A DNA stretch of 64,000 nucleotides, taken from Candidatus Bathyarchaeia archaeon (lineage in GTDB: Archaea; Thermoproteota; Bathyarchaeia; Bathyarchaeales; Bathycorpusculaceae). Under the pieces are notes generated by a model. The model saw only the letters and a list, made by a program, of their open reading frames with translations. It was not told the DNA's origin and did no database searches. The translations under genes were made by a program, and so were the position numbers. This document shows, piece by piece, positions 1 through 64,000 of this stretch (the first letter of the stretch is position 1; each line of letters begins with the position of its first letter). The stretch covers positions 384,001-448,000 of the forward strand of contig JAVYWL010000001.1 in assembly GCA_038727135.1 (NCBI GenBank), in the 5' to 3' direction.

Positions 1-335
1 TACGCTGCAGCTTCACAAGCCAGCAAAGCTCACTAAATAACTGTAAAACTAGCCTAATAAGGTCTTCCTTTGTTCGTGCTCAAATTTTTCTAGAGGGTAT
101 CCAATTTAGGCGTTTTCTAACAGGTAAATTTGATGTTTGCTGTTTAGTTGCGGAAATCTATAGGGGGAGGGGCGCTATTGGTTGTTTTTCAAGCCAAAAA
201 ATGTAGAGAGGGTGGTGTATTTGTTGTTTGGAACCAGCCACAAATATGACGTTTAGGCGTTTAACAGCGTCAAATAGCTTTTTCTATAAGCTCAAACCTA
301 ATAGGAGTTGATAAGCCAAACGGACTTGAAAGTTT

Positions 336-1559
336 ATGGTGGAAAATGTTCGTGAACTATTAAAGGCTCATGAGGGATTAAAGCGTGAAGTCTATCTGGA
401 CATTGAAAACTCAAGCATGGTGCCAACAGAAGTTGTTGAAGCTATGCTTCCATACTTTAACCAGCGCGCCTATGGCAATCCAACGCTTACCCATAAGCCT
501 GGATGGGAAGCCTTTGAAGCCATAATGGAATCAGCCCAAAAGATAGCCGGCTTTATGGGATGCAAAAATCTTGAGGAAGTTAATTTTACGCCTGGTGAAA
601 CAGAAGCCAACAACCTTGCCTTGCTGGGTGCGACCCTTCAGATGCGGGGGAAGGGGAAGAAGATTGTAATTTCTGAAGTTGAGCCGTTGAGCATTATGCA
701 TGTGGCTGAAATGTTAACCCGTTTCGGCTTCACGGTAACAAAAATTCCAGTTGACGGCGAGGGTCTTGTAAACCTTGAAAAATTGAAGGAAGCTGTTGAT
801 GACGAAACCGTTCTAGTAAGCCTTTCCGCCGTAAACCATGAAATAGGAACAATACAACCAATAAGGGAAGCCCGAGAAATAGTCAAGGACAAAAACCCAA
901 ACGCAATATTCCATACAGACGCTTCAGACGCCTATGGAAAAATACAGTTCAACGTGCAGGACTTGGGCGTGGACATGACAACAATAAGCAGCTACAAAAT
1001 CCTTGGACCTCGCGGAATAGGAGCCCTCTACGTAAGGGAAGGTATAAACATAGAAAGAATATTGGAAGGCCAAATAGGCACCCAAAAACTCTGGCCTGGA
1101 GTTGAGAACACGCCATTAATAGTTGGCTTTACAAAAGCCTCTGAGCTTGCCTTCCAAAACTTTGAAGAAAATGTTAGGCACATGCGAAGGCTTAGGGACA
1201 AGCTCATAAGCGGAATTTTTGAAAAAATAACCGATGTACGCTTAAATGGTCCAAGGGGCGAGAAAAGGGCTCCAGATAATGCCAACATAAGCTTTTTGCG
1301 CTGTGAAGGCGAAGCACTAACGATCGAACTAAGCCTAAACGGTGTTTACGTCTCAAGTGGGAGCGCATGCACAAGGCGCCTACTACAGCCAAGCCACGTC
1401 CTCACAGCAATAGGCAGAAAATTCGAGGAAGCCCATGGAAGCATCCTCATGAAGGTTACACGAATCCATAGGGAGGAGGACATAGACTATGTTTTGGAAG
1501 TGCTGCCGAAAGCCGTTGAAAGGCTTAGGGGGATAACTGGCACAACAGTGGTGGGATAA
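336..1559 (+). CDS. iscS: IscS/NifS-family (class V PLP) cysteine desulfurase homolog with divergent active site
   Basis: YLD, GNP, TEANN, SSYKILGPRGIG (PLP Lys), SSGSACT (persulfide Cys), PSHVL motifs; adjacent to iscU; several PLP/substrate residues substituted. Confidence 0.85.
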   Translation: MVENVRELLKAHEGLKREVYLDIENSSMVPTEVVEAMLPYFNQRAYGNPTLTHKPGWEAFEAIMESAQKIAGFMGCKNLEEVNFTPGETEANNLALLGATLQMRGKGKKIVISEVEPLSIMHVAEMLTRFGFTVTKIPVDGEGLVNLEKLKEAVDDETVLVSLSAVNHEIGTIQPIREAREIVKDKNPNAIFHTDASDAYGKIQFNVQDLGVDMTTISSYKILGPRGIGALYVREGINIERILEGQIGTQKLWPGVENTPLIVGFTKASELAFQNFEENVRHMRRLRDKLISGIFEKITDVRLNGPRGEKRAPDNANISFLRCEGEALTIELSLNGVYVSSGSACTRRLLQPSHVLTAIGRKFEEAHGSILMKVTRIHREEDIDYVLEVLPKAVERLRGITGTTVVG

Positions 1560-1560
1560 A

Positions 1561-2061
1561 ATGTCGCGTGTACCCCTGCCCTACAGCCAAAAAATCCTTG
1601 AGCTTTTTAGAAACCCTAAAAACCTTGGAAAGATGGAAGACGCCACAGTGTCGGCTGTTGCTGGAAACCCCCAATGCGGAGACATGATAACCTTCTACCT
1701 AAAAATAAATGAGCAAGACATAATCGAAAAGGCAACCTTTGAAAGTTACGGATGCGCCGCCAACATAGCCACATCCAGCATAGTTACAGAAAAAGTGAAG
1801 GGAATGAGGCTCGAAGACGCGTGGAAAATCACGTGGAAAAGCGTGGCAGAAGAGGTTGGCGGACTCCCAGCGGTAAAATTCCACTGTGGAATCCTAGCCG
1901 TAGGCGCCCTAAGAAGAGCCATAAGAGCCTACTACAAAAACAAGCAGACAACGCCAGATTGGCTTCCAAAAGACCTAACCTTTGAAGAAGAACAAGCTCT
2001 AGAAGAGGAAGAATTGGCAAGAATCCTGGAGAAAAAAATGAAGATGGCAGAGGAAAAATAA
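1561..2061 (+). CDS. iscU: Fe-S cluster scaffold IscU/NifU-N with acidic C-terminal extension
   Basis: YS..ILELFRNPKN, NPQCGD, FESYGCAA, LPAVKFHC (three Cys ligands). Confidence 0.93.
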   Translation: MSRVPLPYSQKILELFRNPKNLGKMEDATVSAVAGNPQCGDMITFYLKINEQDIIEKATFESYGCAANIATSSIVTEKVKGMRLEDAWKITWKSVAEEVGGLPAVKFHCGILAVGALRRAIRAYYKNKQTTPDWLPKDLTFEEEQALEEEELARILEKKMKMAEEK

Positions 2062-3300
2062 ATGTTCGATCCATACAAGATTAGGGAAGACTTTCCAATC
2101 TTAAAACGCAAAATAAACAATCACCCGCTCATCTATTTTGATAATGCCGCCACATCCCAAAAGCCAAAACAGGTAATAGAAGCCATAAAAGAGTACTATG
2201 AACTCCACAATGCCAATGTCCACAGAGCCGTGCATACGCTTTCACTTGAGGCTACAGAGCTTTATGAAAGCGCCCACGAAGAAACAGCCAAATTCATAGG
2301 CGCAGAAAGCATAGAAGAAATAATCTTCACAAGAGGAACAACAGAAGCCATAAACACTGTCGCCTACTCATGGGGACTGCGAAGCCTCAAACGAGACGAC
2401 GAGGTTCTAGTAACTCTAATGGAGCATCACAGCAACATCGTGCCATGGGAAATACTCTCAAAAATAAAGGGCTTCAAAGTTCGATATATAGACGTCAACG
2501 AAGATGGAACCTTAAACCAACAAGCCCTCCAAGAAGCCCTTTCACCAAAGGTGAAAATGGTCTGCATAACTCACGTCTCAAATGTTACCGGCGTGATAAA
2601 TGATGTACGGTACGCTGCAAAACTCGCCCACGAAAACAACGCCCTCATCCTTGTCGACGGAGCCCAATCAGTACCCCACATACCAATAAACGTGAAAGAA
2701 CTGGACTGCGACTTCCTAGCCTTTTCCGGACATAAAATGCTTGGACCAACGGGAATAGGCGTCCTATACGGCAAGCGAGACATCCTAGAAAAAATGGAGC
2801 CCTTCCATGGAGGAGGCGAAATGATAAGGGAAGTCTCCTACAACCCAAAAACACAAACTTGCAAAATAACCTGGAACGACCTGCCATGGAAATTTGAGGC
2901 TGGAACACCAAACATATGCGGTGGCGTAGGCTTAATGGCAGCCATAAAATACCTAAAAAACCTAGGAATGGAAAACGTTAAAGCCCATGAATGCACCCTA
3001 ACCGAGTACGCCATAAAACGCCTAAGAGAATGTGAAAAAGTTAGGGTTTATGGTCCAAAGGATGTGAAAGCCAAATGCGGCATAGTGCCCTTCAACCTTG
3101 AAGGTTTCGACTCCCATGATTTGGCTTTGCTCCTAGACACTTATGGCATAATGATAAGAAGCGGCTTCCACTGCGCCCAACCCCTACACCAAAGATTCGG
3201 ACTAAAATCCTCGGCAAGGGCAAGCTTCTACGTATACAACACCAAAGAGGAAATCGACAAACTAGTGGAAGCCCTAAAGGAGATTGAACAATCTCTATGA
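2062..3300 (+). CDS. sufS: SufS/Csd-type (group II) cysteine desulfurase
   Basis: YFDNAATSQKP, MEHHSN, DGAQS, FSGHKMLGPTG, RSGFHCAQP, RASFY. Confidence 0.95.
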   Translation: MFDPYKIREDFPILKRKINNHPLIYFDNAATSQKPKQVIEAIKEYYELHNANVHRAVHTLSLEATELYESAHEETAKFIGAESIEEIIFTRGTTEAINTVAYSWGLRSLKRDDEVLVTLMEHHSNIVPWEILSKIKGFKVRYIDVNEDGTLNQQALQEALSPKVKMVCITHVSNVTGVINDVRYAAKLAHENNALILVDGAQSVPHIPINVKELDCDFLAFSGHKMLGPTGIGVLYGKRDILEKMEPFHGGGEMIREVSYNPKTQTCKITWNDLPWKFEAGTPNICGGVGLMAAIKYLKNLGMENVKAHECTLTEYAIKRLRECEKVRVYGPKDVKAKCGIVPFNLEGFDSHDLALLLDTYGIMIRSGFHCAQPLHQRFGLKSSARASFYVYNTKEEIDKLVEALKEIEQSL

Positions 3301-3569
3301 GCACAATTCTGGACATATACATAGCAAGAATTGAAGAGGCATGTGGAGAAGAAAGAGATTACATAATCCACTTCAAATATGACAAAAAGGAGGAGGCGAT
3401 AACAAAAATACTGAAAAAAGCCACATTGCAAAAAACCACAGCAAAAATAATCTTCGACCTAACATACAAAGAAACCTACATACGCTTATACGCAACAGGA
3501 AAAGCCGTCTTCAAAAAAGTAAAAGACAAAGAACAGCTAAACCAAATCCTAACAGAACTACTCTCATAA
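3297..3569 (+). CDS. small hypothetical protein resembling the C-terminal domain of ThiF/MoeB proteins
   Basis: ATGA overlap with sufS stop; ACG(Cys-Gly) near N-terminus and IRLYATGKAVFKKV..KEQL pattern. Confidence 0.6.
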   Translation: MSTILDIYIARIEEACGEERDYIIHFKYDKKEEAITKILKKATLQKTTAKIIFDLTYKETYIRLYATGKAVFKKVKDKEQLNQILTELLS

Positions 3570-3593
3570 ACCCTCAATTTTCCACATTTAAAC

Positions 3594-3635
3594 GGCAAAG
3601 CTTATAAGTAATACTTTTTAATTAAAAAGTAATAC
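3594..3635 (+). promoter_or_regulatory. BRE/TATA (CTTATAAG 3601-3608) followed by NikR-type operator GTAATAC-N14-GTAATAC
   Basis: 3608-3635 GTAATACTTTTTAATTAAAAAGTAATAC with perfect inner palindrome ACTTTTTAATTAAAAAGT, directly upstream of the Ni/Co ECF permease. Confidence 0.7.
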
Positions 3636-3647
3636 GAGGCTAATTTA

Positions 3648-4310
3648 ATGCACATACCAGACGGCTACATAAGTCCAGAAATCGCCGCAGCAATGGCTGC
3701 AATATCCATTAGCTTCCTCGTCTTATCATGGAGAAAGGCGAAAGCTACATGCCCAAAAGCATTAGCCCCACTACTGGCGGTTTCAAGCGCCTTCGTCTTT
3801 GCAGCCCAGATGATTAACTTCCCAATAACGTATGGAACAAGCGGACACCTAGTAGGCGGAACATTTCTCTCAATAATCTTAGGCCCCTATGCGGCAATCC
3901 TAAGCATGACAATAGTCCTACTAATGCAAGCACTGTTCTTCGCAGACGGAGGAATCATGGCCCTAGGCGCCAACATCTTCAACATGGCAGTTATAGGCGG
4001 CCTAAGCTTCTACATAGTAAAACTCATAGCCGGAAACTCAACGAAGGGCAAACGCTTCTTCATCGGTGTGTTTGCAGCCTCGTGGCTATCGGTTGTTCTT
4101 GGGGCTTTGGCATGCGGTCTGCAGATAGGCTTTTCACCAGCCTTTACAGAAGCTGGTGGAATAACGGTAACAGTCCCAGCCATGCTAATTTGGCATGTAC
4201 TAATAGGCCTCGGCGAAGCTGCAATAACAACAACAGCCATTACACAACTATACCGAGTGCGGCCCGCAATATTGAATGGTTTAGCTTTCCTAAAGAGGGA
4301 AGCCATTTGA
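3648..4310 (+). CDS. cbiM: ECF-type Ni/Co transporter substrate component CbiM/NikM
   Basis: N-terminal MHIPDG metal-binding motif, AQMINFP, TSGHLVGG, QALFFADGG, GANIFNM, H..IG.GEA. Confidence 0.93.
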   Translation: MHIPDGYISPEIAAAMAAISISFLVLSWRKAKATCPKALAPLLAVSSAFVFAAQMINFPITYGTSGHLVGGTFLSIILGPYAAILSMTIVLLMQALFFADGGIMALGANIFNMAVIGGLSFYIVKLIAGNSTKGKRFFIGVFAASWLSVVLGALACGLQIGFSPAFTEAGGITVTVPAMLIWHVLIGLGEAAITTTAITQLYRVRPAILNGLAFLKREAI

Positions 4311-4588
4311 AGGGCTACGTTAAGGCGCTAATCCTAATAGCCGTTGGGCTTGCAATCTTAATACCCTTCGCTTCATCCTACCCAGACGGCCTAGAAACAG
4401 TAGCTGAAACCCTTAAAGTGGAAGAGGCAGAGCCAATTTGGAGAGGACTTATGCCAGACTACACCCTACTAGCAATTGACAACCCATACCTATCAACATT
4501 AGCAGCGGGCTTCTTCGGCATAATCATAGTTTCAGCCGCAGCCTACGCCCTAGGCAATTTAATATCAAAACAAGAAGAGACAAAATAG
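4307..4588 (+). CDS. PDGLE-domain protein (NikN/CbiN-like)
   Basis: PFASSYPDGLE and MPDY motifs, two TM helices; likely TTG start at 4307 overlapping the cbiM stop (track ORF 4082 is over-extended). Confidence 0.85.
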   Translation: MKGYVKALILIAVGLAILIPFASSYPDGLETVAETLKVEEAEPIWRGLMPDYTLLAIDNPYLSTLAAGFFGIIIVSAAAYALGNLISKQEETK

Positions 4589-4602
4589 TTGCGGGCTGCT
4601 TG

Positions 4603-5271
4603 CTATTCTCTGCTTGCAAGTATAACTATATAGTCCGCCGTATCAGCACACATATCAGCAGCATGCTCGATAAACTCCACAAGATCATCAAAAATAACCA
4701 TTGAACCGCTATCCATCTGCCCTCCATATTTGATGAATAAGGCTTTAGTTTTAAGATACTCGTCGTCTATTTTCCTCTCTATTTCCTCCACCTTCTTCGC
4801 CCCATCTATAGCCGCAGAGGAATCCACAGCAATTTTCTCAATGCTTCCCCTCAAGGCGTGTGCGCAATCCACGAGAAACGATGTTGTGTGGGCTGCGTTC
4901 TCCCAGAGCTCCTTTGGAACTTTGGCCCCTTCAAGCATTTTTATGCATCTTGCCGCGTCTTTCACATGGTCAGCCAGCGTGTCAAGCCGCTTCACAAGGT
5001 GCATTAGATCTTCGCGGTAGTCAGCGAAAAGAGCCACACCCTTCGAGAGTTCCTTGAAGACTTCTGTTCGCAGTCTGTCAACTTCCTTCTCAACCTTGAA
5101 AATATTCTCTATGTGCTGCATGGCTTCTTTCCTGTTGCCTTCAGCCATTTTCTGCATGGCATAATGAAGAAGCGTCACGGTGTCCAAAGCCTTTGTTATC
5201 TGCTCCTGTGCCAAATCAAGAGCCTTGGTTCTTCGCCGCCTCTCAAACCATGCATAGCTTTTCTTTTCCAA
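4603..5271 (-). CDS. DUF47 / PhoU-like phosphate transport regulator
   Basis: EKEVDRLR, REDL..LVKRLD.LAD, IERKIDD, IEHAADMCADTAD repeated helical pattern. Confidence 0.85.
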   Translation of the reverse strand: MEKKSYAWFERRRRTKALDLAQEQITKALDTVTLLHYAMQKMAEGNRKEAMQHIENIFKVEKEVDRLRTEVFKELSKGVALFADYREDLMHLVKRLDTLADHVKDAARCIKMLEGAKVPKELWENAAHTTSFLVDCAHALRGSIEKIAVDSSAAIDGAKKVEEIERKIDDEYLKTKALFIKYGGQMDSGSMVIFDDLVEFIEHAADMCADTADYIVILASRE

Positions 5272-5336
5272 GCTAAACTCATCTCCTTAACAATAAGCTA
5301 CCATGAAATGCTTAATAACACTTTGCAAAACTAGTG

Positions 5337-5792
5337 CTATCCTTCTTCGGCTTCAGCAACCCAATAAGCCTTCTTGCCACCCTCTTTAGTGGTCACATAT
5401 TCCTTCTTGAAAATTGGGGCCTCCTTCTTATATCTCTCAACAGCTTCCCTCAAAACTGGAAAAACATCCTCCCTATGGGAACCGGCAACCAAAACGTAGA
5501 CAAGGTCTTCGCCGACATTGAACTCGCCCACGAAATGGTGTATTTGAACGTCAACTACGCCCTTTCTTCTCTTTAATTCTTGGCATATCTTTGATAGCAC
5601 ATCATCTGCTCCTTCATCATAAGCTTCAATTTCCAATTTCTGAACTTTTTCTCCCTCCGGATTCTCTCCACGAACAACACCAATAAAGACGGCAATAGCT
5701 CCAGCTTTCTGAAAATTCGGATTTCCTTTAACTCTTTCAATTAATTCTCCAATTGATAAGGTGCCTTTCTCATGAATATATCTGGGTGGCAT
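5337..5792 (-). CDS. moaE: molybdopterin synthase catalytic subunit MoaE
   Basis: GAIAVFIGVVR, H..GEF.VGE, HRED.F, K.EAPIFKKE; start at ATG 5792 after GGTG. Confidence 0.9.
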   Translation of the reverse strand: MPPRYIHEKGTLSIGELIERVKGNPNFQKAGAIAVFIGVVRGENPEGEKVQKLEIEAYDEGADDVLSKICQELKRRKGVVDVQIHHFVGEFNVGEDLVYVLVAGSHREDVFPVLREAVERYKKEAPIFKKEYVTTKEGGKKAYWVAEAEEG

Positions 5793-5833
5793 TGAAGCAC
5801 CATCAACTAAAGCGGCGAAAGCCAATTTAAAGG

Positions 5834-6784
5834 TTAAGAAATTCTAATTAACTTTTCAGCCAAACCTGCAAGCATTTCTCGATACTCTAAAAGCCTTTTA
5901 CGGGCATCCTCTAGCGTGATATCCGAGAACCTTATGATATCATTTGGTTTGGCTTGCCCAAGCCTATCCAAGTCTGGAGTTGTTACAGCTGCTATTTTGG
6001 GATAGCCTCCGGTTGTTTGGGCATCCCTCATAATTGTTATGGGTTTTCCATCTTTGGGTACTTGAATTGCTCCAGGCAAGAGGGCGTCCGAAACTATGTC
6101 AGCCTTTCCCTTATGCTCTATTGTCGGTCCTTCGAGGCGGTAACCCATGCGGTCAGAATCTATTGTAACCTTATAAGAGTTTGAAAGGAAAGTTTTAATG
6201 CCTCTTTCAGTGAACATATCTGCCTGTGGTCCCAAAACAACATGCACAGTGAAACTATCCTTAAAGTGCGGCACGAGGTTTTCTGGCATTCTAAAAACAA
6301 CATCAATGGGTGGAACGCTGAACCCTTCAATTATGTCCCCGACCTTTAGTTGTCTGCCATCTATTCCACCGAAGCGTCCGCGGACATAAGTTGACCTGCT
6401 CCCGAGAACTACGGGCGTGTTTATTCCTCCCCTAATGGAGAGGTAGCATCTGCACCCGCTTTCCACTTTTCCAACAGAAACAACGTCTCCCTTACGCACA
6501 GTTAATGTTTGCCACATGGGCGCTTCCTCACCATTGATTTCCACAGAAATTCTTCCTCCAGTTAAGGCAATCTGAGTATCCACCAACACTTGAAGTTCTG
6601 GTCCTGTGATGGTTATCTCCAAACATGCATCATTAGGGTTGTTTCCAACCAGCAGATTTGCCGCCACCATTGAAAACGAGTCCATGGCGCCAGAAATAGG
6701 GACTCCATATTTAAGGTAGCCATATCTACCCAAGTCTTGCACTGTTGTAAAAAATCCGGGCTTTAAAACTTGAAAAACTTCCAT
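5834..6784 (-). CDS. pxpC: 5-oxoprolinase subunit C (KipA / allophanate hydrolase subunit 2 family)
   Basis: TTVQDLGR.GY, SGAMD, LGSRST, SDRMGYRL, GAIQVP.DG.P, QTTGGYPKIA. Confidence 0.92.
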   Translation of the reverse strand: MEVFQVLKPGFFTTVQDLGRYGYLKYGVPISGAMDSFSMVAANLLVGNNPNDACLEITITGPELQVLVDTQIALTGGRISVEINGEEAPMWQTLTVRKGDVVSVGKVESGCRCYLSIRGGINTPVVLGSRSTYVRGRFGGIDGRQLKVGDIIEGFSVPPIDVVFRMPENLVPHFKDSFTVHVVLGPQADMFTERGIKTFLSNSYKVTIDSDRMGYRLEGPTIEHKGKADIVSDALLPGAIQVPKDGKPITIMRDAQTTGGYPKIAAVTTPDLDRLGQAKPNDIIRFSDITLEDARKRLLEYREMLAGLAEKLIRIS

Positions 6785-6786
6785 GC

Positions 6787-7537
6787 CTACAATTCCTCAA
6801 ATTGCAGTTTATAAGCGCCTACCCTAACAAGTTCCTCAATTCTCCTGTAATCCTCCTCTGAAACTGGCTCGAATTTAACAATATCTCCAGGTTTTAGTAA
6901 GGCTGGAGGCTGCTTTTGCGGATCAAAAAGTCTGATTGGTGTCCTGCCTATTATCCGCCACCCCCCCAGGAGCCTCGCATGGATAAATGCCTGTCTGTCT
7001 TTCTGCAATGCCAACAGAACCTGCTGGCACTTTTAGACGCGGAGTTTCAAGACGTGGTGTTGCAATTTCTTCTGGAACGTCACCTAGGTATGGGAAGCCG
7101 GCAACAAAGCCTATCATGTAAACCCTATAGTCTTTCCCGGAATGGTATCTGACAACTTGTTCCTCGGTTAACCTGTGATACTGAGCCACATAACCCAGGT
7201 CTGGTCCATAGGCGCCTCCGTAAATGACTGGGACAATAAGCTTTCTCCCCCCTGTTTTTGCCTGTTTGCTTTCCAACGCCTCTTCAATCTCTTTAATGCG
7301 CACAGCAAGTTGATCGTAAGTTATTTCAGCCGGATTATAACGAACAAGCAGAGACCTATAGGTGGGGACAAACTCTTCAACGCCTTTTATGTCAGCTTTT
7401 AAAAGAGCCTCATTTAAGGCGATGACTTTGCTGTTCACCGCCAAATCAATTACATCACCAAACTCAACTATTAGAGCATGGTCGCCGAAGGGAAGATAAC
7501 GTGCAGAAGGGTAAACCGAGCCTTTCATGGGCATCAT
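6787..7537 (-). pseudogene. pxpB: 5-oxoprolinase subunit B (KipI family), split by a 1-nt insertion in a G7 run (true pseudogene or sequencing error)
   Basis: ORF 6923-7537 carries GD.AL, PTYRSLL, IGFVAGFPYLG, PR..VPAGSVGIA..QTGIYP..APGG; ORF 6787-7014 continues GGWRIIGRTP..LFDP..LLKPGD.VKF; frames join at C7 6961-6967. Confidence 0.88.
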
Positions 7538-8310
7538 TAGATGAATTGGCTTACTGGTTTAACCTCTATTCCAGCTTTAACAAGCCCTTTTCTTAACGCC
7601 TCAGCTAATTTTACAGCTTTTGGCGTGTCGCCATGAACACAAACTGTGTGAACTTGTCCGAGCCCCACAACTTCACCGCTAAAAGCTTCAACTACGCCTT
7701 CCTTTACGGCTTGTATGGCTCGCTTAACAACCTTTTCCGGCTCCTCAATTACAGCGCCGGGTTCCCCCCTTGAAACTAGGCTTCCATCTGGGTTATAGGC
7801 TCTGTCCGCAAAAAACTCGTAGGCAACCCGTAATCCAGCGTTAGCAGCCACCTCAGCCATCGCGGATTTCGGCGGTGCAAAAACGATTAAGTTCCTATCC
7901 AGCTCTGAGACAGCTTCAGCTATAGCCTTGGAAAGCTCTCTATCCTTTAACGCCGTGTTATACATCGCACCGTGAGGCTTTACATGTTGAAGACTTAAGC
8001 CGAAAACTTTGACAAATTCGAGAAGCGCTCCAACCTGGTAAATGATGTAGTTTTTTGCCTCTTCACTTGATAGTTGCATTTCTCTTCTTCCAAACCCCAT
8101 TAGATCCGGGTATCCAGGATGAGCCCCCACGGCGACTCCATACTTCTTTGCCAAAGCCACCGTCCGCGCCATTATCGAAGGGTCGCCCGCGTGAAAACCA
8201 CACGCAACATTAGCAGAAGTTATGTAGGGCATTATTTCCTCGTCATTCCCAATCCTGAATGCTCCATAGCTTTCGCCTAAATCACAGTTTATATCAACCA
8301 GAAACCTCAA
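7537..8310 (-). CDS. pxpA: 5-oxoprolinase subunit A (LamB/YcsF family)
   Basis: DINCDLGES, SANVACGFHAGDP, GAHPGYPD..GFGRR, HVKPHGAMYN, EFFADRAY, TVCVHGD; probable TTG start 8310. Confidence 0.94.
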   Translation of the reverse strand: MRFLVDINCDLGESYGAFRIGNDEEIMPYITSANVACGFHAGDPSIMARTVALAKKYGVAVGAHPGYPDLMGFGRREMQLSSEEAKNYIIYQVGALLEFVKVFGLSLQHVKPHGAMYNTALKDRELSKAIAEAVSELDRNLIVFAPPKSAMAEVAANAGLRVAYEFFADRAYNPDGSLVSRGEPGAVIEEPEKVVKRAIQAVKEGVVEAFSGEVVGLGQVHTVCVHGDTPKAVKLAEALRKGLVKAGIEVKPVSQFI

Positions 8311-8335
8311 ACCAACACTTCCTAAAGCATTAAAA

Positions 8336-9361
8336 TCATAGGTATTTCCGCATATCCTCAACCGCAGCCGAGGGAACTGGCAAATCTTTCATGGTCAGCA
8401 AGCCAGCCGGAGCCTTTAGCACTTTTGGAATAGAGTTTACAATTATTGCCACTGTGCCCGCGTCCCCGTGGACGCACGGCTGAATTTTCTGCTTGATTGT
8501 TGGAACGCCCGTGATCGTTATGGCGTCGTACTCTTCTTTCGCCCCGATATAGGCTTGAAAGTCTAGAACTATAACCTCTTTGCCCTTCATTATTCCCTTC
8601 GCCGTCTGCCTCAAACCTGCAACTTTCCCAGCTTCAACCTTTATGAAGTCGCTTTTTACTGGTTCTTTGGCTATTACCGGTTCGACGGGTTCAGCCTTTA
8701 TTTCATCAAGTTCCCATGCCAGCGCATCTGCAATCATCGCAATAGACTGCTCAAGTCCCACATGTCCAGTTATTTCTCCTTTCGCAATTTTTTGTTTAAA
8801 TTCTTCTACTGTTAGGCCTGCGCCTATCTTTTTCTGGAAGGGTAAACGTCTTGTTGCAGCGTTCATAACTCTGACGGCTTCGATTTTCTCTATTTTTTGA
8901 CATGCCGCTGTCAGTGTTATCACAAGAGTGTCCATTAGGAAACCTGGGTTTATTCCTGTGCCTAAGACTGTCACGTCATGTTTTTTGGCCAACTTGTCCA
9001 GTTCCTTTGCTATTTTTGGCTCTGAATAGTAGGGGTACGAGAGTTCTTCGCATGTCGATATAACATTAACACCATGTTTGATTATAGAAGCTATTTGAGG
9101 GTAAGTATCTTTAAGATAAGATGATGTAGCGTGAATGACTATCTCTGGCTTCGTTTTTGAAAGTGTGGCGTCAACATCGCTGGAAACTGTTATGCCAAGT
9201 TCCCTGTTTAAGCCTAAAATTTCGCCTAAATCCTTGCCTACCTTATCCTTTGCAACATCGATTGCGCCAACTATTTTTACGCCTCTCTTTTCGAGAAGAG
9301 CCTTTGCTATTAAACTTCCAACAGCGCCAACCCCGTATAAAACAACTTTAACCTCTTCCAT
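8336..9361 (-). CDS. 2,4-diaminopentanoate dehydrogenase (Ord) / native amine dehydrogenase family, DapB-like N-terminus
   Basis: YGVGAVG Rossmann motif, NVISTCEEL.YP, LGTGINPGFLMD, GHVGL.QS, GD.GT.A..VN.IP.V. Confidence 0.85.
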   Translation of the reverse strand: MEEVKVVLYGVGAVGSLIAKALLEKRGVKIVGAIDVAKDKVGKDLGEILGLNRELGITVSSDVDATLSKTKPEIVIHATSSYLKDTYPQIASIIKHGVNVISTCEELSYPYYSEPKIAKELDKLAKKHDVTVLGTGINPGFLMDTLVITLTAACQKIEKIEAVRVMNAATRRLPFQKKIGAGLTVEEFKQKIAKGEITGHVGLEQSIAMIADALAWELDEIKAEPVEPVIAKEPVKSDFIKVEAGKVAGLRQTAKGIMKGKEVIVLDFQAYIGAKEEYDAITITGVPTIKQKIQPCVHGDAGTVAIIVNSIPKVLKAPAGLLTMKDLPVPSAAVEDMRKYL

Positions 9362-9493
9362 AGGACGCTCCTCACGTTTTTATGGTTTATTTGGTTGTGA
9401 TATCTATAAAAGAAGTTTGGCTTACGATTTAAAACCTTTACATTTGTAAAGTTTATATTTATGAGCTTTCCCCAATAATAGGGGGCGGCTTAA

Positions 9494-10936
9494 TTGAGCG
9501 CCGGAAAAACTGTGACTTATAAAGAAGTTCTCGCCGAATATCCAGATGCAGAGAAAATTAAGTTCTGCTTTGAATGCGGAGTATGCACGGCAAGCTGCCC
9601 CATGACAGAACTTCTAAAAGGGGAATACAATCCGAGGAATATCCTTGAAAAGATTTTTTTAAACATCGAAGAAGCTTTTGTTTCAGATGAGATTTGGCTC
9701 TGCGCTTGGTGTTATCGCTGCTATAGGCACTGTCCTCAAGCATTAAAACCGCCAGAAATATTCCTCTACACTCGAAAGTTCGCAGTTAAAGCTGGATATA
9801 GACAGGCATTCGAAAATGCCATCCATAAGATTGTCAAAGTATCTCCCCTTCCCTTGGTTACGATTTGTGCCTGTTTTCATCCGGAGCGCGCAGGCTTAGA
9901 CTTAAGCAAGGTCATAAAAGAAGCTGAAAAACTGAGGAAGGAATTTTTAGAAGAGAAAAAAGGGAAAATTAAGGCGGAACCAGCAAAAAAGAAAGTTGCG
10001 GTTATTGGTTCTGGACCTGCGGGGCTCACAGTTGCTCATGATTTAACCTTGAAAAACTATGAAGTTACGGTTTTTGAGGCTATGAAAGAGCCTGGTGGCA
10101 TGTTGAGGAAGTGTTTGCCGGCCTATCGTCTTCCAAGGGAACTTTTAGACATGGACATACAAGCGTTGAAGGACCTCGGCGTGGAAATAAAGACTGGTGT
10201 GGCGGTCGGTAAAGATGTTGATTTTAGCAGTTTATGGGATCTAGGCTATGATGCCATTTTCGTTGGCGTTGGTGCCAATAAAGGGCAGCACTTGAAAATT
10301 GAGGGCGCTGATTTAGAAGGGGTAGTGCATGCTCTAGACTTTCTCTGGATGTTTAACTCTGGAATAACGCCAAATGTTAGGGGTAAACGTGTTGCCATCA
10401 TTGGCGGTGGAAATGTTGCAGTTGACTCCGCAAGAACTGCCCTTAAACATGGAGCTAGGGAGGCGACTATTTTTTACCGAAGGTCTAAAGAGGAGATGCC
10501 CGCAAACCCGTGGGAAGTTAAAGAGGCAGAAAATGAGGGCGTAAAAATTGAGTTTTTAGTCTCTCCGAAGAGAATCTTGGGTGACGATAAAAGGGTTTCC
10601 GCTGTTGAGTTTGTTCGGATGAGGCTAGGCGAGTTAGACGAGACCGGAAGAAGAAAACCGATCCCCATTGAAGGTTCTGAATTTGTTAAAGAGGCGGACA
10701 TGGTGGTTTTGGCGATAGGCGAATTCCCAGACCTCTATTTTCTGCCTAAGGAAATTGAATTGAATGAAGACGGAACAATTTGGGTTAACCCGTTAACTAT
10801 GGAGACAACCCTTGAAGGTGTTTTTGCCGGAGGGGACTCTGTGACTGGTCCAGCCTCAATAATTGAGGCTATATGTGCCGGAAGGATTGCCGCCTTTTCA
10901 ATTGATTGTTATCTAAAGTCTTTGGGTCTAAGGTGA
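9494..10936 (+). CDS. HdrC-like 2[4Fe-4S] domain fused to GltD/NfnB(SudA)-type FAD/NAD(P)H oxidoreductase
   Basis: CFECGVCTASCP and WLCAWCYRCYRHCPQ, then VAVIGSGPAGL, IIGGGNVAVDSAR, YRRS..EMPA, GVFAGGD. Confidence 0.88.
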   Translation: MSAGKTVTYKEVLAEYPDAEKIKFCFECGVCTASCPMTELLKGEYNPRNILEKIFLNIEEAFVSDEIWLCAWCYRCYRHCPQALKPPEIFLYTRKFAVKAGYRQAFENAIHKIVKVSPLPLVTICACFHPERAGLDLSKVIKEAEKLRKEFLEEKKGKIKAEPAKKKVAVIGSGPAGLTVAHDLTLKNYEVTVFEAMKEPGGMLRKCLPAYRLPRELLDMDIQALKDLGVEIKTGVAVGKDVDFSSLWDLGYDAIFVGVGANKGQHLKIEGADLEGVVHALDFLWMFNSGITPNVRGKRVAIIGGGNVAVDSARTALKHGAREATIFYRRSKEEMPANPWEVKEAENEGVKIEFLVSPKRILGDDKRVSAVEFVRMRLGELDETGRRKPIPIEGSEFVKEADMVVLAIGEFPDLYFLPKEIELNEDGTIWVNPLTMETTLEGVFAGGDSVTGPASIIEAICAGRIAAFSIDCYLKSLGLR

Positions 10937-10943
10937 TTGGAAA

Positions 10944-13349
10944 ATGGCTGGAGAGGAAATACGTATAGGGGTTTATGTTTGCCACTGCGGTTTGAATATT
11001 GCGGGCTCTGTTGATTGTAAAGAGGTCGCAGAGTTCGCTTCCACGCTTCCAAACGTTGTTTTGGCGAGAGATTATCGATATACATGTTCAAACCAAGGAC
11101 AGGAACTCATAAAGAATAATATCAGGGAGTATAGGCTTAATCGTGTGGTTGTTGCTTCATGCTCTCCCCGCCTCCATGAACCTACATTCCGAAAAGTGTG
11201 CGAGGAGGCCGGGTTAAACAAGTACCTTTTTGAGATGGCTAACATACGGGAACAGTGCAGCTGGGTCCACCTCCATGATAGAAAGGCGGCGACTGAAAAG
11301 GCTAAAGATCTTGTGAAAATGGCTGTGGCTAAGGCGGCCCTATTAAAGCCAGCCAAGGAAATTGAAGTGCCGATTATAAGAAAGGCACTTGTAATTGGCG
11401 GCGGCGTTGCAGGAATTCAAGCAGCATTGGACCTCGCTAACACTGGTTATAAAGTTTATTTGGTGGAGAGGGAGCCGAGCATCGGCGGTATGATGGCGAG
11501 AATAGATAAAACTTTTCCAACAATGGACTGTTCAATATGCATTCTTGCCCCAAAAATGTCTGATGTGGGGCATCATCCAAACATTGAACTATTAACCAAC
11601 AGTGAAGTTATCGATGTAAAGGGGTATATCGGCAACTTCCGAGTAAAAGTTTTAAAAAAGCCGCGTTATGTGAAGGAAGACTGCTCAGCGTGTGGTGAGT
11701 GCTCAAAAGTTTGTCCCATGACAGCGCCGAACGAGTTTGATGCTGGATTAGCTCTAAGACGCGCCATTTACACGCCTTTTGCACAGGCAGTTCCGTCAAC
11801 CTACATAATTGACATGAGCCTATGCCTAAATAAAGACGGCGTAATGGTATGCGACAAATGCATTAAAGCCTGCGAAAGGCAAGCCATAGACTTCACAATG
11901 AAACCTGAAACCGTAGAACTAGAAGTAGGAACGATAATAGTGGCGACGGGAGCGGACGTTTTCGACCCATCCGCGCTTCCTCAGTATGGTTATGGCAAAT
12001 ATTTGAATGTGATTACATCGCTTGAATTTGAAAGGCTAATTAATGCTGGCGGTCCGTCTGGAGGGCGGCTTGTTAGGCCTGGCGACATGAAGGTTCCGAA
12101 GCGTGTGGCTTTTATACAGTGTGTTGGCTCTCGCTCCAATAGGACCGGACGAACCTACTGCAGCAATGTTTGCTGCATGAACACCATAAAAGACAGCCTC
12201 CTCATCAAAGAGCACTGGCCTGAAACTGAAATCTACGTCTTTTACGTTGACATTCGTGCATATGGAAAGGGGTTCGAAGACCTATACAAGAGGGCTAAAA
12301 AGGAAGGCGTAATATTCATCAGGGGGCTTCCAGCAGAAATAATTGAGGATAAGAAGACTCGAAACCTCTGGCTCATAGGTGAAAATACGCTCCTAAAAGA
12401 GTCTTACAAAATGAACTTTGACATGGTTATTCTATCCGTTGGCCTGGAGCCGCGGAAAGATAGCGAAGTAATACAGCGACTGTTGACCCTTTCAAGGACG
12501 CAAGACGGATTTTTCATGGAAGCCCATCCAAAACTCCGACCAGTGGACGCTGCAACCGGAGGCATATTCTTCGCCGGATGCGCTGAGGCTCCAAAGGACA
12601 TAAAGGACAGCGTAACACAAGCCAGCGCGGCTGCAGCCAGAGCTGGCATACTAATGGCTAATGGTAAAGTTACGGTTGAGGCCATTACGCCAATTTTAGA
12701 TGTGGAAAAGTGCAAGGCTTGCGGGCTTTGCACAAAGGTTTGCCCCTACAACGCGATAACTCTTAACAAAGAGCTTAAACGCATTGAAATTGTTGAGGCT
12801 GCTTGTGGAGGATGCGGAACATGTGCTGCAGAATGCCCATCCGACGCATTAACCCAGAACCACTTCACTGATGAGCAGATAATAGCTCAAATTGACGCCG
12901 TTACAGAATATGATGCCGACAAGAAAATTGTAGCTTTCTGCTGCAATTGGTGCGCTTATGCAGGTGCGGATTTCGCCGGAGTCAGTAGGATGCAGTATCC
13001 GCCAAACGTCCGAATAATTAGAACCATGTGCTCGGGAAGGGTTGCTCCAAAATTTGTTGAAAGAGCCTTCGCAAGAGGAGCTGCCGCAGTTCTGGTGGCT
13101 GGCTGCCACCCAGGAGACTGCCACTACATTAATGCTAACTATCATACTCAAATACGTGTGGAACGCTTATGGAAAAAGATGGAACAGAACGGTCTACGCA
13201 AGGAGAGGCTTCAGCTTTTATGGGTTTCAGCAGCTGAAGGAGAAAGATTTACCTCAAAAATTTATGAAATGCAAAAAATTGTGGAAAGTATAACTTCAGA
13301 GGAAATAGAACATGCCAAAAAAGTTTTTTCAAAAGCTGGAGGAGCTTAA
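10944..13349 (+). CDS. hdrA: heterodisulfide reductase subunit A fused to C-terminal MvhD domain
   Basis: IGVYVCHCG.NIA, SCSPRLHE, ANIREQCSWVH, IGGGVAG, KTFPTMDC, QCVGSR, YCS.VCC, two ferredoxin domains; MvhD FCCNWC, CSGRV, GCHPGDCHY. Confidence 0.95.
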   Translation: MAGEEIRIGVYVCHCGLNIAGSVDCKEVAEFASTLPNVVLARDYRYTCSNQGQELIKNNIREYRLNRVVVASCSPRLHEPTFRKVCEEAGLNKYLFEMANIREQCSWVHLHDRKAATEKAKDLVKMAVAKAALLKPAKEIEVPIIRKALVIGGGVAGIQAALDLANTGYKVYLVEREPSIGGMMARIDKTFPTMDCSICILAPKMSDVGHHPNIELLTNSEVIDVKGYIGNFRVKVLKKPRYVKEDCSACGECSKVCPMTAPNEFDAGLALRRAIYTPFAQAVPSTYIIDMSLCLNKDGVMVCDKCIKACERQAIDFTMKPETVELEVGTIIVATGADVFDPSALPQYGYGKYLNVITSLEFERLINAGGPSGGRLVRPGDMKVPKRVAFIQCVGSRSNRTGRTYCSNVCCMNTIKDSLLIKEHWPETEIYVFYVDIRAYGKGFEDLYKRAKKEGVIFIRGLPAEIIEDKKTRNLWLIGENTLLKESYKMNFDMVILSVGLEPRKDSEVIQRLLTLSRTQDGFFMEAHPKLRPVDAATGGIFFAGCAEAPKDIKDSVTQASAAAARAGILMANGKVTVEAITPILDVEKCKACGLCTKVCPYNAITLNKELKRIEIVEAACGGCGTCAAECPSDALTQNHFTDEQIIAQIDAVTEYDADKKIVAFCCNWCAYAGADFAGVSRMQYPPNVRIIRTMCSGRVAPKFVERAFARGAAAVLVAGCHPGDCHYINANYHTQIRVERLWKKMEQNGLRKERLQLLWVSAAEGERFTSKIYEMQKIVESITSEEIEHAKKVFSKAGGA

Positions 13350-13350
13350 G

Positions 13351-13629
13351 ATGCCTGAAAGGCTTTGGAGAACCCCACTAGACATCGAGAAGGTTTCAAG
13401 GCCGAAAGCTGAAATCTACGTATTAAAAGACCAGTGCAAGGGTTGCGGCTTCTGCATTCAATTCTGTCCCAGAAAGGTTCTAGAGGAATCTGACGAGATT
13501 AATGCCAGAGGGGTTCATCCTCCAAGAGTTGTTGATGAAAAAAGCTGCATACTATGTAGCTTCTGCACGGCAATATGCCCAGACTTCGCAATTTTTGTTA
13601 AAGAAAAACATTGTAAGGATGGATGTTAG
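13351..13629 (+). CDS. korD: 2-oxoacid:ferredoxin oxidoreductase delta subunit (2[4Fe-4S] ferredoxin)
   Basis: CKGCGFCIQFCP and CILCSFCTAICPDFAI; ATG 13351 follows GGAGGAG. Confidence 0.88.
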   Translation: MPERLWRTPLDIEKVSRPKAEIYVLKDQCKGCGFCIQFCPRKVLEESDEINARGVHPPRVVDEKSCILCSFCTAICPDFAIFVKEKHCKDGC

Positions 13630-14784
13630 ATGACTGATGAAAAAACGGTCTTGACTGGCGTCCATTTTATGAGCGGTGACATAGCATGCGCAGAAGGTGC
13701 CATTGCCGCGGGATGCCGATTTTTCGCCGGATATCCCATAACGCCTGCAACAGAAATAGCCGAGCATATTGCAGCTAGAATGCCAAAAGTGGGCGGAATT
13801 TACATCCAAATGGAAGACGAAATAGCCTCAATAGCTGCCGTGATAGGCGCATCCTATGCGGGTTTAAAGGCTATGACGGCGACTTCTGGGCCAGGCTTTA
13901 GCTTGATGCAGGAGAATATAGGCTTGGCTGCCATGACGGAAGCCCCATGCGTGATTGTTGACGTAATGAGGGGCGGTCCCAGCACTGGACAGCCAACCCT
14001 TCCGGGGCAGCAGGATGTCATGCAGGCCAAATGGGGTTCTCATGGCGATTATGAAATCATTGCTTTGGCGCCTTCTTCTGTTCAGGAAATGTTTGACTTG
14101 ACAATCGAGGCTTTCAACATGGCGGAAACCTATCGCGTTCCAACATTGGTGATGGCTGACGAAGTTGTCGCCCACATGTGGGAAAAAGTTGTGATCCCGC
14201 CAGCTGAGGAAATAAGGATAGTTAACCGCAAAAAGCCCAACACGTCACCGGATAAGTATATGCCCTTCATGCCAGACGACGACTTAGTTCCGCCAATGGC
14301 TTGTTTCGGCGAAGGCTTCCGCTTTCATGCAACAGGCCTAACCCACGACGAGTATGGCTATCCACGCACCCAAAGCTCAGAGGTTCAAATGAGGCTTGTG
14401 CAGAGGCTATGCGACAAGATAAGGAAGAACGCTGACAAAATTATCCGCGTTGAAGAACAATTGCTGGACGATGCCGAAATAGTGGTTTTTGCCTATGGAA
14501 TAGTTGCAAGGGCAGCCCTAAGCGCGGTAAGAAAAGCAAGGCAGCAGGGTATAAAAGCCGGCCTTCTCCGCCCAATCACCTTATGGCCCTTCCCGGAAAA
14601 GCAAGTTGCAAAGGCTGCTGAAAAAGCCAAAGCCATAATTGTTCCAGAAATGAACTGCGGGCAAATGGTAAAGGAGGTAGAAAGAGCCGCGAAAGGAACG
14701 CCTGTTTATCATATATCAAAGTTGGGTGAGGAGCCGCATACGCCGATGGAGATCCTCGAATTTATAAGGAGGTATTGCAAATGA
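13630..14784 (+). CDS. korA: 2-oxoacid:ferredoxin oxidoreductase alpha subunit
   Basis: FFAGYPITPATE, QMEDE, TATSGPGFSLMQE, RGGPSTGQPT, PEMNCGQ. Confidence 0.93.
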   Translation: MTDEKTVLTGVHFMSGDIACAEGAIAAGCRFFAGYPITPATEIAEHIAARMPKVGGIYIQMEDEIASIAAVIGASYAGLKAMTATSGPGFSLMQENIGLAAMTEAPCVIVDVMRGGPSTGQPTLPGQQDVMQAKWGSHGDYEIIALAPSSVQEMFDLTIEAFNMAETYRVPTLVMADEVVAHMWEKVVIPPAEEIRIVNRKKPNTSPDKYMPFMPDDDLVPPMACFGEGFRFHATGLTHDEYGYPRTQSSEVQMRLVQRLCDKIRKNADKIIRVEEQLLDDAEIVVFAYGIVARAALSAVRKARQQGIKAGLLRPITLWPFPEKQVAKAAEKAKAIIVPEMNCGQMVKEVERAAKGTPVYHISKLGEEPHTPMEILEFIRRYCK

Positions 14785-15620
14785 CGGAAGCCGTTGAGCA
14801 GCATCCCCTTTCAAAATATTTGAGAGCTGCCATGATGCCCCACATATGGTGCTCCGGATGCGGAAACGGCATAATACTCAATGCTTTTGTGCAAGCGCTT
14901 GATGAGCTGCAAGTAAATCTTGACAAGCTTGTCGTTGTTTCAGGGATAGGCTGTATTGGAAGGGCTGCCGGCTACACGAATGTTGATTCCTTTCACACGA
15001 CTCACGGGCGCCCCATCGCCTTCGCAACGGGTGTTAAACTCGCAAATCCAGAGCTGGAAGTTGTCGTTATAAGCGGCGACGGCGATCTCTTCGCCATAGG
15101 AGGAAACCACTTCATCCACGCAGCAAGAAGAAACATTGGAATTAAGGTAATATGCGCCAACAACTTTAACTATGGAATGACTGGCGGACAGGTTGGACCA
15201 ACAACACCGCTAGACGCCTTTACAACGACAACACCTTATGGGAACATAGAGCATCCCTTCAACTTGGTTCATTTGGCAGCGGCAGCCGGCGCCACTTATG
15301 TGGCGAGGTGGACAACCCTTCACGTGCGAATGCTTACAATGTCCATTAAGAAACTTCTACAAAGGAAGGGTTTTTCCTTCATAGAGGTTATATCGCCATG
15401 CCCGGAAATCTATGGACGTCATAACAAGATGCGAACGGGACTTGAAATGATGGAGTGGTTTAGGAAGGCGTCGGTTATAGCCAACTTCTCAGATCCGGCT
15501 AAGGCAGAAATAACCCCAGAAAGAATAGTTGTCGGCGAATTCGTGGACCTCCAAAAGCCAACCTATGAGGAGTTACTCCACAATAAAATGGCGCAAATAA
15601 TGAAAGAAGGCGAAAAATAG
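14781..15620 (+). CDS. korB: 2-oxoacid:ferredoxin oxidoreductase beta subunit
   Basis: WCSGCG, SGIGC, HGR, GDGD TPP motif, NN.NYGMTGGQ, SPC. Confidence 0.93.
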   Translation: MTEAVEQHPLSKYLRAAMMPHIWCSGCGNGIILNAFVQALDELQVNLDKLVVVSGIGCIGRAAGYTNVDSFHTTHGRPIAFATGVKLANPELEVVVISGDGDLFAIGGNHFIHAARRNIGIKVICANNFNYGMTGGQVGPTTPLDAFTTTTPYGNIEHPFNLVHLAAAAGATYVARWTTLHVRMLTMSIKKLLQRKGFSFIEVISPCPEIYGRHNKMRTGLEMMEWFRKASVIANFSDPAKAEITPERIVVGEFVDLQKPTYEELLHNKMAQIMKEGEK

Positions 15621-15627
15621 GTGAGGC

Positions 15628-16176
15628 GTGATGCGTATTGAAATAAGATTTGCGGGTTTCGGCGGACAAGGAATAATTAAGTCTGGAATCATGGTGGCTA
15701 CAGCCGCATGTATATATGGCGGAAAGCACGCTGTGCAAACGCAGTCTTATGGACCAGAGTCGAGGGGCGGCGCGTGCCGTTCCGAAGTTGTGATAGCGGA
15801 TGATGAAATTGACTTTCCAAAAGTCACCGAGCCAGACATCTTGGTAGTGATGTCCCAGCATGCCTACAACGAGTACGCGGAAACGGTGAGAAAGGGGGGA
15901 ACAATAATACTTGACCCGGACATGATTCCCAACGAGAGGGAAATTGAAGGTGTAAAAGTTTTCCGCGTTCCAGCCACAAGAATGGCTGAGGAGCTTGGAA
16001 GGAGGATTGTTGCAAATGTTGTCATGCTTGGGGCTTTTGCAGCAATAACTGGAATAGTGAACAGAGAAGCCCTAAAAGAGTCGATTAAGGCTAATGTTCC
16101 AAAAGAAACAGAGGAATTAAACCTAAAAGCCTTTGAGATAGGCTACGAATATGGCAAAAAGGTTGTTGAAGGCTAG
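15628..16176 (+). CDS. 2-oxoacid:ferredoxin oxidoreductase gamma subunit
   Basis: AGFGGQG, QSYGPESRGG, ANVVMLGA, N.KAF..G. Confidence 0.92.
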   Translation: MMRIEIRFAGFGGQGIIKSGIMVATAACIYGGKHAVQTQSYGPESRGGACRSEVVIADDEIDFPKVTEPDILVVMSQHAYNEYAETVRKGGTIILDPDMIPNEREIEGVKVFRVPATRMAEELGRRIVANVVMLGAFAAITGIVNREALKESIKANVPKETEELNLKAFEIGYEYGKKVVEG

Positions 16177-16790
16177 CTTTGCTGTTCAACCCTTTGCAGT
16201 GGCACTTGCACTTGAGCCACTTGCGTCAGAAGCTTAGACTTTCTAACGCCAACATGGCGTAATGGCACAATTTTTCTTGCCTCGTTGTAAATGTCTGATG
16301 CAATTTTTCCAAGAACCATTTCTTGAACAAACTGGTCCATTGTTAGGGCGGCGCTTTTCTCCTCAACTATCTTCGCCATAATCTTGCGTATAGCATGTTC
16401 CTGTGAAGTCTTTATCCTTGAAAGGGTGAAAGCGCAAACCGCCACTCTAAACCTATACCCGTCTTTTGTTGAAACATTGAAGATTCCATCAACCTTTGTT
16501 GTTCTCCGCCTAACAAGACTTCTAAGGTAGTCCCTTGAATATTCGTGGCCCTTAAACATGGTGCGGGCTGTTTTGCCCTCTACCTGCGTTATTTGGAAGT
16601 AAAGTTTCAAGTATTGGTGGGAAAAGTCGCCAGTGATATCATAAAGCGTCGCCTCCATAACTCTTCCAATGAGTTTTTCCGGCTCGTCTGCTGGTATTGC
16701 GCCTAGCTCAACGTTTCCGAAGTATGGTGGCGCAACCACCGTGTACCATACTTTGCTGCGCCACTTATCCCTCACTTTCTTCGATGACAA
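16173..16790 (-). CDS. rps3ae: 30S ribosomal protein S3ae (eS1)
   Basis: DKWRSK.WY.V.AP.YF, GR..E.TLYDITGD, DYLRSLVRR, EARKI.PLR.V.VRKSK. Confidence 0.96.
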   Translation of the reverse strand: MSSKKVRDKWRSKVWYTVVAPPYFGNVELGAIPADEPEKLIGRVMEATLYDITGDFSHQYLKLYFQITQVEGKTARTMFKGHEYSRDYLRSLVRRRTTKVDGIFNVSTKDGYRFRVAVCAFTLSRIKTSQEHAIRKIMAKIVEEKSAALTMDQFVQEMVLGKIASDIYNEARKIVPLRHVGVRKSKLLTQVAQVQVPLQRVEQQS

Positions 16791-16846
16791 GATAAACCTC
16801 CATCCCTAATAGTGGAGAAAAAGTCACATTAGGAAGGTATTAAGCT

Positions 16847-18136
16847 TTACCTTTTCGGTTCTATTTTTTCCAAGCCGCCCATATACTTTCTTAAAACCTC
16901 TGGGATGACGACAGAACCATCTGCTTGCTGGTAGTTTTCCAATATAGCCACAATAGTTCTTCCAGTAGCTAAAGCTGTGGAGTTAAGCGTGTGAACAAAA
17001 CCTTTTGGCGGCTCTCCCTCTTTTTCCCTATACCTAATGTTTAATCGCCTAGCCTGATAATCGGTGCAGTTACTGCATGAAATTATCTCACGGTAAGCGT
17101 TTTGAGCCGGCATCCAAACTTCAATGTCATACTTTTTTGCGGCAACGGTTCCAATATCGCCGGTGCAAACGTTCACAACACGATATGGCAAGCCAAGCTT
17201 TTGAACAAGTTCTTCCGCATTTCTAATAAGCTCTTCATGAAACTTCCAAGAGTCTTCTGGTTTGCAAAATATGAACTGTTCAACCTTGTTAAACTGGTGG
17301 GTGCGGAAAATCCCGCGAGTGTCCTTGCCGTGGGCACCCGCCTCTTTTCTAAAGTTGGGGCTTATGCCTACAAATTTGATGGGTAAGTCTTCAGCCTTTA
17401 GAACTTCATTCATAAACATTGCCGCCATTGGATGTTCCGAAGTAGCAATTAAGTATAGGTCTTCATTTTCGATTTTGTAGAGGCTGTCCTCAAAGTCGCT
17501 GAGGGCGGTGACTCCTTCGTAGGGTTTGCGCCTCATCATGAATGGAGGTTCTATGGGCGTGTAGCCCTTCTTAACCATCTCCTCCAATGCAAAATTTAAA
17601 AGAGCGATGTCGAGTAGAACGCCTTCCCTTTTAAGGTAGAAGAATCTTGCCCCAGCTATTTTTCCAGCTCTTTCAATGTCCATTATGTCGAGGCTTAAGC
17701 CAAGCTCAATGTGGTCTTTAACTGGAAAGTTAAACCGTGGTATTTTCCCCCATGTCCTCACAGTAACATTGTCATGCTCATCTTTGCCTATTGGAACAGA
17801 ATCATGTAAAAGGTTTGGAAGCCTCATGAGGTAGTAGCGCACTTTCTCCTCATATTCACCAACCAACTGCTCCAAATTCACTATTTCTTTGTCTATCTCC
17901 TTAGCTTTAGAAACCATCTGTGTGGCATCTACACCCTTCCTTTTAGCAGTCGCAATCTCCATTGTTATACGGTTTCTCTCTCGCCGTAGATCATTAAGCC
18001 TCGTCAAGTGCTGGCGCCAAAGCTTGTCGCATTCAATCAGTTCGTCAAGCATTCTTAAAAATTCAGGTTCGCCTCTCCTCTGCAAGTTTTCCCTTACGAG
18101 TTCTGGTTTTTCTCGAATCAGCTTTATGTCAAGCAT
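16847..18136 (-). CDS. serS: seryl-tRNA synthetase (canonical type)
   Basis: MLDIKLIRE, LPN, YLIATSEHP, FRKEAG, HQFNKVEQF, EIISCSNCTDYQARR, HTLNSTA. Confidence 0.97.
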   Translation of the reverse strand: MLDIKLIREKPELVRENLQRRGEPEFLRMLDELIECDKLWRQHLTRLNDLRRERNRITMEIATAKRKGVDATQMVSKAKEIDKEIVNLEQLVGEYEEKVRYYLMRLPNLLHDSVPIGKDEHDNVTVRTWGKIPRFNFPVKDHIELGLSLDIMDIERAGKIAGARFFYLKREGVLLDIALLNFALEEMVKKGYTPIEPPFMMRRKPYEGVTALSDFEDSLYKIENEDLYLIATSEHPMAAMFMNEVLKAEDLPIKFVGISPNFRKEAGAHGKDTRGIFRTHQFNKVEQFIFCKPEDSWKFHEELIRNAEELVQKLGLPYRVVNVCTGDIGTVAAKKYDIEVWMPAQNAYREIISCSNCTDYQARRLNIRYREKEGEPPKGFVHTLNSTALATGRTIVAILENYQQADGSVVIPEVLRKYMGGLEKIEPKR

Positions 18137-18147
18137 CTTAAAACCAA

Positions 18148-18396
18148 CTATTCAAGTTTCCGCGCAGTTTTTAGAGTTTTCTCCGCCAAGGATATGGCGA
18201 AAAGTAAATCATCAATCGTTGCAATAAAAGTTTGAAGTTTCCTTTTACAATTTATGCGTGTAGTGACTTTTTTGCCATCCCTTGTCGTTTTGACAAACAA
18301 GCCGGGCGGCACTTTGAAGTTGTCTGGTGAAACAGCTTTTGCCACTGCCTTGGCGCTCTCCACATCATCATAACTAATTATGATTTCAGCTTCCAA
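18148..18396 (-). CDS. pcc1: KEOPS complex subunit Pcc1
   Basis: small alpha/beta protein with A..V.PDN and F.ATIDDLL; conserved position between GAN and eS1. Confidence 0.8.
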   Translation of the reverse strand: MEAEIIISYDDVESAKAVAKAVSPDNFKVPPGLFVKTTRDGKKVTTRINCKRKLQTFIATIDDLLFAISLAEKTLKTARKLE

Positions 18397-19846
18397 TTTT
18401 CTCCCCGGCTAATTGCTTTCCAACAAGCTCGTTGACAAGTTTTATGAAGATTTCCACATTTTCTATTGGAACTTGGGCGCCGGCAGCCACGTTATGCCCC
18501 CCACCCTTTCCCAAGCATTTCTCAGCCGCCACTTGCATGACCTCGCCGAGATTTACACCCTTGTAGGCTACCGCGTCTATGGTTCTCGCTGAAACCTTTA
18601 CAAGCCCTTCTTCCCTAACGTCTGCATAAGCGACAAGGGGTTTTTCTGGATTTGGAAGGCTTGTTGTGAGAATTGATGAGATTGCACCAACAATTTTGTC
18701 GTCTATAAAGTCTTCGCCGTAAACAACGTAGATGTTTTCCAACTCCCTTATCCTTTCAGGCTTCTCCATAATCCAGCCCAAATACCTATTAATTGTACGC
18801 CTATAATCCTCAAGGATTCTGCTAGCTTCTTCTAGAGCGGCCCCTCTGTCACCCATACAAACTGCCACGCCAACGCCAGGCTTATCCATGCGTCCAGCAG
18901 CATTAAGCAGAACGGCAAACTCTCTTCCATCTCTGAGAGGTGTCCAAGGCTCTTCCTTAGTGAGTGTGTAAACATATCCTATGAGGTTTGATATTTCATA
19001 ATGTAGCCCTTTTGAGAGTAGGTACTCAGCCAGCGCCGAACAGAGCCTCCTCTTTTCATCTTCTGAAAGGTCTCTTAAAGCCCGCCACTTATCACCGTAT
19101 TTTGGTTTTATGTCAATGCTTGCCAGAAAAGCCAAACTCTTGTCTTCTTCTCCGCTTATGCCTGGAATAAATGGGTTTGTCGTGGACGCCAAAGTTTTGT
19201 GGATTGGACGAGTTTCCCTACCGAAGAATATTAAGTCCTTCTCAACCGCCAGCAGCCCTTGGCTTTTCGCATCTTCAACAATTTCCTCATTGAGTCCCCC
19301 AAGCATCCTCTGGTCATACTTGTCTTGCAGATCTCCAAGCGCCCCAACAACGGCTATTGGAGCTAAATCTATGTTTACCTTGTCCATTGCTTTAGCCACG
19401 AAATAGGCTACACCGGCGCTGCTGATGTCCCGCGCTCCATCAATACCAAACAAGTGAGGGTTAACGCATGGAAAATCGCCGCTCGGTTCTCCGCCAAGCT
19501 GATGGTGGTCTAAAACAACAACTTTTATGTCTTTAGCTTTCTGTCTCAGCAAGTTTGCATAATCGCTTCCAAGGTCTGTGAAAATAACCATTTGAGGCTT
19601 TTCCTGCAGTATTTCAGCCACCATTTTTTCGTCAACCCACTGGGTTATCCTAATGCGGAATCTAGCGTCAAGCCTGTAAAGGGCTTTCCCAACAATGCCG
19701 GCTGCGGCGACGCCGTCAGCATCCAAATGTGAAAAAACATGAATGTAGCCACCTTCTTTGGCGGTTTCCAAAATCTTTTTAGCGGCATCTGAAATGCTAT
19801 CGAAGAATTTTGCAGTTTGCTTCTCGTCCAACCGCATTTTCATCAC
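18386..19846 (-). CDS. DHH/DHHA1 RecJ-Cdc45 family nuclease (GAN-like)
   Basis: SHLDADG, TDLGS, DHH, GALGDLQ, GGGHNVAAGA; lies in the conserved archaeal uS15-RecJ-Pcc1-eS1 neighbourhood. Confidence 0.9.
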   Translation of the reverse strand: MMKMRLDEKQTAKFFDSISDAAKKILETAKEGGYIHVFSHLDADGVAAAGIVGKALYRLDARFRIRITQWVDEKMVAEILQEKPQMVIFTDLGSDYANLLRQKAKDIKVVVLDHHQLGGEPSGDFPCVNPHLFGIDGARDISSAGVAYFVAKAMDKVNIDLAPIAVVGALGDLQDKYDQRMLGGLNEEIVEDAKSQGLLAVEKDLIFFGRETRPIHKTLASTTNPFIPGISGEEDKSLAFLASIDIKPKYGDKWRALRDLSEDEKRRLCSALAEYLLSKGLHYEISNLIGYVYTLTKEEPWTPLRDGREFAVLLNAAGRMDKPGVGVAVCMGDRGAALEEASRILEDYRRTINRYLGWIMEKPERIRELENIYVVYGEDFIDDKIVGAISSILTTSLPNPEKPLVAYADVREEGLVKVSARTIDAVAYKGVNLGEVMQVAAEKCLGKGGGHNVAAGAQVPIENVEIFIKLVNELVGKQLAGEKIGS

Positions 19847-19904
19847 AATGTATACAGGTTAAGAATTTAAGGGCGACTGGGCTGATGAATGGGAATGTTC
19901 AAGT

Positions 19905-20345
19905 CTAGGCTATTGATGCTATTTTCGGCTCGTACTTCCAGTTTGGGGGCAAGACACCCTCCCGCTTATAATATCGTGCAAGCTTGTGAATTTTTGCCTC
20001 CACAAGCTGCAAAGCCCTCTTATTGTGCAAGTCCTTCCTATGCTTCTCAAGATGGGCTGAAAGTCGCGCTGCTTTCTTAAGTAGGTTACCAAGGTCTTCA
20101 GGTATTGAAGGGGCAAGTCCAGCCTCCTTGAGAATTTGAGTTACGGTCTTGCCGGTTAGCGGCTTAACCAGTGGAATGGCATACTGGTCCCTCAGTATTG
20201 TTCCTATGCGGCTCTGGGGATGCCCCTCCCTTGCCAGTTTGATGACGAGGGCTTCCACTTCCTCCGGTTGGTATTTGCACCAGCTTGGAGGGCGTTTGCT
20301 AACAGGTCTTGTTGAATGGGATTTGCCCTTTTCCTGTTTCGGCAT
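19905..20345 (-). CDS. rps15: 30S ribosomal protein S15 (uS15)
   Basis: G.S.S.RP, IG..LRDQY.IP, PEDL.NL, HL..H.KD.HN.R.L..E.KI..L.RYY. Confidence 0.96.
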   Translation of the reverse strand: MPKQEKGKSHSTRPVSKRPPSWCKYQPEEVEALVIKLAREGHPQSRIGTILRDQYAIPLVKPLTGKTVTQILKEAGLAPSIPEDLGNLLKKAARLSAHLEKHRKDLHNKRALQLVEAKIHKLARYYKREGVLPPNWKYEPKIASIA

Positions 20346-20456
20346 ACCATTATCCCTTTTAGTTCTGTAAAAGCGAGATCAGACGGATATTTAAGACCTT
20401 CGATGTTTATTTTCTACTTAAACTTTATTGGTGAAAAGGCAACTTAAACTGTTCGC

Positions 20457-21047
20457 TTAGACTTTTAGGCTTTTGTACCATTTTGCAAACTTTAGGAAGG
20501 CTCTTGCCCTATGGGAATACCTGTTTTTTTCAGCGATACTCATTTCAGCAAAGGTTTTCTGACTGTTAGCTGGTTTAAATATTGGGTCAAAACCGAAGCC
20601 GTAATGACTTTCCCTTCGCACCTCTTTGGTTATCTCGCCTACAACTTCTCCCTTAAAACATATGGGAGATTCCAGTTCCCCAGAAAAAAACGCCACTACA
20701 GACTGAAACTTTGCCTTTCTGTTTTTGGCTTCCTCCATAAGCTTCAATAGGCCCTCATTACCTATGGTCTTGTAGACGTAGGAGGAATACGGTCCCGGAA
20801 AACCGTTTAAGGCCTCAACGAACAGTCCGGCATCCTCAACTATGATAGGAAGACTGCACTGTTTGTAGGCGTGGACGGCGCTTGTTTTTGCGATTTCTTC
20901 GAGGCTCTCGCTTTGAATTTCTAGGGTTTTAACTCTTATCATGCCCACAGTTATTCTGTAACGGTTCAAAACCCTTCGGGCTTCGTTGAACTTGTTAAAG
21001 TTGTTTGTTGCAAAGAACACGACTTTGCCCTTTAATTGGAAGCTCAT
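20457..21047 (-). CDS. rdgB: XTP/dITP pyrophosphatase (RdgB/HAM1)
   Basis: FATNN.NK..E, EIQ, EDAGL...ALNGFPGPY, GFGFDPIF, KN..SHR. Confidence 0.94.
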   Translation of the reverse strand: MSFQLKGKVVFFATNNFNKFNEARRVLNRYRITVGMIRVKTLEIQSESLEEIAKTSAVHAYKQCSLPIIVEDAGLFVEALNGFPGPYSSYVYKTIGNEGLLKLMEEAKNRKAKFQSVVAFFSGELESPICFKGEVVGEITKEVRRESHYGFGFDPIFKPANSQKTFAEMSIAEKNRYSHRARAFLKFAKWYKSLKV

Positions 21048-21454
21048 GACGGTTCACGTTTCTTTTTAGCCCCTTCGGCGGACACGCTAAAATATTTTTC
21101 CCAATTAATCTGCACAATCTCTAAAATGTTTCCATCAGGGTCCATGAGGGTGGCTTGTTTTCCGCCCCAAGGCTCTTCGTGCAAATCCTTAACAAACTTC
21201 ACGCTTTTGCTCTTTAATTCGTTGCAGAAATTTTCAACATCGTCCACCAGAAACTCCACAGACGGCGAAATTGAAGCAACACGTTCCCCTTCCTTCAGTC
21301 TTGGAATAAGCCCAATCTCGACTCCGCCGCATTCGAAACCAACATAGCTTGAATACTCATACTTCTTTTCTAAGCCAAGAACTTTCTCATAAAATTGCGT
21401 CGCCTTCTTCAAGTCTGAAACGTAAAAGGTTATGCACCAAACCGTTTTTATCGT
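21044..21454 (-). CDS. VOC/glyoxalase-family protein; probable start is ACG at 21454
   Basis: ITFYVSDL..A.QFY..VLGL, F.VDDV, PWGG, DPDGN.LEI; the first beta-strand lies upstream of the track's TTG (21412). Confidence 0.85.
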   Translation of the reverse strand, partial: TIKTVWCITFYVSDLKKATQFYEKVLGLEKKYEYSSYVGFECGGVEIGLIPRLKEGERVASISPSVEFLVDDVENFCNELKSKSVKFVKDLHEEPWGGKQATLMDPDGNILEIVQINWEKYFSVSAEGAKKKREPS

Positions 21455-21456
21455 GT

Positions 21457-22119
21457 TTATTCACCCCTTCTTTCGGCTATGTAGCGCCCTCTCCTCTCTA
21501 TTTCCCTTATTTTATCTAAAACATTTTTCACCTCGCCAGCCTCTAAAACGCTTGCATAACCCTCAATTATGGCGCTAAAACATTTTTCGGCAAACTGAAA
21601 GTGAGTGCTTTGTAAAGCTCTCTTCATAAGGTGTAAATCCACACCCATTGCTTCAAGCTCGCGTGTTTTTTCGCCAAGCCCAAAATCCACAAGAAAGATT
21701 TTTCCTTCAGGAGTGTGAATCATATTGGATGTTGTCAGGTCGCCGTGAATAATCCCATTTTTGTGCAATTTACCAATTAACTCACCTATTTTGCGGCACA
21801 ATGTCCGCCTTTCGCTTTCAGAAACTTTGGCCAACAACTGTTTTACTTGTTCCCCTTCGATAAACTCCATTATTATTGTGGCGTTTTTTGCATCAACAAA
21901 ATAGATTATTGGGGTAGGCACACCAGCCCTTTTTGCTTCATGCATCAGCTGGGGCTCATGGATTGTTCTATAGGCTCTTATTTGCTCGTCTAGTACTGAA
22001 ACTCTATATTTTTTGGGCAATCGTCTCTTCATTATTACCTTTTTGCCGTGCCAATCTGCGAGGTATAGGCATGCCTCAGCCCCTTTCTTAATGAGTCTCG
22101 GCTGGCTTATTTCACCCAA
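21457..22119 (-). CDS. bud32: KEOPS kinase Bud32
   Basis: KGAEA, K.R.PK.YR, HGDLTTSN, DFGL, DLH, RGRY. Confidence 0.94.
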   Translation of the reverse strand: MGEISQPRLIKKGAEACLYLADWHGKKVIMKRRLPKKYRVSVLDEQIRAYRTIHEPQLMHEAKRAGVPTPIIYFVDAKNATIIMEFIEGEQVKQLLAKVSESERRTLCRKIGELIGKLHKNGIIHGDLTTSNMIHTPEGKIFLVDFGLGEKTRELEAMGVDLHLMKRALQSTHFQFAEKCFSAIIEGYASVLEAGEVKNVLDKIREIERRGRYIAERRGE

Positions 22120-23126
22120 GGAACTTCAACCTCTTCGAGCCGCCACCTCAACCGTATGAAGCTCTCATGGATTGGCGTTGTCACGCCGTGAGTAAGGGCT
22201 AAAACGCCGGTCCAAGCTATCATGGCGCCGTTATCTATGGCGAACTGGCTTGGCACAACGCAGAATTTGGCGTCATGCTCTTCAGCTATCGACTTAACCA
22301 TTTCTTGAAGCCTCTTGTTGGCAGCTACGCCACCAGTCAACAGAACCTCCTTTTTTTCCGTGTGGGCTAGAGCGCGCTCCGTAACTTCTGTAACCATGGA
22401 GAAGGCTGTTTCTTGGAGACTATAACACAAGTCCTCTAGCCTACTTTCACCTTTCTTTAGTAAGTTAACTGCCGCCGTGAGCAAACCGCTAAACGACATG
22501 TCCATGCCCTTCACCGTATATGGCAGCGGAATAAGCCTCCGTCCACCCTTCGCGAGTTTTTCCACAACAGCCCCAAAAGGTTCGCCCGGTTTTTGTCTTA
22601 ATCCAGCTTCTCTTGCGAAAACGTCTAGGCAGTTTCCAAGGGCTATGTCCAATGTTTCGCCGAAAACCCTGTAACGCCCGGAATCGAAAGCGGCCACTAT
22701 GGTGTTCCCGCCAGAAACATAAAGCGTGACAGGGTCAACGGCGCCGGTTTTTAACTTGCCAATTTCAATGTGTGCCACACAATGGTTGACACCTACTAGA
22801 GGAACGCCAAGATAAGAGGCTAAGGCTCTTGCGACTGTGGCACCCGTTCTGAGGCATGGACCTAACCCTGGACCTTGAGAGAAGGCTATGACCGTTATGT
22901 CTTTAGGTTTTATTCCAGCCTTTTGGAATGCCTCTTCCAAAACCTTGTTTGCAACTTCAGCGTGGTGTCGTGCAGCTTCCCTTGGATGTATTCCGCCTTC
23001 CGGGGGCATGTAAGCACTTATCACGTTTGCCAAGATTTCCCCTCTAAAAGTGGCTACTCCAACGCTGAAATCGTCCGCTGTGCTTTCAATGCCTAGAGAG
23101 TAGCTCTCTCTCGTTTTTGCAGGCAC
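22107..23126 (-). CDS. kae1: tRNA N6-threonylcarbamoyladenosine synthase Kae1
   Basis: LGIESTA, GGIHP, GPGLGPCL, VNHCVAHIE, VSGGNT, GETLDIA, GGVAAN, DNGAMIA. Confidence 0.96.
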   Translation of the reverse strand: MPAKTRESYSLGIESTADDFSVGVATFRGEILANVISAYMPPEGGIHPREAARHHAEVANKVLEEAFQKAGIKPKDITVIAFSQGPGLGPCLRTGATVARALASYLGVPLVGVNHCVAHIEIGKLKTGAVDPVTLYVSGGNTIVAAFDSGRYRVFGETLDIALGNCLDVFAREAGLRQKPGEPFGAVVEKLAKGGRRLIPLPYTVKGMDMSFSGLLTAAVNLLKKGESRLEDLCYSLQETAFSMVTEVTERALAHTEKKEVLLTGGVAANKRLQEMVKSIAEEHDAKFCVVPSQFAIDNGAMIAWTGVLALTHGVTTPIHESFIRLRWRLEEVEVPWVK

Positions 23127-23221
23127 CGTTGGCGCCCCTTTCCACCTAAATTATTTTATCTTTGGATAAGCATAATTTATTTGGGAACACCTATATATCT
23201 GCGTGGAAACGGAGAGGGAGG

Positions 23222-23599
23222 ATGCCGAAACACAACGATTTGGAACAAAAGGCTCTTCAGATAATAATGAGTTCTGGAAACGAGGGTTTACTCCAATCAG
23301 AACTATGGAGAAAGCTCGGGGCGAGTAGCAGAGAAGGCTCAAGAATAGCTCTAAAACTTGAAAGCAAAGGCTTAATACGCCGTGAAAGGGAGCTCCGCAA
23401 TGGAAGATGGACTTATAGGCTTTATCCAAAAAGGCTTCCGGCATCAATAAACTCGATAGCTGACTGCCCATGCATGACGTGCCCAGACGCATCAAAATGC
23501 GGACCTACAGGCGCAATAACACCGCAGAGCTGTGAAAAACTGACGGATTGGCTTATACGCCTGGCAGAGGGCGAGTACAAAATCTTGGGTGACAGCTAG
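23222..23599 (+). CDS. RPC34/RPC39-like winged-helix + Fe-S protein (archaeal TFE beta subunit)
   Basis: wHTH LLQSELWRKL..SREGSRI..KLE.KGLI.RE..GRWTY plus CPCxxC-x5-C-x7-P.SC..L..W Cys cluster. Confidence 0.8.
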   Translation: MPKHNDLEQKALQIIMSSGNEGLLQSELWRKLGASSREGSRIALKLESKGLIRRERELRNGRWTYRLYPKRLPASINSIADCPCMTCPDASKCGPTGAITPQSCEKLTDWLIRLAEGEYKILGDS

Positions 23600-23601
23600 T
23601 T

Positions 23602-24219
23602 TTGCCTAAAGCATGGATACAAGAACGCAAAAGAGACTATTACTATAGAAAAGCAAAGGAAGAGAAATACCGCTCAAGAGCAGCCTACAAACTCTTTCAA
23701 GCCGTAGAAAAATACCACTTCATTAAAGACGGCAATGTTGTTGTCGATTTGGGCGCTGCCCCAGGGGGATGGACGCAAGCGGCAAGAAAAATTGCTGGGG
23801 CTAAGGGTTTCGTTTTAGGAGTAGACATAAAACCAATCGAACCCTTTCCGGAGAGAAACATTAGAACCATAATATGTGATATAACAGAACCCGATGCTAC
23901 AAAGCAGATCTTGGAGATGCTGCCTAGAAAAGCAGACGCTGTCATTTCAGACGTCTCGCCGAACATTTCTGGAATATGGGAGCTTGACCACGCCCGCCAA
24001 ATAGACCTTGCACAGAAAGCGCTTGAAATAGCCTTAGAAACTCTAAAGCCGGGCGGAAACTTTTTCGTAAAAGTTTTCCAAGGAGACATGTTAAACGACT
24101 TTATAAGCATGGTTAAACGGCACTTTGAAGACGTAAAAGTAATAAAGCCTAAAGCAAGTAGGGCTAAAAGCTCGGAAATTTTCATTTTGGGAATGCGTTT
24201 AAAAGCTGATGAGCGGTAG
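23602..24219 (+). CDS. rlmE: 23S rRNA Um2552 2'-O-methyltransferase RlmE/FtsJ
   Basis: YRSRAAYKL, DLGAAPGGW, SD.SPN.SG, KVFQG, KP.ASR..S.E. Confidence 0.95.
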   Translation: MPKAWIQERKRDYYYRKAKEEKYRSRAAYKLFQAVEKYHFIKDGNVVVDLGAAPGGWTQAARKIAGAKGFVLGVDIKPIEPFPERNIRTIICDITEPDATKQILEMLPRKADAVISDVSPNISGIWELDHARQIDLAQKALEIALETLKPGGNFFVKVFQGDMLNDFISMVKRHFEDVKVIKPKASRAKSSEIFILGMRLKADER

Positions 24220-24252
24220 AGCTAAATTCACTCAGAACCCAATTGTAAGAAG

Positions 24253-24957
24253 GTGAAACATTTGAACATAATCGCTGCCGACTCTTCAGCTGCCATTTTA
24301 AATGAAAAGTTTGAACCCATTTACATCGTGGCTACCGCCGCCGTTTTGGTTAAACCGCCTTATAGAGAGCCAAGTGAGTGTTTGGCTGAACCGGTTTTTG
24401 CAGATGCCGAAGACAGCCACGAAGTTATAGTGCGAGAGGCAGAGCTATGCAAGCAGCTGATCGCAAAAGTAGGAGCCGACATTGTGCATCTTGACATATC
24501 TTTGGGAGCCATCTCCCTTGAGCAGCTTTCACCCATACAGTTTTCAAACTTGAAAATTTCCAGCAAAGCCAAAAGCAACTTAATTAAAATTCTTCCAAGG
24601 CTTAGAAAAATCGCTGGTGAACTAACACAAAAATACGGTGTCGAGACCTTGGCAATAGGCAAAGATAGCATCCCCGTAAGGGTGGCGGAACTAACCGCTG
24701 GAGCTCACGCCGTAATATACGCGTCTGAAAAAGCTGTAAAAGAAAGAAGCTCGTTAATGCTTGGTTTGCCGCTAAAGTGTCAGCCAATGTTCAAAGAGAA
24801 TTGGGTTTACATGCAATCTTTAATGGCTGCCGAACATGATGTAAAGGGATACGCTATTGACAACAAGGGCTCATTAAAAAAGGTTAATATTGTAGAAATT
24901 TTAAACCCAGTTGCAAGAGGATTTCGAACATTAAAGATAACACCAGAAAGGACCTAA
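24253..24957 (+). CDS. DUF4152-family RNase H-like nuclease (PfuExo I-like)
   Basis: IIAADS.AA.L.E.FEP...VAT.AVLV.PPY, E..L, VHLD.SLG, AIGK.S.PVR.AEL.AG..AV, GLP. Confidence 0.7.
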   Translation: MKHLNIIAADSSAAILNEKFEPIYIVATAAVLVKPPYREPSECLAEPVFADAEDSHEVIVREAELCKQLIAKVGADIVHLDISLGAISLEQLSPIQFSNLKISSKAKSNLIKILPRLRKIAGELTQKYGVETLAIGKDSIPVRVAELTAGAHAVIYASEKAVKERSSLMLGLPLKCQPMFKENWVYMQSLMAAEHDVKGYAIDNKGSLKKVNIVEILNPVARGFRTLKITPERT

Positions 24958-24958
24958 A

Positions 24959-25633
24959 ATGATAGGCGAAACCAAAGAAAACCAACAGATACCTGTCAGC
25001 GAGGCTTTACTGGCGGTAATTGCAAGTCTTTTACTATCGCTTTTTTTGGCGGGGTTTATCGCCGGTTTAAATTATGGCCTCGCGATGGTTGTTGCAGAAT
25101 TGCTTCTTGCTGTTGTTCCGTTCGGATATATGCTTTCAAAGAAAATAGACGTAAAAAAATACGTTAGGTTTGAGCTTAACCCACGAAACATTTTATTGGG
25201 AGTAGCCGTCGGCTCTCTTCTTGTCTATTTTGATTTTCTCATAGTAGTCGCGTTGACGTCTCTATTTGGTCCGAGTAAAGCTGTTGAAGAAAGCAACAAA
25301 AGATTAGCTGAAATGACCCACTCTGTTGATGGGTTAATTTTTGTTGCCGCCACTCTAATTTCAGCGGGAATCTGTGAAGAATTCGCTTTCAGGGGCTTTC
25401 TGCAAACCGCTATGAGCAGCAAGTACCCATCGTGGATGGCTTTAATTGCATCCGCCTTTGCTTTTGGACTTCTTCTCCACTTTGACCCACAAGGAGTTTA
25501 CATAATCGCCGCATTTCTAATAGGGCTTATTTTGGGTCTTGCCTATCACCTGTCACGTTCCTATACCGTTTGTGCAACCGCCCACGCAACACTAAACCTT
25601 ATAATTTTAGTATTAACACTTCTCCAACGATAA
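24959..25633 (+). CDS. CPBP (CAAX/Abi) family intramembrane glutamic protease
   Basis: EEFAFRG, FGLLLH, HATLN motifs; multiple TM segments. Confidence 0.9.
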   Translation: MIGETKENQQIPVSEALLAVIASLLLSLFLAGFIAGLNYGLAMVVAELLLAVVPFGYMLSKKIDVKKYVRFELNPRNILLGVAVGSLLVYFDFLIVVALTSLFGPSKAVEESNKRLAEMTHSVDGLIFVAATLISAGICEEFAFRGFLQTAMSSKYPSWMALIASAFAFGLLLHFDPQGVYIIAAFLIGLILGLAYHLSRSYTVCATAHATLNLIILVLTLLQR

Positions 25634-25636
25634 ATT

Positions 25637-26500
25637 TCAACCACCTATTTTTGTAATCTCAAGGCTTACATCCAACGCTTTCGGACTGTCAGTTATTTCG
25701 CCAAGACTTACAATGTCCACTCCCGTTGACGCGTACTCAACAATGTTTTCAGCCGTTATTCCTCCGCTTGCCTCCAACAAAACTTTTCCTAAAAAGCCAG
25801 CCTTTTCCAGCCTTTCAACAGCCTTTTTTATTTGATTTTGCGAAAAATTATCCAGCATTATTATGTCCGCTCCGGCTTCCGCAGCTGCCAAAGCCTCCTT
25901 AACGTTTGATACTTCAACTTCGACCTTTTTGCTGAAAGAGGCTCTTTCCTTAGCGGTTTTAACAGCTTTTTCAACGCTTCCGGCTATTTTGATGTGATTG
26001 TCCTTTATCAGAATCATATCGTCCAAGTGAAGCCTATGGGTGTCGCCTCCGCCCACGGAGACCGCTTTTTTATCAAAGTACAGCAGTCCGGGCGCTGTTT
26101 TCCGCGTACATGCAATTATGGTTTTGTGCCCAGCCTTTCTGACTCTTTCAACGAGTTTCCGTGTGGTTGTGGCTATGCCGCTCATTCTTGAAATAATGTT
26201 TAGCAGTGTCCGCTCAACAGCCAATATTGTTCTGGCATCGCCGCAAATTTTCATAAGCACCTGTTTTGGCTTTATCTCTTCTCCGTCCTTAACTATAGCT
26301 TCAAATTTCAAGCCGAGGCTTTCTAGAAGGACCCCCGCCTCTTCGATTCCGGCAACTACGCCGCTTTCTTTCACGATTACCTCCGCCTCGGCGTTGCATT
26401 TTTCTGGCACTATTAGGGTTGAAGTTATGTCTCCTTGTCCAATATCTTCAGCTAATATTTGCCTAAGTTTTTCCTCCAAAATCTTTCTAGGCAAGAACAT
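25637..26500 (-). CDS. nadC: nicotinate-nucleotide pyrophosphorylase (QPRTase)
   Basis: EDIG.GDIT, ERTLLN..SRMSGIAT, TRKT.PG, HR..L.D.ILIKDNH, MLDN, EASGGI. Confidence 0.96.
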   Translation of the reverse strand: MFLPRKILEEKLRQILAEDIGQGDITSTLIVPEKCNAEAEVIVKESGVVAGIEEAGVLLESLGLKFEAIVKDGEEIKPKQVLMKICGDARTILAVERTLLNIISRMSGIATTTRKLVERVRKAGHKTIIACTRKTAPGLLYFDKKAVSVGGGDTHRLHLDDMILIKDNHIKIAGSVEKAVKTAKERASFSKKVEVEVSNVKEALAAAEAGADIIMLDNFSQNQIKKAVERLEKAGFLGKVLLEASGGITAENIVEYASTGVDIVSLGEITDSPKALDVSLEITKIGG

Positions 26501-26541
26501 GCTTTTAACCCTCTGAATGAGACTTAAAAAGCATTTACCTC

Positions 26542-27729
26542 TCAGCCTATTTCAACTTTGTCTGCCAAATCAATTATCATTTGGGTAGCTTTTTCTAACC
26601 CATTATATCTTAAAACTTCAGCTTGAACTTGCCCAACTTTTTCCACATTGTTTGCCGTAAGGGTTTGTTCGACAGTTTTTAGTAGCTTACTTAGGCTCAA
26701 ATTTTCTTGCTGAATCACTTTTGCAACGCCAATTTTCTTGGCTTGAGCCGCATTGTTTATCTGTTCTGTATGGTTCGGCGTAGGCACAAGAATCATTGGT
26801 TTTCCGTAGCATATGCATTGGGTTATTGTGCCGTGTCCAGCGCGGCTTATAACTAAGTCACAAGCCTTCAAGTATTCGAAACGATTTGGAATCCACTTGT
26901 AAATTGTTAAATTGCCATGGCGTATAGGCGTGGTGTCCGCGTTTGGATAACCCATTGACAAAACAGCTTCATAATCCTCTGGAAACTTCGTCAAAATTTT
27001 CCTTAGAATTCCGATGAAAAATGCCTTCTCTTTGATGCTGCCGCTGATGGGTGCAAAAATGACAGTCTTATTTTGGGGCAACTTTAGCCTTTTCCGGATA
27101 ACATTTTCATCCGGCAATTCTTCCGGGCGAACGGGCAAAATGGGTCCTATAAGGTGTACCTTTTTCCGGTAAGCTCTGGGAATGTTGAGGTTACCAGCAC
27201 AAACAGTGTAAGGTTGGGGAAAATCCGGTATTAGAACAGCGTTTCCGCTTGCCCATATCTTTCCAATTATGGCAAGGGTTATGGAATCTGCAAATCTCGC
27301 CAGTCTTAGGAAACGTTTTCTCCGCGGAATTATTGGTTGGAACTGGTTTAAGATGCAAATTCTCGGTTTTCTCAGAATTTTTGCCGCCAGCAGCGGAGAA
27401 ACGCGAGAATCTGATACGACAATGTCTGGGTCGAAATTTCCAATAGCGTGCAGTTCAGCGTCTATCTGCCTCATTAACGTGAAAGAGGCGAGAAATGGTC
27501 CCGGATTTATGGCTGTTTGCTTAAAATCTATTGTTCCGTCTGGTTTTACTTGGAAACCTATTGGCGGGGCTTTAAATAAAGGGAATTTTTCTTGTTGGAT
27601 GTAGGGTATTCCTTCACGGTATGTTGAAAATATTACTTGGGCATTTTGTTCCTGAAGTCTTTTGGCGATTGGTATGCATCTTCCAACATGTCCTAGTCCT
27701 ATGCCGCATGGGGCGAAGTAAACCCGCAT
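26542..27729 (-). CDS. GT-B glycosyltransferase, MurG-like (GT28 C-terminal domain)
   Basis: CGIGLGHVGR, VVSDSR, VISRAGHGTI, VP.P.H.EQ..NA; ATG start 27729. Confidence 0.85.
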   Translation of the reverse strand: MRVYFAPCGIGLGHVGRCIPIAKRLQEQNAQVIFSTYREGIPYIQQEKFPLFKAPPIGFQVKPDGTIDFKQTAINPGPFLASFTLMRQIDAELHAIGNFDPDIVVSDSRVSPLLAAKILRKPRICILNQFQPIIPRRKRFLRLARFADSITLAIIGKIWASGNAVLIPDFPQPYTVCAGNLNIPRAYRKKVHLIGPILPVRPEELPDENVIRKRLKLPQNKTVIFAPISGSIKEKAFFIGILRKILTKFPEDYEAVLSMGYPNADTTPIRHGNLTIYKWIPNRFEYLKACDLVISRAGHGTITQCICYGKPMILVPTPNHTEQINNAAQAKKIGVAKVIQQENLSLSKLLKTVEQTLTANNVEKVGQVQAEVLRYNGLEKATQMIIDLADKVEIG

Positions 27730-27733
27730 GAGT

Positions 27734-28366
27734 CTATTTCCCGCCGAGGGTTTTCCGCCTGATTTCACCCCTTGGCTTTTCTTCCTCAAAAATTATGGCT
27801 TGAAACTTGTAGACTTTCGTGCCCTTCATAAGCCAACAGTCTGGAGGCAATCCAGCCTTCACGCAACATTGGCATAGGAATTCTTCCTCATCCCAGTTCC
27901 ATTCCACCGGTACTTGTGGCAAGAGAAGCCCTTTGTAAATTCCTCTTTCAATAATTAGCCCGTCTACACCGACTTTAATTTTGGATGGATACTCATTTGG
28001 CTTTTCAACCTCAACAAGTTGTGGCGGAGTTAATACGCTTACCTCGAAAACAACCTTGTCCAACTCGCTTATGGAGAGGGGATAAAATCTCGGGTCTTGG
28101 GTTGCAGAGCTTATGGCGGATTCTATAACCGCTTTGGCTAGAGGCGTTGTCGGATATGGAAGTCCTATACATCCCCGCAGTTCCTTTTCTCCATTTTCAA
28201 TGCTGTTTATTGTTACGAACACGCCGCATGGTTGCAGCAATTTTTCCGGCATGCCTTCTGGGACGCGTATACGCTTTTTTGTTTTTAGGTATTCTTCTAC
28301 GGCGTCGCGAGCAAGTTTGACGAGAATTTTGCCCTCTTCTAGGCTTAAATCGAAAGACAAGCGCAT
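27734..28366 (-). CDS. AMMECR1-domain protein
   Basis: GVFVT, LRGCIG, DPRF.P, EVSVLTPP, GLLLPQV.VE..W. Confidence 0.93.
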   Translation of the reverse strand: MRLSFDLSLEEGKILVKLARDAVEEYLKTKKRIRVPEGMPEKLLQPCGVFVTINSIENGEKELRGCIGLPYPTTPLAKAVIESAISSATQDPRFYPLSISELDKVVFEVSVLTPPQLVEVEKPNEYPSKIKVGVDGLIIERGIYKGLLLPQVPVEWNWDEEEFLCQCCVKAGLPPDCWLMKGTKVYKFQAIIFEEEKPRGEIRRKTLGGK

Positions 28367-28396
28367 TTATCCCCGGTTTTAATGGCTATTTTTGTT

Positions 28397-28999
28397 TTAG
28401 AATTTTATTGATTCCTCGCGGGCTCCATCTTTTGTTATGAATAGGAAGTCTATGCCGTCGCCGCTCATTATGTCCCTGCTTATAGCGGATTTTATCGCTC
28501 TAACGACAAGTTCTCTGCCCTCCTCCATACTTAAGCCCTCCCTATAACTTTCCTCAAGAACCCCCATGGCGATTTCTGTACCTGAACCCACAACGGCAAA
28601 TTTGTCTGGTATAACTGAACCCAAAACGTCTAACACATAAAGGGAAGCACCCTCGTCGTCTAATCCTCCAACAATCGTTTGGGTTATTAGTGGTGCCAAC
28701 CTATTGGCAAAGAGCAAGTTTGACATGAGTTTGGCGGCTGACCTAACAGATATTGGTCTCCCAACATCCATGCTGTACAGGTTTGCATAAGCTTCAACTT
28801 CACGCACCAGAATTTGCATGTCTGAAACCAGCCCCGCACATGCCGCGCCAATATGGTCTGTTATTTTGAAGACTTTCTTCCCGCCTCTGCTCACAACTAA
28901 ATATCCATATGAAACCCTCTTTTCAGAGGCGAGGATGACGCCGTCTCTGCAAACTATGCCCACGGTTGTAGCGCCTGGAACCCATAGATATTGGGGCAT
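28397..28999 (-). CDS. psmB: proteasome beta subunit, probably the non-catalytic paralog (Thr1 replaced by Ala)
   Basis: PG-ATTVGI, SEKR, KK.F.I, AGL.SD.Q, GSG, RD..SGDG. Confidence 0.9.
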   Translation of the reverse strand: MPQYLWVPGATTVGIVCRDGVILASEKRVSYGYLVVSRGGKKVFKITDHIGAACAGLVSDMQILVREVEAYANLYSMDVGRPISVRSAAKLMSNLLFANRLAPLITQTIVGGLDDEGASLYVLDVLGSVIPDKFAVVGSGTEIAMGVLEESYREGLSMEEGRELVVRAIKSAISRDIMSGDGIDFLFITKDGAREESIKF

Positions 29000-29133
29000 T
29001 TGCCCTTCCCTTTCCACGCTGCTTTCACCTTTCCACGTGATATGCGAGCACAACCTATTAAACTTAATGTCTCATAAGCTCTGCAAAGCTAAATAACCAC
29101 CAACACCATAACATCGCTGGGAAGGCATGGAGC

Positions 29134-29727
29134 ATGATAAACTTGTATTCGAAGCTTTATGACAATGTATGGTTTGGAGTGGCATACAATGACAAAAGCG
29201 TTTTCGCCACAGCTTTTTCGACAAATAGGGGACAGGTTCTCCGTAGTTTATTAGCAAGCATTCCATTTGATATCCCTTTTCAATACGCTGAAGAGGGAAC
29301 ATTCCTTGCCGAACAAGTACTTGCCAAATTAAGGGATATCTATAATGGCAAGGACGTGACTAACAAGTTTTCCCTAAACATGGAATCTTTGTCCGGTTAT
29401 ATGCAAAGGGTTTTGAAGGCTACTGCTAAGATTCCGGCGGGCTATGTGACTTCTTATGGAGCAATTGCGAAGGCTGTGGGTGGAAGCCCTAGGGCTGTTG
29501 GGCGGGCTATGGCTCTAAACCCATTTCCACTGCTCATTCCATGTCATAGAGTTGTTGCTTCAGACTTTTCTCTTGGCGGATACGGAGGAGGCTTGCAAGT
29601 CAAGCTGGAAATATTATGCCGCGAGAAAAGGGGATACAACAAAGAGGAGGAAATATCCATTGACGGAAAAAGGCTGAAAATTTTCCCCGTAGAGCTTGTC
29701 TTGGAAAGAGTTTCAAGGAAACCGTAA
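29134..29727 (+). CDS. ogt: O6-methylguanine-DNA methyltransferase
   Basis: IP.G.V.SYG.IA, PRAVGRA...NP.PL.IPCHRVV, GGYGGG..K. Confidence 0.92.
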   Translation: MINLYSKLYDNVWFGVAYNDKSVFATAFSTNRGQVLRSLLASIPFDIPFQYAEEGTFLAEQVLAKLRDIYNGKDVTNKFSLNMESLSGYMQRVLKATAKIPAGYVTSYGAIAKAVGGSPRAVGRAMALNPFPLLIPCHRVVASDFSLGGYGGGLQVKLEILCREKRGYNKEEEISIDGKRLKIFPVELVLERVSRKP

Positions 29728-29782
29728 AGTTTAAACATAAATATAAAAATCGAAAGGCTAATTTACTGAGAAGAGTGGTTTC

Positions 29783-30307
29783 ATGGTAAAGCGTGGTCTT
29801 TTTGTTGGAAGGTTTCAGCCCTTTCATAAGGGACACCTTAATGTTGTAAAAGATATTTTGAAGGAGGTTGACGAGCTGGTTATCGTTGTTGGCAGTGCAC
29901 AGTACAGCCACCGCATTGATAACCCCTTCACAACCGGCGAGAGGCTTGTCATGATTCGGAGGGCTTTGGAAGAGGCTGGAATAGATTTGGGTCGCATATG
30001 GATTGTACCTGTTCCCGATGTCCACATACATATGGTTTGGGTTTCAGCTGTTGAGGGCTATGCGCCACGCTTCGATGTTGTTTACTCCAACGAGCCTTTA
30101 ACACGGAGGCTTTTTGTGGAAGCTGGCTACGAGGTTAAGTCAATACGCTTCCATAGGCGCAAGGTCTACTCTGCGACTGAGATAAGAGAGAGGATGCTGA
30201 AAGACGGAAACTGGGAGGAACTCGTCCCAAAAAGTGTGGCTCAATTCATAAAAGAGATTGGTGGTGTCGAAAGGCTTAAAGACTTAACTAAGAGCGATAA
30301 AGTATAA
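29783..30307 (+). CDS. nadM: nicotinamide-nucleotide adenylyltransferase (archaeal NadM)
   Basis: GRFQPFHKGH, GSAQYSH..DNPFT.GER, SATEIR. Confidence 0.95.
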   Translation: MVKRGLFVGRFQPFHKGHLNVVKDILKEVDELVIVVGSAQYSHRIDNPFTTGERLVMIRRALEEAGIDLGRIWIVPVPDVHIHMVWVSAVEGYAPRFDVVYSNEPLTRRLFVEAGYEVKSIRFHRRKVYSATEIRERMLKDGNWEELVPKSVAQFIKEIGGVERLKDLTKSDKV

Positions 30308-31079
30308 CCTTGTCCCCAACCTTAACCTTAAACATTTCAGCGGCACTTCCCTGGTTTACCGATATCTCTAGAAAGTCGTGGCTGCCAATCAGTGCTAGCG
30401 GCTTTTTGGTTTCTACCTCGGCATAAGCCTTGCAGAGCCTCAGCTTACATGTGGTTTCTCCAATTTTTAGGTTCAAACTCTTCCTTATCCCAAGACATTC
30501 CAGCTCCTTCAACGTGAAGTTTGTAATAATGTTACCGAAACCGTCCACATAGATAATTTCGCCAACCAGCATTGAGCCTTTCCTAACAATTTTTGCAAAT
30601 CGTGGTTTCATAATTCCGCGGATTTCCGGTCCAAACTCTGAAGGCGGAACACCTTTTGATAGGTGGGCGGCTGCTGGAGCAAAAATGTCTCTTCCATGGA
30701 AAGTTGCTGAAACTTTGGGAAGCACGTATTTAGGATTAGCTATTTCGTAAACATGCTTTATGCCCTGTTTTTCGGCTGCCAAGGTTAAGATGCCGTTATC
30801 TGGTCCTATGAAAAAGCCGCTTTCCGTTTCTATCAGAATTGGTTTGCGTTTTGTCCCCACGCCTGGGTCTACGACGGCTACGTGTATTGTGCCTTTTGGG
30901 AAGTATGGTGCTGCGCTTGCCAAGACATATGCGCCCATTCTTATGTTGAACTTTTCTATTTGGTGGCTTATGTCAACTATCCGTACAGAGGGATTTATGC
31001 CTAAAATAACTGCCTTAATCTCCGCTACATAGGGGTCTGCAAGCCCAAAATCTGTCGTCAATGTTATGAGCGGAGTCAT
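30288..31079 (-). CDS. SAM hydroxide adenosyltransferase (DUF62, fluorinase/chlorinase family)
   Basis: TLTTDFG..DPYV, VVDPGVGT.R, GPDNG, SATFHGRDIFAP, VDGFGN, LEISVN.G.AA. Confidence 0.93.
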   Translation of the reverse strand: MTPLITLTTDFGLADPYVAEIKAVILGINPSVRIVDISHQIEKFNIRMGAYVLASAAPYFPKGTIHVAVVDPGVGTKRKPILIETESGFFIGPDNGILTLAAEKQGIKHVYEIANPKYVLPKVSATFHGRDIFAPAAAHLSKGVPPSEFGPEIRGIMKPRFAKIVRKGSMLVGEIIYVDGFGNIITNFTLKELECLGIRKSLNLKIGETTCKLRLCKAYAEVETKKPLALIGSHDFLEISVNQGSAAEMFKVKVGDKVILYRS

Positions 31080-31191
31080 TCTACTTAGAGTATTCAGTCT
31101 CGTTGGTTAAATTTTGTGATATTGTGCAATTTATTTATATGCAAGTTGTAGCCAGCATGTTTCGAAAGCTTGCCAGCCGTGAGGAGCGCAT

Positions 31192-31962
31192 TTGCGAAAC
31201 TTTGGAAACCTGAAAAAGCGAAGATTAGCAACGATGGACACACGAAGCTTAGCTTTAGTTATCAGCTTTTCAGCTTTATACGCGGTTTTCTGTGTATTTC
31301 CAATATTCCAAATTATTGGCTTGCCTAGCAAAGCCATAACGGCGGCGGCAATCATGGCGCCAGTTATCGGCATGATTCTCGGACCCTATCTTGGGGCATT
31401 CTCAACAATAATTGGTGGGTTAATTGGATTATTTACGGGGTTCTTCTCCCACATGAGCCTTGTTGCTGGAGCCGTCGCCTCCCTTTGCGCCGGCTTCCTG
31501 TACACTGGTAGGCGAGATTTGTGCGCCCTAACTTATTTCTCGCTTCTATTCCTTTTCGGCTTCTGCCCTTTTGTTGGACCGGTCTGGCTTTACCCATTAT
31601 TAATGTGGTTTCAGATTTTGGGTTTCATAGTTCTAATTTCCCCAGCGCAGTCCATGGCTTTAAGAAACATGAAACATGCGAGAAGCAACAATATGCGTAT
31701 TTTTGGCTTTTTCACAACATTTCTTGTCTCCACGTTAGCCGGGCAGATTGCCGGCTCGCTTATGTTTGAATTATCTTTCTGGCCATTATTTACGGCTGAC
31801 ATTAACGCCATAGGAGGGTACTGGCAAATTGTCACTTTTCTGTACCCCATTGAGAGGATCATTATAGCTTTAGTTACAACTTTCATAGGTGCTGGATTGC
31901 ACAAAGCCCTAAAACTAGGAAATGTTGGACAAAGCATTTTTAAGGCTCAGTTTTTGGCTTAA
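31192..31962 (+). CDS. membrane protein, ECF S-component-like
   Basis: about 7-8 TM segments; FSALYAV, APVIG.ILGPYLG, YPIERII patterns; GAGGAG RBS before TTG. Confidence 0.6.
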   Translation: MRNFGNLKKRRLATMDTRSLALVISFSALYAVFCVFPIFQIIGLPSKAITAAAIMAPVIGMILGPYLGAFSTIIGGLIGLFTGFFSHMSLVAGAVASLCAGFLYTGRRDLCALTYFSLLFLFGFCPFVGPVWLYPLLMWFQILGFIVLISPAQSMALRNMKHARSNNMRIFGFFTTFLVSTLAGQIAGSLMFELSFWPLFTADINAIGGYWQIVTFLYPIERIIIALVTTFIGAGLHKALKLGNVGQSIFKAQFLA

Positions 31963-32710
31963 GACCGCTCATGAAAATGCACTGTTCTGGTGGTATAGCC
32001 ATATCCCTCGGGCCATAAACTCCGTCGTCAAAGCTTATGGGCGCTTCTTTAATTAAAACCGCCGGGATTGCTTCTGAAGTCTCTCCCATTAGGAGGTGCG
32101 CGGCCGATGCTAAGTCATCTGCAACAGCATGCAATGTAATGGCTAATTTTTTCCCAAAAATGTCCTTTTTGCCTCTGCAATCCACGACTGGTTTGAAACC
32201 GGCAGTGGCTAAGGCTAATCCTGTTGTGCCAAGCCTTAATGGTCTTAAGCCGCTATCAACGATTAAAACCGCAATCTTCTTTCCAGTTTTGTGCATTAAT
32301 TCTTCCCTAATGTTTCCCGCCCATTTCTCCGGGTTTTTAGGCCATAAAACAACAGCGCCGTGAGGAGCGTTTTTATTATCTATCCCAGCATTCGGCGTCA
32401 AGACCCCGTTTTTAAGCGTTAAGACAGCCTTTTCCACCCCACCGCAGATTTCCTCCGCCTCTTGCATAATCAGTTCGGCAAGTTCTGGTGATATAGCGAA
32501 TTTGTTGGCCAGTTTTTCAGCTTTATCAGATGGTCTAACTTTTCCCAACTCCACTACACGGTTTTCTGCGTAGGCTATGACTTTTGATGCTAACGCCAAG
32601 ACATCCTTGTCGTCAAATTTCAGCCCTTGCTTTTCCATTGCCTTTAAGACGATGTCAACTATGGTGCCTCCTCTTTTTATAACATCAGTCTTTATTGGAA
32701 AAAGTTTCAA
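31940..32710 (-). CDS. cofE: coenzyme F420-0:L-glutamate ligase family (CofE-like)
   Basis: ASKVIAYAE.R.V, PNAGID..N, DS..RPLR.G..G.AL...G, D..G..D.FG..L.IT..AVAD.LASAA.L.MGE. Confidence 0.85.
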   Translation of the reverse strand: MKLFPIKTDVIKRGGTIVDIVLKAMEKQGLKFDDKDVLALASKVIAYAENRVVELGKVRPSDKAEKLANKFAISPELAELIMQEAEEICGGVEKAVLTLKNGVLTPNAGIDNKNAPHGAVVLWPKNPEKWAGNIREELMHKTGKKIAVLIVDSGLRPLRLGTTGLALATAGFKPVVDCRGKKDIFGKKLAITLHAVADDLASAAHLLMGETSEAIPAVLIKEAPISFDDGVYGPRDMAIPPEQCIFMSGLKPKTEP

Positions 32711-32714
32711 AGGC

Positions 32715-32999
32715 TCATCCTCCGTGAGAAACTGGAACTAAAACCACTTCATCCCCGTCCTTAAGGACTGTCTCTAAACCCTTCAAGACGCTGATTTCGC
32801 GGCCATTCACAATTATTAGAGTGTTTGGTCTCGGGTCACCAAGCTCCGGGTCAATTAGGACCCTTTCCATTTTTGGGAACACTTCAGTGATTCGTTTTAA
32901 GGCTTCCTTGAGTTGTGCACCTTCACTTAGCTCTAGCGTTACCTTGCCCTTGCTTGTTATGTTGCGGAAACTGCCAACAAATCTAATGTTAACCTTCAT
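32715..32999 (-). CDS. MoaD/ThiS-family ubiquitin-like sulfur carrier (SAMP)
   Basis: beta-grasp pattern IIVNG..I..L.GLET.LKDGDEV..VP.SHGG with C-terminal GG. Confidence 0.9.
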   Translation of the reverse strand: MKVNIRFVGSFRNITSKGKVTLELSEGAQLKEALKRITEVFPKMERVLIDPELGDPRPNTLIIVNGREISVLKGLETVLKDGDEVVLVPVSHGG

Positions 33000-33030
33000 C
33001 TTTCTCGGTCCTTCCCCCTTATGAAGACGC

Positions 33031-34407
33031 CTATAGTACTATTATGACTGAGATGTCGTTAACGTTTGTGCCCGTTGGACCTGTGAAGATTAGGTCGCCG
33101 AGCTGAGAAAAGAAGTTGTAAGAGTTATTGTCGGCTAGGAATTCCTCAGCCTTAAGCCCCGAGGCTTCTGCCTTTACTATTGTTTTTCCGTCGGCTATTG
33201 CTCCTGCAGCGTCTGTTGGTCCATCCACCCCATCAGTGCTTAATGAAGCTATAACGACGCCTTCAAAGCCTTTAATTTTCAGCGAGGCCGCCAATGCTAT
33301 TTCTTGGTTTCTTCCACCCTTGCCTTTTCCAGCAACTGTAACTGTTGTCTCACCGCCAGCCACTATGCCAGCAGGCTTTTTAACTGGGTTGCCGGATGCC
33401 AAAATTTCTCGAGCTAGCGAAGCCAGCATTGTTCCAACATGTCTTGCTTCACCTTCGAGAAGCGATGTTAACAGAAGCGTATTCAAACCTTCTGATTGTA
33501 GGGTTTCACATGCAGTCATGCTTGCGGCTCTGTTGTTTCCGATAACGACGTTGAAAACCTTTTTGAAGATTTCGTCACCAGTCTTCGGCGTTTCTGAGAT
33601 AAGCCCTTTCTCCCCATCCGTTAAGACTTTCCTTATTGATTTTGGGGCTTTATCCCACAAACCATATTTCTTTAAGACGTTTATGGCGTCGCTGAAAGTT
33701 GTGGAGTCGGGGACCGTCGGTCCAGAGGCAATGAAATCCAGCGGGTCGCCTAAAACATCCGATAGGATAAGGTTTAAGATTGTTGCTGGATAAGCCTTCT
33801 TAGCAAGCCATCCGCCCTTAAACTCTGAAATATGCTTCCTAACAGTGTTTATCTCGTTTATTGTGGCGCCACACTTAAGCAGTTCTTCTGTTATCTGCCT
33901 CTTATCAGCTATTGTTATTTCGCCTCTAGGCATGGGCATTAAGCTGGAGCCACCGCCCGAAATCAAGCATATAATTAAGTCTTCTTCTCCAGCTTTTTCG
34001 GCTATTTCTAGCATTTTTCTTGTTCCTTCAACTCCGGATTCGTCGGGGATGGGGTGACTTGCTTCGTGAAGTCTAATTATTCCTGTTTTATGCTTGTTCC
34101 CTTTTGGAACATTTACAAGTCCATCTGTGATTTTGTCACCTAAAACTTCCTCTAAGGCCTCAGCCATTGAGCCGCTTGCCTTCCCTCCACCTATCACATA
34201 TATGTTCTTGAACTTTCCAATGTTGAAAGCTCGCCCGTTAACGTGGAGAATTGAGCCTTCTAGCTTAAGTTTTGATTTAATTAATGATTTTGGGTCTACT
34301 GCTTTTATGGCGGCTTCAAGGCTTTTTAAGGCTAATTCTCTAGCCCTTTTATCGAGAAGTGTCTCGCCGTTCTGAATTAATTGCTCCATATTCTTAATAA
34401 TCGCCAT
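33031..34407 (-). CDS. glycerate 2-kinase (MOFRL family)
   Basis: GGGKAS, SHPIPD, LISGGGSSL, RKHIS..KGG, SDV.GD, GGETTV, GGRNQE, TDG.DG, TGTNVND. Confidence 0.95.
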   Translation of the reverse strand: MAIIKNMEQLIQNGETLLDKRARELALKSLEAAIKAVDPKSLIKSKLKLEGSILHVNGRAFNIGKFKNIYVIGGGKASGSMAEALEEVLGDKITDGLVNVPKGNKHKTGIIRLHEASHPIPDESGVEGTRKMLEIAEKAGEEDLIICLISGGGSSLMPMPRGEITIADKRQITEELLKCGATINEINTVRKHISEFKGGWLAKKAYPATILNLILSDVLGDPLDFIASGPTVPDSTTFSDAINVLKKYGLWDKAPKSIRKVLTDGEKGLISETPKTGDEIFKKVFNVVIGNNRAASMTACETLQSEGLNTLLLTSLLEGEARHVGTMLASLAREILASGNPVKKPAGIVAGGETTVTVAGKGKGGRNQEIALAASLKIKGFEGVVIASLSTDGVDGPTDAAGAIADGKTIVKAEASGLKAEEFLADNNSYNFFSQLGDLIFTGPTGTNVNDISVIIVL

Positions 34408-34499
34408 TCGGAGTACCCTTGTAACTTTTAAGGACGGGGAATCGTAAATGTAATAAGTTAAGCGTTAATAAAGTGTTTTGCACCGCGCAGGTGAACATT

Positions 34500-35507
34500 A
34501 TGGCAAAGCCTAAGGTTTACGTAACCCGTGAGCTTCCAGAAAGAGGAATGAAAATAATAAAGGAACGTTTTGACGCTGAAGTTTGGCCGGAGTATGGTCC
34601 GCCGCCGAAGGCGGAAATAATAAGGAAGGCGCGGGATGTTGACGCCTTAGTCACGCTTTTGTCGGATAAGATTGATGCTGAAGTTTTTGATGCTGCGCCG
34701 AAATTGAAAATTGTCGCTCAGATGGCTGTTGGCTTTGATAACATAGATGTTGCTGAAGCCACAAAGAGGGGCATATATGTGACGAACACCCCTGGCGTTT
34801 TAACAGAAACTACAGCGGATTTTGCTTGGGCTTTGTTGATGGCTGTTGCGAGGCGGGTTGTTGAGGCAGACAAATATGTTCGCACAGGACAATGGAAGGT
34901 TAGCTGGCACCCAAGCATGCTTCTAGGCAGAGATGTTTACGGCGCAACACTTGGCATTGTAGGTGCTGGCAGAATAGGAACGGCAGTCGCGAGGAGGGCA
35001 AAAGGCTTCAACATGAGGATTCTCTATTATGATGTTGTGCCTATGCCGCCAGAAGTAGAGAAGGAGTTGGGCGCGAAACGTGTGGATTTGGACACGCTTC
35101 TAAGGGAATCCGACTTTGTCAGCATTCACGTGCCTTTAATGAAGGAGACATATCATCTAATCAACGAAGAGAAGCTTAGGCTGATGAAGAAGACAGCCTA
35201 CCTAATCAACAACTCCAGAGGACCGGTGGTGGATGAAAAAGCCCTTTACAAAGCGTTGAAGGAAGGATGGATTGCTGGCGCAGCCTTAGACGTTTTTGAG
35301 CAGGAGCCCACGCCGGTGGATAATCCCTTGCTTAGGCTTGACAATGTCGTTGTGGCGCCCCACATTTCGAGTGCCAGCTATGAAACCCGCTCAAGGATGG
35401 CTGAGATGGTTGCGGAAAATTTGGTTGCCTTCTTTGAGGGAAAAACTCCGCCGAACCTCGTTAATCCAGACGTTGTTAAGGTACGCCCGTTATCCAAGCT
35501 CTTTTAA
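34500..35507 (+). CDS. gyaR: glyoxylate reductase (D-2-hydroxyacid dehydrogenase family)
   Basis: [48 protein letters not shown]; divergent from glycerate kinase. Confidence 0.92.
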
Positions 35508-35596
35508 ACAATCATTTCACCTTTTTCAACTATAATGGTTAAATATTCCATCCATGTAACTTTAACTTTCAATCCGCCCTTTCAAGACATTGGTGG

Positions 35597-36781
35597 TTGT
35601 TGATGGTTTCCATATTCGCGAAAAGAATGGCGTCCCTCGGAACCGAAACGGCTTTTGAAGTGCTTGCCCGTGCAAAAGCCCTTGAAAGGCAAGGCAAAGA
35701 GATAATCCACTTGGAAATAGGCGAACCGGACTTTGACACGCCTCAAAACATTAAAGAAGCCGCCGTAAAGGCTCTTTATGCTGGCTACACCCACTATGTG
35801 CCAGCGGCTGGCATCCCGGAATTGCGGGAAGCCATAGCCGAGTACATTTCAAAAACTAGGAAAATTCCCGTTGATCCGGAAGAGGTTGTTGTCACACCCG
35901 GAGCTAAGCCAATAATGTTTTTCGCCATACTGGCATGTGTTGAGCGCGGCGATGAGGTCTTATATCCAAATCCAGGTTTTCCAATATACGAGTCCATGAT
36001 AAATTTTGTTGGAGCCAAACCAGTACCCATCCCGCTAAAAGAGGAGAACGACTTCCGACTGGACCACGAGTATGTTAAGGCCAAGATAACCAAAAAGACT
36101 AAAATGATTATTTTGAACTCACCTGAAAACCCAACCGGCGGCGTTTTAACAAAGGAAGATTTGAAGGTTATAGCCGACTGCATATCCAAAAGGGACGACG
36201 TCATAGTGCTTTCAGACGAGATTTACAGCAGAATAATCTATGAGGGAACCCATGAAAGCATCGCCTCGCTTCCGGGAATGAAGGAAAAAACCATAATATT
36301 GGATGGATTTTCGAAAACCTATGCCATGACAGGCTGGAGGCTCGGCTACGGGGTTATGCGAAAAGACCTAGCTGAAAAAATCACGCAGCTGATGATTAAT
36401 TCGAACTCTTGCACGTGCGCTTTTGTCCAAATGGCTGGAGTTGAAGCCCTTAAAGGTCCGCAAGACTCCGTTGACAAAATGGTCGCAGAATTCAAGAAGA
36501 GAAGAGAAATCATCGTTTCCGGCTTGAACAACATTAAGGGCATAACATGCAAAAAGCCTAAGGGGGCCTTCTACGTCTTCCCAAACATAAAGGAGGTTGG
36601 AAAGACAGCCAAAGAATTTTCAGATTATTTGCTCAACGAGGCTGGTGTGGCTGTTCTGCCAGGCACTTCCTTCGGGAAATATGGTGAGGGATATCTACGT
36701 ATATCCTTTGCAAACTCCATTGAGAACATCAAGAAGGCTTTAGACCGCATAAGCAAGGCTATTGAAAAACTGAAAAGTTAA
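35597..36781 (+). CDS. class I/II PLP aminotransferase (aspartate aminotransferase-like)
   Basis: IGEPDF, NSPENPTG, SDEIY, GFSKTYAMTGWRLG, GAFY.F, R.SFA. Confidence 0.93.
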   Translation: MLMVSIFAKRMASLGTETAFEVLARAKALERQGKEIIHLEIGEPDFDTPQNIKEAAVKALYAGYTHYVPAAGIPELREAIAEYISKTRKIPVDPEEVVVTPGAKPIMFFAILACVERGDEVLYPNPGFPIYESMINFVGAKPVPIPLKEENDFRLDHEYVKAKITKKTKMIILNSPENPTGGVLTKEDLKVIADCISKRDDVIVLSDEIYSRIIYEGTHESIASLPGMKEKTIILDGFSKTYAMTGWRLGYGVMRKDLAEKITQLMINSNSCTCAFVQMAGVEALKGPQDSVDKMVAEFKKRREIIVSGLNNIKGITCKKPKGAFYVFPNIKEVGKTAKEFSDYLLNEAGVAVLPGTSFGKYGEGYLRISFANSIENIKKALDRISKAIEKLKS

Positions 36782-36790
36782 GTTTAACCT

Positions 36791-37165
36791 TTAATCCTCC
36801 ACTTTTTCTCCTATCATTGTTTCAACGATTTCCGAGGCTAGCTGTATTAGGTTGTCAGCCTGCTTTACGACTTTTTCCTCATTCACCTCTTCTAGCTGTG
36901 CCATCTGCTGCATCATCCCCTCAATTTCCACTAAACATCTCAGAACTGGATCGTTTCCAAACTGCATTTTTTCAAAGGCCTCTTTGACGACGCTTTCTAT
37001 AAAGGCGGGCTCTCCTAGGCTGTAGTATATGGCGTTTCTAGCCTTTCTTATAGCTTCTAGAATTAGGCTTGGAGCCATGTAGGGCATTTTCCTTGCAGCT
37101 TCAAGCTCTGCTTTTGCCTCACGTAAGTATCTTAAAGCCCATCCGCGTCTATACTGGTCTATCAT
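36791..37165 (-). CDS. hypothetical helical protein, weak HEPN-like pattern
   Basis: YLREAKAELEAA...AIYYSLG; coherent ORF downstream of rps17e. Confidence 0.6.
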   Translation of the reverse strand: MIDQYRRGWALRYLREAKAELEAARKMPYMAPSLILEAIRKARNAIYYSLGEPAFIESVVKEAFEKMQFGNDPVLRCLVEIEGMMQQMAQLEEVNEEKVVKQADNLIQLASEIVETMIGEKVED

Positions 37166-37215
37166 AGCCTACAGCCTCGCCCCGCCTTTTTAAAATGGAA
37201 GGCGGTCTAATAAAG

Positions 37216-37440
37216 TTACTCGCCCTCTTCTTGGCTTTCGTTTGATGTTGGTGTTTCCATTCCGGAATAAATGTGGGTTATGTATCCAGCAATCTGGTTT
37301 CGCACACGAGTTGTTGTTCCCTGCAAAAGCACGGTTACAACACGCTTGTTCTCTTCAAAGTTGCTGGAAAACTTGTTGGGAAAACGCCTAACAAGTTCTT
37401 TGGCTATGCGTTTAATATGTTCTGTGCGAACTTTTCCCAA
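37216..37440 (-). CDS. rps17e: 30S ribosomal protein S17e (eS17)
   Basis: MGKVRT..IKR.A.EL, FEENK, RNQIAGYIT. Confidence 0.96.
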   Translation of the reverse strand: MGKVRTEHIKRIAKELVRRFPNKFSSNFEENKRVVTVLLQGTTTRVRNQIAGYITHIYSGMETPTSNESQEEGE

Positions 37441-37540
37441 GCTTCATTGTCCCCCAAGCACCCTCTCTATGCCGTTCCACATTGCACATGTTTAAAGTGT
37501 ACACTCATAACAAAAAGGCTAAATTTAAATTTACGCGTCG

Positions 37541-38338
37541 CTATTTCTTCGAATTTATCTTCACCCCGAAAAATTCCTCAAAATTCCTCGCTATTTGATC
37601 TGCGGTTTCCTCAACACTTATCCCTTTAACTTCAGCTATTGCACCCACAACTGTTGGAATAAAAGCTGGAGTTGTCATTTTCCCATTAAAGGGGCTTTTA
37701 AAGTAGCGCACTGGTCCATCAGTTTCTGTTAGCAGATTTGTTAATGGGACTTTCTTGACAATCTCGCGTATACCGTTTGAATAGGCTATTGGCGGTCCCT
37801 CACTGATGTAATATCCCCTTTCAATGGCTTTTGGCAATACGCTTATTGGATTGCTGAACCAGTGTAAAAGAACCCTTCTCAAATTGTAGGATGGGAGCAT
37901 ATCAACAATTTGCGCGGTGGTTCCACGAGAATGAACTATCACTGGCAAGCTTAGTTTTTCGGCTAGACGCAGCATTTCATCAAAAACCTTCAGCTGTTTT
38001 TCCCAGATTTTCTCATACTTGTAGTCTAAGCCCACCTCGCCTATGGCTATTAGAGCTTTATTTTGCCTCTGTTTTATTATAAGCTCTGTTGTTTGTTGTA
38101 GCTCTTCCTCAGTTAACGTGTTTACATTCCATGGGTGAATCCCCAAAGCAGCATAAACCATCCCGTTATAGCGTTCGGCAAGCTCGAGGCTTTTTATGCT
38201 TGTCTCTAGGTTCATGGAGTTAGAAACTAAAGCCACCACATTGGAGTTTTTGGCGTCTAGAATGATTTCTTCAATTTTTTCAGCGTATTCATCGTCTGAT
38301 AGGTGGATGTGGGCGTCGATAAACTTTAGGGAGTTCAT
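37541..38338 (-). CDS. tatD: TatD-family DNase
   Basis: DAHIH, GIHP, IGEVGLD, HSR, HWF, ETDGP. Confidence 0.93.
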   Translation of the reverse strand: MNSLKFIDAHIHLSDDEYAEKIEEIILDAKNSNVVALVSNSMNLETSIKSLELAERYNGMVYAALGIHPWNVNTLTEEELQQTTELIIKQRQNKALIAIGEVGLDYKYEKIWEKQLKVFDEMLRLAEKLSLPVIVHSRGTTAQIVDMLPSYNLRRVLLHWFSNPISVLPKAIERGYYISEGPPIAYSNGIREIVKKVPLTNLLTETDGPVRYFKSPFNGKMTTPAFIPTVVGAIAEVKGISVEETADQIARNFEEFFGVKINSKK

Positions 38339-38500
38339 AGCTTATGCCACTTTGAGCATAAAACTACAAGCCTAGGCATTTTTATAATTTCCTCTCTTAA
38401 ATAAAAGAAGGCTAGTTTTTGATGCCAAAATTTGGAAGATAGGTTGCAATAAACGTTAAATATTGCTTTAAATAGAGAAAGAGGCTACGGAGGAGTCTTT

Positions 38501-38722
38501 ATGGCAGATTTAGAGTTGGCAATCGCCCCCATGCATAGGTTATGTAAGAAGGCTGGGGCTGACCGGGTAAGCGAGGCAGCCGCAAGAGAACTAGCAAAAG
38601 CCCTAGAGGAAATAGGAATAAAGATAGCTAAGGAAGCACTAGACTTTGCAATGCACACTGGAAGAAAGACTATAAAGGCTGAAGACATCGAGATTGCCGC
38701 CAGAAAAGTTATGGGCAGATAA
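38501..38722 (+). CDS. archaeal histone (HMf-type)
   Basis: EL.IAP..R..K.AGA.RVS..A, A.H.GRKTIKAEDI; upstream TTTAAATA box and GGAGGAG RBS. Confidence 0.95.
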   Translation: MADLELAIAPMHRLCKKAGADRVSEAAARELAKALEEIGIKIAKEALDFAMHTGRKTIKAEDIEIAARKVMGR

Positions 38723-38727
38723 CACTG

Positions 38728-38750
38728 CTTCTCCCTTCTTTCTTTTTAAA
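38728..38750 (+). terminator. pyrimidine/T-rich archaeal terminator after the histone gene
   Basis: CTTCTCCCTTCTTTCTTTTT immediately downstream of the stop codon. Confidence 0.45.
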
Positions 38751-38833
38751 TATGCCGCTAGAGCTAGCAATGTATATAAGAAGCGAGTCTGGAATCTATC
38801 CATAGCCAAAACGGTTAAGGGAGATGCCGATTA

Positions 38834-39163
38834 ATGGGTGGGAAAAAGAAGCTCAGCCTAAAACAGATGGAACGCATGCAGATGCGGAAGGCTGAAGAGG
38901 AGAAAAAGAAGAAGGAAAAGGAGAAAGAAAAAGCAGCGGCTAAGGAAAAGAAGCTGGCTGGGATATTTGTTCCGAACGTGAAAGGCGAGAAGATTCTTGA
39001 CGAATTGAAAAAGATGAGGGTTTTAACGCCTTACACTGTGGCAACCCGCTTTAACATAAGGATAAGCGCGGCGAAAGACTTTCTTGAGCAGCTTGAGGAA
39101 GATGGTTTGGTTCAGCTGGTTTCTGGAAACCATGACATCAAAATTTACAAGGCTATAGACTAA
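38834..39163 (+). CDS. rps25e: 30S ribosomal protein S25e (eS25)
   Basis: MGGKKK.SL.Q.E, Lys-rich tail, winged helix LTPY.VA.R..I.IS.AK..L..L...G. Confidence 0.88.
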   Translation: MGGKKKLSLKQMERMQMRKAEEEKKKKEKEKEKAAAKEKKLAGIFVPNVKGEKILDELKKMRVLTPYTVATRFNIRISAAKDFLEQLEEDGLVQLVSGNHDIKIYKAID

Positions 39164-39212
39164 ACCATTTTGCGTGACGCCATTTACATAAATTTTTGCG
39201 GTTGGAATCTGT

Positions 39213-39689
39213 TTGGCTTATCCGAAAAGAGTGTACACCACCGACGAGGTCAAGGAAGCAGAAAAACTTGTTAAGAAAGGCTATAAGCACCGCCTAGCAG
39301 TCAAGGGAAGCCCGAATTTTAAACATAAGGTTAGAGCCGCATTGAAGCTTGTTAAGACTGCTGGTTACTACGATTTTTTGAGGTCATACATTAAAGGCAT
39401 AATTGAAATTGACGGCTTTACACAGCTTCGGGAGTCTGAAGCCTCCATTTGGGCGAACAAGTATGCGGTGGCAAATCCCGTTGACGCCGCTAGTCTTTTC
39501 GTGCAAAAAGCACATCACATGAAGGAGTATCTTGAAGGAAAAATGTATTACGGTGGGGAAGCAGAAAGACGCTCGGTGGAGAAACGCATAGAATTCCTTG
39601 AAACATTGAAAAAGAAAACCCGCAAAAAAGACGTCAAAGAAGAGTGCGAAAAACTTTTAAAAAGTTGGAGCGAAAGCGTATACTTATAA
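39213..39689 (+). CDS. hypothetical protein
   Basis: 158-aa ORF filling the gap between rps25e and the convergent gene; no family recognised. Confidence 0.65.
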   Translation: MAYPKRVYTTDEVKEAEKLVKKGYKHRLAVKGSPNFKHKVRAALKLVKTAGYYDFLRSYIKGIIEIDGFTQLRESEASIWANKYAVANPVDAASLFVQKAHHMKEYLEGKMYYGGEAERRSVEKRIEFLETLKKKTRKKDVKEECEKLLKSWSESVYL

Positions 39690-40067
39690 CTTTTCAACCT
39701 TAATAGTTGCTCCACTTTTTATCTTGCTGAAAAGTTCAAGATTTTTAGTAACTTTGCCTAAAACGTTAACTGGACTATAAGGCTGGGACTCGCCGAAAAA
39801 AATGCATAATGCGCTTCCCATAGGCCAGAAGGCTATTGTGCCTTTTTCAACAGTGCTTTTTGCTTTTTCTTCACCCATTTTCACAGGGATTTCGAAGTAG
39901 ACTTCCTCTTTCCATAGGGCTGTTCTCCCCTCTATTGGTAGTTTTCGAACTATCATGTCCACTGTTCTTGGGGCTAGGTGGCGGACAAGCTCGCCTTCGG
40001 CTTCACCTAACCCCTCAACAATGAATTTTATTTTTACTCTTGAGATTTCGCCCTCTTCATTTCCCAT
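39684..40067 (-). CDS. cyclophilin-like fold protein (DUF369/TM1367 type)
   Basis: APRTV..I...LPI, W.EEVYF.IPV, G.IAFWP.G.A.CIFFG, PYSPVN.LG. Confidence 0.85.
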   Translation of the reverse strand: MGNEEGEISRVKIKFIVEGLGEAEGELVRHLAPRTVDMIVRKLPIEGRTALWKEEVYFEIPVKMGEEKAKSTVEKGTIAFWPMGSALCIFFGESQPYSPVNVLGKVTKNLELFSKIKSGATIKVEKL

Positions 40068-41394
40068 GCGTATGCACTTTCCCAAGAAAGTCTTCTAAAA
40101 TTTGCTCCAAGGACAATGGTCCCAAAACCTTGAGCTCGTACCTCACCCTTACCGTTGGCTTGTTGATTTCCATAACTCTTCTTAGGTCTACTGGTGTTCC
40201 GATGACCACAACGTCGCATGGTGTACGCATAATCGTTTCATTGAGCTCCTCAATCTGCTTTTCTCCATAGCCTAGGGCTGGCAGAACCGCTCCTAGGTGA
40301 GGGTACTTTTCATAAGCCTCCTTTATTGAGCCTACTGCGTATGGCCTTGGGTCGGCTAATTCGCTGGCTCCAAGCTGCTTAGCCAATATCGTCGCTGCAC
40401 CAAATGGCATGTCACCATGAGTTAATGTTGGACCGTCCTCAATCACAAGCACCCGCTTACCCTTAATCAGCTCCGGCTTGTCAGCGATTATTGGCGAAGA
40501 AGCCTCAAGTATAATTGCGTCTGGATTAACCCTCCTTATGTTCTCCTTAACGAGACTGACATTCTTGGGATCTGCGGTGTCAACTTTATTTATTATCACC
40601 ACATTTGCCATTCTGAGGTTGGCTTCTCCGGGATGATATGCAACCTCGTGTCCTGCCCTATGGGGGTCTGCCACAACTATGTGGAGGTCTGGCTTGTAGA
40701 AGGGTATGTCATTGTTTCCCCCGTCCCAAACAATAATGTCTGCTTCTTTTTCGGCTTCCCTTAAAATCCTCTCGTAGTCAACCCCGGCGTATACAACTAC
40801 TCCATTGTCTATGTGAGGTTCATATTCTTCTCTCTCCTCGATGGTGCACTCGTGTCTGTCGAGATCTTCGTAGGAGGCGAAGCGTTGGCACACCTGTTTG
40901 CGCAAGTCGCCATATGGCATTGGATGCCTAACAACCACAACGTTTAAGCCTTTGCCTTTCAGGATTTTGGCTACTTGCCGTGATGTTTGGCTTTTTCCAG
41001 AACCAGTTCTTACAGCGCCAACGGAGATTACAGGAACCTTAGCCTTAAGCATCGTCGTCTTTGGTCCCATAAGCCTAAAGTCTGCGCCGTTTGCCAGCGC
41101 TATTGACGCCTTATGCATAACGTACTCGTGGGAGACGTCGCTGTAGGCGAAAACAACCTGATCGACGTCAAAATCCCTTATTAGCCTTGCAAGCTCTTCT
41201 TCTGGATAAATCGGTATACCATTCGGATAATTTCTGCCAGCCAGTTCCGGCGGATATATTCTTCCCTCTATGCCTGGAATCTGTGTGGCAGTGAAAGCCA
41301 CAACATCGTAGGCATCGTTGTCTCTAAAATAGACGTTAAAATTGTGAAAGTCCCTGCCAGCTGCGCCCATTATAATAACCTTTGTTTTTGCCAT
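40057..41394 (-). CDS. P-loop GTPase / cyclic 2,3-diphosphoglycerate synthetase-like (COG2403)
   Basis: IMGAAGRDFHNFN, AVRTGSGKSQT, RHPMPYG, EEREEYEPH, WDGGNND, EDGPTLTHG. Confidence 0.88.
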   Translation of the reverse strand: MAKTKVIIMGAAGRDFHNFNVYFRDNDAYDVVAFTATQIPGIEGRIYPPELAGRNYPNGIPIYPEEELARLIRDFDVDQVVFAYSDVSHEYVMHKASIALANGADFRLMGPKTTMLKAKVPVISVGAVRTGSGKSQTSRQVAKILKGKGLNVVVVRHPMPYGDLRKQVCQRFASYEDLDRHECTIEEREEYEPHIDNGVVVYAGVDYERILREAEKEADIIVWDGGNNDIPFYKPDLHIVVADPHRAGHEVAYHPGEANLRMANVVIINKVDTADPKNVSLVKENIRRVNPDAIILEASSPIIADKPELIKGKRVLVIEDGPTLTHGDMPFGAATILAKQLGASELADPRPYAVGSIKEAYEKYPHLGAVLPALGYGEKQIEELNETIMRTPCDVVVIGTPVDLRRVMEINKPTVRVRYELKVLGPLSLEQILEDFLGKVHTHGK

Positions 41395-41474
41395 AAAGCG
41401 GGTGCCCCCGCAAAACCACCAAATTCGGTGAAGGCACTATACTAGACTGGTGTAAATATAAAAACCTAGCTGTT

Positions 41475-42584
41475 TCAACGTCGCCCAATCAAACGAGAAA
41501 CAGCCTCGCCTATAAATTCTATCTGCTCCGCCGTAACTCCGGGATGAACTGGCAGAGAAAGCACTTGCTCTGATGCTTTCTCCGTTTCTGGAAGCTTCCT
41601 TTTTCTAAATTTGCGGTAATATGGCATCAAGTGGATGGGCCATGGATAGTAGACTTCGGCGCCTATACCTTTCCTCCTCAAATTTTCAACAACAGCATCA
41701 CGCCTCGCTCTATCCGCATCTTTAATTCTCACCGTGTAGAGATACCAGCTGTTTCTGCAGCCTTCAAGCTCGCATGGAAGCTGAAGGTTTTTAACATCGC
41801 TCAGTTTTGCTGTGAGCCTTTCAGCGTTTTCTCTACGCTTGGCCAGAAAATTGGGCAGCTTCCTTAGCTGTACAATGCCTATTGCTGCTTCAATTTCTGG
41901 CATGCGGTAGTTGTGTCCCAAAAGGACGGACTTGTACTTTTCCTTCTCGCCGTGGCTTCTAATAAGCCTCAAGGTTCCAGCAATTTCATCATCATTTGTG
42001 GTTACCATGCCGCCTTCACCGGTTGTCATATTTTTACTTGCATAGAAACTCCAACATGCAACATCAGCAAAGGAGCCAACTGGCTTCCCTTTATAAACTG
42101 CACCGTGGGCTTGGGCTGCATCCTCAATAACTTTTAACCCGTGTTTGTCGGCTATTTCCCTTATCGGTTTCAGATCCGCTGGAGAACCGTAAAGATCTAC
42201 AGCAATCACAGCTTTAGTCTTCTTTGTTAGCGCTTTTTCAACGGCTTCCGGCGAAACATTATAGGTTTCAGGGTTTATATCTACAAAAACTGGTCTCGCC
42301 CCAGCCAACACAACCGTTTCCGCTGTTGCCACAAAGGTGAAGCTTGGCAAAACCACCTCGTCGCCCTGTTTTACGCCAGCAGCGGCTAAAGCCATGTGCA
42401 AGGCTGCTGTTCCACTGTTTACGGCTATGGCATGCTTCGCCTCAACAAATCTTGCAAACTCTTCTTCAAACTGCTTAACCATTGGTCCAGCGCCAAGCGC
42501 ATGTGTTAGGATGCCGCTTTTCAAAACTTTTGCAACAGCCTCAATTTCTTCTTCGCCTATTTGCGGAGCATTTATCGGAATCAT
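41475..42584 (-). CDS. DegT/DnrJ/EryC1/StrS sugar aminotransferase
   Basis: NSGTAALH, FTFVAT, EDAAQAHGA, SFYASKNMTTGEGG, G.NYRM, LSLPVHP. Confidence 0.94.
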   Translation of the reverse strand: MIPINAPQIGEEEIEAVAKVLKSGILTHALGAGPMVKQFEEEFARFVEAKHAIAVNSGTAALHMALAAAGVKQGDEVVLPSFTFVATAETVVLAGARPVFVDINPETYNVSPEAVEKALTKKTKAVIAVDLYGSPADLKPIREIADKHGLKVIEDAAQAHGAVYKGKPVGSFADVACWSFYASKNMTTGEGGMVTTNDDEIAGTLRLIRSHGEKEKYKSVLLGHNYRMPEIEAAIGIVQLRKLPNFLAKRRENAERLTAKLSDVKNLQLPCELEGCRNSWYLYTVRIKDADRARRDAVVENLRRKGIGAEVYYPWPIHLMPYYRKFRKRKLPETEKASEQVLSLPVHPGVTAEQIEFIGEAVSRLIGRR

Positions 42585-42751
42585 AGCGCATCTTCGCTAT
42601 TATGCTGTTTCCTAAATTTATTAAAACTTGCCAGAAAACATTATGCTCTAGGTCATATTGTAGCTGGCGAGACTTTACAAATGCGATACCCCTCTATAGA
42701 TTTTGCATAGCATAGCTATGAAAAAGAAAATTGTTAGAAACGGATGAGGCA

Positions 42752-43390
42752 TTAGCCGCTGGAATTATTTAAGCTCCTTATTCTGTTGATGAATTCCTCT
42801 CTTTCCTTTTCTACTTCTTTTATTCTCTGTTTTAGGAATTCGAGTTCTTCGGAGATTTCTTCAAGCCAGCCTTTTATGGCTTTCACGCCTTTTTCCGATG
42901 TCATTTCTGCGAGGTATTTGGAAACATCCTGCGGTTTGCGTTTTTCCAGAGCGGTTAGCGGATAGTTGATTTTTGGAGGCTTTAGAAAGGGGAAAAAGTG
43001 TCTTGTAGTTCTTGGTTCCATAAGCTTTCCACTTAGAGCCGCCGTGACCACGTTTTCAGCCGTTATGGGTGAGTTTGAATTTCCAATGTACCGGTGGATG
43101 CGCCTCCTACCGATGCGAATTTGGGGATTTTGAAAAATGTTGACACATAGAACCGGTATTTGTGTGTAGCCCAAGCTTTTTAGGGCGAGCCAACGGTGCA
43201 TACCGTCAAGTATGACATTTGTCTTTTCATCGGCAATTATTGGATATTTTAGAACGCCGTCTCGTAGAATCTCCTTTTTCAGCATCTCCAAATATAGAGG
43301 GGAGCCTTTCTCATGAGGCTTTAATGCGTCAATTGGTAAAAGTACAATTTTGAACGCCTCTGTCTTTTCGGTTTGGGTTGCGGTTGCCAC
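42752..43390 (-). CDS. ParB/sulfiredoxin-fold protein resembling free serine kinase SerK/SbnI
   Basis: L.PHE, PII.D, ILDGMHRW.AL..LG, P(R)TTRH motifs plus C-terminal coiled coil; likely GTG start 43390 (track start 43453); directly downstream of trpB2. Confidence 0.7.
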   Translation of the reverse strand: MATATQTEKTEAFKIVLLPIDALKPHEKGSPLYLEMLKKEILRDGVLKYPIIADEKTNVILDGMHRWLALKSLGYTQIPVLCVNIFQNPQIRIGRRRIHRYIGNSNSPITAENVVTAALSGKLMEPRTTRHFFPFLKPPKINYPLTALEKRKPQDVSKYLAEMTSEKGVKAIKGWLEEISEELEFLKQRIKEVEKEREEFINRIRSLNNSSG

Positions 43391-43412
43391 TTGCCTGTCG
43401 CCCTTAAGGGGG

Positions 43413-44774
43413 TTATTTAACAATTGTTGGAACATCGATTTTTTCCGGCTCATAATCCACCAGTTTTCCTGCCAAGAACTGCTCGTAGGCGCCTAAATCC
43501 AATAGTCCGTGCCCGCTATAGTTCATGGCGATAACCTTCTTCTCACCAGTTTTTCGACACCGCAAGGCTTCGTCTATAACGAATTTCAGGCTGTGGGCTG
43601 TTTCAGGTGCTATTATTAGGCCTTCTGCTTGAGCTAGAATTTGGGCTGCTTGGAAGACTTCAGTTTGGTGGTAGGCAACTGAACGCATATACCCCCTATG
43701 GATTAGATATGATATTGAGGGTGCCATTCCATGGTATCTTAAGCCTCCAGCATGGATTGGGGGGCATGCGTAGCCGTGTCCTATTGTGAGCATTTTAAGC
43801 AGTGGTGTCATTTCAGCCGTGTCGCCGAAATCGTATGTGTAAACTCCTTTGGTTGTGTGGGGAACAGCCTTAGACTCGCAAGCCACGAACTCTGTTTCAG
43901 TTTTGCCCTTAAGCTTGTCCATCATGAACGGGTAGCAGAAGCCGGCATAGTTGGAGCCCCCGCCTATGCATCCGCAAACGATATCCGGGTACTCGCCAAT
44001 GATTTCAAACTGTTTTTTAGCTTCTAAGCCTATTATGGTCTGGTGCAACAGCACATGGTTTAGAACTGAACCCAAAGAATACCTCGTGTCCTCATGTGTC
44101 ATCGTGTCTTCTATGGCTTCACTTATGGCGATTCCCAGCGTTCCCGGATGGTTGGGGTTTTCCTTCAAGAGCTTTCTGCCAAAGTTCGTCTGGTCGCTTG
44201 GTGAAGGAAACATCTCAGCGCCATATAACTGTGCTATGGTTCTTCTTCCGGGCTTCTGCTGGTAGCTAACGCGAACCATGTATATGCGGCACTTTAAACC
44301 GAAAATTGTGCAAGCAAAGGCTAATGCAGTGCCCCACTGTCCAGCACCTGTTTCTGTCACAAGCCTTTTTATGCCTTGTTCCTTGTTGTAGTAGGCTTGG
44401 GCTATAGCAGTATTCGTCTTGTGGCTTCCAGTTGGACTAAAATTCTCGCATTTAAAGTATATCTTTGCCGGAGTTTTCAGAAACTTTTCAAGCCTCCTAG
44501 CCCTATAAAGCGGCGTTGGACGGGGCAATCGCAAATAAGCGTCTAAAACCTCTTCTGGAATTTTTATGAAGCGCTCTGTGGAAACCTCTTGCCTAATCAG
44601 CTCCTTTGCAAATATTCTCTCCAGGAGTTTTGGGTCTATGGGTTTTAGGGTTGTGGGATCCAACGGCGGCGGAAGCGGCTCTGGCAGGTCTGCCTGAATG
44701 TTGTACCACGCGGTGGGGATTTCATCAGCGCCTAGCATTGTGAAGTGTTCGCTTTTCTGAACTTTAAAGTTCAT
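43413..44774 (-). CDS. trpB2: TrpB2 (type 2 tryptophan synthase beta, PLP enzyme)
   Basis: P..WYNI..DLP, RPTPL.RA..LE, GSHK.N.A, TETGAGQWG, GTLGIAISEA, Y.LGSVLN, GGGSN, HAGGLRYHG, SGHG..DL. Confidence 0.95.
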   Translation of the reverse strand: MNFKVQKSEHFTMLGADEIPTAWYNIQADLPEPLPPPLDPTTLKPIDPKLLERIFAKELIRQEVSTERFIKIPEEVLDAYLRLPRPTPLYRARRLEKFLKTPAKIYFKCENFSPTGSHKTNTAIAQAYYNKEQGIKRLVTETGAGQWGTALAFACTIFGLKCRIYMVRVSYQQKPGRRTIAQLYGAEMFPSPSDQTNFGRKLLKENPNHPGTLGIAISEAIEDTMTHEDTRYSLGSVLNHVLLHQTIIGLEAKKQFEIIGEYPDIVCGCIGGGSNYAGFCYPFMMDKLKGKTETEFVACESKAVPHTTKGVYTYDFGDTAEMTPLLKMLTIGHGYACPPIHAGGLRYHGMAPSISYLIHRGYMRSVAYHQTEVFQAAQILAQAEGLIIAPETAHSLKFVIDEALRCRKTGEKKVIAMNYSGHGLLDLGAYEQFLAGKLVDYEPEKIDVPTIVK

Positions 44775-44787
44775 TATTATTCACCTA

Positions 44788-44860
44788 TGTACATTTTAAT
44801 ACGTTTAAGCACGTAATAAAACATTGAACATATTTATACTTTATTGCACAAAAAAGTACA
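44788..44860. promoter_or_regulatory. array of TRP boxes (TGTACA-like, 10-bp phasing) in the divergent trpB2/trpY promoter
   Basis: TGTACA 44788; TGAACA 44825, TATACT 44835, TGCACA 44845, AGTACA 44855 (6-bp boxes, 4-bp spacers). Confidence 0.75.
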
Positions 44861-44876
44861 TTAGGCAGACAGAAAC

Positions 44877-45380
44877 ATGTGGAACACGATAAAAAAGCAT
44901 TTCGAAAACTATCCAGAACGCCTAAAAGTAGCCAGAGTCCTCGTGGAAAATGGACTGAGCATAAAAAATGGAAAAATATACTTGAACGAGATAGAGATTC
45001 CGCCAACACGAATAGCAAGAGTGACAGGAGTAGACAGGAGAACAGTAAACGAAACAATAAACACCATAAGAGCGAACCGCGAACTCCGCCTAATATTCGA
45101 AGGCTTAAGGCCAGCGGGACATTCCCTAAAAGAAATAGCAAAACATTTGGAACTCGGCGTGGTAGAAATAACTCCAGTGGATGCCAGAATACCAGGCATA
45201 TTGGCAAATTCAGCCATGATACTGGCAAAAAACGGCCTAAGTATAAGACAGGCAATAGTTGACGACCCAGAACTCTCGCCAGAACCAAAGCTAACACTTA
45301 TTGTAGAGAAAAAGGTTCCAGGCGAACTTATCCCAGAATTCCTGAAAGTTAAGGGAGTTGCCAAAGTATCAATTTATTAA
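44877..45380 (+). CDS. trpY: TrpY-type tryptophan-responsive regulator (HTH + ACT, COG2150)
   Basis: MW..IK..FE.YP.R..VAR, GVDRRTV, LG.VEI..DAR.PGILA, ISIRQA..DPEL...P.LT, GV..VSIY; divergent from trpB2 with TRP boxes between. Confidence 0.85.
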   Translation: MWNTIKKHFENYPERLKVARVLVENGLSIKNGKIYLNEIEIPPTRIARVTGVDRRTVNETINTIRANRELRLIFEGLRPAGHSLKEIAKHLELGVVEITPVDARIPGILANSAMILAKNGLSIRQAIVDDPELSPEPKLTLIVEKKVPGELIPEFLKVKGVAKVSIY

Positions 45381-45414
45381 ACGTTTGGGGTTTTCCCATT
45401 TTCCTCATTTATAA

Positions 45415-46131
45415 GTGCGAAGTCAAAAAATATATGCTGCTTTTAGCAAAATTGTCATGATAATGTTGATGGATATCGTAAAAAGGTTAAGCATTGGATG
45501 TTTATTTCTTATGGTAGCATTTTTCCCGTTAGTGGAGACAGCCTCCAATTTTCCTGAAAATGAACCATGTTTGGTGAAATTTAAATACGTTAATGGACAA
45601 TGGTTTGTAGACGATGAAATTCTAAAGCTTGTTACCCCCTTGCATTTTGAGGGTCCTATAATCCCAATAAGAATTGTTGATTTGGGGAACTTTTTCAAAG
45701 TTCTTGAAGAAGAAAAAACTCAACCTGTTCAAATCAAAATGAAGGCTGAAGGGCCATTTCCATCTAACATTACATTAGAGTTTAAGGGCGAAAAAGCCGT
45801 TCTGATACCTGAAATTATTAAAATAGAAATACCAATTAACGGCACAATTCTACTAGGCTATGCATATAGGTACGGGCCTTATGGAGGAGGCTGCCTTATA
45901 GGAATTCAGATTTCAGTAACATGGACCCCAGATGACCAAGTGCTTTACATTGTTTGTTACGATGCTACCACTGGAGAAGGCCGACTCCACAGAGCTACCG
46001 ATGGTCATGGCTTCGTTATTTTTGACACAAATCCGACAAGAGAATACTATGTTTTAATAGGAAACCCTTCAGAGGAAAATATAGAAGCGATAACTTACAG
46101 CGGTATTATAACCTTATATTACAGACCATAA
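45415..46131 (+). CDS. hypothetical secreted/surface protein with possible C-terminal PPC-like beta-sandwich
   Basis: signal-peptide-like KRLSIGCLFLMVAFFPL..A; C-terminal ISVTWTP...YYVLIGN...YSG.ITL; true start may be a downstream ATG. Confidence 0.6.
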   Translation: MRSQKIYAAFSKIVMIMLMDIVKRLSIGCLFLMVAFFPLVETASNFPENEPCLVKFKYVNGQWFVDDEILKLVTPLHFEGPIIPIRIVDLGNFFKVLEEEKTQPVQIKMKAEGPFPSNITLEFKGEKAVLIPEIIKIEIPINGTILLGYAYRYGPYGGGCLIGIQISVTWTPDDQVLYIVCYDATTGEGRLHRATDGHGFVIFDTNPTREYYVLIGNPSEENIEAITYSGIITLYYRP

Positions 46132-46133
46132 GT

Positions 46134-47240
46134 TTAACTTTTCTGAGGGTTCTTTTCAATACATTCTTCAGGTTTGATATTTGTTTTTTGATTTTTTAGA
46201 GACTCTGCAATTATTTTCTCCAATTTTTTCTGAGGTATAGTTTGACTGGACTTTTCTTTCAACATACCTGACGGCCTAAAAATCAATATTAAAAGGATTA
46301 TCGAACCCAGTAGGAGATAATCTAACCAAACCACATCGAATGGAAGGAAGGCAAATGAGTATTTATAAAACACTATTAATTTCCGTAACGTAATAAAGAT
46401 TAGGGTGCCCAACGCTACGCCGAAGTTGTTTCCCACTCCTCCAAATATTACCATAAGCCACGGAAGAAAGGTCCACTCCAATTTGCCGTAAACTGCAGGG
46501 CCAACATAACATGTATAAAATGCGTAGAGTGCACCTGCCAAACCGGAGATCATAGAACCAAGCACCAAAACTTCCAGCCTAATCTTCGTCACATCTTTAC
46601 CCATAGATAAAGCTGCAACTTCATTATCTCTCATCGCACGGAAAGCTCTGCATAGAGGAGAACGGGCCAAAAGCTCAAGAAATAATAATGTTCCTATAGC
46701 CGCCGCAAGCAGCACAATTGTGATTAGAGTAAATCGGTTGCGGCCTAGCCAGCTCCATACGTCTGGCACAAGTATCCCTATAACCCCTCCCACCAGTGGA
46801 TCATAATTTCTTCCTATTATCGATAGAGCCTCGCCTAGTGCCAAAAGCGTTATAGCCAAATAATCGGTTCTTAATCTAACTGCAGGATACGATGAAATAA
46901 ACCCCAATAAACCGCCCACACCCATAGCAATTATTAGCGTCAAAATAAATACGCAAAGTCCAATTAAAGGCTGAGTTTGAATATGACTGTTGATTTGAGA
47001 GACAATTATTGCATTATTCTTTACAATGTTCCCTCCGAGTTGTGAGTCTACGTTAAATATCCACATGCAAAGTCTTATGGGAAACCACCCTACAGTGAAA
47101 GCCCCGCCTGTAACGGCTAATACTAAGCCAAAATTGGGTATCCCAGCATAGCCGAGCTGTAAGTTTAAACTCAGATTTAGTATTAGGTATATTGCAAAAA
47201 GTGCTACCAAGTCTATTGTAAATAGGATTAGGCTTTCCGT
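46134..47240 (-). CDS. livM: branched-chain-amino-acid-type ABC permease LivM; probable ACG start 47240
   Basis: LSLNLQ.GY.GIPNFG, RLR.DYLAI, A.RDNE.AA...G, GG.GN..G, RP.G. Confidence 0.88.
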   Translation of the reverse strand, partial: TESLILFTIDLVALFAIYLILNLSLNLQLGYAGIPNFGLVLAVTGGAFTVGWFPIRLCMWIFNVDSQLGGNIVKNNAIIVSQINSHIQTQPLIGLCVFILTLIIAMGVGGLLGFISSYPAVRLRTDYLAITLLALGEALSIIGRNYDPLVGGVIGILVPDVWSWLGRNRFTLITIVLLAAAIGTLLFLELLARSPLCRAFRAMRDNEVAALSMGKDVTKIRLEVLVLGSMISGLAGALYAFYTCYVGPAVYGKLEWTFLPWLMVIFGGVGNNFGVALGTLIFITLRKLIVFYKYSFAFLPFDVVWLDYLLLGSIILLILIFRPSGMLKEKSSQTIPQKKLEKIIAESLKNQKTNIKPEECIEKNPQKS

Positions 47241-48172
47241 TTAGATGCACCTCCAAATCTGACAAACGTTAAGATTTTCTTCCAGTTTACTTTCGCAATG
47301 CCGCTTGGGGCAAAAAGTAACGCAAATATCAAGATCACCATAGGCAAAAGCGTCTTATATGGAATTATGGCTGGACCTAAGAATATAGATAAAGCCGCTG
47401 TTCCAAGTATTTGTGTAAAACCTACAAAGAAGCCTCCTAAAACTGTCCCGTATATCTCCTCAACACCACCGACTATGCTAACACAAAACATAATTGCAAG
47501 TAACGAGTCGCCAAGAACAGGTTTCCCTTGAACCCAAAGGGGGAGGAGCCCCCCGGCAACTCCTCCCAATCCGCCAGAAATGAACCACGAAAGTAAATTT
47601 GTATACTTTACATTAATTCCGCTAATGCTTGCCAACGTTGGGTTGCACACACACGCCTTGAGGGCGACGCCTATCTTAGTATAATTTAGAACTACATATA
47701 AGACCGCCAAGAAACCTACCAAAAAGGAAAGAGAAGCCCAAAAAATTCCAGGTTCGTCAAGAAACACAAAATCTAATTCTCTTAAAAGAAAGTTTTTTGA
47801 GGGAAAGTTAAAAGTATATTGCAAGTAGTCTGCATAAATGTTTATTATACTTAACATCATCAAGTCAAAGGCAAGGGTGCTAACAAGCATCATGGTTGTG
47901 GAAGCTTTTCTTTTCCTTAAAGGTTCTATAATTAACATATATTCCATCACAGCGATTATGGCACTTAAAATAAAAGCTAAAGGTAAATAGATATATGGGC
48001 TCCCACCCCAAAAACTTATGCACGTAAAAACTACATATGCGCCCACCGTTACAAGACTGGCGTGTGCAACATTCCATACACCAGTAGTTCTACGTACGAA
48101 GCTCAAGCCAAAAGTCATTACAGCGAGGAGGGAACAATAAGTTATAGAATCCATCAATGTTGGGTCAATCAT
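47228..48172 (-). CDS. livH: branched-chain-amino-acid-type ABC permease LivH
   Basis: N.AH...T.GAY, T.IG.A.KA...NP.LA...GIN, VGG, P.GI. Confidence 0.88.
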   Translation of the reverse strand: MIDPTLMDSITYCSLLAVMTFGLSFVRRTTGVWNVAHASLVTVGAYVVFTCISFWGGSPYIYLPLAFILSAIIAVMEYMLIIEPLRKRKASTTMMLVSTLAFDLMMLSIINIYADYLQYTFNFPSKNFLLRELDFVFLDEPGIFWASLSFLVGFLAVLYVVLNYTKIGVALKACVCNPTLASISGINVKYTNLLSWFISGGLGGVAGGLLPLWVQGKPVLGDSLLAIMFCVSIVGGVEEIYGTVLGGFFVGFTQILGTAALSIFLGPAIIPYKTLLPMVILIFALLFAPSGIAKVNWKKILTFVRFGGASKRKA

Positions 48173-48891
48173 TTTCTCTCCGCCTTTAACCCTAAATAAA
48201 GTTCAACTAGTTCTCCTGTGCTCAAAAGTTCGTCGGGTTTTCCTGAAAAAACATTCTTGCCGCTAACTACCAGGTATGTTCTATCACTTACGCTTAATGC
48301 TTTTTTGGCGTTTTGTTCAACTAAAACTATACCAACACCAAGCTTATCCCTTAGATCAACTATTTTTTCTAAAATTTTTTGGCAAATTACCGGGGCAAGT
48401 CCAGATAACGGTTCATCCAACATAATTAGCCGTGGTTTGCGCACCAGTGTCATCGCTATGGCAAGCATCTGCCTTTCCCCACCACTAAGTGTGCCGGCTT
48501 TTCTAGAAAGAAAGGGTTCAAGAGTTGGAAATACGGAAAGTACCTCGTCCATGGCGTCCTTCAATTCCTTTTTCGAATTTAGAGAATAACCAGCCATCAA
48601 TAAGTTTTCTTTCACCGATAAGTCTGCAAATATGTTGTTCATTTGAGGCAGATAGGCGATTCCTACCTTCGAGATTTCATGTGGCGGCATATTGTTAAGC
48701 TTTCTACCATCAAAAATTATCGAGCCTGAAAAAATGTCTGCCAACCCAAAAATGGAGTTTAAAAGTGTTGTTTTCCCACTTCCATTAGGCCCTATAACAG
48801 ATACTATTTCAGACTTCTCACATTCAAGGCTTATGTCGAACAATACATGGAGTTTTCCGTAGCCTGAATTTAGGTTAGTCACACTTAACAT
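48169..48891 (-). CDS. livF: ABC ATPase LivF
   Basis: GPNGSGKTT, LSGGERQMLAI, LDEP..GLAP, LVEQN. Confidence 0.92.
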   Translation of the reverse strand: MLSVTNLNSGYGKLHVLFDISLECEKSEIVSVIGPNGSGKTTLLNSIFGLADIFSGSIIFDGRKLNNMPPHEISKVGIAYLPQMNNIFADLSVKENLLMAGYSLNSKKELKDAMDEVLSVFPTLEPFLSRKAGTLSGGERQMLAIAMTLVRKPRLIMLDEPLSGLAPVICQKILEKIVDLRDKLGVGIVLVEQNAKKALSVSDRTYLVVSGKNVFSGKPDELLSTGELVELYLGLKAERK

Positions 48892-48893
48892 TG

Positions 48894-49643
48894 TTATTCG
48901 CCTACGTAAACCTTCTTTACAATAGGATCAGCAACTACTTGTTCGGGTGTTCCCTCAGAAATTACTTTGCCATTGTGCATGACATAAACATAGTCGGCAA
49001 ATGGTAGTGCAATGTCAAGTCTATGTTCTACCACAAGAAATGTTAAACCTTGTTTATCCCTTAGTTCTCTGATGTGATGAAATATTTCGTTGGCAAGTTT
49101 TGGAGAAACGCCGCAAATCGGCTCATCTAAAATAACCATCTTAGCATCAGCCATTAAAGCCCTCCCTATTTCAACAAGCTTTAAATGCCCCGCTGGCAAG
49201 GATGTTATCGGGGTATTCCAAAATTCTGTGAGTTGCAAAATTTCCATTACATCCATAGCTTTTTTAACCAATTTTTCTTCATATTCAATCCATCTCTTTT
49301 TAATGAAACTTTTTACAAAAGTTTCTCCTGGATTCCCCCTTCCTGCAACAAGAAGGTTTTCTAAAACTGTTAAACCTAGAAAAAGAGAGGGTATTTGGAA
49401 GGACCTCACGATACGTCTTTCGTATATTTTGTTCATCGGCAGTCCTGTTACGTCTTCTCCTTCAAAGTATACTTTTCCCTCGTCAGGCTTGTAGTAACCC
49501 GTGATAACGTTAATCAGTGTTGTTTTCCCACTTCCATTAGGCCCTATAAGTAGTGTTATCTTTTTCTTTTCAGCACTTAAATCGACGCCATCTACAGCTT
49601 TTAGTCCACCGAAGTATTTTTTGACCCCTTCGGTTTTTAGCAT
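48894..49643 (-). CDS. livG: ABC ATPase LivG
   Basis: FGGLKAVDG, GPNGSGKTT, RSFQIP, LDEP..GV, VEH, V...Y.G. Confidence 0.92.
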   Translation of the reverse strand: MLKTEGVKKYFGGLKAVDGVDLSAEKKKITLLIGPNGSGKTTLINVITGYYKPDEGKVYFEGEDVTGLPMNKIYERRIVRSFQIPSLFLGLTVLENLLVAGRGNPGETFVKSFIKKRWIEYEEKLVKKAMDVMEILQLTEFWNTPITSLPAGHLKLVEIGRALMADAKMVILDEPICGVSPKLANEIFHHIRELRDKQGLTFLVVEHRLDIALPFADYVYVMHNGKVISEGTPEQVVADPIVKKVYVGE

Positions 49644-49660
49644 CTCTGGTTATTCCTCAT

Positions 49661-50905
49661 CTAGGTGAGCCATTCAACACTACCAGTCGCTGCAGAATAC
49701 TTAGCAACTACAACCCATCTGTATTCGCTATCTACGACTTGTACTTGATAGAATATTATGTCTAAACCTGTTCTATCGCCCGTTTCGTCTAGCTCGGTCC
49801 ATCCGCTTGCGCCAAAGTAGTTGTTCGCTACATATGGAACAACTTTCTGAATAACTTCTCCGTCGTTTACACCTGCTTGAAGAACCGACAGGGCTGCAAC
49901 CCAAGCACAGTCGTAGGCTATGAGGCTGTATATGTCAGGTTCTTCTCCAAGTTTAGTTTGAACATAATCCACCACTCTGGCTTTTTTGGGCGACTCTGGA
50001 GCATAGTAAAATCCGGCGAGCAATTGTGTTTGTGCAGCAACATCACCAGCATCCTCTAATATGACGGTGCTTAGAGCTACTGCGTCGCCCCCAAACCATC
50101 TCACAGAAAGTGTTACGCTGTTGCGAGCTTTGGCCTGCGCCAGTACTTGAGCTAAGTCTTCCCATGTCAGAGTTTGAATTGCAACCTTATCAACACCATA
50201 CTGTTCGATGGCTGGTCCGACGGCGTTTTCTAGCGCTTGCAGTTCAGAGGTAAACTCGCTGGTTCCAGGCTCATATTCTACATACGTGAGGATTTCACCG
50301 CCGAATTCCTCAAATTTCTCCTTAAACATTTGGGCTATAGAAATGTCGCATGGATCTTTTCTTTGCAGTATTGCAACGTGACGGAAGCCTAAGCCGTATA
50401 CAAGTTTAGCTAGCGCTATGCCTTCCATGTCATCGTGCGGAATGAGCCTAAAAATATAATCACCGGCCACGCCGAGTTCTGCAACCGTCGAAAATGGAGT
50501 GATCACAACTATCTTATTAGTGTCCGCGTATCCTTTAACGGCTTGGATGTCAGCGCTGCATAGCAAGCCCGTCACAACTTTTACGCCCTTCGCAGCTAAT
50601 GTTTGCATCTTCTGTAATGCTATATCTGCCTTTGTTTCAGTATCCTCATAATAAAACTTGAAAGTCACAGGTAAACCGGCACTTTGAACGAAATCATTAA
50701 TGTCATCTTCGGCAAGTTCAACACAGGCTTTTCCCCTTGCACCATAGCTTGCAAAATCTCCTGTTAAAGGCAGCAAAACACCGATTGGTATTTCACCCTG
50801 CAAACCCCCTGCAGGTCCAGCTTCTCTTGGAATTACATACCCAATACCCACACCCGCAAGCAATGCTATCAGAACAACCACTACAAGGATTTTTGAGGAC
50901 ACCAT
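49661..50905 (-). CDS. ABC transporter substrate-binding protein (LivJ/K, type 1 periplasmic fold), N-terminal membrane anchor
   Basis: IGVLLPLTG, EDTET, YIFRL.P.D, AYD..WV, GASG...LD..GDR. Confidence 0.9.
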   Translation of the reverse strand: MVSSKILVVVVLIALLAGVGIGYVIPREAGPAGGLQGEIPIGVLLPLTGDFASYGARGKACVELAEDDINDFVQSAGLPVTFKFYYEDTETKADIALQKMQTLAAKGVKVVTGLLCSADIQAVKGYADTNKIVVITPFSTVAELGVAGDYIFRLIPHDDMEGIALAKLVYGLGFRHVAILQRKDPCDISIAQMFKEKFEEFGGEILTYVEYEPGTSEFTSELQALENAVGPAIEQYGVDKVAIQTLTWEDLAQVLAQAKARNSVTLSVRWFGGDAVALSTVILEDAGDVAAQTQLLAGFYYAPESPKKARVVDYVQTKLGEEPDIYSLIAYDCAWVAALSVLQAGVNDGEVIQKVVPYVANNYFGASGWTELDETGDRTGLDIIFYQVQVVDSEYRWVVVAKYSAATGSVEWLT

Positions 50906-51052
50906 CCTTTACGCCTCGAAAATTGTATCATGACTAAGCATTTTTAAGTTTTATGGCCTGCGTAAAGTTTTAAATAAAAATTTGAAGGGTGGAACAAAAA
51001 GAATTACCCTTTTTAATCATCCTTTGTGCATTAGAAATAAAGGATAGGGAAA

Positions 51053-52009
51053 TTAATGTTTAAAGCGTGTACCAAACTTCTTAACGACGAGTTTTGCGAC
51101 GGCGGCGTCTTGTATTGCCAGACCAACAGCCTTAAAGATTGTTATTTCCTTATTGTCAGTTCGTCCGGGTTTTTTGTGTGTAACGATTTCGCCTAAATCG
51201 GCGTAAATGTGTTCTTCCGTGATGGCTCCTTCTTTGATGGGTATTATTATGTCGCCAGCCTCTTCTAATGCTGCCCTTTTCAGGTCTACGACAACCTTTG
51301 ATTTTACTATGGTTTCTGTGTCCAGCTCTCTAGCGTGTGGGTAATATGAGCCTATGGCGTTGATGTGGGTCCCTTCCCCTATCCATTCGCCTTTGACCAC
51401 CGGGTCAGCGGATGTTGTGGCTGTTATTATTATGTCGACATCTTTAACAGCGTCGACGGGTGAATTTACAGGTGTCACGTCTACGCCTAGTCTTTTGGAC
51501 ATCTCATCGGCGAAAGTTCTTTTTGCATTTTCTATTTTGTCGTATGCGTAAACTTTCTCTATGTCTCTAACTTCTTTAACAGCCCACAATTGAGTTCTGC
51601 CTTGCACCCCACAGCCTATTATTCCAACCTTCCTTGAGTCTTTCCGCGCCAGATATTTTGTGGCAACTCCGCTGACTGCTCCCGTTCTAATTGCGGTTAA
51701 GTATGTGGCATCCATCACAGCGGTTACTTTTCCTGTTTCCAAGTCGTAAACCAAGAGAGTGGCTACTGTTGTTGGAAGATTATACTTCACGTTATTCGGG
51801 AATATTCCAAAAACCTTTGTGACGGCTATTTTTGTCTCTTCTAAGTATGCGCTCATTTGGGAGATGCTTCCATTTTTCAACATGAGGGTTGTTCGTTCCG
51901 GCAGAATTGCCTTTCCCAAATATAGCTCTTTAAAGGCTTCTTCGACGGCGTCTATGGCCTCTTGCATAGTTATGAGACGTTGTATGTCAGCGTCGCTCAG
52001 AAAAAGCAT
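51053..52009 (-). CDS. ornithine cyclodeaminase/mu-crystallin family (imine reductase / alanine dehydrogenase-like)
   Basis: K.....P.N...LPT, LTAIRTGA, IGCGVQG, HINAIG, EAGD, FKAVGLAIQD; ATG 52009 after AGGTG. Confidence 0.9.
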   Translation of the reverse strand: MLFLSDADIQRLITMQEAIDAVEEAFKELYLGKAILPERTTLMLKNGSISQMSAYLEETKIAVTKVFGIFPNNVKYNLPTTVATLLVYDLETGKVTAVMDATYLTAIRTGAVSGVATKYLARKDSRKVGIIGCGVQGRTQLWAVKEVRDIEKVYAYDKIENAKRTFADEMSKRLGVDVTPVNSPVDAVKDVDIIITATTSADPVVKGEWIGEGTHINAIGSYYPHARELDTETIVKSKVVVDLKRAALEEAGDIIIPIKEGAITEEHIYADLGEIVTHKKPGRTDNKEITIFKAVGLAIQDAAVAKLVVKKFGTRFKH

Positions 52010-52023
52010 TGGGAAATTGGCAC

Positions 52024-53031
52024 CTAGCTCAGTAGGAAGCCATATTTTATCGGGTCGTCTCTTTCTAGTATGCATTGTTGTAAACCTATTATGTATGCCC
52101 TTGCAGAGAGCTTTGGCACTACCGCTTTATATTTGCCGACTTTTGTCTCCCGGCAGATTTCGCCAATCATTGTTAAGTCTGGATGGACTAGGCTTTCGAC
52201 GATTAGGCGCTCTCCCACCTTAAATTTTCCTTTAGCCCAAAGCGTGGCTAACTTGGCGCTTACTGAAGTTCCGGCTGGTGAAACACATATTGTGTCCGCG
52301 TAGACATTTGCGTGTCTGGTGTTGTGTTCGGGTTTAATGGGTTTGGCTGAGAAGGTTACAAGTTCAATTTTGTTTAATTCTGGGTTTTCCGGGTGCTCCA
52401 CTTTTATTTGCTTGTTTGCCGCATTAAGTATTTTCATGCCAACTTGGATTAGTTCACGTGCATTTTCCGGCTTAACTTGGACGCCGACATCATCTGGGTC
52501 AACAAATACGTAGTAAAGCCCACCGAAAGCTACGTCCACGTTGATTTCGCCGATATCTGGAACCTTAACTTTCTTTGCGCCTTCATAGAAGGATGGGATG
52601 CCTTCAAAGGATATTTCCTGGACTTCGCCATTCTCAACTTTTGCCTCCACCTTAACGAGTCCTGCGGCGGTGTCAAGGGTTATTTCTGTTATTGGTTCTT
52701 TAACTTCAACCATTCCCTGTTCAATTAAGACTTTTGTCACGCTGAATGTGCTGTCTCCACAAGAGTTGAAGTAGCCGCCGGTATATGTAAATATCACACC
52801 ATAATCTGCCTTTGGATTGGCTGGTTCGGTGATTATAGCGCCCAATATTCCCGAGAAGCCTCTCGGCTGCATCATTAGGGCTTTTCTCCAGCTGTCAAGA
52901 TGCTCTTTACAGTACTGCGTCTTCTCCCACATTGTTTTACCTGGAATCCGTGGGAAGCCGCTCACAACAACCTTGGTTGTTTCACCAGAAGAATGAGTTT
53001 CAACAACCGTTATCACTTTTCCAACCTTCAT
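52024..53031 (-). CDS. proline racemase/hydroxyproline dehydratase family protein with atypical active site
   Basis: ETHSSGE, LM.QPRG, SCGD (vs MCGH), LDT.AGLV, DVAFGG..Y, CVSPAGT (vs DRSPCGT), DDP..YGF. Confidence 0.88.
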   Translation of the reverse strand: MKVGKVITVVETHSSGETTKVVVSGFPRIPGKTMWEKTQYCKEHLDSWRKALMMQPRGFSGILGAIITEPANPKADYGVIFTYTGGYFNSCGDSTFSVTKVLIEQGMVEVKEPITEITLDTAAGLVKVEAKVENGEVQEISFEGIPSFYEGAKKVKVPDIGEINVDVAFGGLYYVFVDPDDVGVQVKPENARELIQVGMKILNAANKQIKVEHPENPELNKIELVTFSAKPIKPEHNTRHANVYADTICVSPAGTSVSAKLATLWAKGKFKVGERLIVESLVHPDLTMIGEICRETKVGKYKAVVPKLSARAYIIGLQQCILERDDPIKYGFLLS

Positions 53032-53141
53032 ACAGATTCCCCGCACGGAGATGACTGTTAAGGGTATGTTGAATATAAAAATCTTGAGCATAAAATTTTA
53101 AAGGTTTAGGAGAAGATATGCGTGCTAAGTGGTGACACGAA

Positions 53142-54980
53142 ATGTATGGATGGAACGGCAGAATTTTAAGGATAAACCTTTCAAAGAAAAAAGTTGAAGT
53201 CGAAGAGTACAACGCTGATTTTGCATTAAAATATATTGGTGGAAGAGGCTTCGCCGCTAAAATCCTCTTCGACGAATTAAAACCGGGAATTGATCCTCTT
53301 GGTCCTGAAAACAAGCTTATAGTTGCCGCTGGTCCGCTGACAGGTCTTCCGGGACCAAGTTTGGGGAAGCTGGTTATAGCCGCTAAAAGCCCGCTTACTG
53401 GGGGTTATGGGGATGGAAATGCTGGAACCATGGCTGCTGTTCAAATGCGCAGAGCTGGATTTGACGCCTTAGTTGTTGATGGAAAAACTGAGAAACCAGT
53501 TTATATTTACGTGGAAGAGGAGAAGGGCTACATTTTAAGCGCAGATGGCTTGTGGGGCAAGACAACTTTTGAGGCAGAGAAGGAGCTTAAAGAGGTGCAT
53601 GGAAAGGACGTTGGAGTACTCGTCATAGGACCCGGCGGGGAAAACATAGTTAGATACGCAACAGTTGTTTCACAAGAGGGACGTGCTGGCGGTAGACCAG
53701 GAATGGGTGCTGTTATGGGTTCTAAAAAGGTTAAGGCCATAGTCTTTAAAGGAACAAAAGACATCCCTTTGGCAGATCCTGAGAGTTACAATAAGCTTGT
53801 TAAGGAAGCTTATGACGATATCAAGAGCAGAGATTATTATAGTTTCTGGATAAGACAGGGAACAATGGCAACGATAGATTGGGCTAATGAAAACGGCGTC
53901 TTGCCCACCTATAACTTTAGAGAAGGCATCTTTGAATTTGGCAATCTTATCAACGGGTTTGCAATGGAGGCGGCTAAGGTTAAACGCAGAGGATGCCCCT
54001 ACTGCAATATGGCGTGTGGAAACGTTGTCCTCGACTGCGAAGGAAGGGAGTCTGAGCTGGACTACGAGAATGTCGCCATGCTGGGCTCAAATATCGGATT
54101 GGGGCATCTTGGAAAAGTCTCTGTTCTAAACAGGATTGCAGATGAACTGGGCATAGACACCATTTCTTTGGGCAACACCATAGGATTCGCAATGGAAGCA
54201 ACCGAGAAAGGACTGATTAAAGACGGAGTGGAATGGGGAGACTTTGAAAAAGTAAAAGCCCTAATTTACGATATTGCATACCGACGGGGGGAGCTAGGAA
54301 ACCTATTAGCTGAAGGAGTTATGCGAATAAGTCAAAAACTCGGTGGAGACTCGCAAAACTGGGCTATGCATGTTAAGGGGCTGGAAGCATCAGCTTATGA
54401 CTGCCACACGGTCCCCGGGATGGCCCTTGCCTTTGCAACATCTTCTATAGGGGCTCACCATAAAGAGGCTTGGGTCATTGCGTGGGAAATAAGAACGGAC
54501 AGGGAAGGATACACGGAGGCCAAAGTGAATAAGGTAATAGAGTTCCAGAGGATAAGGGGAGGAATGTTCGAATCCCTTGTTGCATGCCGCCTCCCATGGA
54601 TTGAGCTCGGCTTCCAGCTGGAGTGGTACCAGAGGCTTATGAAAGCGGCTACTGGCATGGAAGTAACCCTTGAAGACATGCTTTACAACGTGGCTGATAG
54701 AATATACGCCCTAATAAGGGCCTTCTGGGTAAGGGAATTCGGCCAAAACTGGAGCCGCCTAATGGATTATCCGCCAAAACGCTGGTTCACAGAGCCCATA
54801 ACGAAGGGTCCCCACAAGGGGAAAATGCTTGATCAAACAAGGTTTGATATGCTTCTTGACATGTATTATGCGAAACGCGGATGGGATAAGAGGGGGATAC
54901 CAATGCTGACAACTTTTGAGAGGCTTGGCTTAAAGGATGTGGCGCAACAACTATCGAAAACTGTCGCTTTAACTCAGTAA
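53142..54980 (+). CDS. tungsten-dependent aldehyde:ferredoxin oxidoreductase family (AOR/FOR)
   Basis: [35 protein letters not shown]...C, DYE, G.DTIS.G, HVKG, YY..RGW. Confidence 0.93.
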
Positions 54981-54996
54981 CCTTTTCATTTTTAAA

Positions 54997-56784
54997 TTAG
55001 ATGTTTGGGTTTTCGAAGGCTGTTATTATCCATTTTTCTCCACGTTTTTCAATTTGTAAAGTCACAATGTGATCTTTTTCTGTTGCCATTAACTTGTTCC
55101 ACTGGATTGCTGGAAGATCCTTTGGGGTTGCCTCCACCCACTCGTATGTGGCGTTATCCAAGCGAAGAACTATGTGAGTTGTTCCATCCTCCACATACTC
55201 ATACTTGCCCAAAACCTTGGCGCTAACTTTTATTTCAGTTATAACTCCAAAGAGTTTTAGGAATTCCAGCCGAGTGCTGCGTACAAGCTGTTCACTTGTC
55301 ATGCCCTCCTCGTGCATCTTTATTGCTATTCTACTTGTCTCCTCTGCATCGACTATGGCAAAACCCGCAAGATAGATGGTTTCCTCTTTCCCTGCGGCTT
55401 CGCGCCAGTAAATGGGTACATACCATGCAAGTCGATAGTTGCCAGGTGATATTTGCACTGGATATAGGAGAGGCATCTCAGCGTCGTACATGCCTGCAGC
55501 GGGTTTAGGAAGTCTTCCCTCAACGAGGTCTTCTGCTGTCATGCCTGAGATGTAATTGGCTTGCCTAAAATCGTAGAAGAATATGCTGTTTCTTGTGGCT
55601 TTAAAAACGCCAGAAAGGGTCCGTTTATTGCCAATAGGGTTCACACAGATTAAGGCTACAACATCACCTGTTTCCGGGTCTACGATGTAGCGTGTGTCCT
55701 CCGTCATTTCGAAGCGTTCTCGGCTGGGCGGGATAAGCCACAAAAAGCCTCCAGCCCAGTAGTCAAAGCCTGCGCCTCTTCTGAAGTTTCCCATCTCGTT
55801 TATCATTTCTTCAAGCCAGTCTTCATCGTAGACTTGCGTAACCCAGTTAGGCATCTGAAGTAGCGACTCCGCTTGCGGGTAGAGGTTTCCCTTTTCATCA
55901 TAGATTATTGGGGTTTCATAGCGCCTTATTAGGTCAAAGCCGACACTATAGCGGGTTACAACGTACACTGTTTCGTTTGTTTCAAAATTCCATGTTATGT
56001 AAGCGACGCCGTAACGCTTTGACATGTCATTTATGTAGGAGCGGAAGTGGATGTTATGATCAAACCATAAGGATTCGCCGACGGCAAATTCCCTTTTCAA
56101 AATTTTAGGGGGCGCCAATGGATCTGTAGCGTCTATTATCACAAAACCCTTCACATAGTTCTCAGCTATAACGTTTGTTGAGCCTATGACGGCAACCCAG
56201 ACCAGTTTGCCTTCCGGGGTTTTTGTGATGTGGCATCCCAAAACTTGGGTGTTACTTCCAAACTCTGACATGTGACGTCGGGCTACTGAAATGGCAAGAT
56301 CCTCAGTTACGAGGCGCACCATGTTGTCTGGAATTTCGGTATTGAAGGGCAATCCAGACCCCATATGGATAAAGTTGTTAAAGTATGCGGCGTTAGCTAC
56401 CCTCTGAACCTGCCAAAAGACAACCATTGTGGAAGCTGCAAGCAAGTAAACTAGAAACAAGATGCCCAAAAGCCCCGCCCCAGTCCTTAACGAAATTTTC
56501 CACGGTAAACGCCTATGAGGATAATAATAGTTCCTTTCAGCTTTCTCTAAATCGATGGGTTTTATGGAAAAGGCAGACTCCACAAAGGCGACAAACATTC
56601 TAAGGAGAATAAGGAGATAAATGAAAACGCTTAATGGAGTCTGAAAAAACTGGATTATGAAGAATAGAAATAAGCCTAAAAAAAGCGAAATTATCCTTCT
56701 AGATTTTCTCCAGCTATCTTTCCGCGGGGGCATTGGAATATACCACACTATTGCCCAAATTAAAAGGAATGCGAAGAGATTCAC
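54997..56784 (-). CDS. uncharacterised membrane-anchored protein (about 4 N-terminal TMs, large soluble domain, OB-like C-terminus)
   Basis: 595-aa ORF; GTG start 7 nt after GGTG; hydrophobic N-terminus. Confidence 0.75.
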   Translation of the reverse strand: MNLFAFLLIWAIVWYIPMPPRKDSWRKSRRIISLFLGLFLFFIIQFFQTPLSVFIYLLILLRMFVAFVESAFSIKPIDLEKAERNYYYPHRRLPWKISLRTGAGLLGILFLVYLLAASTMVVFWQVQRVANAAYFNNFIHMGSGLPFNTEIPDNMVRLVTEDLAISVARRHMSEFGSNTQVLGCHITKTPEGKLVWVAVIGSTNVIAENYVKGFVIIDATDPLAPPKILKREFAVGESLWFDHNIHFRSYINDMSKRYGVAYITWNFETNETVYVVTRYSVGFDLIRRYETPIIYDEKGNLYPQAESLLQMPNWVTQVYDEDWLEEMINEMGNFRRGAGFDYWAGGFLWLIPPSRERFEMTEDTRYIVDPETGDVVALICVNPIGNKRTLSGVFKATRNSIFFYDFRQANYISGMTAEDLVEGRLPKPAAGMYDAEMPLLYPVQISPGNYRLAWYVPIYWREAAGKEETIYLAGFAIVDAEETSRIAIKMHEEGMTSEQLVRSTRLEFLKLFGVITEIKVSAKVLGKYEYVEDGTTHIVLRLDNATYEWVEATPKDLPAIQWNKLMATEKDHIVTLQIEKRGEKWIITAFENPNI

Positions 56785-56941
56785 AACAAATCACCTTACC
56801 TAAATTTTACCACGCCTTGCTTGAAAGGTTTTGCCATCTCTGCCACACAACACAAAAGTCGTTAATTTAGGCAAAACTCTTAATACCCCATTAAAGCCCC
56901 CCTAAATGCAAGAGTATTAAATCCTTTGAACGGGTGCCGAA

Positions 56942-58078
56942 ATGGATAGCAAAAATGGGACAAGAACCTTCCTACAAGGAAGCGAGGCATGCGTTGAGGC
57001 CGCGCTAATTGTCGGCTGCAGGTTTTTCGCTGGCTACCCTATATCGCCAGCTAATGAAATTGCTGAGCATATGGCGGCACGTCTTCCAAAAGTTGGCGGC
57101 ATATTCCTACAAATGGAGGATGAATTGGCTTCCATGGGGGCTGTTGTTGGCGCGAGCTGGTGCGGTGTTAAGGCTATGACTGCCACTTCTGGTCCAGGGT
57201 TTAGTTTGATGCAGGAAACCATAGGCTGGGCTTTTATGACTGAAACACCATGCGTGATCATTGACGTCCAGAGGGTTGGTCCCGGCACTGGGCAGGCGAC
57301 TAAATGTGCACAGGGCGATGTTATGCAGGCTCGCTGGGGAACCCATGGCGATTACATGGCTATTTCGCTGTGCCCTAATTCCGTCCAGGAAATTTTTGAA
57401 CTTACCATTAGGGCGTTTAACCTTGCAGAAAAATATCGCACTCCAGTCACTTTGCTTACGGATGAGACTACAGTGCATCTCCGGGAGCATTTGGTTATAC
57501 CGCCCTTGGAAAGCATAGAAGTAGTTAACCGCAAAAAGCCCCAAGCTGGAGAGCAAGTTTTCTTCGGCTTGGAAAGTGTGGCGCCCATGCCGTCCATAGG
57601 CGAAGGGTTTAATGTGGCTGTTACCGGCTCAACCCACGACGAGAAGGGGGTTAGGTTTACCGCCGATCCAATGGTGCATAGGCGGGTGATAGAGGCAATT
57701 AACAACAAGATAAGGAAAAATGTCGACGACATTGTGGAGGTGGAAAGCCACAACATTGAAGATTGCAAGGTAGGCATAGTAGCCTACGGCATCACTTCAA
57801 GGGCAATCTACGAGGCTGTTGAAGAAGCTGAGAAACATGGCGTAAAAGTTGGCTATGTCCGCCTAAAAACCATTTGGCCTTTCCCGGAAAAACCGGTGCA
57901 AAGGCTTGCGGAAAACGCCGAAAAAATAATTGTGCCAGAAATGAATTTGGGGCAAATAGTCAACGAGGTTAAGAGGGTTGCAGGCTGCACAGCGGTTGTT
58001 CCACTTAACAAGATAGGCGGCGGCGAACTGATCACACCAGAAGAAATTTTGGAAAAAATTCTGAAGGAGGCAAAATAA
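56942..58078 (+). CDS. 2-oxoacid:ferredoxin oxidoreductase alpha subunit (second paralog)
   Basis: FFAGYPISPA, QMEDE, TATSGPGFSLMQE, QR.GPGTG, PEMNLGQ. Confidence 0.92.
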   Translation: MDSKNGTRTFLQGSEACVEAALIVGCRFFAGYPISPANEIAEHMAARLPKVGGIFLQMEDELASMGAVVGASWCGVKAMTATSGPGFSLMQETIGWAFMTETPCVIIDVQRVGPGTGQATKCAQGDVMQARWGTHGDYMAISLCPNSVQEIFELTIRAFNLAEKYRTPVTLLTDETTVHLREHLVIPPLESIEVVNRKKPQAGEQVFFGLESVAPMPSIGEGFNVAVTGSTHDEKGVRFTADPMVHRRVIEAINNKIRKNVDDIVEVESHNIEDCKVGIVAYGITSRAIYEAVEEAEKHGVKVGYVRLKTIWPFPEKPVQRLAENAEKIIVPEMNLGQIVNEVKRVAGCTAVVPLNKIGGGELITPEEILEKILKEAK

Positions 58079-58080
58079 GA

Positions 58081-58911
58081 ATGAGCGAAAGAACATTTTC
58101 ACCTAGCAACTATTTGAGGTCGGGATTACGTTTTCCTTTCTGCCCGGGCTGCGGTTTATACGCTTTAAGCGACGCATTTTTAAGGGCTGTTTTTGAGCTT
58201 GGCTACGACGATTTTAGAAGGTTCTGTTTTGTCAGCGGGATTGGCTGCTCTTCGTGGATACCTTCGCCCTACTATTTGGCGGATTCCGTCCACACGTTAC
58301 ATGGAAGAAGCATACCAGTGGCTACAAGTATAAAGCTTCTACGACCTGAACTCCATGTTGTCGTTTTCGGCGGTGATGGAGACATCGTCGGGATTGGCAT
58401 GGGACACTTCATACATGCGGCAAGGAGAAACACCGACATCCTCGTCATAATGGGCAACAATATGATTTATGGCATGACCGGCGGCCAAGTAGCCCCTACA
58501 ACACCTTTAAAGACGAGGACAACCACAACTCCTTATGGAAGTTTTGAGCATCCGTTGGACGCCGCCAAACTTGCAGCTGTGGCCGGAGCCAACTACTCAG
58601 CGAGGTGGACAACCGCCCATCCAAAAGAGCTTAAAGAATGTTTTAAGAAGGCGCTTCAAATGGACGGTTTCAGATTCGTCGAGGTTGTCACCCAATGCCC
58701 AACAGCCTATGGCAGAAGAGCTGGATTCAAAGATATTGGAGAAATGCTGAAGTGGTTTAGGGAAAACGCCATTTCAGTGGTGGAGGCGGAGAAAATGGGC
58801 GAAGAAGAGCTGGAAGGTAAAATTGTTGTTGGCGAGTTCATCCAGAGGAGAAGGCTGACCCTTGTTGAAAGTGTTTATGCTGTTTTGAAGGAAGCGCGGA
58901 AAAATGCCTAA
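58081..58911 (+). CDS. 2-oxoacid:ferredoxin oxidoreductase beta subunit (second paralog)
   Basis: FCPGCG, SGIGCS, HGR, GDGD, NN.IYGMTGGQ, QCPT. Confidence 0.92.
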   Translation: MSERTFSPSNYLRSGLRFPFCPGCGLYALSDAFLRAVFELGYDDFRRFCFVSGIGCSSWIPSPYYLADSVHTLHGRSIPVATSIKLLRPELHVVVFGGDGDIVGIGMGHFIHAARRNTDILVIMGNNMIYGMTGGQVAPTTPLKTRTTTTPYGSFEHPLDAAKLAAVAGANYSARWTTAHPKELKECFKKALQMDGFRFVEVVTQCPTAYGRRAGFKDIGEMLKWFRENAISVVEAEKMGEEELEGKIVVGEFIQRRRLTLVESVYAVLKEARKNA

Positions 58912-59431
58912 AAAAATTGAAATTATAATTGGTGGACATGGCGGTCAAGGCGTCGTCTTAGCAGGGCAAATCTTGGGCAAAGCAGCTGCCCTTGAAGGGA
59001 AGAACGTTGTGCAAACCCAAAGTTACGGTGCAGAAGCCCGTGGAAGCCTAGCAAAAAGCGAAGTAATAATCTCCGACAGCCGAATAGGTTTCCCAGCAGT
59101 CCGAAGATGCGATGTGCTTGTGGCTATGAACCAAGAGTCCCTTGACAAATACCTATCCCTCTTGAAAGATGATGGTACACTAATAGTTGACAGCAGCATC
59201 GAAAAAATCCCAGAAGTAAAAGCCAAAATATATAAGGTGCCAGCTGTTGAAACAGCCAAAAAAGCCTTTGGAGAAAGCCTTTTCGCTAACATGGTCATCC
59301 TAGGTGCACTAACAAAAATAACACAGCTGTTTAGCGTTGAATCTATGGAAAAGAGTATAAGAGAAAGTGTTTCAGAAAAAACATTGGAAACAAACTTGAA
59401 CGCTTTTAGAAAAGGCTTGCAGCTTGTTTAG
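58904..59431 (+). CDS. 2-oxoacid:ferredoxin oxidoreductase gamma subunit (second paralog)
   Basis: GGHGGQG, QSYGAEARG, ANMVILGA, NLNAF..G. Confidence 0.91.
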   Translation: MPKKIEIIIGGHGGQGVVLAGQILGKAAALEGKNVVQTQSYGAEARGSLAKSEVIISDSRIGFPAVRRCDVLVAMNQESLDKYLSLLKDDGTLIVDSSIEKIPEVKAKIYKVPAVETAKKAFGESLFANMVILGALTKITQLFSVESMEKSIRESVSEKTLETNLNAFRKGLQLV

Positions 59432-59511
59432 ACAATAGAAGGTTTGCCGAACCTTCAAAATAAGTTTTATATGCCTTCAACTGTTTAGGTTAGGCTTAAA
59501 AGGTGAATGTT

Positions 59512-60729
59512 ATGGTGGATTTCAGCTTCACCGAAGAGCAGGAACTTTTCCGCAAAGCTGTCCGCGAGTGGTGCCAAAAAGAACTGCCGTTGGAAAAGGT
59601 TAGGGAAATGGACAGCAAAGGCGAAATTCCAAGGGAAATAATCAAGGGCTTGGCTGATTTAGGGCTCCTCTTGATGACTGTGCCAGAAGAACATGGCGGA
59701 GCAGGTGCCGACTGGGTTACGACCTGCATTGCAGCCGAGGAGTTGGGCTATGCCGACATAAGCATTGCAGTGCCAGTGCTCTTCCTAGTTGAGGCTTCAT
59801 GGGGCTTCGTAACCGACAAGTACTGCACAGAACAAGTCCGAGAAGAAGTCATAAGAAAAGCCGCTAGAGGCGAAGCCTTCATAGGCATAGCCTCAACAGA
59901 AGCTGGCGGAGGCTCAGATGTTGCAGCTATAAAGTCAACAGGCACAAAAGACGGGGATCACTGGATCTTGAACGGGGAGAAGACCTACATAAGCGGAACA
60001 GAAGAAGCGAAAAAACTGGGCGGAGGACACTTTACGCTAGTTAGAACCGCGCCGCCGCCTCCCGGAGCAGCCCACCGAGGCATGACAGCCTTCTACCTAC
60101 CAATAAATGCGCCAGGCGTGGAGGTTGGCAAACGCTTCGAGGAGATGGGGCGCATGGCAATTTCAACAGGAAGCATAGTTATGGACAATGTTAAGCTTTC
60201 CGATGCCTATCGCATAGGCGAAGAGGGAAGGGGCTTCTACCTAACAATGGAGGGCTTTGATAATGCAAGACTGCTGATAGGCGCCACCTGTTTGGGTGCT
60301 GCCCAAAGAGCCTTGGAACTTGGAATGAATTACATTAAGGAGAGGAAAGCCTTTGGAAACCCCATTGGCAAGTATGAAGGCATCCAGTTTGACTTGGCTG
60401 ACATGTGGGCTGAACTTGAGGCTTTAAGGTCTCTTGTCTACCGCACAGCGTGGATGAACGACGAAAAGTATAAGCGGGGACGCTTCACACCACTAGAAGT
60501 CACAAAATATATTTCAGCGGTTAAGCTGAGGGTTCCGCCCTTCGCCTTCAAAGTTTTTGAGCATGTCCTCCTATGGATGGGGGCATGGGGCTACACAAAA
60601 GACTGCCCACTAGAGATGGGACTACGGGGCATAATGTCCTACTATATAGGGGCTGAGGGCGCTATGAACATCCAAAGAATAATCATAGCCAGAGAACTGC
60701 TAGGCAGAGATTACATACCATACAAATAA
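59512..60729 (+). CDS. acyl-CoA dehydrogenase
   Basis: F.FTEEQ.LFR, PEE.GG.G, TE..GGSD, LNGEK.YIS, G.EG.GF, R.AFG.PI...E.IQF.LA, EGA.NIQR.IIAR. Confidence 0.93.
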   Translation: MVDFSFTEEQELFRKAVREWCQKELPLEKVREMDSKGEIPREIIKGLADLGLLLMTVPEEHGGAGADWVTTCIAAEELGYADISIAVPVLFLVEASWGFVTDKYCTEQVREEVIRKAARGEAFIGIASTEAGGGSDVAAIKSTGTKDGDHWILNGEKTYISGTEEAKKLGGGHFTLVRTAPPPPGAAHRGMTAFYLPINAPGVEVGKRFEEMGRMAISTGSIVMDNVKLSDAYRIGEEGRGFYLTMEGFDNARLLIGATCLGAAQRALELGMNYIKERKAFGNPIGKYEGIQFDLADMWAELEALRSLVYRTAWMNDEKYKRGRFTPLEVTKYISAVKLRVPPFAFKVFEHVLLWMGAWGYTKDCPLEMGLRGIMSYYIGAEGAMNIQRIIIARELLGRDYIPYK

Positions 60730-60765
60730 TCCTTGTTTCTACCATTATGAAGTAAGGCTGCCTTA

Positions 60766-61875
60766 ATGAGCCATGAAATAAGATGCACCGCATGCGGGCA
60801 AGAAGCCCAAAGCCCAATAGACTATAAGTGTCGGAAATGCGGAAGCCCGCTGAATGTAAAACTTAACATAGCCTTCAACATAGAAGATATTCGAACAAGC
60901 ACCCATGGAGTTTGGCGTTACGCGAAATTCTTCCCCTACGTAAAAGCCTCGGAAATTGTCACCCTTGGCGAGGGCTGGACACCGCTAGTGAAGTTTTCGG
61001 AAAGCCTCTACTTTAAGCTTGAAAACCTAAACCCAACGGGCTCTTTCAAGGATAGAGGCTCAACCGTGCTAATATCAGCCATTCAAAAGCAGATTAAAGC
61101 TTGTGCCGGCTACATTGCTGAGGACTCTTCTGGAAACGCTGGAGCATCAATAGCGGCTTATGCCGCCCGCGCCGGAATAAAAGCCAAAATATACGTGCCA
61201 GAAAACATTTCTGGACCAAAATTCAACCAAATAATGTTTTATGGCGCAGAAGCCGTGAAAGTGACTGGTTCAAGAAGCCATGTGGCGGCTGAAGCTCAAA
61301 AGCCAGAAACCGGAAAGTTCTATGTTGGACATACTTTGCACCCCCTCTTCCGAGATGGAATAAGGAGCCTAGCCTACGAAATAGCCGAACAATTGAACTG
61401 GGAGCCTCCGGAAGGGGTTTACCTCCCAGTCTCGGCTGGAACACTGCTCTTGGGCGTTATAAACGGTTTTAGACATTTGAAAGAGGCTGGCACAATCAAA
61501 GATTTGCCCAAAATCGTAGCTTGCCAAACGAGGCAAGTCTCGCCTTTATACCACCGCTTTAAAGGCTTGCCTTACCATCCTCCTGAACAGATAGATTCTA
61601 TCGCGGACGCGCTAGTGAGTACAAACCCGCCGCTTTTGGGACTTATGGTTAAAAGTTTAAGAGAGGTTAACGGTGACGCCGTACTGGTTGAAGAAGATGA
61701 AATCATCCGATCCTTCAAAGAGCTGGCTAAAATGGGATTTTACGTGGAGCCAAGTTCAGCGGTGGCTTACGCAGCCTACCAAAAACAACTAAAGAAAGAG
61801 GCAACAGCACAAAAAGAGAAAACAGTAATAATCCTAACCGGAATGGGACTAAAAACATCCATAAAACCAAGCTAA
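60766..61875 (+). CDS. threonine synthase-like PLP enzyme (Zn-ribbon N-terminus)
   Basis: CxxC...CxxC, TLGEG.TPL, NPTGSFKDRG, DSSGNAG, VEPSSA, LTG.GLK. Confidence 0.88.
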   Translation: MSHEIRCTACGQEAQSPIDYKCRKCGSPLNVKLNIAFNIEDIRTSTHGVWRYAKFFPYVKASEIVTLGEGWTPLVKFSESLYFKLENLNPTGSFKDRGSTVLISAIQKQIKACAGYIAEDSSGNAGASIAAYAARAGIKAKIYVPENISGPKFNQIMFYGAEAVKVTGSRSHVAAEAQKPETGKFYVGHTLHPLFRDGIRSLAYEIAEQLNWEPPEGVYLPVSAGTLLLGVINGFRHLKEAGTIKDLPKIVACQTRQVSPLYHRFKGLPYHPPEQIDSIADALVSTNPPLLGLMVKSLREVNGDAVLVEEDEIIRSFKELAKMGFYVEPSSAVAYAAYQKQLKKEATAQKEKTVIILTGMGLKTSIKPS

Positions 61876-62434
61876 AACATCGGCCTATACGGAGATTATT
61901 GCAAAAATGATAGATAAGTTTGCACGTTATGAGTTATTCTGGGATTTTATGAAGCAGGAGTTCTTGGTATTCCGAGTTTACTTTTCCTATTTTCTCTGAT
62001 GTTTCTGCTGACTTCATGCCAATCTTAGACCATTTTCGACCATAGCGCACTGGTCATTAACTGTTTTGCTACGTATTCTTCTAATGGTTTTTCTTGTTTG
62101 ATTGTTTTGGCGCCAGTTGAAGCTTATGAGCCCAGCGCATTTCAAGAATTAGATTATGCAGCCTAATTGGTAGTGGTCGAATGGGTATCCCATGCTTCTT
62201 TCAACGTTCACGGTGCTGAGCTTATTAACATGATTGACATAGGAATTGACAGCAAGAAGGCCGCGGGTTGCCTACTGAGTTTCAAAAATGATGACTGGCT
62301 TTGGAACACATGATTTTCCAAAAAGCTTGAAAAACGTACATTGTAAAGGGGCGGTTTTCTCGGCCCCTTAACGCCGCCTAGAAGCTTCTTTAAGCTTAAA
62401 TTTTTGAATGGCTTGAGAAGATGGTAGATTTTAG

Positions 62435-62759
62435 TTAGGGCTGGCGTGTTGGCTGTAACCCGCCTTCTGTTTTATGTGGCATTCGGCTAATCGGGCTACC
62501 TGCGCTTCGGGTAGAGGCTTCATCAGCGCTTGTTTGCCCTTTCCACGCGCAGGACGGCCGTTTCACCGTTTCCACCCAGCATTCTCGACAACTTAGCATG
62601 CCTCATTGGCATCTGTCTGGGTGGACGTTTCGTTTCTGCTCCGTTGCCAAGGCTCTCGCCTTACGCCCTTGCGGGCGTTGCACTTCTACATGTGGGCGGA
62701 GTTTCCTCAAGCCTCATGATTTTCGGCTCGAAAGCCACACGCCAACTCGCCAGCCCTAA
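62435..62759 (-). ncRNA. rnpB: RNase P RNA
   Basis: minus strand has GAGGAAACTCCGCCC (CR-I) pairing with ACAGAAGGCGGGTTA (CR-V), GCAGAAAC and GGTGAAACGGC elements, and a terminal P1 helix TTAGGGCTGGCG...CGCCAGCCCTAA. Confidence 0.95.
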
Positions 62760-62845
62760 GACTTCATGTATCACGCTGTGCAATAAAAGTTTTGGAAAAC
62801 TTATCTCATTGTAAAACATTTATGCTAATGATGACGGTGTCTAAT

Positions 62846-63436
62846 TTGAGTAAGCTTGTTATCCTAATCACTGGAACTCCTTGTGTTGGGAAAACTTCCG
62901 TGGCACGTTTGCTTGCCGCGAGGCTTAATGCCGTTTATGTGAATTTAACGGAATTTGCCACGAAAAATAACCTTGTTATAGGTGCGGATGAAAGGAGGGG
63001 CGGCTCTCTAATAGTTGATGAAAGACGCTTAAAAAAGGGGGTAACTAAGCTGATAGAAGATGCCGGCGAACAAAGCGTTATTATAGATGGGCATTACGCT
63101 GCAAATGTAGTTCCGGAAAAGCTTGTAACACATGCTTTTGTTTTGCGACGCGACCCAGTTGAGCTGCGGGGTTTTATGGAAAAAGCTGGGTTTTCCGGCA
63201 ATAAGTTATGGGAGAATTTGGCTTCTGAAATTCTGGATGTCTGCTTGGTTGATGCATTAAACGCGTATGGAAAAGAAAAGGTCTGCGAAATCGATGTTAC
63301 CGGGAAAAGCGTTGAAGATACCATTGAAAAGATTCTGTCAATCTTAAATGGTTCTAAAAAGTGCCGTGTAGGCGTGGTTGATTGGCTCGGGAAACTGGAA
63401 AGCGAAGGGTTACTAAATGAATATTTGAGGATTTAG
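62846..63436 (+). CDS. AK6/Fap7-type atypical adenylate kinase
   Basis: ITGTPCVGKTS, IIDGHYA, VLR.DP..L, K..EN...E; probable TTG start 62846 after GGTG. Confidence 0.9.
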   Translation: MSKLVILITGTPCVGKTSVARLLAARLNAVYVNLTEFATKNNLVIGADERRGGSLIVDERRLKKGVTKLIEDAGEQSVIIDGHYAANVVPEKLVTHAFVLRRDPVELRGFMEKAGFSGNKLWENLASEILDVCLVDALNAYGKEKVCEIDVTGKSVEDTIEKILSILNGSKKCRVGVVDWLGKLESEGLLNEYLRI

Positions 63437-63457
63437 GAAAGCTTATTGCTTTGTCTT

Positions 63458-63823
63458 TTATGCTTTTAGGCTCTGTAAAATCTGCCTTGTCGTTAAAATC
63501 ATTATTTTTCGCCTGTTTGCGTATGCTTTTGCGTGATCGCTGAATTTTTCTCCGACTATAACTGGGTTGGGCAGCCCCACCTCTTCTGAGGCTTTATCAA
63601 GGTTTATTATGATGTTTATGCCTATCGTTCTTTTCCAGTCTTTTATCCAAACGCCTTGTGTTAGGCGCCCTTTCTGAATTATTAGGTCAAAGTTTCGAGG
63701 TATCCCCCTGTAACCTTCGAGGCTGACGTTTTCCTCTACTTTGTAGCCTTTCTTTCTGAAGTATTGTATTACTGACTGTTTTAAGTCGGATGATTTTTCC
63801 GGCTTTGTCTTTTCGCTGTCCAT
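63458..63823 (-). CDS. stand-alone Mrr-like PD-(D/E)xK fold protein
   Basis: F...GYKV..N..L.G..G....FDL, IKDW...IG, FS..A..YA....I. Confidence 0.75.
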   Translation of the reverse strand: MDSEKTKPEKSSDLKQSVIQYFRKKGYKVEENVSLEGYRGIPRNFDLIIQKGRLTQGVWIKDWKRTIGINIIINLDKASEEVGLPNPVIVGEKFSDHAKAYANRRKIMILTTRQILQSLKA

Positions 63824-63888
63824 CGAAATCCTCTTGTATTAAGCGTTATTTACCAGTTTAGTGAAAAGGTTTTCGGAGCGAGCAAGCA

Positions 63889-64000
63889 TTGACAGACTAC
63901 ATAATTGTTGTCTGTGAGTGTGGAGGCTACCTTCTCGCTAAAGCGAGTCAAAAATCGAGAACTTGCCCTCACTGCGGGTCAAGAGTTTTGCTGGAAAAGG
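63889..64000 (+). CDS. DUF1922-like zinc-ribbon protein, truncated by the window end
   Basis: TTG start; MTDYIIVVCECGGYLLAKASQKSRTCPHCGSRVLLEK. Confidence 0.7.
   Translation, partial: MTDYIIVVCECGGYLLAKASQKSRTCPHCGSRVLLEK

Follow-up and report, generated by a model that had tools for sequence, protein, structure and literature searches.

A SerK-like gene in a trpB2 operon: a Bathyarchaeial archaeon probably makes tryptophan from scavenged indole and phosphorylated serine

TrpB2 enzymes are widespread and have a reported preference for O-phosphoserine. To our knowledge, both the in vivo supply of O-phosphoserine for TrpB2 and the reason why cells keep a TrpA-independent TrpB are open in the field, and we know of no dedicated O-phosphoserine source next to trpB2 in the organisms studied for this enzyme. 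Use of O-phospho-L-serine by TrpB2 enzymes goes back to Busch 2014, as cited in an excerpt of PMC11917138. An excerpt of PMC5120207 describes the L-serine kinase SerK as feeding CysK and its family as thought to be confined to the Thermococcales and Desulfurococcales. SbnI is also a serine kinase (as cited in an excerpt of PMC12704722), and an archaeal SerK-like protein has been reported to bind CTP, not ATP (PMC12704722).

The locus described here lies in a 64-kb stretch of Bathyarchaeial DNA (the window) and has the following features:

42721–42730, minus strand: oligo-T tract TTTTCTTTTT, 22–31 nt past the stop of the ParB-like gene
42752–43390 (GTG start) or 42752–43453 (ATG start), minus strand: ParB-fold gene, shortened SerK/SbnI-like, 212 aa or up to 233 aa
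43413–44774, minus strand: trpB2, stand-alone TrpB-like PLP enzyme, 453 aa
44775–44876: divergent control region, the 102-bp spacer between the trpB2 and trpY starts
44877–45380, plus strand: trpY-family transcription regulator (NF053754), 167 aa

The trpB2 and serK-like genes form a two-gene operon, in that order, divergent from trpY. The first-pass annotation had placed the ParB-fold gene about 20 bp after trpB2 or overlapping it, and both descriptions hold: read from the GTG at 43390, which is the start position in many homologues, the gene begins 22 nt from the trpB2 stop, and read from the ATG at 43453 it overlaps trpB2 by 41 nt. Its neighbours in the window are trpB2 and an aminotransferase gene, and the oligo-T tract is likely to mark the archaeal transcription end of the operon. 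The layout resembles that of trpY and trpEGCFBAD in Methanothermobacter thermautotrophicus, where a divergent trpY and repeated operator boxes also share a promoter region (excerpt of PMC6737238), but the unit controlled here consists only of trpB2 and the kinase-like gene rather than a full trp operon. The serK-like gene sits in a trpB2 operon under TrpY, whereas serK of Thermococcus kodakarensis stands alone, as far as an excerpt of PMC5120207 describes it. What sets this case apart from TrpB2 paralogues elsewhere is that trpB2 shares its transcript with a kinase-like gene, in a genome where no other part of the trp pathway was detected. A parallel in gene content is the SbnI–SbnA pair of the staphyloferrin B pathway in Staphylococcus aureus, where a SerK-like kinase is likewise clustered with an O-phosphoserine-consuming PLP enzyme; the partner in the window is TrpB2 and that in S. 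aureus is SbnA. We know of no counterpart of the regulatory role of SbnI.

The trpB2 product passes the cut-offs of TIGR01415 (684.8 bits against 518.85) and NF009057 (700.6 against 366), and it reaches only 158 bits with the TrpB1 model, whose cut-off is 392. Among solved chains, 6hul_B comes closest, followed by 4qys_B and 6hte_B (E 8e-153 to 5e-140), and we take all three to be Sulfolobus TrpB2 enzymes; the first is named 'Tryptophan synthase beta chain 1' and the other two 'beta chain 2'. The PLP lysine K119, part of an S-H-K motif, is invariant in 17 sequences, and the enzyme presumably uses O-phosphoserine.

The ParB-fold protein appears to be a minimal member of the SerK/SbnI clade, for which kinase activity and L-serine as the substrate are predicted from sequence. 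Its best NCBIfam match is SerK (NF053625, E 3.7e-15, in two stretches), at 55.7 bits far below the 380-bit cut-off for the ADP-dependent L-serine kinase equivalog. SbnI models come second, with NF033589 matching the N-domain only (32.3 bits, E 6e-8) against a cut-off of 350. Among PDB sequences the best matches are SerK 5x0b (E 7e-9; profile 2.4e-10) and SbnI, with Noc reaching only 0.15. The ParB/Srx-fold N-domain superposes on solved SerK, and Foldseek gives 3e-7 for SerK/SbnI (SerK 3.4e-7), 2e-4 for ParB/Noc and 3e-3 for sulfiredoxin. The five best VIA-align rows are 1vk1 (Z 16.3), 5x0k (15.6), 5x0j (15.1; rmsd 2.0 over 125 residues), SbnI 5uje (15.0) and 5x0e, which together span Z 16.3–14.7 and rmsd 2.0–2.8 over 125–134 residues. 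The next family is sulfiredoxin (6ky4, Z 7.8), sharing the common fold only, and ParB/Noc entries in ranks 11–19 score 7.1–7.6. The comparison of models and structures that had been proposed for this gene thus places the protein in the group of SerK and SbnI and apart from partition ParB and sulfiredoxin. Similar proteins number 603 at E <= 0.001.

In the numbering of the 233-aa version, the PHE, DG.HR and TTRH motifs named in the first-pass annotation are found at P46-H47-E48, D83–R87 (DGMHR) and P147–H152 (PRTTRH). Residues E48, D83, G84, H86, R87, P147, T150 and H152 are invariant in 20 aligned homologues, and in 13 divergent relatives the Glu, the D-G-x-H-R motif and the P and H of P-x-T-T-x-H are still invariant. 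E48 aligns with Glu30 of T. kodakarensis SerK, the position altered in entries E30Q and E30A, and DGMHR and PRTTRH align with DGHHR and PKTTRH of SerK 5x0b. The window protein has in common with T. kodakarensis SerK (TK0378) the ParB/Srx-fold N-domain, the Glu of P-H-E, DG-x-HR and (K/R)TTRH-x-x-PF, at about 24% identity over aligned residues, and its proposed role is the same, namely to provide O-phosphoserine for a fold-type-II PLP enzyme of beta-replacement. The Arg of TTRH is replaced both in a second kinase type linked to TrpB2 (PPKSTWH) and in a CysK/M fusion (PKTTCH).

The protein does not have the full two-domain architecture of SerK. Its N-domain is followed by an invariant G-x-RR-x-HRY loop, PRTTRH-FFPF and a C-terminal helix of about 45 residues, which forms a coiled coil at residues 186–231. 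Residues 114–131 take the place of SerK residues 99–204, so that about 100 central residues (approximately 100–203) are missing, and neither the RRxHRY loop nor the coiled coil has a counterpart in SerK. The AF2 model is of moderate quality, with a mean pLDDT of 73.8 and values below 50 in the invariant loop (116–124).

Linkage to trpB2 is strict. A survey of this adjacency, suggested in the first-pass annotation, found trpB2 directly upstream of the ParB-fold gene in every one of 74 Bathyarchaeia loci. In five of them (L026, L031, L042, L050 and L056) the adjacency is retained with a TrpB2 only 50–58% identical to that of the window, and the TrpB2 proteins of L031, L042 and L056 group with those of two further loci, L094 and L095, as a separate clade. 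In L094 and L095 a 'mini-SerK' of 135–158 aa, without the coiled coil, lies upstream of the second-clade TrpB2 and divergent from TrpY; the pairing thus recurs with a different kinase subfamily and gene order, and outlasts replacement of either partner. Among 16 sampled SerK-like loci in other genomes, 10 lack both a TrpB2 and a CysK-like neighbour within the retrieved stretch, which in two of the 10 is cut by contig ends.

A second pairing of the same kind is present in the source genome, where a 574-aa protein joins a SerK-like module, with 38% identity to the window protein across 160 aa, to a CysK/M-like PLP domain. Like the window pair, this fusion combines a minimal kinase module with a fold-type-II PLP enzyme, but the two are fused rather than adjacent, the PLP partner is CysK/M-like, the module is present as a tandem duplicate with a degenerate second copy, and there is no coiled coil. 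Such fusions of Bathyarchaeia are annotated publicly only as cysteine synthase or PLP-dependent enzyme. PF00291 is carried by 80 of 87 longer relatives, according to the precomputed Pfam column, and unfused neighbours occur in L096, L097, L101 and L105.

The regulator passes the TrpY_fam model NF053754 (196 bits; cut-off 180) and, in each of the 67 loci long enough to include it, is divergent from trpB2. As had been anticipated, the 102-bp spacer contains GTAC-core boxes: TGTACA at 44788–44793 on the trpB2 side, which we take to be the consensus of the TrpY operator box and which occurs only six times in the window, and AGTACA at 44855–44860 on the trpY side. Of 67 loci, 65 have a GTAC-core hexamer at a distance of 10–19 nt from the start of trpY, and 48 have one on the side of trpB2. 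GTAC is 11-fold enriched in the spacers (18.8/kb against 1.67/kb in the loci overall). An invariant TTTATA block at 44833–44838 resembles a TATA box for trpY, and on the minus strand GGTGA closely precedes the start of trpB2. From these operator-like boxes we infer Trp-dependent repression. TrpY homologues are not always trp regulators (excerpt of PMC6737238), and the T. kodakarensis homologue of TrpY, which has no part in trp regulation, shows that function cannot be assumed from homology alone.

Transcripts of the locus are present in a hot-spring metatranscriptome (run X7), with 39 reads. First mates lie on the plus strand across 42791–44701 and on the minus strand over trpY, the correct strand for both operon genes. 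Six molecules start at 43184 and six end at 43556; we read these as pairs spanning the trpB2/serK-like junction, and they may be copies of one molecule. RNA depth is zero in the bin 42700–42790.

Family models were searched against the whole genome (1.55 Mb, 94.7% complete). For trpA there is only a 24-bit match, below the cut-off; nothing exceeds the cut-off for trpB1, and trpC, trpD and trpE give no match. These searches bear out the earlier observation that the window lacks trpA and other trp genes, and they answer the accompanying suggestion to look for missing trp genes elsewhere in the genome. Both trpA and trpC are also absent from four of five other module-bearing genomes, the fifth (G129) having both. 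No SerB-type phosphatase exceeds the cut-off in the genome. The proposal that the route is 'self-contained' fares less well: the genome carries three SerA-like dehydrogenases, of which one lies in the window at approximately 34512–35486, and one class-V aminotransferase, so another source of O-phosphoserine is possible.

Our preferred reading, to which we assign a probability of about 0.65, is that a dedicated kinase supplies O-phosphoserine to TrpB2 in a Trp-repressed indole salvage pathway. The ParB-fold protein would phosphorylate L-serine to O-phospho-L-serine, TrpB2 would condense this with indole to give L-tryptophan, and TrpY, acting at the GTAC-core boxes, would silence both promoters once tryptophan is abundant. 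The module would act in indole salvage because the genome lacks other trp biosynthesis genes. The first-pass annotation had made the same assignment of the ParB-like gene as a serine kinase feeding TrpB2; the computational checks all favour it, with the enzymatic activity predicted from homology. It had also called a SerK–TrpB2 operon undescribed, and a literature search found no published description.

The alternative that survives best, though we think it unlikely, is that the protein is a phosphotransferase or nucleotide-binding protein of the SerK clade for which L-serine is not the substrate. It might act on another small hydroxyl compound or serve as a nucleotide-sensing accessory subunit that tunes TrpB2 but provides no substrate, in functional replacement of activation of the TrpA type. 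The scores far under the SerK and SbnI cut-offs and the roughly 100 missing SerK residues point this way, as do the conserved coiled coil and the invariant RRxHRY loop. Other proteins employ the ParB fold as a switch or scaffold, and the CTP-binding SerK-like protein (PMC12704722) fits such a role. Moreover, the nearest relatives outside Bathyarchaeia (33–39% identity) occur next to, or fused with, cytidylyltransferases, CDP-alcohol transferases and an Asp/Glu racemase; the ancestral substrate of the subfamily may therefore not be L-serine, and these neighbours suggest a CMP-activated phospho-alcohol. However, the invariance of the catalytic Glu and of DGxHR argues for catalysis, and TrpB2 has two kinase subfamilies as partners, the module being combined in a third context with an enzyme of CysK/M type. 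The only metabolite that we know to be common to TrpB2 and enzymes of the O-phosphoserine sulfhydrylase type is O-phosphoserine, a statement that is partly deduction.

It is improbable that the kinase serves mainly in serine assimilation (serine to O-phosphoserine to 3-phosphoglycerate, via an aminotransferase followed by a dehydrogenase of SerA type) or as a general source of O-phosphoserine, with its place beside trpB2 a lineage-specific accident. SerK has been proposed to feed serine into central metabolism (excerpt of PMC5120207), and the SerA-like dehydrogenases and class-V aminotransferase noted above would fit such a pathway. Gene order is also broadly conserved in related Bathyarchaeia, where DegT and a 445-aa gene accompany the locus, but insertions interrupt the DegT link in several loci and the trpB2 link in none. 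The latter persists through exchange of TrpB2 or kinase and through reordering, always under a divergent TrpY, and the 22-nt spacing or overlap and the position of the junction-spanning read pairs likewise argue against accident.

That the gene has nothing to do with tryptophan and encodes a sulfiredoxin or a common ParB-type protein (DNA-binding, partition or nuclease) is highly improbable given the structural scores (Z 15–16 to SerK/SbnI against 7–8 to ParB, Noc and sulfiredoxin), the strict trpB2 linkage and the lack of any match to helix–turn–helix (HTH) or other DNA-binding families, TIGR00180 included (E <= 0.01), or to defence-system families. Pfam ParB_N (PF02195) matches weakly, at 18.3 bits below its cut-off of 26.3, and with no HTH and with trpB2 and an aminotransferase as neighbours the protein falls outside canonical partition ParB/Noc. 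No HTH was found in any of 10 close relatives tested; the nearest relatives examined (10 + 3) are fused to metabolic enzymes, the fusion partners among close relatives being nucleotidyltransferases, an Asn-synthase-like domain or PALP, and the 80 PALP-carrying fusions agree. A SerK homologue from Pyrococcus furiosus was at one time described as a nuclease (excerpt of PMC5120207). The automated label 'ParB-like nuclease' foreseen for the gene is right as to ParB, public records giving 'ParB N-terminal domain-containing protein' or 'hypothetical protein', but 'nuclease' does not appear in them.

The reading as a serine kinase that feeds TrpB2 can be widened, tentatively and with the odds somewhat against it, to O-phosphoserine beta-replacement in Bathyarchaeia through interchangeable cassettes, each uniting a minimal SerK-like kinase with a fold-type-II PLP enzyme and a regulator that responds to the end product. 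TrpY, the kinase and TrpB2 would make tryptophan from indole; a Cys-rich HTH regulator and the kinase–CysK/M fusion would make cysteine. On this view, the true catalytic core of the family would be the 'mini-SerK' of about 130 residues. Taken furthest, the proposal would have the coiled-coil kinase dock on TrpB2 and pass O-phosphoserine to it, in the place that TrpA takes on TrpB1.

These observations extend the reach of the SerK family well past the Thermococcales and Desulfurococcales, define a much smaller catalytic unit for it and correct a systematic annotation as 'ParB N-terminal domain-containing protein' for several hundred proteins. A kinase gene tied to trpB2 is the first genomic pointer that we have found to a dedicated O-phosphoserine supply, and it makes the idea of indole salvage on O-phosphoserine directly testable with two small proteins. 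For the ecology of these organisms, it suggests that the hot-spring and sediment archaea carrying the module depend on indole released by their neighbours.

The module in the window consists of trpB2, a ParB-like gene on the same strand and a divergent trpY-family gene:

43413–44774, minus strand: trpB2, 453 aa; TIGR01415 684.8 bits (cut-off 518.85), NF009057 700.6 bits
42752–43453, minus strand: ParB-like ORF, directly after trpB2 on the same strand
44877–45380, plus strand: trpY-family gene, 167 aa, divergent; family model 196 bits (cut-off 180)
42721–42730: oligo-T tract beyond the stop of the ParB-like gene

The window TrpB2 falls below the TrpB1 model cut-off (158 bits versus 392). The solved chains closest to it, 6hul, 4qys and 6hte, come from Sulfolobus. 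The ParB-like gene has three start candidates. The GTG at 43390, the start position in many of 20 aligned homologues, gives a protein of 212 aa and a 22-nt gap from the trpB2 stop, and the ATG at 43453 gives a 41-nt overlap with trpB2; residues 1–31 of the long form are predicted to be disordered. The first-pass annotation had described a ParB-fold gene within about 20 bp of trpB2 or overlapping it, with a TrpY-type gene divergent, and this layout is confirmed by the family models. A promoter and terminator scan of the locus with bacterial models, which are ill-suited to an archaeal host, gave chance-level output.

Several neighbouring genes were also noted. In most Bathyarchaeia loci the module is followed by a DegT/DnrJ-family aminotransferase and a 445-aa P-loop protein whose only matches, to CobW and LpxK, are weak (41475–42584 and 40057–41394 within 40057–42584 of the window, minus strand). 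Inserts of up to ~3 kb part this pair from the module in some loci, and it has no evident tie to the module. Beside trpY lies a 238-aa ORF without a Pfam match (45415–46131, plus strand), seen among the 80 surveyed loci in L068 alone, from a near-identical genome. Just past trpY, two permease-like and two Walker-A ORFs (46134–49643, minus strand) look like an ABC transporter, judged from translations alone.

Pfam gives a sub-threshold ParB_N match for the ParB-like protein and nothing more. Its top NCBIfam matches are SerK, the free L-serine kinase of T. kodakarensis (E 3.7e-15), and SbnI, the serine kinase of S. aureus (E 6e-8), both far short of the equivalog cut-offs, and in a PDB sequence search the matches with E < 0.1 are limited to SerK, a P. 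furiosus SerK homologue and SbnI. Because the alignment to SerK falls into two pieces (residues 33–114 with SerK 15–99, and 131–166 with SerK 204–238), ~100 central SerK residues are unmatched in the window protein. E48, in the motif P-H-E, occupies exactly the position that sets the E30Q and E30A entries apart from wild type, DGMHR is aligned with SerK DGHHR, and PRTTRH-FFPF with PKTTRH-VLPF. In SbnI, roles are ascribed to Glu20 and Asp58.

Structure comparisons used an AlphaFold2 model with a mean pLDDT of 73.8. Foldseek places SerK and SbnI best at 3e-7, versus 2e-4 for ParB/Noc and 3e-3 for sulfiredoxin. The five best VIA-align rows, all SerK-type chains or SbnI, have Z scores of 16.3–14.7 with an rmsd of 2.0–2.8 over 125–134 residues; other SerK/SbnI rows score 11.8–12.4 and the next family 7.8. 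In the model, residues 186–231 form a single long helix whose sequence is kept across homologues, and the invariant loop 116–124 has low prediction quality. The protein thus sides with SerK/SbnI, as had been proposed at first pass, and not with ParB/Noc or sulfiredoxin. A role in DNA partition or as a nuclease was dropped since no HTH or further DNA-binding domain turned up, SerK and SbnI outrank ParB/Noc in both the sequence and the structure comparisons, the nearest relatives examined are fused to metabolic enzymes and the link to trpB2 is strict; a defence-system role was dropped when no PADLOC defence-system family matched the protein. With the catalytic Glu, DGxHR and TTRH kept, the window protein probably functions like SerK and SbnI, yet stands outside both equivalogs, as the central segment is gone and it fails the score cut-offs. 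The putative substrate specificity of the kinase is read off its partner enzymes. CTP binding is reported for one SerK-like protein (PMC12704722).

A one-genome-per-species scan gave 80 loci, and the survey as a whole covered these loci and ~200 genomes of one class. The adjacency first seen in the window is kept in all 74 Bathyarchaeia loci, with trpB2 directly upstream of the kinase gene, and trpY is divergent in 67 of the 67 loci that reach far enough; in the remaining seven the contig breaks off within trpB2 or next to it. These 74 loci do not amount to 74 independent observations because gene order is common to related genomes. Stronger evidence than the locus count is a pairing that outlives replacement of each partner. 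Sequence comparison distinguishes three TrpB2 clades in these genomes: (i) clade A, the window type, with 77–92% identity among compared members; (ii) clade B, with 75–95% identity internally and 55–61% to clade A and (iii) clade C, a second copy in the genome, with 51–55% identity to clades A and B. The TrpB2 proteins of L026 and L050, at 50–53% identity to that of the window, were both left out of the clade comparison. A clade B TrpB2 adjoins a window-type kinase gene in L031, L042 and L056. In L094 and L095, a clade B TrpB2 lies downstream of a different and shorter kinase relative, here called mini-SerK (135–158 aa), in which HE, DGHHR and PPKSTWH are present and the coiled coil is absent; this pair is divergent from a TrpY with 81–85% identity to the window TrpY. 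The pairing therefore stays constant across these loci, while kinase subfamily, TrpB2 clade and gene order each come in two versions.

Counter to the pairing, 16 SerK-like loci sampled from other genomes include ten with neither a TrpB2 nor a CysK-like neighbour in the stretch examined, two of these ten ending at contig ends. Some match is found in 133 of 201 sampled genomes of the class, and a near-full-length window-type match (E <= 1e-85) in eight of the 201, the window genome counted, with a partial one in a further genome (G036). A predicted complex of TrpB2 with the kinase-like protein scored 0.00 in two runs, which gives no verdict and is evidence neither way.

Two further arrangements were observed. 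A second TrpB2 paralogue in the window genome (clade C; 434 aa, 54% identity to that of the window) lies ~187 kb from the module on contig G000:C1 (L083:1279–2583), between genes that resemble, from their translations, those for a flap endonuclease and a protein-isoaspartate methyltransferase, with no kinase or TrpY close by. In genus g15 of family f2 (L092, L093 and L098), mini-SerK sits between undecaprenyl-diphosphatase-like and ribonucleotide-reductase-like genes (again from translations) with no PLP enzyme near, so the kinase is stand-alone in that genus.

Outside the window, contig 4 of the window genome encodes a 574-aa SerK-like::CysK/M-like fusion (L089:1507–3231, plus strand), in which the first ~130 residues, 38% identical to the window protein, are followed by a degenerate second copy and then a CysK/M-like PLP domain; the SerK-like module has the motifs HEE, DGEHR and PKTTCH. 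Upstream of the fusion is a divergent gene for a 131-aa Cys-rich HTH-like protein; a regulator of this type also accompanies the unfused pair in L097 and adjoins L106. A word-indexed search with a mini-SerK profile gave 87 relatives of greater length, and for 80 of these the precomputed Pfam assignments include PF00291. These 80 span 392–908 aa, mostly ~575–600, and are annotated at source as cysteine synthase or PLP-dependent enzyme and nothing else; the two tested (P0287 and P0348) are CysK/M-type, not TrpB2. Unfused mini-SerK genes with CysK/M-like neighbours occur in L096, L097, L101 and L105. The window-type query, restricted to longer proteins, gave no match among 1394 candidates, and neither of the two tested PF00291 relatives is a kinase–TrpB2 fusion; the absence of such a fusion is weak evidence because the search was word-based. 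In Aeropyrum pernix O-phosphoserine sulfhydrylase (PDB 1wkv, 3vsc, 6l0p and 6l0q), the first 75 residues align with model residues 37–173 at Z 5.5–5.8; they could be what is left, in degenerate form, of a kinase::CysK fusion, or the two could share no more than the fold.

The six nearest non-Bathyarchaeial relatives (L076–L081, from bacteria, DPANN archaea and a Methanosarcinales bin) have 33–39% identity and the same coiled coil, with no trpB2 nearby. Four are fused to or adjoin cytidylyltransferase-like domains (L076, L077, L078 and L081), the other two (L079 and L080) have an NTP-transferase-type gene alongside, and an Asp/Glu-racemase-type neighbour is present in L076, L077 and L081. CDP-alcohol phosphatidyltransferases are Pfam-confirmed in L077 and L079; neighbour names in L076 and L080 come from translations alone. 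These contexts suggest an undescribed pathway in which a small hydroxyl compound is phosphorylated, CMP-activated and transferred. Among other relatives, the fusion partner is an NTP transferase, an Asn-synthase-like domain or PALP. In P0356, a 908-aa protein from a Chloroflexi bin, Ser/Thr-dehydratase-like PLP, phosphoglycerate-dehydrogenase-like and full-length SbnI-like (87 bits) domains share one chain, which adds a further fusion from serine metabolism to the kinase family. Each of the partners named here is an enzyme acting on small molecules.

TRP boxes had been claimed between trpB2 and trpY, and the 102-bp spacer bears this out with GTAC-core boxes TGTACA at 44788 and AGTACA at 44855, at positions conserved across spacers. 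TGTACA, which we take to be the TRP-box consensus, occurs six times in the 64-kb window. Of 67 orthologous spacers, 65 have a GTAC-core hexamer at 10–19 nt from the start of trpY and 48 have one towards trpB2; GTAC density is 18.8 per kb in the spacers versus 1.67 per kb in the loci overall, an 11-fold enrichment. An alignment of 13 spacers has an invariant TATA-like block serving trpY and, on the trpB2 side, up to three boxes with a spacing of ~10 bp, immediately before a GGAG-type ribosome-binding site. This pattern agrees with what PMC6737238 describes for M. thermautotrophicus TrpY; according to that paper, the T. kodakarensis TrpY homologue does not regulate trp.

RNA support comes from X7, a hot-spring metatranscriptome of which ~5% of the run was used; runs X5 and X6 placed no reads and are no test, and X1, probably DNA, was used for presence only. 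Of 39 mapped X7 reads, 16 are at >=99% identity, 16 at 95–99% and seven at 90–95%. First mates are all on the plus strand over trpB2 and the kinase gene and on the minus strand over trpY, as expected of a standard stranded library for genes on the minus and plus strands, respectively. Coverage extends from 44701 down to 42791, is interrupted by one empty bin, and ends before 42790. Six molecules start at 43184 and six end at 43556; we read these as read pairs across the trpB2/kinase junction, which may be copies of one molecule. The reads give modest support to co-transcription of trpB2 and the kinase gene.

The nearest described systems are SerK with CysK and SbnI with SbnA, in which a ParB-fold kinase supplies O-phosphoserine to a fold-type-II PLP enzyme. 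In T. kodakarensis SerK feeds CysK (PMC5120207), and O-phosphoserine use is reported for TrpB2 enzymes (Busch 2014, as cited in PMC11917138). By analogy, the window locus would unite two facts, that ParB-fold kinases make O-phosphoserine and that TrpB2 uses it. The literature searched, mostly open-access and covering articles without their supplements, contains no description of a SerK-like gene paired with trpB2, in line with the first-pass view that such an operon is undescribed, or of kinase::CysK fusions. The words tryptophan, TrpB, PLP, pyridoxal and cysteine synthase are all absent from the main text of a 2025 ParB-CTPase-fold survey (PMC12704722); fusions or neighbourhoods of this sort may be listed in its supplementary datasets or in Supplementary Fig. 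13 of PMC5120207.

The window genome (1.55 Mb, seven contigs, 94.7% complete) bears out the suspected loss of trp genes. Family searches in which all control genomes matched gave zero matches there for trpC, trpE and trpD, and a sub-threshold 24-bit match for trpA and nothing more; no TrpB1 exceeds its cut-off. Among five other genomes with the kinase–trpB2 module, four (93–100% complete) are without trpA and trpC, and G129 has both. For serine, SerC_1 is absent, and the genome has one class-V aminotransferase (38.7 bits) and three SerA-like dehydrogenases, all below the PGDH cut-off, one of which (~34512–35486, plus strand; 297.8 bits to PGDH) is a 2-hydroxyacid dehydrogenase ~7 kb from the module. 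No SerB exceeds the cut-off, HAD-domain matches being confined to large proteins, and SepRS is absent, the lone match, at 90.7 bits, being far below the cut-off; we suspect it to be an aminoacyl-tRNA-synthetase relative.

Because trpA, trpC, trpD, trpE and TrpB1 were not found, TrpB2 is not the last step of a de novo pathway here. The ParB-fold protein would make O-phosphoserine, which TrpB2 would join with indole, and we infer that condensation of imported indole is the sole evident route to Trp in this genome.
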